Shown: piece after piece, positions 1 through 32,000 of the stretch
Position numbering within the stretch: the first letter of the stretch is position 1
Layout of the letters: each line of letters opens with the position of its first letter
Origin: Nitrososphaera viennensis EN76
Lineage (GTDB): Archaea; Thermoproteota; Nitrososphaeria; Nitrososphaerales; Nitrososphaeraceae
Length of the DNA: 32,000 bases
Assembly: GCF_000698785.1 (NCBI RefSeq)
Contig: NZ_CP007536.1
Coordinates: 690,001-722,000 of the forward strand
Direction: 5' to 3'
Made by a program: the position numbers and the translations under genes
Notes under the pieces: model-generated
What the model was told of the DNA's origin: nothing
Seen by the model: the letters and a program-made list of their open reading frames with translations, nothing else
Database searches by the model: none

Positions 1-1376
1 GCGACAGCGCAATCGGAGGCACCGTGAACAGGGAAGGGATGCTCCTTGTCAAGGCGACCAGGGTTGGCGCAGACTCGTTTCTTTCACAGGTAGTGAAGCT
101 GGTCGAAGAGGCTATGGGCAAAAAGCCGGCGATGCAGAAGCTCGTGGACAAGGTTGCAGGGTATTTCGCGTACGCGGTGATGGCAGTTGCCGTTGCGGCC
201 TTTGGCATATGGTACGCGCTTGCAGCAGGAGCAACAGAAGCAGCGATAATCCCGGCAGTGGCCATACTGGCCGTGGCGTGCCCGTGCGCGCTCGGCCTTG
301 CCACTCCCACCGCGATAATGGTCGGGATGGGCAAGGGCGCTGCGCATGGAGTCATCTTCAAGAGCGGCGACGCGATTGAGGCGCTCAGCAAGGCCAGGGC
401 GGTAGTATTTGACAAGACGGGCACGCTCACGCAGGGCAGGCCGCAGGTCACAGACGTCATACAGCTAAAGCAGGAAATTGATACGGAAGGCCAGAGCGTG
501 CCTGACAGTACAGGCGTGCTGCTCCTTGCCGCCACTGCGGAGAACTACTCGGAGCACCCACTTGCAAAGGCAATAGTCGGCCACGCCAAGAGCGCAGGGA
601 TAGAGCCGAAGGAGGTCTCTGACTTTCAGGTGACCCCAGGCATGGGCGTGACTGCGGTATGGGACGGCACCACGGTAAGGGTGGGCAGCAAAAAGTTCAT
701 AGAAGAGGCGGGCGTGGGCGCCGCCGTCTCGTCTGCGCAGGCAGCGGTGGAAAAACTGCAGGCGCAGGGCAAGACGGCTGTGCTGGTGACTGCAAACAGC
801 GACATTGTCGGCGTCATCGGCCTGATGGACGCGCCCAAGCAAGAGGCCAGAGAAGCGATAGAGGCGCTCAAGGGCCTCGGCATCGAGCCAGTGATGGTGA
901 CAGGCGACAACAGGAGGACGGCCGAGGAGATAGCCAGGCTAGTCGGAATAGAGAGGGTCTATGCAGGAGTGCTCCCTTCAGGCAAGGTGGACGCAATAAA
1001 CGAGATACGCAAAAGCGGCATGGTAGTAGTGGCGATGGTAGGCGACGGGATAAACGACGCTCCCGCTCTCACTGCCGCCGATGTCGGCATGGCTATAGGC
1101 TCTGGCACAGACCTTGCGATAGAGGCAGGAAGCGTAGTGCTAGTAAAAAGCGACATTCGCGGCGTAGTTTCAGCGGTCGAGATTGCAAGAAAGACGGTCG
1201 GCAAGATAAAGCAGAACCTTGCATACGCATTTCTCTATAATGTCGTTCTGATACCGGTCGCAGCGATGGGGTTGCTGTATCCCGCGCTGGCAGGGCTTGC
1301 GATGGCCGCAAGCTCGGTGTCGGTGACTGCCAGCTCGCTTGCGCTCAAAAGGTGGAAGCCAAGGCTGTCAGGCTAA
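1..1376 (+). CDS. copA: Heavy-metal translocating P1B-type ATPase (CopA-like), C-terminal ~458 codons; 5' end lies outside the window
   Basis: The frame is open from nt 3 (DSAIGGTVNREGMLLVKATRVG...), so the ORF-track GTG at 24 is internal. Motifs present: CPCALGLATP membrane metal site, DKTGTLT phosphorylation site, MVTGDN and GDGINDAPAL hinge. Stop is TAA 1374-1376. Confidence 0.93.
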   Translation, partial: DSAIGGTVNREGMLLVKATRVGADSFLSQVVKLVEEAMGKKPAMQKLVDKVAGYFAYAVMAVAVAAFGIWYALAAGATEAAIIPAVAILAVACPCALGLATPTAIMVGMGKGAAHGVIFKSGDAIEALSKARAVVFDKTGTLTQGRPQVTDVIQLKQEIDTEGQSVPDSTGVLLLAATAENYSEHPLAKAIVGHAKSAGIEPKEVSDFQVTPGMGVTAVWDGTTVRVGSKKFIEEAGVGAAVSSAQAAVEKLQAQGKTAVLVTANSDIVGVIGLMDAPKQEAREAIEALKGLGIEPVMVTGDNRRTAEEIARLVGIERVYAGVLPSGKVDAINEIRKSGMVVVAMVGDGINDAPALTAADVGMAIGSGTDLAIEAGSVVLVKSDIRGVVSAVEIARKTVGKIKQNLAYAFLYNVVLIPVAAMGLLYPALAGLAMAASSVSVTASSLALKRWKPRLSG

Positions 1377-1562
1377 CTAGCCGACTCCCTCTTTTTTCTT
1401 TGAAAGGGAGATAAGGTTGACCTTTTCCGCTTCGTCGTTTGCCTTGTACACGGATTCCTGCTGGCGGTGCAGCTGCTCTTTTCGTGCCTTCCATCCAGCC
1501 ATTGCGGCGCGGTGGTCGTCTGAAAGATTATTGTCTTCGCTACCAGTCAAGTCTCTACGCAC
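1377..1562 (-). CDS. Small charged hypothetical protein (61 aa, GTG start)
   Basis: The ORF abuts the copA stop. An AT-rich TATA-like stretch (1581-1603) lies ~28 nt upstream of the GTG and is shared divergently with the PAC2 gene. I recognise no homology, and a GTG start on a leaderless mRNA is weak support. Confidence 0.3.
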   Translation of the reverse strand: MRRDLTGSEDNNLSDDHRAAMAGWKARKEQLHRQQESVYKANDEAEKVNLISLSKKKEGVG

Positions 1563-1642
1563 ACTGTCAGCCGGGTCTGATTTTTAATCTTTTATTATTA
1601 TCCGGCCACACTTTTTTATCAGGCGCCTGTGGAAAGTATCCT

Positions 1643-2338
1643 ATGAAGGCCGTCAGGGTTGAGGATGCCGACATACGCAAGCCCATAGTCATAGCGGCCA
1701 TGCAGGACATGGGCAACGTCGGGAGCATCGCCATCGACTTTATCAACAAGAGCCTCGGCACGCGGCCATTCAGGCACATCTCGATCCCGTTCCCAAATTA
1801 TGTCGTCGACAACGGCGGGCACATCGATTTTCAGCGGGAAAAGTGGGAGTACAGGTACGGCTCTGGCGGGTCGGTCGTGGTATTTGGAGGCGGGATGGGC
1901 CAGCCCCAGACCAACCAAGAGCTTTATGACCTGTGCGAAGATGTCATCGACATCGCAAGGCAGTATTCTGCCCAGCTCGTGTACACGCTCGGTGCGTTCC
2001 ACACCGACAGAAAGTACGGCAAGGCTCCCAAGACGTTTTTTGCGGCGACTACCCAAGAGCTTGCAGGGCAGATCCAGCGCCTCGGGCTTGAACCCACGCC
2101 CGGCTCGTCACTCATTACAGGATTTAACGGCCTCATCCTCGGCCTTGCCAAGGAGGCAGGCCTGCAGGGCATCGGGCTGTACGCAGAGATTGACGATCCG
2201 CAGGTGCCCCAGTTCCGTGCGGCAAAAAGCCTGCTTGCAACGCTCGAGAAACTGACGTACCAGAAATTCCGCGGCATGGAGGAGCTGGACGAGATGGCTT
2301 CGAGGGTAGAAAGCGAGGGCGGCAGCGGCGAATTCTAG
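1643..2338 (+). CDS. PAC2-family proteasome assembly chaperone-like protein (231 aa)
   Basis: MKAVRVEDADIRKPIVIAAMQDMGNVGSIAIDFI... has the PAC2-type N-terminal G-x-V-G segment and the overall size of archaeal PAC2/COG1938 proteins. I chose ATG 1643 because a TATA-like CTTTTTTATC (1611-1620) lies ~26 nt upstream. The ORF-track start at 1439 adds an Arg/Cys/Leu-rich extension that does not look like real protein. Confidence 0.8.
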   Translation: MKAVRVEDADIRKPIVIAAMQDMGNVGSIAIDFINKSLGTRPFRHISIPFPNYVVDNGGHIDFQREKWEYRYGSGGSVVVFGGGMGQPQTNQELYDLCEDVIDIARQYSAQLVYTLGAFHTDRKYGKAPKTFFAATTQELAGQIQRLGLEPTPGSSLITGFNGLILGLAKEAGLQGIGLYAEIDDPQVPQFRAAKSLLATLEKLTYQKFRGMEELDEMASRVESEGGSGEF

Positions 2339-2512
2339 AGCGCAGGGAAAGATTATTCGAGAAGCAAAATGGCCGATACGGAACCCAAAAAAATAGCTGA
2401 CATTATTTTTTATAACATGTACCTACTGCGTATCATCCCAACTCACGCCAGCCCGCAATGTGCAGGCTCGGCTGATGATCGACACTTTTTGAGAATTGGA
2501 CGTCTGTCTCCA

Positions 2513-3160
2513 TTATTGTGTATAGGGCTCCCCGTGCACAGTATTATTGCCAATAATTCCGCTTTCCCATTTCCATAATGTTATAGTAGCAGTCTTGGTG
2601 TTTGGATCTTCCTCATGTATTCCGGATACTATCATGCCGTTAAAGGGTGCCAGCGTGCCGGTTGCGTTGCTGTCAAACACTGCTATGACTATTCCCTTAC
2701 CTTGTAAGGTAGCAGGATCGTACCGGATGATTTCATAAAATGTGATGGCTGTAGTATCGCCATCATCCTCTGAGCGGACGTATTCCCTTCCGTAAGCAAA
2801 AGCAGTCTCATTTCCAGTAACAATCCCATAACCCGTGTTTGTCATATTGATAGTTTCTCCGGTGTCCGGGACTGTCATCGTACCATTTCCAATGAAATCT
2901 ACCCGGAAGTGTGTCTGGTTGATTGGAGTCACGCCTGCGGTCGAGGCTATTTCGTCCCAGATAGGTTATGATGAGAATTTTAGTCCGGATGATGTTATCG
3001 TGCTGTTGTTGTTCCCTCCTTGTGCAAGGGCAGTCATATGAACAGGGCTAATGAAAACAGAACCGCTCGCTAGCAGCATTAACGCAAGGATGTATACTCT
3101 GGTACCGGCCAACGCAAAGTCGAGTTTTCTTTGCTTTCTAATGTAGTCACCGTTTGACAT
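2513..3160 (-). pseudogene. Secreted/N-glycosylated protein gene split by one in-frame TAA (64-codon signal-peptide ORF + stop + 11 codons + 139-codon domain ORF)
   Basis: ORFs 2966-3160 and 2513-2932 are in the same frame (3160-2932 = 228 nt), separated only by TAA at 2966-2968. The upstream part has a TATA-like TTTAATAAAA (minus strand, 3180-3189) ~25 nt before ATG 3160, and a basic-then-hydrophobic signal/anchor (RKLDFALAGTRVYILALMLLASGSVFI). The downstream part carries six N-x-S/T sequons but has no signal peptide of its own. Confidence 0.5.
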
Positions 3161-3383
3161 TGCGAGATCATCATCTGCATTTTATTAAAGAGCTTGCAGA
3201 AATAATATTTGCGCAAAGAAAGTGCTGACTGCACAGCTTGAGACCTTAAAGCACATCCGAATCGCTCTCCTCAGTTTTCAGTTGGATATTCGTGCCACAA
3301 AAAAATATCAGGGCGCTTTTGAAAGGCGCATGATTATTCTTGCAGGTGCTATGAAGGTAACCAAGGACTGCAAACTTGCCATT

Positions 3384-3692
3384 CTAGAGCTTTTTCAGCT
3401 GCACGCCGCTGTCCAGCCGGTCTATCTTGCGGCAGATCATCTTGTACGAGTCAACAATCTCGGCTTCTATCACGCCGGGCAAATGCTGGATGTTTGGCAC
3501 GTAATTGCTGACGACGTACAGGTCGTGCACTCGGACCTCGATTGCAATGTCTTTTGCCTTCAGGTCGTCAGTGCCGGATTTCAGCATGACCTGTATTGCG
3601 CCGGCAAACTTTTTCTCTGTCTCTGTCGCAAGCGGGTAGCGTCCAGACCTTATGGAATCCTGGATCATGGCGCACAGCTCCGAGACCTTCAT
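3384..3692 (-). CDS. Hypothetical protein (102 aa), possibly co-transcribed with the DNA ligase gene
   Basis: ATG start 50 nt downstream of the lig stop on the same strand. The composition is balanced and protein-like, unlike the overlapping plus-strand 169-aa ORF. I recognise no family. Confidence 0.5.
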   Translation of the reverse strand: MKVSELCAMIQDSIRSGRYPLATETEKKFAGAIQVMLKSGTDDLKAKDIAIEVRVHDLYVVSNYVPNIQHLPGVIEAEIVDSYKMICRKIDRLDSGVQLKKL

Positions 3693-3742
3693 TATTATCG
3701 TCGTGTGTGTTATCAGACTGCAGGCACATAATTAACCTGCCG

Positions 3743-5542
3743 CTACTCCTCTTCTTTTTCTTCTTCTTTTGACTTGGCAGCTTCCGAGTGGATCTTTAGC
3801 TGGTGCCTGTACATGGTCACTATCTCGTCAGTTGTGGTCGCGGCCTCTGGTTCCTTGTCATCGCGGATCTTTCCCGTGAATTTGGGGAACCGCAGCGCAA
3901 GGCCGTAGCCGTCCTTTATGGCTCCCATCGCCGCGGTGTGCGACGGGCTCAGGGTTATTTCTGACGCAATGACTTCAATGACCATCGCAGGCTCAAACCA
4001 CACTTCCATGTCCATGCCTGTGTCCACGCGGGCGTGCTTTTGGTGTATCACGTGCTTTTCCAGCTCGCGGTAAAACTGCTCAAGGTGCACGTCTGTAAAG
4101 CCGGTCCCCACCTTTGTCACGCTCCTGAAAATGTCCTCCTTTGGGTCGTACGCCGCCAGAAGAAGGGCGCCGTACTTGCCCACGCGCCTTCCCCGGCCGT
4201 GCAGCGCGCCCACGATGACAAGGTCAAGCGTGTCTGCTAGTTCTGTCCGGTATTCCCGCTTTAGCTTCACCCACAGGTACTCGCGGGCCCCTGCCCTGTA
4301 TGTGCTTGACGGCATCTTTACCATGACTCCCTCGCAGCCGCTCTCTATGGCAGAGGCCATAAAGCGGTCTATTTCGCCCGGCTCTGTCGCAATGACCTGC
4401 GGCACTATTTTCAGCATCATCCCATCAGCTTTGGCGCCTTTGACTGTCTTTTCCAAGAGCTTCCGGCGGTCCTCGTACGGAAGTTCTGTCCGGCTCTTGC
4501 CGTCAAGGTAGAGGATGTCGAAAAGGTTGATGACGACCGGATAGTTTTCCATCGCTTCTTCAATTCCGTGCTTGCGCCTTCGGTGCATGAGCTGCTGGAA
4601 CGGCAGGTACTCCCCTGTCTGCAGGTTTATTGCCACGACCTCGCCTTCCATTATTGCCTCCTTGCAGGCAAGCGACATTGCGGCTTTGCTCACGTCTGGA
4701 TAGTGGTCGGTTATCTTTTCCAGCCTGCGGGAGAAAAGTTCGATGCGGTCCCTGCCCTTGTGGATCTGGACCCGCTCGCCGTCCAGTTTGTATTCCACGG
4801 CGGCGCGGCTGTCCATGCGTTCCATTGCCTCTTCGGCTGTTGAGACGCGCTCGGCAAGCATAGGCCTGATTGGCTTGAACAGCGTTATCTGCACCGCCTT
4901 GACTGCGGCAAGCCCTTTTGTCGCAAGCAGTTTTGCAACCGTGCCAAGGTCGCTTGAAACGTTGTAGGCGTTTTCCAGTACCTTCCTGTTTGCCTTGTCG
5001 CCGGTAAACGCTACGGCCAGCGCGTCAAGCACGGTATAGTCTGCGATGCCAAGCCTGAGCGCCCCCATGACAAACTTCATGATGTAGCGCCCCTCTTCAG
5101 CCGTGGAATCATTGAGCAGGCTTGCGACAAGGCGCAGCTTGGTCTCCTGCGACCCGGGACCGGTCGTCTTGGCGATCTTGTCAAACGTACAGTAGACGCG
5201 CTCCACCGTCATCTGCTCTGAAAAAAGCGTCGACTGGCCCTTTGACACCATCGCCTTGCCGGCGGTGTCGCCAATGTCGCCGGTTTTGCGGTAGATTGCT
5301 TCAACCTCTGACATGCTCTTGCCTGACGAGCTTGCTATTGCCCGGAGCGCCATGCGCTCTGCAAGGCCCATCTCTATGCCCTCATAGTCTGGGTACAGCT
5401 TGCCCTGGATGAGGTACGTCACCTTGTCTATCAGGTCTGCCGGCGTCTGTTTCAACAGTATGACAAGGTGGTCGGTAAGGGCCAGCCTGCTGGACGTCTG
5501 CTCCATCTTGCCAAACGTCTCTACCAGCGGCTGGAAATCCAC
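3743..5542 (-). CDS. lig: ATP-dependent DNA ligase (599 aa, GTG start)
   Basis: Adenylation motif I EYKLDGERVQIH (KxDG), EGVMVK and LWVKLKREY motifs, and an OB-fold C-terminal region. The architecture is archaeal/eukaryotic Lig1-like, ending in an acidic tail KSKEEEKEEE. Confidence 0.96.
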   Translation of the reverse strand: MDFQPLVETFGKMEQTSSRLALTDHLVILLKQTPADLIDKVTYLIQGKLYPDYEGIEMGLAERMALRAIASSSGKSMSEVEAIYRKTGDIGDTAGKAMVSKGQSTLFSEQMTVERVYCTFDKIAKTTGPGSQETKLRLVASLLNDSTAEEGRYIMKFVMGALRLGIADYTVLDALAVAFTGDKANRKVLENAYNVSSDLGTVAKLLATKGLAAVKAVQITLFKPIRPMLAERVSTAEEAMERMDSRAAVEYKLDGERVQIHKGRDRIELFSRRLEKITDHYPDVSKAAMSLACKEAIMEGEVVAINLQTGEYLPFQQLMHRRRKHGIEEAMENYPVVINLFDILYLDGKSRTELPYEDRRKLLEKTVKGAKADGMMLKIVPQVIATEPGEIDRFMASAIESGCEGVMVKMPSSTYRAGAREYLWVKLKREYRTELADTLDLVIVGALHGRGRRVGKYGALLLAAYDPKEDIFRSVTKVGTGFTDVHLEQFYRELEKHVIHQKHARVDTGMDMEVWFEPAMVIEVIASEITLSPSHTAAMGAIKDGYGLALRFPKFTGKIRDDKEPEAATTTDEIVTMYRHQLKIHSEAAKSKEEEKEEE

Positions 5543-5635
5543 GGCTAGAGCTTGGGCGGTTCCTGCTTTAAGGTTTGTTCGTTTGTTTGAATATGAATAT
5601 TAAAGGGGAAATCGGTAACACAAGCCAGATTACAG

Positions 5636-5953
5636 ATGGGCGGAAACAAGAACAAGCCGGCAGCAAAGCAGGACAAGGGCACGGCAGTGGGCCCAGCTGG
5701 CGAGATAAAACCGGCAGCAAAGGAAGAGAAGAAAAAGCCGCAGCAAAAGCAAAAGCTGGCGGTAACCATTGACGAGAACCAGGGCATGAAGGCCATCCAG
5801 GGCATGAAGGCGATAACGGTCCAGTCGGTTGCAAAAGCCGCGGGAGTCAAGATCTCGGTGGCAAACTCGCTGGTCAAGACGCTTGAAGCCAAGGGAGTCG
5901 TCAAGAAGGTCGGCGGCTACAGCGGCCACAAGGTCTACGCGAAGGTCAAGTAG
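5636..5953 (+). CDS. rps25e: Ribosomal protein eS25 (S25e)
   Basis: Lys-rich N-terminus followed by a winged-helix-like ITVQSVAKAAGVKISVANSLVKTLEAKGVVKKVGGYSGHKVYAK, typical of eS25. A TATA-like AATATTAAAGG lies ~35-40 nt upstream. Confidence 0.8.
   Translation: MGGNKNKPAAKQDKGTAVGPAGEIKPAAKEEKKKPQQKQKLAVTIDENQGMKAIQGMKAITVQSVAKAAGVKISVANSLVKTLEAKGVVKKVGGYSGHKVYAKVK
5780..5815 (+). repeat. 18-bp in-frame tandem duplication inside rps25e (QGMKAI-QGMKAI)
   Basis: CAGGGCATGAAGGCCATC is immediately followed by CAGGGCATGAAGGCGATA, with 16 of 18 positions identical. Confidence 0.9.
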
Positions 5954-6341
5954 TAATAGTAGCCAGCCTTTTTACGGCTATAACGTCGCCTGTCTGCACG
6001 CCTTCGATGACTTCGATATTGTTCACTATTTTGCCTATCGCGTTCATCGCCTGCGTCGCGCAGTCCCTTATGACAAAGCATATGGCGCCGTTTGACGGCA
6101 AAAAAGCAAGGTCGCCCCGCTTGAACTGCGTCTTTGCCTTTTCCGCGCCTATGACAAGCCCGGTCTCGATGTAGACGAACTTGTCCTCAAGCCGGTGCAC
6201 CCTGTCCTGCACTGGCAGGCCCTTCAGCAGCGCGCTTGTAGTCAGCGGCGCAAGGTGGCGCACCAGCTCGCACTCTGCAGAGCCCTTGCCCGCGATTTCT
6301 GCCACCAGCCTGACCCTTGACACGGAACCAGCAGCCTGCAC
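5946..6341 (-). CDS. Cyclophilin-like (TM1367/PF04126-type) protein of unknown function
   Basis: GDLAFLPSNGAICFVI and AMNAIGKIVNNIEVIEGVQTGDVIAVKR resemble, from my memory of TM1367, the motifs GDVGYWPPGKALCLFFG and [26 protein letters not shown]. GTG start; an alternative GTG lies 6 codons in. The 3' end overlaps rps25e by 8 nt (convergent). Confidence 0.7.
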   Translation of the reverse strand: MQAAGSVSRVRLVAEIAGKGSAECELVRHLAPLTTSALLKGLPVQDRVHRLEDKFVYIETGLVIGAEKAKTQFKRGDLAFLPSNGAICFVIRDCATQAMNAIGKIVNNIEVIEGVQTGDVIAVKRLATITT

Positions 6342-6452
6342 AGTGGCTGAAAAGCGCAGATGTTATGAAAATGTTTCTGGAAAAACTGCAGAAAAGCATC
6401 TTGAAAGATTCGCAACATTTAATTAGATAACAACCAACTTTTCCATACATTC

Positions 6453-6866
6453 TTGGTAATCAAGCGCTTTACAAAAAAACCTGCTGCACGCAAGTCTGCC
6501 GTGTCCAAGACCAAGGGTAAAAAGGACGCGGAGGCTGAAGTAGAGGAGACCAAGAAGTCAAACCGCCCGGCCGACGAGGTGGTGACTTATTCCGAGCAAG
6601 AGTACGAGCTGAAAGAAGTCCCGGCGCAGGGAAACAAGATCCTGATTGGCCTGCCGTGGCTCACGAGGTTTGAGCGCGCAAGGATAACGGGGGCCCGCGC
6701 ATTGCAATTGTCGCTGGGCGCGCCGCCGCTGATAAAGCCAGACGGCGCAAACACGTCCATCGCGCTTGCGATGCTGGAGGTCGAGAAAAAGGCGCTCCCG
6801 ATATCCATACGCCGCGTCCTGCCAAACGGCATGTACCAGGACATCCCGATCGACTGGATGAAGTAA
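6453..6866 (+). CDS. rpoK: DNA-directed RNA polymerase subunit K (Rpo6/RpoK) with a long charged N-terminal extension
   Basis: LTRFERARITGARALQLSLGAPPLI is the RpoK/Rpb6 signature. The only upstream start in frame is TTG 6453, with a TATA-like CATTTAATTAGAT ~31 nt upstream. Alternative GTG starts at 6579/6582 would give a ~95-aa protein. Confidence 0.88.
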   Translation: MVIKRFTKKPAARKSAVSKTKGKKDAEAEVEETKKSNRPADEVVTYSEQEYELKEVPAQGNKILIGLPWLTRFERARITGARALQLSLGAPPLIKPDGANTSIALAMLEVEKKALPISIRRVLPNGMYQDIPIDWMK

Positions 6867-6948
6867 AATAATCATTACCAATCAACCGGCTATTTTGACG
6901 CACCACATGATCTTTTCCGCCCGGCTAGAGTCGTTCATACAAGAAAAA

Positions 6949-8352
6949 TCATCTGACGGCATCGGCGGCCCTAGAGACGACTTCTGACAGGGCAGGATGG
7001 ATGTGGACAGTCCTTTGTATGTCCCTTATGGCGCCGGTGCCGGCCCTCATCGAGACCAGCACCTCGTGGATGAGTATTGACGCGTCTGTGCCGAGGATGT
7101 GGCATCCAAGGATTTTCCCGTCGTCTTTGCCAACAAGGAACTTGACAAAGCCATCATTGTCTTCGATGGCCTGGCCCATCGCGGTCTGCGCGTACGGATA
7201 GACTGACTTTGAATATTTTACCCCTTTTGCTCGCAGTTCCTGCTCGGTGTGGCCGGCGCTCGCAACCTGCGGCGAGCTGAAAATCGCATGCGGCATCGCG
7301 GTGTAATTGACGGGAATCTTTTTGTCAGGACGGGAAATGTTGTTGAACGCATACTGCGCTTCCAGGTTTGCGCCGTGCCTGAACGGATACTTGCCGACCG
7401 CGTCGCCAAGGGCGAAAACGCCCTTTACGCTTGTTTCGAGGAATTCATCGACGGCTATGTATCCTCTCTTGTCAACTCTGACTCCCGCAAGATCCAGCGC
7501 GAGCGTGTCTGAATTTGGAACCCTCCCTGTCGCCAGCAAAAGCTGGTCTGATTCAATCTCGATGTTTTCCCCCGTCTTGCTACTTTTTGCCGAGACCACG
7601 ACCGTGTCATTGTCTTTTCTAGTCACACGCTGCGTGTCAAAGCCAAGATGCACATTGTACCTGCCTGAAAATATCTCGGTGAATTTCTGCGAGACTTCCT
7701 CGTCCTCCCGGGGCAAGAGCACGTCTCTTTTCTGGATTATGTTTATCTTCGTGCCAAGCGACCCGAAAAAGTGCGCCAGTTCAGCCGCGATGTATCCGCC
7801 GCCTATGATAGTCAGAACATGCGGTTGCTTTTCCAGTCGGAGCGCCTCGTCGCTTGTGATGTACGTGCCCTTTTCCAGCCCCTCTATTTTTGGGATTGCT
7901 GGCCTCGTGCCGGATGCAAGGAGAATCTTTTCTGCCGTGATGACGCTATCTCCTCCCACCAGAATCTCCTTTTTCCCAATGAACCGGCATTCCGCAGGGA
8001 ACAGCCGGGGATTCTCTATGCCAGAGAACGCGTTTCGTATACCGTCAGATTCAGAGTCGATGATGCCGTTTGTTCGCCGGATTATTTTCTCAAAGTCTAT
8101 CGAGAATTTTTCCACCCTGATTCCGAATTGTTCAGCAGTGCGGATAACCTGGGCGACATCTGCGCTGTGTATCAGGAGCTTGGACGGTATGCAGCCCCTG
8201 TTCAGGCAGGTGCCGCCCATCCTGCTTTTTTCAACCAAGGCGACTTTTAGCCCGGATTCTGCGGCGGCACTGGCCACGTCCAGTCCTGCACCACTCCCTA
8301 TCACAATCAAGTCGAATTTCTCGACATTTTCGGATCTATCCTGCTGCGCCAC
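6949..8352 (-). CDS. Class I pyridine nucleotide-disulfide oxidoreductase (dihydrolipoyl dehydrogenase / glutathione- or mycothione-reductase-like)
   Basis: FAD motif DLIVIGSGAGL, redox-active GGTCLNRGCIPSK, NAD(P) motif IIGGGYIAAELA, and dimer-interface HIHPALSEVV. There is no C-terminal Cys pair, so it is not MerA-like. The substrate cannot be assigned from sequence alone. Confidence 0.88.
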   Translation of the reverse strand: MAQQDRSENVEKFDLIVIGSGAGLDVASAAAESGLKVALVEKSRMGGTCLNRGCIPSKLLIHSADVAQVIRTAEQFGIRVEKFSIDFEKIIRRTNGIIDSESDGIRNAFSGIENPRLFPAECRFIGKKEILVGGDSVITAEKILLASGTRPAIPKIEGLEKGTYITSDEALRLEKQPHVLTIIGGGYIAAELAHFFGSLGTKINIIQKRDVLLPREDEEVSQKFTEIFSGRYNVHLGFDTQRVTRKDNDTVVVSAKSSKTGENIEIESDQLLLATGRVPNSDTLALDLAGVRVDKRGYIAVDEFLETSVKGVFALGDAVGKYPFRHGANLEAQYAFNNISRPDKKIPVNYTAMPHAIFSSPQVASAGHTEQELRAKGVKYSKSVYPYAQTAMGQAIEDNDGFVKFLVGKDDGKILGCHILGTDASILIHEVLVSMRAGTGAIRDIQRTVHIHPALSEVVSRAADAVR

Positions 8353-8504
8353 AAGTTACTTTATGATTTCTGGCATATAACAATCAGGTCAAGGGCGGCG
8401 GCGATGGGACATAGCAGCAGGCAAACAACGGTAACAACAATGATAATAGTAACAAAATTGCCTTCAAACATTAAAGAAAAGCCGTTCCAAGATATTTACG
8501 AAGG

Positions 8505-9335
8505 CTAGATCTCTTTCAGGTGGCTTTCATCGAATATGTCCGAGCCGTACCAGCGGTACCGGAAATAGTCGAGGCACCACTCGTGAAAGAGTGGATCGGT
8601 ACTGAAGAATATCATGTTCATGTCAGTTTCCCCTTTTTGCGTCGGAAACATCACGGCCGCCTGCTTTTCGTTCAGGATAACCGCGACCTGCACCCTGTCG
8701 ACCATCCTGCGCTCTATTGCGCCTTTTGTCAACAGCTCACTGTGGCCCAGCTTTTTCAGGAGGTCCTTCCTTCCCTTCGGGATGATGACGTTCTTTGGAA
8801 GCACGTAGCTGTATTTGACGCCCTTTTCCTTGACCCTGCTGAGCGCAGGCTCGATGAGATCGATGGGCACCTGCGGCACTATTTCATAGATGTATTCATC
8901 GGCCTCCCTGTAGATGTCCTTCCAGCGCTCCAGTATCGCCACCACGCCCTTGACAAACTCGCACTGGTCCAGCGCGCCAAGCCGCATGATGAACTTGAAT
9001 GGGAGCTCGCCGAGGATGTGCTCTGAAAAGTACTCCTTGTGCTTTGACAGGTAGTTGAACGTTGGGATCTGCTTGATTATAGTGTTGCCAAAGGTCGTGA
9101 GCGAGAATATGCCTTCTGGGTCCTTCTCTATCAGGCCGGCGTCCTGGAGGCGGTTGACGTTTCTGTGGGCCTCCTGCATCGTTATGTTGAGGTCCTTGGC
9201 AAGCTGCGATATCTTGGCCTTTTTCTCGTTCAGCCTGAACAGTATCGAGAGGCGCTGCTCGCTTGCAAGCTCGAAAAACGTCTTTTCGGTGTTGGCGTAG
9301 GCGCTGACAAGGTCTTCGTCATGGGCAGACGGCAT
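8505..9335 (-). CDS. ArsR-type winged-helix transcription regulator with FilR1/DUF1724-like C-terminal domain
   Basis: The N-terminal wHTH (ASEQRLSILFRLNEKKAKISQLAKDLNITMQEAHRNVNRLQDAGLIEKD) is followed by ~190 aa resembling the archaeal FilR1-middle/DUF1724 architecture. Confidence 0.8.
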   Translation of the reverse strand: MPSAHDEDLVSAYANTEKTFFELASEQRLSILFRLNEKKAKISQLAKDLNITMQEAHRNVNRLQDAGLIEKDPEGIFSLTTFGNTIIKQIPTFNYLSKHKEYFSEHILGELPFKFIMRLGALDQCEFVKGVVAILERWKDIYREADEYIYEIVPQVPIDLIEPALSRVKEKGVKYSYVLPKNVIIPKGRKDLLKKLGHSELLTKGAIERRMVDRVQVAVILNEKQAAVMFPTQKGETDMNMIFFSTDPLFHEWCLDYFRYRWYGSDIFDESHLKEI

Positions 9336-9385
9336 ATAGGATAATAAAGCAACAGGCCGACATCATTTTAAGCGTTGCCGGCTGG

Positions 9386-9613
9386 CTAGTGGTGGTTGTG
9401 GTGGGAGTGCTCCTCGGTGTGCGGGTGGGTGCGGTTTGACCTTATCGTGGTGTACCTGCCAAGCACGATGAGCGCGATGCCGACAGCGATGAGGATGAGG
9501 GCTGCGGGTATTGCAGCGACCCACGTTGCGTTCACCTGCGCCGCGAACATGAAGAGCGCTCCAAGAAAAGTCAGGGCGGCACCTGCGATTGTTTCGCCGT
9601 TGATCCGTTCCAT
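9386..9613 (-). CDS. Small two-TM membrane protein with His-rich C-terminal tail
   Basis: There are two hydrophobic segments (IAGAALTFLGALFMFAA and VAAIPAALILIAVGIALIVLG) and the tail RTHPHTEEHSHHNHH. It lies between two regulator genes on the same strand, with ~50-nt gaps on each side. Confidence 0.55.
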   Translation of the reverse strand: MERINGETIAGAALTFLGALFMFAAQVNATWVAAIPAALILIAVGIALIVLGRYTTIRSNRTHPHTEEHSHHNHH

Positions 9614-9666
9614 GATTGGTCAAAAATCACTGCAGACTGTATATTAATTTTTGTCAGAAGCGATTG

Positions 9667-10074
9667 CTACGATTGCTCGCGGATGAGTGTGCCCCTGCAC
9701 TGCTCGCAGACGGTCTCGTCGATGTTGGACTCGATGCTGTGGTGCACGTCGCATATCAAGAGCGAGTAGCGCATGTAGTTTGTCAGGCCCACGAATTTTG
9801 CGAGCGTGCTTGGAGTGTACGCCTTGTTGGTGGAAAGCTCGCGCGCAATGTCGTCAATCATGCGCATCACCTCGCGGATGCCTTCCAGTTTTGAGATAAG
9901 CTCGAGGTCTCCCCTCGTGCCCCGGACATAGTTGCTGACTGCCGCCTGCGTGATGCCAAGCACCCTTGCGACGTCTTCCTCCTTGAGCGAGTACTCTTTT
10001 ATCAGCTTCTTGGCAAGGATCGCCCTCACGGCAGGGATAAGCGACTTGGCTTCGATCTCGGAGGGGAGAAGCAT
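9667..10074 (-). CDS. HTH transcription regulator (archaeal COG2522-like) with C-terminal Cys/His cluster
   Basis: HTH segment EEDVARVLGITQAAVSNYVRG; C-terminal LLICDVHHSIESNIDETVCEQCRG (C-x2-HH ... C-x2-C). An AT-rich promoter region lies upstream. Confidence 0.75.
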   Translation of the reverse strand: MLLPSEIEAKSLIPAVRAILAKKLIKEYSLKEEDVARVLGITQAAVSNYVRGTRGDLELISKLEGIREVMRMIDDIARELSTNKAYTPSTLAKFVGLTNYMRYSLLICDVHHSIESNIDETVCEQCRGTLIREQS

Positions 10075-10337
10075 GTTTTGCGGACAGAGGCAACTTTGGC
10101 TTTTTTCTATTTAATACTTACTATTTTGTACTCTTTTATAGAATGTGTTTAGGGCTCATTTCCTGCACAAGGGTTGCTTGGCGACCAACCCAAGTATTGA
10201 TCAAAGCTGCCTGCAAGCAATAAAATAATAATTTTATGCCAGTCGCGCGCGTGGTGCAGACAAAACGTGCATTATTCATCATGTTTATTTAAAACGAATG
10301 CTATTACAACTAATTTTGCTTATAATAAACTCATAGA

Positions 10338-12134
10338 ATGATGCTACCTAATGTTATTAATGAATTATCTACTGTCAGCCGCCACACCACCATGCGAATT
10401 TCAGCAACGGTGAACCACCCAACTAAAGGTCCGGACAAGAGAAGCATCCGCAAGCGGCTTGTTTTTTTAGGATTTGGCGCGATGCTGATGCTGTCTCTGC
10501 CGGCAGCCACAGGCATGGTCCCTTATTATGCAAGCGCGGCCCCGGCCTGCGCGGCGTTGCAGGTCACAAAGGCATCGGCGTCAGGAAATGACGGAAACGT
10601 GCCAAACAATACCATCGACGGCAAGCTTGGAACAAGATGGTCGAACCTAGGAAAAGGCTCGTGGATATCGATGGACCTCGGAGGGACTGTAAACGTCTGC
10701 CATGTTGACGTGGCCTGGTACAGGGGAGACACGAGGCAGAATGCGTTTGTAATATCGCATTCTTCCGACGGCAAGACATACAAACAGGACTATTCTGCCA
10801 AAAGCTCGGGCACGACTGCCGGCCTGCAGAGGTACGACTTTGCAGACGTCAGTGCAAGATACATCAGGATCACTGTAAACGGAAACACGGAAAACAACTG
10901 GGCGTCCATCACGGAAATCAAGGTATACGGGTACGTTTCAGGCGGCGGCACGCAGGACACGATCAGGCCCTTTGTAGCCATAGACCAGCCTGCAGACAAC
11001 AGCGAGATAGTCACGCCTTCTTCTACAACCACCACGGCCGCAGTCAGCATCAAGGGCAAGGCGTCAGACCTGGGCAGCGGGATAAAGCTGGTCGAAGTCG
11101 GGACCGGGAGCAGCGCCTACCAGCCTGCGACGCCTGCCTCCCCGGGAGACTGGTCGACGTGGACCCACGCCCGTACGCTGTCGGTCGGAAACCACGTGAT
11201 AGTCGCACGCGCGACTGACAATGCAGGAAACCAGCAGGTGTTTACTGTCTCGGTAAAGGTTTCCCAAAAGCCGGCCAATACACCACCACCGATAACGCCG
11301 GGCCCAAGCCCCACGCCGTCCAAAGACAGGTTTGGCATCACAAAGCTAAACCCGACTGCCGCCGGCGGAATGGAATGGTCTTCAAGCTGGGACAACGGGC
11401 ATGCACGGACAATCGGCAACGCAATCGATCCGGATGACAAGTGGTTTGACACAGCACACGGGGAAGGGAGGTATGCCATCGACGGCAAGGGCACGCTGAC
11501 GGCGTCTGGCGACTTTGTCAGGATGTACGTACACGATCCTGCCAAGACGAGGGAGTGGTCGGAGAACCTGGAGATAACGCTGTACATCAAGAGAATCAGT
11601 GAAACAAGGACCCTCAGCTATTCCGGCCTTCAGCTGTTTGCGCGCACAAACCACGGCACTAACGGCAACGAAGAGTCCAACATCTGCGACGACCGCGGCT
11701 ACGGCGGCTTGGTGAACATCAACGGCCAGTGGTCGTTTGAAAAAGAGACGGCGCACCACCTGGACAATGGCTATGACGGCGCGGCGGGACAAAGGCCATC
11801 AGGCAACCTCCCTAAGGACACGTGGGTAGGCGTCAAGTTCGTCCTGCGCAACATGGACGACAACACCAAGGTAAAGCTTGAGCTGTACCGGGACATGACA
11901 GGAGGCGTAAACGGAGGCAACTGGCAAAAGGTAACAGAATTCATAGACAACGGCAAGAACTTCGGCAACGGCGCGTGCAAGTCAGGCGTAAACCCGGCGC
12001 TGCCGCTCATACACTCCTTCATAAACGCCAGCAGCGAAACAAAGAAGCCGATGCTTACTGTCTATGCAAGACACGAACACGGAACGATGGCGTACTCGGA
12101 CTTTACAATCAGGGAGATAAACGCCCTCCCCTAA
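10338..12134 (+). CDS. Secreted multidomain protein: signal peptide, F5/8 type C (discoidin) domain, Ig-like domain, Pro/Thr linker, beta-rich C-terminal domain of unassigned family
   Basis: Signal/anchor KRSIRKRLVFLGFGAMLMLSLPAATG. Discoidin-like NNTIDGKLGTRWSNLGKGSWISMDLGG...RYIRITVNGNTENNWASITEIKVYGY. Ig-like ...ARATDNAGNQ. Linker KPANTPPPITPGPSPTPSK. The start could instead be ATG 10392. Confidence 0.85.
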   Translation: MMLPNVINELSTVSRHTTMRISATVNHPTKGPDKRSIRKRLVFLGFGAMLMLSLPAATGMVPYYASAAPACAALQVTKASASGNDGNVPNNTIDGKLGTRWSNLGKGSWISMDLGGTVNVCHVDVAWYRGDTRQNAFVISHSSDGKTYKQDYSAKSSGTTAGLQRYDFADVSARYIRITVNGNTENNWASITEIKVYGYVSGGGTQDTIRPFVAIDQPADNSEIVTPSSTTTTAAVSIKGKASDLGSGIKLVEVGTGSSAYQPATPASPGDWSTWTHARTLSVGNHVIVARATDNAGNQQVFTVSVKVSQKPANTPPPITPGPSPTPSKDRFGITKLNPTAAGGMEWSSSWDNGHARTIGNAIDPDDKWFDTAHGEGRYAIDGKGTLTASGDFVRMYVHDPAKTREWSENLEITLYIKRISETRTLSYSGLQLFARTNHGTNGNEESNICDDRGYGGLVNINGQWSFEKETAHHLDNGYDGAAGQRPSGNLPKDTWVGVKFVLRNMDDNTKVKLELYRDMTGGVNGGNWQKVTEFIDNGKNFGNGACKSGVNPALPLIHSFINASSETKKPMLTVYARHEHGTMAYSDFTIREINALP

Positions 12135-12160
12135 CTTTTTTCTTTTTTTCTTCTTTCAAC
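12135..12160 (+). terminator. Oligo-T termination signal after the discoidin-domain gene
   Basis: CTTTTTTCTTTTTTTCTTCTTTC follows the TAA directly. Archaeal RNA polymerase terminates at oligo-dT tracts. Confidence 0.45.
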
Positions 12161-12273
12161 AATCAGGATTTTTTCTTGCCGCGCAAAAATATACCATGTA
12201 CGAATTGTTGCGCAAAAAAAAGACGGGCCGATTCAAACGCTATTTATAGACCGCAGCCATATTCCCAAAAAGC

Positions 12274-13320
12274 ATGAAGGCGGTTTTTGTCAAGGGCCAC
12301 AGCGCCGTTTCAGTCGACGAGATAAATGCTCCAGAGATGGCAAGCGAGGGCGACGTGCTGGTGCGCATGCGCGCCTGCGGCCTCTGCGGCTCTGACCTGG
12401 AGAAGGTTTATGGCGAGTACGGCATGTCGTCTGGCAGGCTGGGCCACGAGCCGGCTGGCGAAGTAGTTGCAGTCGGAAAAAACGCCATGGGCTTTGCGCC
12501 CGGCGACCGCGTGTTCATACACCACCACGTGCCGTGCTATTCCTGCCACTACTGCCTGCACGGCGACTACACCATGTGCCCCGAGTACCAGAAAAGCAAC
12601 ATTTCGCCCTGCGGCCTTGCGGAGCAGTTCATTGTGCCCGAATGGAACGTGTCAAGGGGCGGCCTGATAAAACTTCCCGCAGGCATGACTTTTGATGAGG
12701 CGTCGCTTGTCGAGCCACTGGCGTGCTGCATCAGGGCGTGGAACAAGTGCGATTTCCAGCGCGGCGACGACATTGCGGTGCTTGGCGCCGGCCCCGCAGG
12801 GTTGATGCACGTCATCCTTGCAAAAGCGTTTGGCGCAGGCAGGGTGTTTGTATCAGACATTAACGATTTCAGGCTTGACTTTGCCAGGAAAAAGTACGGC
12901 ATCGAGACGTTCAATTCCATTTCAACCCCCGACTTTGCCCAGAAAATCAAAGAGCAGACTGCCGGGCGCGGGGTCGACATTGCAGTCGTGGCGACAGGAA
13001 GCACCAAAGCGCTGTTGCAGTCGTTTGACATGACAAGGCGCGCAGGCAAGATAGTGATGTTTGGTGTTCCGCCCAAGGGCTCGGCCATGTCGTACGACAT
13101 GAGCAAACTTTACTCAAACGAGCACTCGCTCATCCCAAGCTACGCAGCGTCAGAGGTCGAGACGAACCAGGCGATAAAACTGATAGCGGAAAAGCGCATC
13201 GACATCGCGTCGCTCATCACGCACCGCTTTGACATCAGCGACGCGTCTGCCGCGATAAAATGCGCGCACGAGGCCAAGGACGCGATGAAGGTCATCGTGA
13301 CCACAGGGAATAATACATAA
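12274..13320 (+). CDS. Zinc-dependent medium-chain dehydrogenase (threonine/sorbitol/polyol-phosphate dehydrogenase-like)
   Basis: CGLCGSDLE and GHEPAGEVVAVGK catalytic-zinc motifs, the structural-zinc Cys cluster CYSCHYCLHGDYTMC, and the Rossmann motif VLGAGPAGL. A TATA TTTATA (12243-12248) lies ~29 nt before the ATG, suggesting a leaderless transcript. Confidence 0.9.
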   Translation: MKAVFVKGHSAVSVDEINAPEMASEGDVLVRMRACGLCGSDLEKVYGEYGMSSGRLGHEPAGEVVAVGKNAMGFAPGDRVFIHHHVPCYSCHYCLHGDYTMCPEYQKSNISPCGLAEQFIVPEWNVSRGGLIKLPAGMTFDEASLVEPLACCIRAWNKCDFQRGDDIAVLGAGPAGLMHVILAKAFGAGRVFVSDINDFRLDFARKKYGIETFNSISTPDFAQKIKEQTAGRGVDIAVVATGSTKALLQSFDMTRRAGKIVMFGVPPKGSAMSYDMSKLYSNEHSLIPSYAASEVETNQAIKLIAEKRIDIASLITHRFDISDASAAIKCAHEAKDAMKVIVTTGNNT

Positions 13321-13353
13321 ATAATAAAAATAGCCATTCCCCGCCGATAGCAA

Positions 13354-14199
13354 ATGGACTGGGGAATGAAAAACCGCCTGTCAAAGATAATTCGCCCTCA
13401 AGACGGCCGCTGCCTCATGCTTGCAGTCGACCACGGCTATTTCCTTGGCCCCACGGAGCGCCTGGAAAACGCCGCCAAGACAATAGCCCCGCTTCTCCCG
13501 TACGCTGATTCTCTGATGCTTACCCGCGGGATCTTGCGCAACTGCGTCCCTGCAGAGCGGGACATACCGATAGTGCTTCGCGTCTCTGGCGGGACGAGCA
13601 TCGTCGGTGAGGACCTGTCAAAAGAGACAATAACTACCTCCATCGAGGAGGCGATCAAGCTCAATGTGTCGTGCCTTGCGCTTTCAATATTTGTCGGAAG
13701 CAAGTACGAGCATCAAACACTGGCAAGCCTTGGCAAGCTAGTCGACGAGGGAGAAAAATACGGCATCCCGGTCCTTGCAGTCACCGCGGTAGGAAAGGAG
13801 ATGGGCCGCGACGCCCGCTACCTCGGCCTTGCGTGCAGGGTGGCAGCTGAACTTGGCGCGCATGTTGTAAAAACGTACTATTGCGACAACTTTGAAAAAG
13901 TCGTCGAGGCGTGCCCAGTCCCGCTTGTGGTGGCAGGAGGAAAGAAGCTGCCCGAGATGGACGCGCTCAAGCTTGCGCACGACGCGGTCACGCACGGAGC
14001 GTCAGGGGTCGACATGGGCAGGAACATCTGGCAGTCCGACTACCCCGTTGCCATGGTAAAGGCAGTCAAGGCAATCGTGCACGGCAAGGCAGACGTCAAG
14101 GAGGCTTATGACGTGTTTCTGCGCGAGCGCGAAAAGGCCAAGACAAAAGAGCCGCAAAAGATTGTAAAGGCGATAAGCAGATCGGCCGACTTCGACTAG
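13354..14199 (+). CDS. Class I aldolase of the DhnA/FbaB/LsrF (DeoC/LacD) family
   Basis: The N-terminus MDWGMKNRLSKIIRPQDGRCLMLAVDHGYFLGPT, plus AHVVKTYY (Schiff-base Lys region) and GASGVDMGRNIWQSDYPVAMVKAV, closely resemble E. coli LsrF as I recall it. Archaeal FBP aldolase and ADH synthase belong to the same fold family, so specificity is unresolved. Confidence 0.88.
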   Translation: MDWGMKNRLSKIIRPQDGRCLMLAVDHGYFLGPTERLENAAKTIAPLLPYADSLMLTRGILRNCVPAERDIPIVLRVSGGTSIVGEDLSKETITTSIEEAIKLNVSCLALSIFVGSKYEHQTLASLGKLVDEGEKYGIPVLAVTAVGKEMGRDARYLGLACRVAAELGAHVVKTYYCDNFEKVVEACPVPLVVAGGKKLPEMDALKLAHDAVTHGASGVDMGRNIWQSDYPVAMVKAVKAIVHGKADVKEAYDVFLREREKAKTKEPQKIVKAISRSADFD

Positions 14200-14627
14200 C
14201 CAGGCATTTTGGAAAAGTGCTGGTGGAGCATCTTCCACCCACCGCCACTCTTTTTGTCTTTTTGAAATACTATTGTGACGCGCGACTTGTTGTTGATCGC
14301 AGTCCCGCGGAAGCTATAGTCGTCGACAATGATGCCTGTGCTCTCTAGCGCAAATGTCGCAATCGCGACATCGCCCGCCACTATTTCGATCCTTAGATCG
14401 TTTATCTTAAAGTCATAATCAGAGATGCTTGCAAACTGCAGCTGCTCCAGCATGAGCGCCCTGTCGATATCGCGCAGGTCGTACGGCGGCGAGTCGCCAA
14501 ACTTTGTAAACCGCTCGGCAAAAAAGTCAGGTATCCCCTCTATCTCCTTGCTCTTGGCTATCTGGAAATATTTGTAAATCAGGTCCCTAATTTTGGCGGA
14601 ATCCGTCACGGACAATATAATGTTCAT
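14196..14627 (-). CDS. NTF2-like / SnoaL-like (DUF4440-type) protein
   Basis: 143 aa with the alpha+beta cone pattern typical of NTF2-fold proteins (...GDVAIATFALESTG...SRVTIVFQKDKKSGGGWKMLHQHFS). The palindromic TATA TTTATAAA lies ~24 nt upstream of ATG 14627. The 3' end overlaps the aldolase gene by 4 nt. Confidence 0.65.
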   Translation of the reverse strand: MNIILSVTDSAKIRDLIYKYFQIAKSKEIEGIPDFFAERFTKFGDSPPYDLRDIDRALMLEQLQFASISDYDFKINDLRIEIVAGDVAIATFALESTGIIVDDYSFRGTAINNKSRVTIVFQKDKKSGGGWKMLHQHFSKMPG

Positions 14628-14644
14628 TGGCAGGTAGAGTACAA

Positions 14645-14660
14645 AACTTTATAAATTATA
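14645..14660. promoter_or_regulatory. Palindromic TATA box (TTTATAAA, 14648-14655), apparently serving divergent leaderless transcripts
   Basis: It is centred ~24 nt from minus-strand ATG 14627 and ~28 nt from plus-strand ATG 14680. No other strong TATA element lies between 14628 and the ilvB start. Confidence 0.5.
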
Positions 14661-14679
14661 TCACTACAATCCATTCTAG

Positions 14680-14748
14680 ATGCCCCACACAGGCAGCGAG
14701 CGTTCTAGGCACAAGGTTAAGATTCTGGTCCTGTTGCTACTTGCCTAG
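14680..14748 (+). promoter_or_regulatory. Candidate leader peptide uORF (22 codons, MPHTGSERSRHKVKILVLLLLA) of the ilvBN-leuAB operon
   Basis: The ATG sits at the predicted transcription start. Seven consecutive Ile/Leu/Val codons occupy 14722-14742, and the stop TAG lies inside the 3' arm of an 8-bp inverted repeat. See findings. Confidence 0.4.
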
Positions 14749-14807
14749 ACAAATCTCTGCTGACCAGCGGGCGTTTGTCTTGAAGAATCATGGTGACAAT
14801 GTAAAAA

Positions 14808-16496
14808 ATGGTTGAAATGACCGGCGCAAAAGCGTTGATCCATGCCCTCGAGAAGGAGGGCGTAGACATAGTCTTTGGACTTCCCGGCGGAGCAAACCTC
14901 CCGATATACGACGCGCTCGTTGGCGCAAACCTCCGCCACATACTCGTGAGGCATGAGCAGTCTGCCGCGCACATGGCCGACGGCTATGCGAGGATAAAGA
15001 GGAAATCCGGCGTGTGCTTTGCCACCTCCGGCCCGGGAGCCACCAACATCATAACCGGCCTTGCCACAGCCCATGCGGATTCCATACCGATGGTCGCAGT
15101 GACAGGACAGGTGGCACTCCCAATGATAGGCAAGGACGCCTTCCAGGAGACAGACATCATAGGCATAGCAAACCCCTGCACGAAATATTCGTTCCAGCCA
15201 AGGGCGCCCGGCGAGATCCCTGAGATGGTGAAAAAGGCGTTCTACATTGCCGAGAGCGGAAGGCCGGGGCCGGTGCTTGTCGACATCCCAAAGGACGTGC
15301 AGCAGGCGACCGCTGACATGAAGTTCCCGGACCTCATCAAGGTGAGGGGCTACAACCCTGTGATAGATGCAGACCTTTCCGAGGTCGGAAAGGCGGTGGA
15401 ACTCATCTTGAAGGCCGAGCGCCCGATCATCATGGCAGGTGGCGGCGTCATACTCTCTGGCGCGTTTGCAGAGCTCCAGACGCTTGCCGAGCTTCTCATG
15501 ATACCCGTCGTTACAACGTTCAAGGGCAAGGGCGCGTTCCCAGAGAACCACCCGCTTGCGATGGGCCCGATAGGCATGCACGGCCATGCAGAGGCAAACA
15601 AGATAATCATCGAGGCAGACTGCATCATAGCAATAGGCGCAAGGTTCTCTGACAGGTCGGTGGGCCGCTTTGACGAGTTTGGCAAGGGCATGAGCATCAT
15701 CCACATGGACATCGACCCTGCCGAGATTGGCAAGAACAAGTCAGTCGACGTCGCAATAGTTGGAGACGTAAAATCGTCGTTGCGCACGCTAGTAAAACTG
15801 CTCACGAAAAAGGTGACAAAGAAAGACCCCGAGAACCCTTGGCTCAGGCGCAAGAAGGAGCTTGTGCAGTATTTTGCAGAGAACCTCAAGGACTATCCCC
15901 GCGAGATAACTGCCAAAAAGTCGCTCAAGAAGTTGCGCGAGCTCTTGCCGGCGCAGGGCATAGTGACCACCGAGGTGGGCCAGTGCCAGATGTGGGCTTC
16001 GCTCCACTTTGACGTGATAGCGCCCGGCACGTTCTTTAGCTCGACCGGCCTTGGCACGATGGGCTTTGGCTTTCCGGCATCGATAGGGGCAAAGGCAGCA
16101 AGGCCTGAAGTGCCGGTGGTCGACATTGCCGGCGACGGCTCGTTCAACATGACCGAGAACTCGCTTGCAGTGTCGGTAATTGAGAAGCTGCCGGTCATAG
16201 TATTTCTCATGAACAACTACATGCTCGGCATGGTAGCGCAGTGGCAGCGCACGTTCTACAACCGCAGGTACAGCGGCGTTCACCAGCACCACTGCCCCGA
16301 CTATGTCAAGGTGGCCGAGGCGTACGGTGCGCAGGGGATCCGCGCCCAGTCGATGGCAGAGCTAGAGAAGGCGATCAAGACGGCAATAAAGAGCGATGTT
16401 GCGACTGTGATTGACATACCGATTGACCCAGACGAAGACGTCTACCCGTTCGTGGCGCCGGGGACAAGCCTCAAGGACATGATAACAGGAGGCTAG
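14808..16496 (+). CDS. ilvB: Acetolactate synthase (acetohydroxyacid synthase) large catalytic subunit
   Basis: N-terminus TGAKALIHALEKEGVDIVFGLPGG, ThDP motif IAGDGSFNMTENSL...NN, and the expected length and domain order. A GGTGA SD-like element (14792-14796) lies 11 nt upstream. The second ATG at 14817 is an alternative start. Confidence 0.95.
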   Translation: MVEMTGAKALIHALEKEGVDIVFGLPGGANLPIYDALVGANLRHILVRHEQSAAHMADGYARIKRKSGVCFATSGPGATNIITGLATAHADSIPMVAVTGQVALPMIGKDAFQETDIIGIANPCTKYSFQPRAPGEIPEMVKKAFYIAESGRPGPVLVDIPKDVQQATADMKFPDLIKVRGYNPVIDADLSEVGKAVELILKAERPIIMAGGGVILSGAFAELQTLAELLMIPVVTTFKGKGAFPENHPLAMGPIGMHGHAEANKIIIEADCIIAIGARFSDRSVGRFDEFGKGMSIIHMDIDPAEIGKNKSVDVAIVGDVKSSLRTLVKLLTKKVTKKDPENPWLRRKKELVQYFAENLKDYPREITAKKSLKKLRELLPAQGIVTTEVGQCQMWASLHFDVIAPGTFFSSTGLGTMGFGFPASIGAKAARPEVPVVDIAGDGSFNMTENSLAVSVIEKLPVIVFLMNNYMLGMVAQWQRTFYNRRYSGVHQHHCPDYVKVAEAYGAQGIRAQSMAELEKAIKTAIKSDVATVIDIPIDPDEDVYPFVAPGTSLKDMITGG

Positions 16497-16499
16497 AAT

Positions 16500-16997
16500 A
16501 TGGACAACAACGAGCTCTACATTGTGTCGGCAATAGTCGAGAACAAGCCCGGCGTGCTCTTTCGCGTGACCAACCTTTTCAGGGCGCGCAACTTTAACAT
16601 CGAGTCGATAACGGTCGGCACTACCGAGCAGCAGGACCTTTCCAGGATGACGATAACGACTAATAGCGACGAAAAGACGCTTGACCAGCTCGTCAAGCAG
16701 TTGAGGAAATTGATAGACGTGGTCGAGGTCAAGGTGCTCGACACGGACAAGACTGTGTACCGCGAGCTTGCGCTCATAAAGATGAAGGCAGTCGACCCGA
16801 CCACGAGGAGCGAGATAATGAACTATGCCAACATTTTCAGGGGCAACATACTCGACATCGGCAAGGAGACAATAACCGTCGAGATAACAGGCACCCCGGA
16901 CAAGATAGATGCCTTTAAGAATCTGGTCGACCAATATGGCATAACGCAGTTGGCAAGGACAGGCGTATCGGCATTGCCAAGAGGAGTTGAACTTTGA
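16500..16997 (+). CDS. ilvN: Acetolactate synthase small regulatory subunit (ACT domain)
   Basis: LYIVSAIVENKPGVLFRVTNLFRARNFNIESITVG is the IlvN/IlvH ACT signature. A GGAGG lies 7 nt upstream of the ATG, which is 3 nt after the ilvB stop. Confidence 0.93.
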   Translation: MDNNELYIVSAIVENKPGVLFRVTNLFRARNFNIESITVGTTEQQDLSRMTITTNSDEKTLDQLVKQLRKLIDVVEVKVLDTDKTVYRELALIKMKAVDPTTRSEIMNYANIFRGNILDIGKETITVEITGTPDKIDAFKNLVDQYGITQLARTGVSALPRGVEL

Positions 16998-18502
16998 GCG
17001 AAGAAAAGGTCAGGATTTTCGACACCACTCTCCGCGACGGCGAGCAGTCGCCGGGCGTGACGGTGACGCCGGAGCAAAAGGTGCACATTGCGCAGAAACT
17101 AGACGAGCTTGGAGTGGACGCAATCGAGGCGGGATTTCCCATAGTGTCGGCAGGCGAGATGTACGCCGTCAAGACGATAGCAAACTCGGGCTTGAAGGCG
17201 GAGGTCTGTGGCCTTGCGCGCGCAGTCGACGCCGACATCGACGCGGCGATAAAGTGCGACTTGAAGTACGTGCACACGTTCATCGCGACCTCTGACATCC
17301 ACATGCAGTACAAGCTAAAGATGACTCGCGAGCAGGTTCTTGAAAGGGCTGTGCACGCAGTTGAGTACGCCAAAAAGCACGGCCTCAAGGTAGAGTTTTC
17401 GGCAGAGGACGCCACGCGGTCGGACAGGGCGTTTTTGATAAAGGTGTTCAGCGCAGTGGCGCAAGCGGGGGCCGACAGGGTCGACATCCCTGACACTGTG
17501 GGGTATTCAACGCCCCAGTACATCACAGAACTTGTCAAGGAGGTCAAAGAGGCGACGAGGTTGCCAATAAGCATGCACTGCCACGACGACTTTGGGCTTG
17601 CTGTGGCAAACTCGATAGCAGGCATCAACGCAGGCGCGGCGTGCGCGCACGTCACGATAAATGGGCTTGGCGAGCGAGCAGGCAATGCGTCGCTTGAAGA
17701 GTTTGTAATGGCGCTCCAGTGCCTCTACAACAAAAAGCACAACATCAAGACGCAGCTGCTCTACGAGACGTCCAAGTTTGTCTCTAACACGATGGGAATC
17801 ATCGTCCAGCCAAACAAAGCAATCATCGGCGAGAACGCCTTTGGCCACGAGTCGGGCATACACACCCACGGCGTCATCAACAACCCGCTCACCTACGAGC
17901 CCATCAGCCCCGAGCTTGTGGGAAGGAAACGCTGGCTCCAGGCAGGCAAGCACGCCGGCGCGCACGGCATCAGGGCGATGCTTGAAGAGTTTGGCATCAA
18001 CCCGAACGAAGAGCAATTGCACATGATAGTAGAGAAGCAAAAGAACATTGCAGACAAGGGCAAGGCAATCACGACGTCAGAGTTGCTCACCATAGCAGGA
18101 GAGGTGATGCACAACTCGCAGTTTGAGGAGCGCTTCAAGCTGTACGATTTTCACATCGTCACGGGCATGAACATCATCCCGACGGCAGTCATCAGGCTCA
18201 ACGCGGAGGGCAAGGACCTCATTGCGTCTGACACGGGAGTCGGCCCGGTGGACGCAGCCCTCAAGGCCATCCAAAAGATAGCCGCAGACGTGGCAAGCAT
18301 CAAGATACGCGAGTACAGGCTCGACTCCATCTCTGGAGGCTCAGACGCCCTTGCAGAGGTGTCAGTCAAGGTGGAGGACAAGAACGGTAACGTCGTCTCT
18401 GCGAGAAAGGCCAACGAGGACATTGTGGTCGCATCCGTAGAGGCGATGATGGATGCCATCAACAAGGTGCTCCTGAAAAAGGTGCTCTATTCCAAGAGCT
18501 AA
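16994..18502 (+). CDS. leuA: 2-isopropylmalate synthase (or closely related citramalate synthase), with C-terminal LeuA-dimer regulatory domain
   Basis: RIFDTTLRDGEQSPGV, HCHDDFGLAVANS and HESGIH motifs. The TTG start overlaps the ilvN stop (TTGA) and is preceded by GAGGAG. LeuA and CimA cannot be told apart by eye. Confidence 0.88.
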   Translation: MSEEKVRIFDTTLRDGEQSPGVTVTPEQKVHIAQKLDELGVDAIEAGFPIVSAGEMYAVKTIANSGLKAEVCGLARAVDADIDAAIKCDLKYVHTFIATSDIHMQYKLKMTREQVLERAVHAVEYAKKHGLKVEFSAEDATRSDRAFLIKVFSAVAQAGADRVDIPDTVGYSTPQYITELVKEVKEATRLPISMHCHDDFGLAVANSIAGINAGAACAHVTINGLGERAGNASLEEFVMALQCLYNKKHNIKTQLLYETSKFVSNTMGIIVQPNKAIIGENAFGHESGIHTHGVINNPLTYEPISPELVGRKRWLQAGKHAGAHGIRAMLEEFGINPNEEQLHMIVEKQKNIADKGKAITTSELLTIAGEVMHNSQFEERFKLYDFHIVTGMNIIPTAVIRLNAEGKDLIASDTGVGPVDAALKAIQKIAADVASIKIREYRLDSISGGSDALAEVSVKVEDKNGNVVSARKANEDIVVASVEAMMDAINKVLLKKVLYSKS

Positions 18503-18538
18503 TAAGTACCCGCCCACAACTCACGTGATGAGGCATAG

Positions 18539-19564
18539 TTGACAAGGTACGTCATTTCGCTCATCAGAGGGGACGGGATAGGGCCCGAGCAGACGGCGGC
18601 CGCTAAAAAGATCCTCGAAGCAATAAGCGACAACACGTCTACAAAATTCACCATAAACGAGGTAGAGGCAGGCGACGCGGCCCTTGCCAAGCACGGAAAG
18701 GCCCTTCCGGAATTTTCGGTCGACACCATCAAAAACTCGCAGGCGTGCCTGAAGGGGCCAGTAGGCGAGAGTGCGGCCGACGTCATCATAGTTCTCAGGC
18801 GCATGTTCGACCTCTATGCAAACGTCAGGCCGGCCAAGTCGTACCCGAACATCCCGGCGCTTTCTCCAAAAGTAGATATGGTGACGGTGAGGGAGAACAC
18901 GGAGGACGTCTACCTTGGCTGGGAATTCAACGCCGACCCCGGTACCGTGGTCGCATTAAGGATCACTTCTGAAAAGGCGTCAAGGAGGATTGCCGAGTAC
19001 GCGTTCAAGACGGCGACGATGCGCGACAGCAAGCGAAAGGTGGTCGCGGTGCACAAGGCAAACGTGATGCGCAAGGGCGACGGGCTCTTTGCGTCGGTGT
19101 GCAGAGAAGTCGCCAAAAAGTACCCCAGGATACAGTACAGCGAGCTCTACGTCGACGCGGCGTCGATGAACCTCATCCGCAACCCGGAAGAGTTTGACGT
19201 CATCGTCACCACCAACCTCTTTGGCGACATCCTGTCAGACGAGGCAGCGCAGGTAGTCGGCGGGCTTGGCATGGGCCCGGCGGCAAACATTGGCGAGGGC
19301 TTTGCGCTCTTTGAGCCGGTTCACGGCGCGGCGTTTGACATCGCCGGCAAGAATGCGGCAAACCCATCGTCGATTCTGCTTTCCGCCAAGATGATGCTTG
19401 AATGGCTTGCCGACAGGCACAAGGACAGAAAGGCGGCAGAGCAGGGCGCCCGAATAGAGGAGGCCATAGTCGGCCTTCTAAAGCAGGACAAAAAGACAAA
19501 GGACATCGGGGGCAAGCTGTCTACCACGGAATTCACCGATCTCGTGGCAAAAGAGCTGTTTTAG
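18539..19564 (+). CDS. leuB: 3-isopropylmalate dehydrogenase (isocitrate/isopropylmalate dehydrogenase family)
   Basis: LIRGDGIGPE, VRENTEDVY and NLFGDILSDEAAQVVGGLGMGPAANIG motifs. TTG start with an SD-like GTGATGAGG upstream. Confidence 0.85.
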   Translation: MTRYVISLIRGDGIGPEQTAAAKKILEAISDNTSTKFTINEVEAGDAALAKHGKALPEFSVDTIKNSQACLKGPVGESAADVIIVLRRMFDLYANVRPAKSYPNIPALSPKVDMVTVRENTEDVYLGWEFNADPGTVVALRITSEKASRRIAEYAFKTATMRDSKRKVVAVHKANVMRKGDGLFASVCREVAKKYPRIQYSELYVDAASMNLIRNPEEFDVIVTTNLFGDILSDEAAQVVGGLGMGPAANIGEGFALFEPVHGAAFDIAGKNAANPSSILLSAKMMLEWLADRHKDRKAAEQGARIEEAIVGLLKQDKKTKDIGGKLSTTEFTDLVAKELF

Positions 19565-19573
19565 ATACTATCG

Positions 19574-19948
19574 CTAGTTTTCCTTTGGCGCCCGCTTTTG
19601 CCATGCAAAGAGCATGAACACGAACGGTATGATAAGGATTGCAGTTGCAAAGAGCACCGGCTGGAGCACTATGGCGCTTGCCTCGTAGCCAGCCAGCTGC
19701 AGGAATGGCAGCGGGAATATCGTGAATATCCAGAACCCGAAAATGACGCCAAGGAGAAACTTGTTGCGTTTGAGCACCGCGAAAAAGCTGATCTTGTTGA
19801 TGCCCTTGCGGTCGCATGTCATGCATTTTACCGTGATCGCGCTCCCGGTCACGTCCGCCGGGACTGTGCAGGAGGTGCAGACTTTGTTCTGGCAAAAGTA
19901 GCATTTTTTTTCTGCAAAACGCGAGCCGCATATAGAGCAGTTTGCCAT
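19574..19948 (-). CDS. Zinc-ribbon membrane protein (N-terminal CxxC x3 cluster + 3 predicted TM helices)
   Basis: The N-terminus MANCSICGSRFAEKKCYFCQNKVCTSCTV...KCMTCDRKG is followed by hydrophobic segments (FLLGVIFGFWIFTIFPLPFL, VLQPVLFATAILIIPFVFMLFAW). I recognise no family. Confidence 0.6.
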   Translation of the reverse strand: MANCSICGSRFAEKKCYFCQNKVCTSCTVPADVTGSAITVKCMTCDRKGINKISFFAVLKRNKFLLGVIFGFWIFTIFPLPFLQLAGYEASAIVLQPVLFATAILIIPFVFMLFAWQKRAPKEN

Positions 19949-20120
19949 GTGATGACTACCAGAGAGAACGTTAGCAGCGATGCAATATTACCTTTGCCAT
20001 CGTCATCAGTCCTGCCATACCCTTATGGCCTTGTATGATTAAAAGTAACAAGCCTGTGCCAGTCGTGGACACCAGATATGTTTTTCTACTTATTCTTCGT
20101 CTTGCAAGCAAAGAAGAAGC

Positions 20121-20930
20121 ATGTATTTTACTTTTCAAGAGTGCAGGCACATGGCACTCTTTTATGACAGCGAGCAGCAGCGCGACGATGAAATCATCCG
20201 TTTTATCAACGAAGGTCTGGCAGGCGGCCAGCTTTGCATTTATGGCACGATGCGTGTAGCAGCAGACAAAGAATACTTCAAGGCGATGTCTTGCAGAATT
20301 ACAAATTACGAGCAAAACGTCAAGGCGGGAAATTTGATGATCATAGATTTCGTTCCATTCTATGATGCCACGCTAAAGCAGGATTTGACGCCTTACAAAA
20401 AAGTGCAGGAAGAACTCGAAAAGATACTCAAACACAAGAAAGACATGAAGGTAAGGTATGTAGGTGATGCGACCGGATACCTGTTCAAGAATAAACATTT
20501 CGATGAATGTTTCATGATAGAATCTTGGTGGCAAGCCAGTCGATTCCAGGTCATAACGACACTTTGCCTGTTCCAGAAATCACTCATGGGAACATTCCCA
20601 TTTGACCATGAGAAAAACAGGATCATTCAAACCCACGATGTTGTTCTAGGTTCACCTGCAGGCTCCACACATGGCTCAGGCGCAAACCAAAAGCCAATAG
20701 CGGCTCTGCGGTTAAGAGAAGAGTTGACGAAAATAGAAACCCTTGTGGGCGGGGCAGTGACAGAATTACTGGCGGATGAACTGAAACGTCGCGGCGTTGA
20801 CCTGTCCAGCAACGAGTCTTATTTTCTGGATGAAATTCACGCGGTATTAGAAGCGCTGTTTGGAACAGACGCCACAAAGTTAATCATGGAACGGCTAAAA
20901 AGAGGTTTTTCAGAGCAACAAGATCGATAG
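20121..20930 (+). CDS. MEDS-domain protein (methanogen/methylotroph DcmR sensory domain) with unassigned helical C-terminal region
   Basis: RHMALFYDSEQQRDDEIIRFINEGLAGGQLCIY matches the MEDS N-terminal signature (H-x3-F/Y-Y ... G-L-x-x-G-x-x-C-x-Y). The conserved His precedes the second Met, so ATG 20121 is preferred over 20151. The local sequence is AT-rich. Confidence 0.7.
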   Translation: MYFTFQECRHMALFYDSEQQRDDEIIRFINEGLAGGQLCIYGTMRVAADKEYFKAMSCRITNYEQNVKAGNLMIIDFVPFYDATLKQDLTPYKKVQEELEKILKHKKDMKVRYVGDATGYLFKNKHFDECFMIESWWQASRFQVITTLCLFQKSLMGTFPFDHEKNRIIQTHDVVLGSPAGSTHGSGANQKPIAALRLREELTKIETLVGGAVTELLADELKRRGVDLSSNESYFLDEIHAVLEALFGTDATKLIMERLKRGFSEQQDR

Positions 20931-21158
20931 GACCGCTTGATCGTCATCATGTCGATGGCGCATCTCTATGGCTGTGTGTTTACGGGCTCATCGCTTCTAG
21001 CCTGCAAAGCTACCAAGATTTGGCATTCATCGTTACATGCATGCTATCGAGGCGCGGCCCGACCAAAGCAAAACTTAAATTTCCATATCTAAACAGTTGG
21101 TGAGGGTCAAAAAATTCCGACACTTCAACAGACCTACACGGGCTATGCAGCCAAGCTG

Positions 21159-22385
21159 ATGCTGGAAGACGGCACTGTTTTTGCCGGGATCGGTTTTGGC
21201 TACCCGTCAGAGATAGCAGGCGAAGTCGTTTTCAACACGGGCATGGTCGGCTACACAGAGACCCTGACCGACCCGTCGTACCGCGGGCAGATCCTGTGCA
21301 TGACGTACCCCCTTGTCGGCAACTATGGCGTGCCAAGCTTTGACGTCAAGGACGAATACGGGCTTCCAAAATTCTTCGAGTCTGACAGGATTCAGGCCAA
21401 GGCGCTGCTGATTCACGATTTATCAGACGTTGCAAGCCACTGGAGCTGCGTCAAGACGCTTGACCAGTGGCTGTACGAGCAAAAGATACCCGGCATATAC
21501 GGCATCGACACGCGCGAGCTCACAAAAAAGCTGCGCGTGCACGGCGTCATGATGGGCGCAATAGCGGTGTCGGACAAGGGGCCGGTGGACGACTCCAGGA
21601 TGAGAAAGCTTGTCTCAGGAGCAAAATACGAGGGCCTCAACTTTATGCCAGAGGTCTCGACTCCCAGGCCGCAAGAGTACGGCGACAAAGACAAACCTTG
21701 CGTCGTGCTCCTTGACACCGGCACGAAATACAGCATCATCCGCAACATAATCCGCACCGGCTACCGCGTCGTGCGCATGCCGTGGGACGCGCCGTACGAG
21801 CAGATAATGTCGTACAACCCAAAAGGAGTTGTCATCAGCAACGGGCCGGGCGACCCCAAGGTCTGCACAAGCACGATAAAGACGGCAACGAAATTGATAA
21901 AGACGTCGACCCCGACGCTCGGGATATGCCTTGGCAACCAGATCCTTGCGCTTGCAGGGGGTGCTGACACTTACAAGCTGAAATTCGGCCACAGGGGGCA
22001 GAACAAGCCCTGCGTGGACCTGCGCAACATGCAGTCGTACGTCACCAGCCAGAACCACGGCTACGGCATCGACCCGGAGAGCCTCGACGGCACTGGCTTT
22101 AAGGTGTGGTTTGCAAACGCCGACGACGACACGGTGGAGGGAATCGAGCACGCAAGCAAGCCGGTGATAGCGGTGCAGTTCCACCCGGAGGCGTCGCCGG
22201 GGCCATACGACTGCATGTTCGTGTTTGACAGGTTCAAGCAGATAATCGACGCCGGCGGCAGGATAACTGACGGCGTCAAGCCAAGAGAAAAGAAGGAAAA
22301 AGAAAAGCCCGGGAAAAAGGCAGTCAAGAAAAAAGCAGCAGCAGCGAGAAAAAAGAAGGAGGGGAGAAAAGTCGCCAAGAGATGA
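21159..22385 (+). CDS. carA: Carbamoyl-phosphate synthase small (glutaminase) subunit with Lys-rich C-terminal tail
   Basis: LEDGTVFAGIGFG N-domain; GATase triad motifs LGICLGNQILA, FGHRGQNKP and AVQFHPEASPGP. The ~38-residue tail PREKKEKEKPGKKAVKKKAAAARKKKEGRKVAKR is atypical. The start is uncertain, because homology appears to extend upstream of ATG 21159 (see findings). Confidence 0.92.
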   Translation: MLEDGTVFAGIGFGYPSEIAGEVVFNTGMVGYTETLTDPSYRGQILCMTYPLVGNYGVPSFDVKDEYGLPKFFESDRIQAKALLIHDLSDVASHWSCVKTLDQWLYEQKIPGIYGIDTRELTKKLRVHGVMMGAIAVSDKGPVDDSRMRKLVSGAKYEGLNFMPEVSTPRPQEYGDKDKPCVVLLDTGTKYSIIRNIIRTGYRVVRMPWDAPYEQIMSYNPKGVVISNGPGDPKVCTSTIKTATKLIKTSTPTLGICLGNQILALAGGADTYKLKFGHRGQNKPCVDLRNMQSYVTSQNHGYGIDPESLDGTGFKVWFANADDDTVEGIEHASKPVIAVQFHPEASPGPYDCMFVFDRFKQIIDAGGRITDGVKPREKKEKEKPGKKAVKKKAAAARKKKEGRKVAKR

Positions 22386-22593
22386 ATCGATAAAAAAAGT
22401 CCTCGTGCTTGGAAGTGGGGCAATAAAGATCGGAGAAGCAGGCGAGAGCCAGTAAAGCTGTAAAAGGCCTGGCCGCAAATTCGACTACTCCGGTTCCCAA
22501 TGCCTCAAAGCCCTAGCAGAGGAAGGAGTCAAGAGCGTACTCATAAACCCCAACATCGCAACGATTCAGACCGACACCCGCTTTGCAGACAAG
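22382..22593 (+). other. carB: Disrupted 5' region of carB: out-of-frame ATG (22382), conserved N-terminal coding segment (22390-22446), 33-nt TAA-containing insertion (22447-22479), conserved coding sequence without a start (22480-22593)
   Basis: The same frame as the main carB ORF translates as IKKVLVLGSGAIKIGEAGE / SQ*SCKRPGRK / FDYSGSQCLKALAEEGVKSVLINPNIATIQTDTRFADK. The flanking parts together form the canonical CarB N-terminus. Confidence 0.75.
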
Positions 22594-25500
22594 GTGTACC
22601 CCGTCCCCATAAACACGCAGTACGTCGAGCAGGTGATAAAGGAGGAAAAGCCAGACTCGATAATGCTCGGGTTTGGCGGCCAGACAGCGCTCAACTGCGG
22701 GGTCGCGCTGCACGAGCAGGGCATACTTGAAAAGTACGGGATGCGCGTGCTTGGCACCCAGATAAAGGGCATCGAGATCACCGAGGACAGGCAGCTGTTC
22801 AAAGACGCGATGGTAAAAAGCGACGTGCCTGTGCTCAAGAGCTACGCGGTCAATTCCATCCAGGACGCGCTCAAGGCGGCAAAAGAGCTAGAATATCCGG
22901 TCATAATCAGGGTCGCGTACACGCTTGGAGGGCGTGGAGGCGGGGTCGCGTACAACGAGCTGGAGCTGCAAGAGATTGCGCAGCGCGGGCTCAACCTCAG
23001 CATGGTGCACCAGGTGCTCATCGAAAAGTACGTGGGCCACTGGAAGCAGGTCGAGTACGAGGTGATGCGCGACTACCACGGAAACAGCGTCATCGTCTGC
23101 AACATGGAAAACGTGCTTGCGATGCGCGTGCACACCGGCGACAACATCGTTATTGCGCCGTCGCAGACGCTCAACAACTATGAATACCACATGCTGCGCT
23201 CGGCGGCCATCCGCGCGACGGGCTACTGCGGAATCGTTGGCGAGTGCAACATCCAGTTCGCCCTCGACCCGACGTCAGAGCAGTACACAGCAATTGAAAT
23301 AAACGCCAGGCTTTCAAGGTCGTCGGCGCTTGCAAGCAAGGCCACCGGCTACCCGCTTGCGTACATGGCTGCAAAAATCGGCCTAGGATATTCACTTCCG
23401 GAACTGCTCAACAGGATAACCAAGGTAACGACAGCATGCTTTGAGCCTTCGCTTGACTATTGCGTTCTAAAGATGCCCCGGTGGGATTTCAGCAAGTTTG
23501 AGCTTGTCAAGCGCAAGCTTGGAAGCGCCATGAAGTCAGTCGGCGAGGTGATGGCGATTGGCCGCAACTTTGAGGAAGTCCTGCAGAAGGCAATCAGGAT
23601 GTCTGCCACAGGCAAGGATGGCCTTGTGGCAAACGGAAACGACGCGCAGAAGGAAGAGGACATCGAGCGCATCGAGCAATCTCTCTTGCAGCCAAGCGAC
23701 GAGATAATCTACAACGTCGTTCGGGCCATGAAGGCAGGAATGAGCATCGAGCGCATCTACCAGCTGTCGGCCATAGACCCGTGGTTCCTGACAAAGATAA
23801 AGAACATCGTCGACATGGAAGAGAAGCTGAAAAAGGCGGGCAGCTTTGACGGCGACATGGTCAGGGACGCAAAAAAGATTGGCTTTTCAGACAAGCAGAT
23901 CGGCAGGTGCCTTGGCACCGACGAGATGCAGGTGCGCGCAATGCGCGAAAAATTCGGGATAAAGCCGGCAGTCAAGCAGATAGACACGCTTGCGGCAGAG
24001 TGGCCTGCCAAGACCAACTACCTCTACCTCACCTATGGCGGCAATGAAGACGATGTAATAATCAAGAAGGATACCAAGAACAACAGCAGGATGGTAGTCC
24101 TCGGCGCCGGCCCGTACAGGATTGGAAGCAGCGTCGAGTTTGACTGGGGCACGGTCAACATGGTGTGGGGCTTGAAGGAAAACGGCGTCAAGGAGATATC
24201 AGTCATCAACTGCAACCCCGAGACGGTATCGACAGACTATGACATCTGCGACAGGCTGTACTTTGAAGAGCTGACGCTGGAGCGCGTGCTTGACATATGC
24301 GACAAGGAGCATCCAACGGGCATCGTGACTTGCGTCGGAGGCCAGACGGCAAACAACCTGACCCCAAAACTGGCAAAGAATGGCATAAAGATAATCGGCA
24401 CGAGTAGCGAGGACGTCGACAGGGCGGAGGACCGCGCCAAGTTCGGCCAGCTCCTCGACACTCTGGGCATAAAGCAGCCAGCGTGGAGGCAGTTTACGCA
24501 CCTTGCAGAGGCCAAAGAGTTTGCCGAGACCGTAGGCTATCCGGTGCTTGTCAGGCCGTCGTACGTGCTTTCCGGCGTGGCCATGAAGGTGGTGTGGGCC
24601 GAGCAGCAGCTGCAGCGCTTTTTGACCGACGCCACGAACGTCAACCCCGAGCATCCCGTGGTCATCAGCAAGTTCCTGCAGGACGCGGCAGAAGTTGAAG
24701 TCGACGCGGTGTCTGACGGCAAGGACGTGCTCATTGGCGCGATAATCGAGCACATCGACAACGCAGGCGTGCACTCGGGCGACGCAATGATGAGCATACC
24801 GCCTTGGAGGCTTGACAGGCACATCATGGAGACAATAACAGATTATTCGGTCAAGATAGGCAGGGCGCTAAACGTCAAAGGACCATTAAATATCCAGTAC
24901 CTCGTCAAGGACGAGCAGGTGCTTGTCATAGAGGCAAACGTGAGGGCTTCCCGCTCGATGCCCTTTGTGTCAAAGTTTGCCGGTGTCAACATCATCAACC
25001 TTGCCGCAAAGGCGATGCTTGGCAAGCCGCTCCCGGCAAAAGCAAAGGACCTGTGGCTCAAGGCTCCCGGCTTCGGGGTCAAGGTCCCGCAGTTCTCGTT
25101 CATGCAGCTTGAAGGCTCGGACATCGTCCTTGGAGTGGAGATGCAGTCGACAGGCGAAGTTGCGTGCTTTGGCAACACGTTCTATGACGCGCTGTCAAAG
25201 GCGTACATGGCGGCTGGGTATTCGCTTCCGCTTGCTGGCTCGGTGCTGATAACCATCGGCGGCCAAAAGAACAAGGAAAAACTGCTGCCGCTAATATCGA
25301 TGCTTGCATCGATGAACTACAAGATCCTTGCAACCGAGCACACGGCCGAGTTCATGGAGAACAACAACGTCAAGGACGTGGAACTGGTGCACAAGATAAG
25401 CGAGCCGGGCCGCAAGCCCAACATCGCCGACATGCTCTATGAAAGAAAACTGGACTTTATAATCAACATACCGGCAACGTCGACGCTTGAAAAGTATGTC

Positions 25501-25662
25501 GGCATGCTGCAGGACGAGTACCTGATACGCAGAAAGGCGGTAGAGATGGGAGTCCCGGTGCTCACCACAGTCGAGTCGGCAAGCTCATTTATCAAGACGC
25601 TAGAGTGGCTGCGCGCAAATACGCCGACGCTTGGGCCCCTTGGCAATTACGCTAAACTCTGA
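22594..25662 (+). CDS. carB: Carbamoyl-phosphate synthase large subunit, longest uninterrupted ORF (1022 codons); lacks ~60 N-terminal residues that are encoded upstream but interrupted
   Basis: Two ATP-grasp halves (…IIRVAYTLGGRGGGVAY… and …VLVRPSYVLSGVAMKVV…), an oligomerisation domain, and a C-terminal MGS-like allosteric domain. GTG 22594 is merely the first canonical start after the in-frame TAA at 22453. Confidence 0.93.
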   Translation: MYPVPINTQYVEQVIKEEKPDSIMLGFGGQTALNCGVALHEQGILEKYGMRVLGTQIKGIEITEDRQLFKDAMVKSDVPVLKSYAVNSIQDALKAAKELEYPVIIRVAYTLGGRGGGVAYNELELQEIAQRGLNLSMVHQVLIEKYVGHWKQVEYEVMRDYHGNSVIVCNMENVLAMRVHTGDNIVIAPSQTLNNYEYHMLRSAAIRATGYCGIVGECNIQFALDPTSEQYTAIEINARLSRSSALASKATGYPLAYMAAKIGLGYSLPELLNRITKVTTACFEPSLDYCVLKMPRWDFSKFELVKRKLGSAMKSVGEVMAIGRNFEEVLQKAIRMSATGKDGLVANGNDAQKEEDIERIEQSLLQPSDEIIYNVVRAMKAGMSIERIYQLSAIDPWFLTKIKNIVDMEEKLKKAGSFDGDMVRDAKKIGFSDKQIGRCLGTDEMQVRAMREKFGIKPAVKQIDTLAAEWPAKTNYLYLTYGGNEDDVIIKKDTKNNSRMVVLGAGPYRIGSSVEFDWGTVNMVWGLKENGVKEISVINCNPETVSTDYDICDRLYFEELTLERVLDICDKEHPTGIVTCVGGQTANNLTPKLAKNGIKIIGTSSEDVDRAEDRAKFGQLLDTLGIKQPAWRQFTHLAEAKEFAETVGYPVLVRPSYVLSGVAMKVVWAEQQLQRFLTDATNVNPEHPVVISKFLQDAAEVEVDAVSDGKDVLIGAIIEHIDNAGVHSGDAMMSIPPWRLDRHIMETITDYSVKIGRALNVKGPLNIQYLVKDEQVLVIEANVRASRSMPFVSKFAGVNIINLAAKAMLGKPLPAKAKDLWLKAPGFGVKVPQFSFMQLEGSDIVLGVEMQSTGEVACFGNTFYDALSKAYMAAGYSLPLAGSVLITIGGQKNKEKLLPLISMLASMNYKILATEHTAEFMENNNVKDVELVHKISEPGRKPNIADMLYERKLDFIINIPATSTLEKYVGMLQDEYLIRRKAVEMGVPVLTTVESASSFIKTLEWLRANTPTLGPLGNYAKL

Positions 25663-25707
25663 GTTTCAGGGTTCTTGTTTCTTTTCTTGCATTGAAGTGT
25701 TTTTTTA
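25663..25707 (+). terminator. T-rich termination region after carB
   Basis: GTTTCAGGGTTCTTGTTTCTTTTCTTGCATTGAAGTGTTTTTTTA includes a T7 run at 25700-25706. Confidence 0.45.
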
Positions 25708-26000
25708 GGGGTAGATCATCCAGTTTGTTTTTCTCCGCCATTTCAGCATCATGAAACCTAACCTGGCGGGTTTATTGTCCAATATCTCTTGCGGTTTCGG
25801 TGGTTAGAAGGGTGTCGTTGCGTATATCCGGTCGCATCTGATTTTCTTTGTATTCAATAAAACAATACTTTGATTGTATATAAATTACACATAATTTCCG
25901 CCACTAACATTATACTTTTCTCTTAATCGCGAGGTAAATTTTAAAAATGTTAAATATTTGGCCCACGATTTTTCCTCACAGGAAATCTTGAAGCACAAAC

Positions 26001-27038
26001 ATGCCACTTGAAGCAGGCAGGACGCTCAAAATCATTGCCAACTGGTCATTTAGCAGAGCGCAGAGGCGAAAGCTTCCCCTGGCGGCCGTTTTTTCCATGA
26101 CGCACTACTGCAACTTTATGTGCCCCATGTGCCCTTTTGGCGACCCGGACAAGGCCAGGCAGCTAAAGCTTGCGGCAGAGCACAACATGAGCACTGAACA
26201 GTGGAAGGGAGCAATGACCAAAGCCGCAAGGTATTGCATATGGTCGTTCATGGAAGGCGGCGAGCCGACTTCGCGGCAGGACTTCATCGAGCTCGTCCAG
26301 CACCTGAGAAACATCCACCTGCCGGTCACGGTGGTAACAAACGGCTCGCTCCTTCATAATTTCGATGTCGATGTCCTCCGGCAGAACGTTGATAAATTCT
26401 GCCTGAGCATCGACTCTACCTTCAAGGATTCTTACTGCAGAATAAGAGGAGTGCCGCCAGAAGTCCACGACAGGGTGATGAGCAATTTGCAGATGCTTGA
26501 CGAGCACAACATCAACAGGTATGTAAATGCAGTCATTACAAAATGGAATGCAGACGAGTTCATAACTGGCGAGTATTTTGATCGCATCCACAAGGAATTC
26601 GGGATCGGCCTTGTGACGCCGACGCTGGTTGAAGACAGAGTGGGCGTCGCACACGAGACTTTGTCGCCAGACACGGAAACTATTCGCAAGGTCGCGCAGG
26701 GAATCCTGAGGTACAGGAGTACGCACGAAGCGCCGCGCATAGGAGTTCCTGCGCTGTACTGGAAACAAATAGTAGATTTTGGGAGACCCATGTTCAAGGA
26801 GTGCGGTGTATGGAAGGGCCTCACGGTGCTGGCTGACGGCTCTGTACGCGTCCCATGCTGGAAACTGGCGGTTCCAACTCAATCGTACAACATCCTTGAG
26901 CATGACATAGAGGAGATATGGAACATGCCAGAGTGGGAGAATCTGAAGGGGTGCCATGAATGCGAGCACCTTACGTGCATATGGCTGTCCTCCCAGAACA
27001 TTGCGACTGGCCTGCAATGCATCCGGAACATCAGCTGA
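26001..27038 (+). CDS. Radical SAM enzyme with Cys-rich SPASM/twitch-like C-terminal domain, substrate unknown
   Basis: CxxxCxxC cluster motif in THYCNFMCPMCPF, GGEP motif (MEGGEPTSRQD), VTNGSLL. The C-terminal ECGVWKG...LADGSVRVPC...GCHECEHLTC...LQC resembles auxiliary Fe-S cluster domains. Confidence 0.85.
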   Translation: MPLEAGRTLKIIANWSFSRAQRRKLPLAAVFSMTHYCNFMCPMCPFGDPDKARQLKLAAEHNMSTEQWKGAMTKAARYCIWSFMEGGEPTSRQDFIELVQHLRNIHLPVTVVTNGSLLHNFDVDVLRQNVDKFCLSIDSTFKDSYCRIRGVPPEVHDRVMSNLQMLDEHNINRYVNAVITKWNADEFITGEYFDRIHKEFGIGLVTPTLVEDRVGVAHETLSPDTETIRKVAQGILRYRSTHEAPRIGVPALYWKQIVDFGRPMFKECGVWKGLTVLADGSVRVPCWKLAVPTQSYNILEHDIEEIWNMPEWENLKGCHECEHLTCIWLSSQNIATGLQCIRNIS

Positions 27039-27054
27039 CAATGTGCGTACCTAT

Positions 27055-27819
27055 CTAGAGCACGCTTTCAAGCACGGACTCGTCGCCCACGATAGAGCCG
27101 TCCAGCGTTATCACCATGCACCGCTCGACTGCTTTGGCGTCCATTATGCGCGACGTTATTGGCGAAGTGGACTTGCGGTAGTATCCTCGTTCGCCCGAAG
27201 AGTACAGGTACCTGTTGAAACTTGGAACGACAACGATGTCGATGGCGCCCTGCTCTGAGGAAAAGAGCGTCTCTTTTTTTGCCTGGATTGATATCCATAC
27301 CCGCTCGCCGTTTACCACGCTCCCCTTTTTGAGAAAGACTGGGTGGACGTGGCCCATGACAATCCTGCGCACGTGCGAGCGCGTACCGGAGGGCATGCTG
27401 TGGCCGTGCACGAAAAGCGTGTCGCCAATTACCATGCCCTTGCTTGCCGCAACGTTGACGCTGTCAGGGACGAGGTGCCTGATGTTTCCGTCGTGGTTTC
27501 CCGGCACGAGGTAAACGTCTGCCGCAGACGACAGGCTCTTGAAAAAGGCAGGCACGTCGTCCCATTCCTGCTTGCTGATTGCGCCCACGGTGTTTTTTAT
27601 GTCGCCAAGGAGTATCAGGCCGTCAGCCTTTTCCTTTGACAGGAGCGACAACAATTCGTCCTGCATCTCGCGCATCAGGCTTGACTGCACCGTTATGCCC
27701 TTTGCGCCAAGCTCCGCCTCCAGCCCTATGTGCAGGTCTGATACCACCACATAGCGCTTGTCTTTGTCATCATCCTCTACAAGGAGCGCTGCATGCGGGT
27801 GGAGCGGGCGAACCTTCAC
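27055..27819 (-). CDS. Calcineurin-like metallophosphoesterase (archaeal COG1407/ICC-like)
   Basis: Ordered phosphoesterase motifs VVSDLHIG (DxH), LLGDIKN (GD), VPGNHD (GNHD), VHGH and MGHVHP. GTG start. Confidence 0.85.
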   Translation of the reverse strand: MKVRPLHPHAALLVEDDDKDKRYVVVSDLHIGLEAELGAKGITVQSSLMREMQDELLSLLSKEKADGLILLGDIKNTVGAISKQEWDDVPAFFKSLSSAADVYLVPGNHDGNIRHLVPDSVNVAASKGMVIGDTLFVHGHSMPSGTRSHVRRIVMGHVHPVFLKKGSVVNGERVWISIQAKKETLFSSEQGAIDIVVVPSFNRYLYSSGERGYYRKSTSPITSRIMDAKAVERCMVITLDGSIVGDESVLESVL

Positions 27820-27871
27820 GTCAGTGTTTTATATCTCGACTCGCACATAAACCACACTAGAGAGAAAGGGC

Positions 27872-28180
27872 ATGTCGAGGATCGACACCGCGGTGGAATC
27901 AGGGAGCGTCAAGCTGCTCAGGTTTGCGCCAAGCGGCCGCAGGCTGTGGATCGTGGTGGGCAGGGACAGCGAGTACTGGACCGACCCCGAGCTTGGCTTT
28001 TGCTCCTGCAAGGACTTTTACTTTTCCTCGCTCACAAAGGGCGAGCCGTGCTACCACCTGAAAAGCGTGCACAAGGCAATGCTGGACGACAAGTTTGTGG
28101 CGTTTGAATTTTCAGACGACGAATACACCGCTTTTCTGCAGGCGCTTGCACAAGACAGCGCCAGCCAGCTCTTGCGCTAA
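27872..28180 (+). CDS. Small SWIM zinc-finger protein
   Basis: FCSCKDFYFSSLTKGEPCYHLKSVH fits the SWIM C-x-C-x(n)-C-x-H signature. Divergent from the phosphoesterase gene, with a 52-nt spacer. Confidence 0.75.
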   Translation: MSRIDTAVESGSVKLLRFAPSGRRLWIVVGRDSEYWTDPELGFCSCKDFYFSSLTKGEPCYHLKSVHKAMLDDKFVAFEFSDDEYTAFLQALAQDSASQLLR

Positions 28181-28214
28181 TCATTTATTACATCCAATCT
28201 CAGTTACCCGTGCT

Positions 28215-29516
28215 GTGCCTGCTGCAGCAACTGCAACGACAACCGTCATAGTGATAGGTTCCGGCGGGAGGGAGCACGCGCTCGGGTGGAAGCTTGCCCA
28301 GAGCCCCCGGGTGAAAAAGGTGTATTTTGCGCCTGGAAACGGCGGTACGTCTGAAAATATAGACATCAAGCAGAACGAGATTGACAAGCTGGTGGCGTTT
28401 GCAAAAAAGCAGGGCAGGGACCATTGCCTGACAGTCGTAGGTCCTGAAGAGTCGCTTTCGCTTGGCATCGCAGACGCCTTTGCAAATGAGGGCCTGCGCC
28501 TTTTTGGCCCCAAAAAGCAGGCCGCAATGCTTGAGACAAGCAAGGTGTTTGCCAAAGAGTTCATGCAAAAGGCAGGCATCCCCACTGCGGCTTTTGCGAC
28601 GTTTTCCGACGCGCAAAAGGCCAAGGACTACATCTCTAAACAAAACAGGCCGCTCGTGGTCAAGGCAGACGGCCTTGCGGCAGGCAAGGGCGTCATTGTA
28701 TGCGATAGCGCCCAGCAGGCGATGGAGGCAGTAGACAAGATAATGGTCGCAAAAGAGTTTGGAGCGGCAGCCGGCGGCAAGGTAGTAATCGAGGAGAGGC
28801 TGTCGGGCGAAGAAGCATCGTTCATCGCGCTGTGCGACGGCAAGACAATCATGCCGCTTGCGTCAAGCCAGGACCACAAGCGGGTCTTTGACGGCGACAA
28901 GGGCCCAAACACTGGAGGCATGGGCGCGTACTCGCCTGCGCCGGTGGTCGACAGCGCATTGCATGAAAAGATAGTCAAGCGCGTGATGGAGCCTGCGCTA
29001 AAAGAGATGAATGTAAGGGGCACGCCCTTTACCGGCTTTCTGTACGCAGGCATCATGGTCGACGAAAAGACGGGCGAGCCGTACGTGCTTGAATTCAACA
29101 CGAGAATGGGCGACCCCGAGTGCCAGCCCATAATGATGCGCATGAAGTCAGACCTCTACGAGTACATCGACGCCGCTGTGGATGGCAGGCTCGCCTCGAT
29201 GCCTGCGATAGAGTGGCACGACAAGACGGCCGTGTGCGTCATCATGGCTTCTCGCGGATATCCGGGCAGCTACAAGAAAGGAGAAGTCATAGAGGGCCTT
29301 GGCGACTTTGGACCGGACACGATGGTTTTCCACGCGGGAACTGCAAGGGACGCGCAGGGCAGGACAGTGACAAACGGCGGCAGGGTCCTCGGCGTCACGG
29401 CGGCAGGCAAGGACGCAAGGCACGCGATAGAAAACGCATACTCGGCAGTCAGGAAGATACGCTGGGGCGAAAACGGCCACTATTACAGGACCGACATTGC
29501 AAGGCGGGCACTTTAA
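28215..29516 (+). CDS. purD: Phosphoribosylamine-glycine ligase (GAR synthetase)
   Basis: VIVIGSGGREHALGWKL, ADGLAAGKGV and EFNTRMGDPE motifs. GTG 28215 was chosen because a TATA-like TCATTTATTAC lies ~27 nt upstream, just after the SWIM stop. The ORF-track start at 28095 overlaps the SWIM gene and encodes non-homologous sequence. Confidence 0.92.
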   Translation: MPAAATATTTVIVIGSGGREHALGWKLAQSPRVKKVYFAPGNGGTSENIDIKQNEIDKLVAFAKKQGRDHCLTVVGPEESLSLGIADAFANEGLRLFGPKKQAAMLETSKVFAKEFMQKAGIPTAAFATFSDAQKAKDYISKQNRPLVVKADGLAAGKGVIVCDSAQQAMEAVDKIMVAKEFGAAAGGKVVIEERLSGEEASFIALCDGKTIMPLASSQDHKRVFDGDKGPNTGGMGAYSPAPVVDSALHEKIVKRVMEPALKEMNVRGTPFTGFLYAGIMVDEKTGEPYVLEFNTRMGDPECQPIMMRMKSDLYEYIDAAVDGRLASMPAIEWHDKTAVCVIMASRGYPGSYKKGEVIEGLGDFGPDTMVFHAGTARDAQGRTVTNGGRVLGVTAAGKDARHAIENAYSAVRKIRWGENGHYYRTDIARRAL

Positions 29517-30175
29517 AAGTACAGCAACCCGTTTTCGGTGGCAAGAGCGCCCAGCTTTCTGTCAAACCTACCGCGTGGAAGTTCATCCACTATCTGTATA
29601 GAGTAGGCAAGGCCCATGGAAAACGACGCCCCGCCCTCCGAGATGAAACGGTCGTAATAGCCCTTGCCGTAGCCTATCCTGCACCCCTTGCGGTCAAACG
29701 CCACGCCGGGGACAAGCAGCAGGTCTACGCGTTCAACAAGCCTCTTCTTTGGCGCCGGCTCCATTATGCCGAACTTGCCCGGGACAAGCTTGTCGGCCGG
29801 CTCGTACTCGTACAAGCGCATGTCGTTGCCCTCGGTCCTTGGAAGCGCCACCTTCTTGCCCTGCTCCTTTGCGATGCCTATCAGGAGGGCGGTGCGGACT
29901 TCGGAGCCCTTGGGATAGTATGCGCCCACCACCTGCGCCTTTTCAAACTCCTTGCTCTGGACGGCGCTTTCCTGTACCAGCACGCTCTGCTGCTCTATAT
30001 CCAGGGGTGCAAGGGCGTCGCGCCTTGCAAGGGCCGCGCGGCGGATCCTTTGCTTTTCCTTGCGCGTGTCGTTCAGCCAGATGCCCCTCGCAAGACCGAT
30101 GCCGCAGAGACGGTGTTTTTCATGAGCATCGCTATCGTCATAGGGCCCACGCCCCCGGGGACGGGCGTTATCCAC
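29513..30175 (-). CDS. 5-formyltetrahydrofolate cyclo-ligase (MTHFS family)
   Basis: VPGVAFDRKGCRIGYGKGYYDRF is the family signature. The only canonical start, GTG 30175, overlaps folD by 103 nt. Family-like sequence begins at the CTG codon at 30076-30074 (see findings). Confidence 0.82.
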   Translation of the reverse strand: MDNARPRGRGPYDDSDAHEKHRLCGIGLARGIWLNDTRKEKQRIRRAALARRDALAPLDIEQQSVLVQESAVQSKEFEKAQVVGAYYPKGSEVRTALLIGIAKEQGKKVALPRTEGNDMRLYEYEPADKLVPGKFGIMEPAPKKRLVERVDLLLVPGVAFDRKGCRIGYGKGYYDRFISEGGASFSMGLAYSIQIVDELPRGRFDRKLGALATENGLLYF

Positions 30176-30933
30176 GACGCCTTTTGCTTTACCGCTTCAA
30201 AGTCGGCGTCGCCGGCGAGCTTGCCGCTTATCCTGCTCGTCGCAACGTCAATGACGACTGCGCCTTCCTTGACCATGTCTGCGGTAAGGGTAAAGCGCTC
30301 CCGGTTTCCGACCGCGGTTATGATGATGTCGGCCTGCCTCAGGCGCGCGGCAAGTTCCTTGGTCCTTGAATGGCAGACGGTCACGGTGGCGTTGCGTTCA
30401 AGGAGCATGAACACGAGCGGCTTGCCCACCAGGTTGCTCCTGTTGATTATCACGGCGTCCTTGCCCTCAAGTGTTATCTTGTAATAGTCGAAAAGCTCCA
30501 TCACGCCGGAAGGCGTGCATGGCTTTAGCAACGCCATGCCATTCTGGAGCATGCCGGCGCTGTACGGGGTCAGACCGTCGACGTCCTTTAGCGGGCTGAT
30601 TGTGTTTATTATCGCAAACTCGTCAATGTGTTTTGGCAGGGGCAGCTGCACCAGTATGCCGTGCACCTCCGGGTCGTTGTTCAAGAGCTGCACAAGCTCC
30701 AGGAGCTCGTGCTGCTTGAAGGTTGCGGCAAGGCGATGGTCCCGGGTGGCGATGCCAAGCTCCTTTGCGGTCTTTTGCTTGCTGTTGACGTACGTAGCAG
30801 ATGCAGGGTCGTCGCCTACGAGCACTGTTGCAAGGCACGGGGTGATCCCAGAAGCCTTTAGATCCTCGACTGCCTTTTTCACTCGTTCTTTGACGTCCTG
30901 AGCGACAGCAAGCCCGCTTATTATCTGCGCCAC
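30073..30933 (-). CDS. folD: Bifunctional methylenetetrahydrofolate dehydrogenase / methenyl-THF cyclohydrolase
   Basis: From GTG 30933 the product reads MAQIISGLAVAQDVKERVKKAVEDLKASGITPCLATVLVGDDPASATYV... with the GGVGPMTIAML C-terminal motif. The ORF-track start at 31038 adds a non-homologous Cys/Leu-rich extension. Confidence 0.92.
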   Translation of the reverse strand: MAQIISGLAVAQDVKERVKKAVEDLKASGITPCLATVLVGDDPASATYVNSKQKTAKELGIATRDHRLAATFKQHELLELVQLLNNDPEVHGILVQLPLPKHIDEFAIINTISPLKDVDGLTPYSAGMLQNGMALLKPCTPSGVMELFDYYKITLEGKDAVIINRSNLVGKPLVFMLLERNATVTVCHSRTKELAARLRQADIIITAVGNRERFTLTADMVKEGAVVIDVATSRISGKLAGDADFEAVKQKASWITPVPGGVGPMTIAMLMKNTVSAASVLRGASG

Positions 30934-31040
30934 CAAGCAGAGACAGAGAAAAGGCCGGGCGCTATTTTGCTTTTCCGATTCTTTGCAAGAAAAATGACAA
31001 ACTAAATTAATAAGATTTGCCAAGTTAAAGAGAGTCAATA

Positions 31041-31502
31041 ATGAACGGCCAATTTTTCCAGAGGCGCTGGCTGGATTTCAGGAACGGCCACAGCACCTAC
31101 CTCATCTTTGCCATGGCGTTTTTCCAGTTCGTAGTCATCACCTACACCCTTGCGATAGAGCGTTTTGACGTACTAAAGACAGTGTTCCCAAGCATGGGAA
31201 CATGGGCGGTTGTATTTGTCATAGTGTACATACCGACTGCAGTTGCCATAGGCTATTGGCATCGAAAGAAGCAGTATGCGGTGGAAAACGAGGCGCTCCT
31301 CAAGGAGAACTGGGTATGGGCATGGATATCCATGTACCAGATCCGCCTTATAGAAGGCAAGGCGACGCCGGAAGAGACGCGTCAGGTCAAGGAATTCCTC
31401 GAAGCCATACTAAAGAGACAAAAGAAAGACACGCTCATGACCCACTATCTCGAGGACATCCTAAAGCGCCAGGCTCCCCCTCCTCCTTCTTCTTCCCCCT
31501 AG
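31041..31502 (+). CDS. Hypothetical membrane protein (2 predicted TM helices, Pro/Ser C-terminus)
   Basis: Hydrophobic segments STYLIFAMAFFQFVVITYTLAI and WAVVFVIVYIPTAVAIGYW. A TATA-like AAATTAATAAG lies ~30 nt upstream of the ATG. I recognise no family. Confidence 0.55.
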   Translation: MNGQFFQRRWLDFRNGHSTYLIFAMAFFQFVVITYTLAIERFDVLKTVFPSMGTWAVVFVIVYIPTAVAIGYWHRKKQYAVENEALLKENWVWAWISMYQIRLIEGKATPEETRQVKEFLEAILKRQKKDTLMTHYLEDILKRQAPPPPSSSP

Positions 31503-31504
31503 CG

Positions 31505-32000
31505 CTAGACGCCAAGCTTTCTCTTTATACGCGCAAACTGATAGTCGCGTATGTACTGCCTTATCTCGCGGTCGTGCATGCTGTCGTAGCCGGTGTCCTT
31601 TGGCTTGTACGACAAATAGTAGTAGAGCATGTATATCGCGCCAAGCCGGCCCGTCGGTTTTCCGCTTGCGAAGTACAGGAAGAACCTGCCCAGCGCAAAG
31701 AGCGGGTGGTATCCAAGCGTCCGCATGCTTGCGCCAAACTCGTAAAAGTGGTGGTTCTTGCCGAGTGGGCGTGTGTGCTCAAACCTAACGTCATTGAATA
31801 CCTTGAAAGCATAGCCGTGTCGCGTCGCAGAGTAGAGAACAAGCGACTCGTAGCCCATCTTTTCAGGGTACAGGCCGTGGTGCCTGTCGAAAAACTCTGT
31901 CCTGACAAACCTGCCGCCGCCATGCGGGGCGATAGCGTCTTTGTCTTCATAGTTGCCCGACGCGATTGCTATCTTTTTATCCGCGTCCATGTGGCGCATC
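31505..32000 (-). CDS. C-terminal part of a probable family-2 glycosyltransferase; 5' end probably outside the window
   Basis: ...EKMGYESLVLYSATRHGYAFKVFNDVRFEHTRPLG... resembles the (G)-x-E-D/S...R...G...H-x-R region of GT2 enzymes. The nucleotide-binding N-terminal half is missing, so the ATG at 31999 is probably internal. Confidence 0.5.
   Translation of the reverse strand, partial: MRHMDADKKIAIASGNYEDKDAIAPHGGGRFVRTEFFDRHHGLYPEKMGYESLVLYSATRHGYAFKVFNDVRFEHTRPLGKNHHFYEFGASMRTLGYHPLFALGRFFLYFASGKPTGRLGAIYMLYYYLSYKPKDTGYDSMHDREIRQYIRDYQFARIKRKLGV

Follow-up and report, generated by a model that had tools for sequence, protein, structure and literature searches.

A conserved upstream ORF with an Ile/Leu/Val-rich tail, found 5' of ilvB in Nitrososphaeraceae, is a candidate amino-acid-sensing leader peptide in archaea

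Introduction

The ilvB-ilvN-leuA-leuB operon of Nitrososphaera viennensis EN76 is preceded by a short upstream open reading frame (uORF) that ends in a block of Ile, Leu and Val codons, and this uORF is conserved in the family Nitrososphaeraceae together with a hairpin located at its stop codon. This arrangement is best read as a leader peptide that senses amino acids, a type of element undescribed in archaea. We consider it somewhat probable that the uORF is a cis-acting sensor of branched-chain amino acids for the operon and that what it senses is charged Ile-, Leu- and Val-tRNA. The fuller proposal, which may well be right but which we advance tentatively, is that this is the first archaeal ribosome-mediated amino-acid-sensing leader peptide and that its read-out is non-bacterial. 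The hairpin at the leader stop codon would be opened only by a ribosome that completes the ORF. In this way the supply of charged Ile/Leu/Val-tRNA would be linked to factor-dependent formation of 3' ends on the ilvBN-leuAB mRNA, to its cleavage or to its stability.

A leader ORF ending in Ile/Leu/Val codons, with a hairpin directly 3' of it, is a hallmark of bacterial attenuators. The enterobacterial attenuators include ivbL-ilvBN, ilvL-ilvGMEDA, leuL, thrL, hisL and trpL. In archaea, transcription and translation are coupled. The original prediction for this locus had held that no archaeal equivalent had been demonstrated, in agreement with a published statement that no example of transcription attenuation is known in archaea (PMC8448881), and no later counter-example was found in our search of the literature.

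Results

The window is the whole 32,000-nucleotide stretch of N. viennensis DNA that was analysed, and all coordinates refer to it. The leader and operon contain the following features.

14648-14655: TATA box TTTATAAA, a palindrome, with an A-rich BRE-like stretch 5' of it
14680-14748, plus strand: putatively leaderless uORF of 22 codons and TAG, MPHTGSERSRHKVKILVLLLLA-stop
14704-14711 and 14742-14749: P1 inverted repeat, TCTAGGCA / TGCCTAGA
14704-14749, plus strand: hairpin P1, with 5' arm 14704-14715 within the uORF and 3' arm 14740-14749
14716-14742, plus strand: Ile/Leu/Val-rich block, GTT (Val), AAG, ATT CTG GTC CTG TTG CTA CTT
14747-14753 and 14774-14780: P2 inverted repeat, AGACAAA / TTTGTCT
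14747-14780, plus strand: hairpin P2, with outer stem 14747-14754/14773-14780, inner stem 14756-14761/14766-14771 and loop 14762-14765
14774-14782, plus strand: U-rich P2 3' arm and tail TTTGTCTTG, a weak U tract
14792-14796, plus strand: Shine-Dalgarno-like GGTGA of ilvB
14808-16496, plus strand: ilvB (NCBIfam TIGR00118), ATG at 14808
16500-16997, plus strand: ilvN (NCBIfam TIGR00119/NF008864)
16994-18502, plus strand: leuA (NCBIfam NF002085)
18539-19564, plus strand: leuB (NCBIfam TIGR02088)
14808-19564, plus strand: operon ilvB-ilvN-leuA-leuB

The uORF ATG at 14680 is 32 nt past the TATA box in the window, and at the 43 loci where both elements were found by scan the distance is 31-36 nt, mostly 32, a spacing consistent with leaderless mRNA. 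A scan of the window revealed no second TATA-like element between this TATA box and ilvB; TATA-like elements also stand 28-35 nt 5' of other gene starts in the window, for example those at 12274 and 14627. The palindromic TATA box may serve the divergent SnoaL-like gene as well, and it is retained in 36 relatives that lack this divergent gene. From the sequence, we infer that transcription starts close to the uORF start codon and that the uORF is translated as a leaderless leader peptide. Transcription-start, leaderless, ribosome-profiling or Term-seq data for N. viennensis or Nitrososphaera were not found in the literature.

The leader is 128 nt long in the window, with 59 nt between the uORF stop and ilvB. 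GGTGA is present 7-12 nt 5' of the ilvB start in 40 of the 46 leaders that carry the uORF and is replaced by GGTGG, GGGGA, GATGA or GGAGT in the remaining six, and the ilvB start codon switches among ATG, TTG and GTG across relatives. The products of the operon are the same amino acids (Ile, Leu and Val) as are encoded in the uORF run. The TATA box, ATG, uORF, both inverted repeats, GGTGA and ilvB ATG are located exactly where the original prediction had placed them. It had also described the operon junctions as overlapping or 3 nt long, which is true of ilvB/ilvN (3 nt) and ilvN/leuA (4-nt overlap) but not of leuA/leuB, which is 36 nt. Apart from this operon, carB was observed to carry, in the region of 22440-22485, a probable bulge-helix-bulge mini-intron of 21-33 nt.

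The uORF was found at 46 of 81 Nitrososphaeraceae ilvB loci, in N. viennensis and approximately 45 relatives drawn from Nitrososphaera, Nitrosopolaris and related soil ammonia oxidisers. It is 19-34 codons long, ends 52-69 nt 5' of ilvB, and accompanies ilvB irrespective of the upstream neighbour, being kept in 36 of the 45 relatives that carry it despite a different upstream gene. Exceptions are a TTG start in L023, ACG in place of ATG in L033 and a frameshift in L037. The uORF is absent from two sister clades within the family. In an AT-rich sister clade, a TTG-started candidate homologue ending in ILVVL and a stop was judged doubtful; three members contain in-frame stops, RNAalifold gave it no support and a TATA-like box is located ~28 nt 5' of ilvB. 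When 575 kb of related DNA was scanned for a TATA box followed by an ATG, a short ORF and a gene, 39 of the 46 matches were the uORF, and none of the other seven had an Ile/Leu/Val run of at least four codons. An analogous scan of one metagenome, in which the TATA box and leaderless ATG had to be accompanied by five or more consecutive His codons, yielded after filtering, among the matches listed, three short ORFs followed by HisG-like N-termini (L128, L133 and L183); our guess is that these are bacterial.

Indels in the uORF among relatives are multiples of three, with gaps of 3, 6, 9 and 15 nt. Entropy at the first, second and third codon positions is 0.62, 0.30 and 0.66 for the uORF, and 0.63, 0.42 and 0.91 for its N-terminal part, where the residues MP(R/Q/D)xxxE (MPxxxxE) are conserved and third positions are the most variable. 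Between clusters the uORF sequences have diverged past alignability, and the stop codon still adjoins P2. These results establish the conservation and coding signature of the uORF, and the search for a comparable branched-chain-rich uORF in relatives that had been suggested along with the original prediction came out in its favour. The putatively leaderless uORF with a branched-chain-rich C-terminus, in the ilvB-ilvN-leuA-leuB transcription unit, is conserved with coding signatures across at least nine sequence clusters of Nitrososphaeraceae.

Ile, Leu and Val account for eight of the last ten uORF codons in the window. Across the family their fraction in the last ten codons is 0.60 with clusters weighted equally, and 0.69-0.80 in the genus, as compared to 0.13 in the rest of the uORF and 0.227 in the genes of the window. 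The other two frames over the same bases gave fractions of 0.21 and 0.10, so that the enrichment is frame-specific. In the run, U is nearly invariant as the second base of a codon and the first base varies, swapping Ile, Leu and Val for one another. Counting back from the stop codon, positions -10, -8 to -4 and -2 remain Ile/Leu/Val across clusters, and positions -9 and -3 vary freely, charged residues included. The codons GTT, ATT, TTG and CTA are rare, at 5-14% of their own codon families, and both the rare codons and the third positions of the run are kept more strictly than the ilvB background. Ile/Leu/Val runs of at least seven codons occur three times in the 63,996 six-frame codons of the window (~5e-5 per codon), and ~0.01 such runs would be expected by chance in the ilvB leader. 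This codon comparison indicates that the branched-chain codons of the uORF tail are under selection and that any of Ile, Leu or Val serves.

A uORF could also be translated and sense nothing, acting in constitutive ribosome loading or translational coupling for ilvB, or encoding a small functional protein. The conserved MPxxxxE, with its variable third positions, fits such a role and counts against a pure sensor, because a sensor alone would not need these residues. The spacing between the uORF stop and the ilvB Shine-Dalgarno sequence is constant, and archaeal ribosome profiling has reported uORFs without a known sensing role (PMC7261190). However, the uORF varies from 19 to 34 residues and all clusters share only the presence of Ile, Leu or Val at defined positions, the 52-69 nt to ilvB looks long for termination-reinitiation, and the agreement between the codon run and the operon products would have to be a coincidence. 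The charged residues at -3 and -9 in the hydrophobic tail further disfavour a membrane or helix role. We regard a translated but non-sensing uORF as unlikely.

The 3' arm of P1 consists of the last two uORF codons, the stop and one further base, with the Ile/Leu/Val codons in the loop. On 31 Nitrososphaera leaders, 83% of P1 cells were paired, as compared to 27-48% in slid controls; three pairs are changed on both sides, and one pair is GC in 12 leaders and CG in eight. P2 begins on the last two bases of the uORF TAG in the window, where its predicted stability is -15.3 kcal/mol, and a hairpin is found 1-11 nt past the uORF stop in most of the 46 leaders, being weak or shifted in about six (L013, L014, L017, L027, L044 and L037). 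The P2 outer stem is 96% paired with two compensatory pairs, and in 19 of 21 cluster pairs the native arms formed a more stable fold than chimeric ones (-11.2 vs -8.6 kcal/mol). P2 is thus conserved at the stop codon, and retention of both stems in relatives, which had been proposed as a check, has some comparative support from P1 in the 31 Nitrososphaera leaders and from the co-varying arms of P2. Furthermore, in 37 of 46 leaders the sense strand gives a more stable P2 than the antisense strand does, and G·U pairs make up 17% of its pairs, which argues that it acts as RNA; a DNA palindrome or transcription-factor site at P2 was rejected on these grounds.

Independent compensatory events in P1 and P2 are few. 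The mean z-score of P2 against shuffles is only -1.6, with several deep-branching leaders folding weakly, and the whole leader of the window folds no more stably than shuffles (z = 0.01). Perfect repeats of 8 bp separated by loops of 3-60 nt number 30 in the window and 30 in shuffles, and chance alone would give 0.12 8-bp and 0.57 7-bp repeats per 130 nt. Taken alone, the two inverted repeats are unremarkable; the uORF and the second hairpin stand above chance because they are conserved at 46 of 81 related loci. No consensus fold emerged when RNAalifold was applied to 31 leaders aligned with MAFFT, since bulges and register shifts misalign the hairpin arms between subgroups, and P1 and P2 were instead tested by per-sequence folds, native versus chimeric arms, and pair counts on sub-alignments. 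An Rfam search of 14300-15100 (E up to 10) returned two chance-level matches with E above 3 and none of the bacterial leader families in Rfam, and seven related loci gave no match at the gathering score.

With both the codons and the hairpins described, we can weigh the possibility that the uORF is untranslated and that the conserved block is an RNA or DNA element for a regulator (e.g. of Lrp type) in which the frame is incidental. Archaeal amino-acid operons are usually under the control of Lrp-family DNA-binding proteins. The third codon positions of the run are conserved to an unusual degree, at 0.84-1.0 vs 0.60 at conserved ilvB codons, which favours such an element. Against it are the indels in multiples of three and the three-base periodicity of variation, the constant spacing of TATA box and ATG in 43 loci, the stop codon kept beside P2 despite divergence beyond alignment between clusters, and the G·U pairs and strand asymmetry of P2, which denote RNA and no DNA palindrome. 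Such an element is very improbable.

In a classical attenuator, P1 and P2 would be mutually exclusive, P2 with its U-rich tail would be an intrinsic terminator, and ribosome stalling would select read-through. In the window, the P1 and P2 arms have 3 nt in common, and P1 pairing potential is retained in the genus. P2 is GC-rich with a U-rich stretch after it, and its tail was listed by a terminator-like consensus scan whose sites were not enriched (11 vs 6.8±2.7 expected). Moreover, in the cluster of L006, L007 and L011, P2 probability drops with the ribosome at -14 to -9. In contrast, the hairpins had been predicted to be unable to form together, but they share merely 3 nt, both are present in the minimum-energy fold obtained in silico, and in other clusters their arms adjoin without overlap. 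The second hairpin likewise lacks the terminator-grade T stretch that had been attributed to it, as U runs in the interval from the uORF stop to the Shine-Dalgarno sequence reach no more than 2-4 nt in 46 of 46 leaders, vs runs of T5-T7 at genuine 3' ends of genes in the window. Archaeal termination has been described as relying on U-rich tracts rather than hairpins (PMC7515710).

Complementarity of the run to the P2 3' arm, and of the uORF head to the run, gave z-scores of -0.1 to -1.4 relative to shuffles, and antiterminator pairings that looked convincing by eye, owing to recurring CUG/CAG motifs, were rejected because they showed no excess over shuffles. In the window, P2 is predicted to form with high probability for A-site positions from -14 to -3, and this probability collapses only from -2 to 0. 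It had been proposed that ribosome speed over the run picks between the two structures, but no antiterminator rose above chance and, in the window, P2 probability was ~0.95 at every stall position in the run. Because P2 is free to form when a ribosome stalls in the run, starvation would promote the putative terminator and so give regulation of the wrong sign. We consider a classical attenuator distinctly unlikely.

Structural control of ilvB translation, the other outcome that had been proposed, was not borne out by predicted accessibility. Over 46 leaders, the mean unpaired probability from the Shine-Dalgarno sequence to the start codon was 0.55 in naked RNA; it became 0.58 when a ribosome was placed at the stop and 0.57 when it was stalled, and a switch that sequesters the ilvB ribosome-binding site was rejected because accessibility is independent of ribosome position. 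A role for P2 in hiding a U tract that the terminating ribosome exposes was set aside as not general; only in the window's own subgroup did the unpaired probability of the U tract rise with a terminating ribosome, from 0.10-0.16 to 0.36-0.54. None of the three established read-outs could be demonstrated, because there was no antiterminator above chance, no U run of at least 5 nt and no effect on the ribosome-binding site.

Since no structural switch was demonstrable, an explanation at the level of mRNA stability has the merit of giving the correct sign without alternative RNA structures. In this case, stalled and queued ribosomes on the 5'-proximal uORF would block 5'-to-3' exonucleolytic decay, and scarcity would lengthen the life of the mRNA. 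In a comparable way, the erm mRNAs of Bacillus are stabilised by a stalled ribosome; to our knowledge, the decay pathways of Nitrososphaera are uncharacterised. The run is 37-63 nt from the 5' end, where the uORF begins, so that a stalled lead ribosome leaves space for a second one on the start codon. This explanation would leave the conservation of a hairpin right at the stop codon unaccounted for, and we think it improbable.

Discussion

Our preferred reading remains a leader peptide that senses branched-chain amino acids. Transcription would begin at the AUG or right beside it, ~25-30 nt past the TATA box, and the 5' end would be loaded with a ribosome. Scarcity of Ile, Leu or Val would hold this ribosome on the branched-chain codons, at -10 to -2 before the stop, and with a plentiful supply it would reach the uORF stop codon. 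According to ribosome profiling, the footprint of the archaeal ribosome extends ~12-13 nt past the first A-site base (PMC7261190). P2 would be the reader of ribosome position: only a ribosome that has reached the last two codons or the stop could open it, and it would remain folded when the ribosome is held further back. With P2 closed in the presence of a stalled ribosome, the operon would be expressed. Repeated opening of P2 by finishing ribosomes would expose its conserved G-rich/U-rich 3' arm, GCAGGGCGUUUGU, and expression would be lowered, for example by factor-dependent 3'-end formation or cleavage by aCPSF1/FttA. The geometry of P2 opening, together with negative feedback, makes 'P2 closed = on' the likeliest logic; the corresponding read-out, in which an open P2 turns the operon off, is nevertheless speculative and we hold it with low confidence. 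The position of P2 at the stop codon and its geometry relative to the ribosome are what the sequences show; the response to amino-acid supply, its direction and the effector further down are inferred.

One of the closest known parallels is the ilvBNC operon of Corynebacterium glutamicum, which is attenuated through a leaderless 15-residue IlvL peptide, MTIIRLVVVTARRLP (PMC11857589). As is proposed for N. viennensis, a short ORF at or near the transcription start lacks a ribosome-binding site, is rich in Ile/Leu/Val and stands 5' of ilvB-ilvN on one transcript with them (PMC11857589). The C. glutamicum leader is 292 nt long, and its terminator, antiterminator and anti-antiterminator hairpins have experimental support (PMC11857589), whereas the N. 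viennensis leader has 128 nt, 59 nt of them between stop and ilvB, and neither an antiterminator nor a U tract could be demonstrated in it. The Nitrososphaera leader is also served by archaeal transcription and termination machinery, and the two leaders have no sequence relationship. Enterobacterial attenuators similarly carry a run of end-product codons in their leader ORF and, between this ORF and the first structural gene, a hairpin. They differ from the Nitrososphaera leader in that their ORFs are Shine-Dalgarno-led, and they contain four pairing regions as well as a strong hairpin-plus-U8 terminator.

Two other systems resemble parts of the proposed mechanism. The mycobacterial polycysteine short ORFs (Ms5788A; 'Cys ribulon') also form a leaderless first cistron whose 3' end holds the regulatory codons, and biosynthetic genes downstream are under their control (bioRxiv 10.1101/834739). 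However, the mycobacterial Cys codons pair with the Shine-Dalgarno sequence of the next gene, which constitutes translational attenuation, and neither such pairing nor a shift in accessibility is predicted in Nitrososphaera. By analogy with tnaC-tnaA of E. coli, a ribosome at the end of the leader ORF may set the access of a termination factor to the RNA. In the logic that we favour, aCPSF1/FttA would take the place of Rho, the archaeal effector being hypothetical. The two also differ in that the ribosome stalled at the tna stop codon itself blocks the factor, whereas in Nitrososphaera the stall would occur upstream and the hairpin would provide the shield.

The uORF locus, present in dozens of species including the cultured N. 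viennensis, offers a concrete place to ask whether archaeal ribosomes regulate in cis. It bears on how such regulation works with a eukaryote-like polymerase and with aCPSF1/FttA replacing Rho and intrinsic terminators, and it raises the question of whether attenuation logic has arisen independently in both prokaryotic domains. If the proposed sensing is true, it would be the first known regulatory input to amino-acid biosynthesis in ammonia-oxidising archaea.

The leader of the ilvB operon

The leader of the ilvB-ilvN-leuA-leuB operon contains a predicted leaderless 22-codon upstream ORF (uORF) and two inverted repeats. The coordinates assigned to these elements in the original prediction were each checked and all were exact:

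14648-14655, TATA box TTTATAAA, read in the sequence
14680-14748, + strand, uORF MPHTGSERSRHKVKILVLLLLA-TAG with its ATG at 14680, from translation
14704-14711 / 14742-14749, inverted repeat 1 (first hairpin, P1)
14747-14753 / 14774-14780, inverted repeat 2 (second hairpin, P2)
14792-14796, GGTGA Shine-Dalgarno-like element of ilvB
14808, ATG start codon of ilvB

NCBIfam models identified the genes 3' of the leader as ilvB, ilvN, leuA and leuB, and the encoded IlvB matches the Nitrososphaera viennensis protein at 100% identity, which assigns the window to that organism. Their junctions had been described as overlapping or 3 nt long, which fails for leuA-leuB, where the spacing is 36 nt. Distances from the palindromic TATA box are 28 nt to the ATG of the divergent SnoaL-like gene (14627) and 32 nt to that of the uORF, so this single box could drive both leaderless starts. 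It is flanked by a 7-nt inverted repeat, ATATAAT/ATTATAT (14615-14621 / 14655-14661), within 14615-14661. Among the window and its 80 related loci, the ilvB start codon is ATG, TTG or GTG, and Met at codon 4 (MVEM, 14808-14819 in the window) is invariant; either the first codon is the true, flexible start, or codon 4 is used. The GGTGA spacing matches initiation at the first codon.

The uORF is conserved with ilvB among relatives

In the window alone, the run of Ile, Leu and Val codons near the 3' end of the uORF is suggestive, not conclusive. These residues make up 22.7% of codons in the genes of the window, and runs of at least seven occur three times in its 63,996 six-frame codons, so that about 0.01 are expected in the ilvB leader. 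Both inverted repeats are by themselves unexceptional. Short-loop perfect repeats of 8 bp occur in the window as often as in its shuffles (0.12 expected per 130 nt), 0.57 repeats of 7 bp are expected in the same length, and the fold of 14678-14830 is as stable as its shuffles (z = 0.01).

A scan of species-representative genomes supplied 80 Nitrososphaeraceae ilvB loci with an IlvB identity of 81-94%. With the window included, a short ORF was found at the equivalent place in 46 of 81 loci. These ORFs have 19-34 codons and end 52-69 nt before ilvB, and in 43 of the 46 a scan matched a TATA box that precedes an ATG by 31-36 nt, usually 32. The carriers are Nitrososphaera, Nitrosopolaris-labelled and allied genomes (loci L001-L040 with few exceptions, and L044, L048, L052, L056 and L079). 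The divergent SnoaL-like gene is kept in only 9 of the 45 relatives with the uORF; the other 36 retain the TATA box and uORF despite different neighbours, indicating that this unit belongs to ilvB. When 575 kb of the relatives' DNA was scanned for a TATA box, 30-35 nt, an ATG, a short ORF and then a long ORF, 39 of the 46 matches were this uORF, and none of the seven others had an Ile/Leu/Val run of at least four. Sequence comparison with relatives confirmed that the uORF is well beyond chance.

Other clades have a different region upstream of ilvB. In an AT-rich Nitrososphaeraceae clade (L042-L058), another conserved block, ...TTAGTAGTACTTTAGATTAAGTTTTATCCAACTTATATTATAAG..., lies about 130 nt upstream of ilvB, which probably has a TATA-like box of its own, some 28 nt before the ATG. 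In four members (L046, L050, L054 and L058), a short ORF with a TTG start lies 33 nt past an upstream TATATAAA and ends in ILVVL*, IVVVL* or ILIIF*, and in three others the corresponding ORF has an earlier in-frame stop. This block may be a uORF relic or the site of another regulator; a long stem seen in it by eye was not supported by RNAalifold. In clade L059-L080, the conserved element TTGACAACGAGTATATATACGAAG(C/T)ATCAATGAATATTCGTACAATG, 60 nt upstream of ilvB, places a TATA box (TATATATA) roughly 33 nt from the ATG of ilvB, a distance that suggests leaderless ilvB without a uORF.

The uORF looks translated

Coding tests used 31 alignable Nitrososphaera leaders, in which gaps inside the uORF were 3, 6, 9 or 15 nt long. 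Column entropies at the first, second and third codon positions were 0.62, 0.30 and 0.66 over the whole uORF, 0.63, 0.42 and 0.91 in its N-terminal part, and 0.61, 0.18 and 0.40 in the run. Run codons keep U at the second position while the first alternates between A, G, C and U, the pattern predicted by selection that accepts Ile, Leu and Val interchangeably. With nine sequence clusters weighted equally, the Ile/Leu/Val fraction was 0.60 in the last ten codons as compared to 0.13 elsewhere in the uORF, and the same bases read in the other two frames gave 0.21 and 0.10. Counting back from the stop, Ile, Leu or Val is kept at positions -10, -8 to -4 and -2, and positions -9 (K, H, D) and -3 (R, E, K, T, S, W) are free to vary. 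Such tails persist in clusters beyond nucleotide alignment (...SVILLLHQLVP*, ...AVAVRMLLL*, ...VAVVMLL* and ...FLVHLHILIL*). An alternative reading takes the leader block for a non-coding element; by these codon patterns, the uORF looks translated.

Third positions are more conserved in the run (0.84-1.0) than at conserved ilvB codons (0.60), and rare codons account for four of the eight branched-chain positions in the window's uORF. This fits selection on codon identity and could also reflect RNA constraint. A further alternative for a translated uORF is a constitutive or peptide function.

Hairpins P1 and P2

In most of the 46 leaders a hairpin corresponding to P2 (14747-14780 in the window) begins 1-11 nt past the uORF stop, with about six leaders folding weakly or differently. 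Its stems differ between clusters (CUCUGCU/AGCGGG, CCCUG/CAGG, CGUGCUU/AAGCACG, GCUCUGC/GCAGGGC), and 19 of 21 cluster pairs favored native over chimeric arms in folding (-11.2 vs -8.6 kcal/mol). Pairing in the outer stem reaches 96%, and two of its pairs are compensatory. G·U accounts for 17% of pairs, and in 37 of 46 leaders the sense strand folds more stably than the antisense; P2 is thus an RNA feature, and a DNA palindrome was ruled out. The thermodynamic signal is modest (mean z = -1.6). For P1, 83% of cells are paired in 31 genus-level sequences, as compared to 27-48% in slid controls, and one pair alternates between G-C and C-G. Its 3' arm coincides with the Leu-Ala-stop codons, making coding and pairing constraints inseparable.

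The two-hairpin terminator model

The original prediction held that P1 and P2 cannot form together, that P2 ends in a T-rich stretch, and that ribosome speed across the run could choose between the two and so set read-through or ilvB translation. The two overlap by only 3 nt and lie side by side in the predicted fold of 14678-14830, and are therefore not a switch. P2 is a conserved hairpin, but U runs from the uORF stop to the Shine-Dalgarno element reach at most 2-4 nt in all 46 leaders; genuine gene ends of the window have runs of T5-T7. Archaeal termination has been described as dependent on U-rich tracts, with hairpins not required (PMC7515710). Antiterminator pairings of the run with the P2 3' arm or the uORF head looked plausible by eye and scored at shuffle level (z -0.1 to -1.4). 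A leader ORF and codons for the pathway's own products are features that the element has in common with leader-peptide attenuators. A classical terminator switch is an alternative, and its specific two-hairpin form is unsupported. No Rfam family matched the leader region or the related loci tested. Given this and the missing antiterminator, the element is attenuator-like in concept and not assignable to the bacterial family.

An archaeal ribosome was modelled with its edges 12 nt 5' and 15-16 nt 3' of the P site (PMC7261190). For the ilvB Shine-Dalgarno element and start codon, predicted accessibility was 0.55 in naked RNA, 0.58 with a ribosome at the stop and 0.57 with a stalled ribosome, and erm-type and mycobacterial-type mechanisms were excluded because these three states are alike. 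Only an A site on codons -2 to 0 was predicted to abolish P2, whose probability in the window was about 0.95 at every ribosome position inside the run. A stalled ribosome would thus leave P2 folded, and were P2 a terminator, starvation would turn the operon off. In another alternative, stalled ribosomes would protect the 5' end.

Known systems and other observations in the scanned DNA

The closest analogue is the Corynebacterium glutamicum ilvBNC attenuator, whose 15-residue Ile/Leu/Val-rich peptide also has a leaderless start (PMC11857589); a second is provided by the leaderless poly-Cys short ORFs of mycobacteria. According to a 2021 paper, neither transcription attenuation nor antitermination is known in archaea (PMC8448881), and our literature search found no archaeal case.

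When metagenomes were scanned for His runs in combination with a TATA box and an ATG, the matches listed included the short ORFs MFTNQLHHHHHLNQAQARQ, MNNINLIHHHHHLI and MYSAQFHHHNHHHHHKNFHRQWSGVRLS (L128 ~2076-2135; L133, minus strand; L183 ~311-397). They lie 50-130 nt upstream of 285-294-residue ORFs with HisG-like N-termini (...LKIAIQKSGRL...), and look like bacterial his leader peptides beside putative HisG genes.

In the window's carB (22389-25662), a 33-nt insert (~22447-22479) carrying a TAA stop interrupts the conserved CarB motif ...IGEAGE|FDYSGSQ.... Its predicted fold is bulge-helix-bulge-like: a GCG/CGC helix forms the center, GCCAG/CUGGC the inner hairpin, and both junctions fall in 3-nt bulges. 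Inserts of 22, 21 and 29 nt occur in N. evergladensis, an N. gargensis-type contig and a third genome (L201 ~2775-2796, L202 ~2850-2870, L203 ~2815-2843), with the same flanks, GGCGA(A/G)A|GCCAG...CUGGC|CGC(A/C)AA|UU. Two of these lengths cause frameshifts, and the insert must therefore be removed from the mRNA by splicing; gene callers place the carB start 198-274 nt late in the three relatives. The insert is a probable mini-intron in a protein-coding gene, and cbf5 was the sole protein-coding gene described with such an intron in the literature searched (PMC2738675).

A candidate sensor for branched-chain amino acids

The robust features are a translated-looking uORF, branched-chain codons in its last ten positions, a stop-abutting hairpin and a constant spacing to an accessible Shine-Dalgarno element. 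The best explanation, which we rate at slightly better than even, is that the uORF is a candidate archaeal leader-peptide sensor for branched-chain amino acids; this general idea survives from the attenuator reading. The geometry would separate a ribosome held in the run, with P2 closed, from one finishing the uORF, with P2 opened. Negative feedback would require the closed form to be the ON state. Opening of P2 would expose its conserved 3' arm, GCAGGGCGUUUGU, possibly leading to factor-dependent 3'-end formation or cleavage, for which aCPSF1/FttA are candidates.

Three loci carry deviant uORFs: L023 starts with TTG, L033 has ACG for ATG in an otherwise intact frame, and L037, from an isolate whose name (MFD) points to a long-read assembly, is frameshifted between the ATG and the Ile/Leu/Val tail. 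If the genome sequences are accurate, these may serve as natural mutants of the leader ORF.
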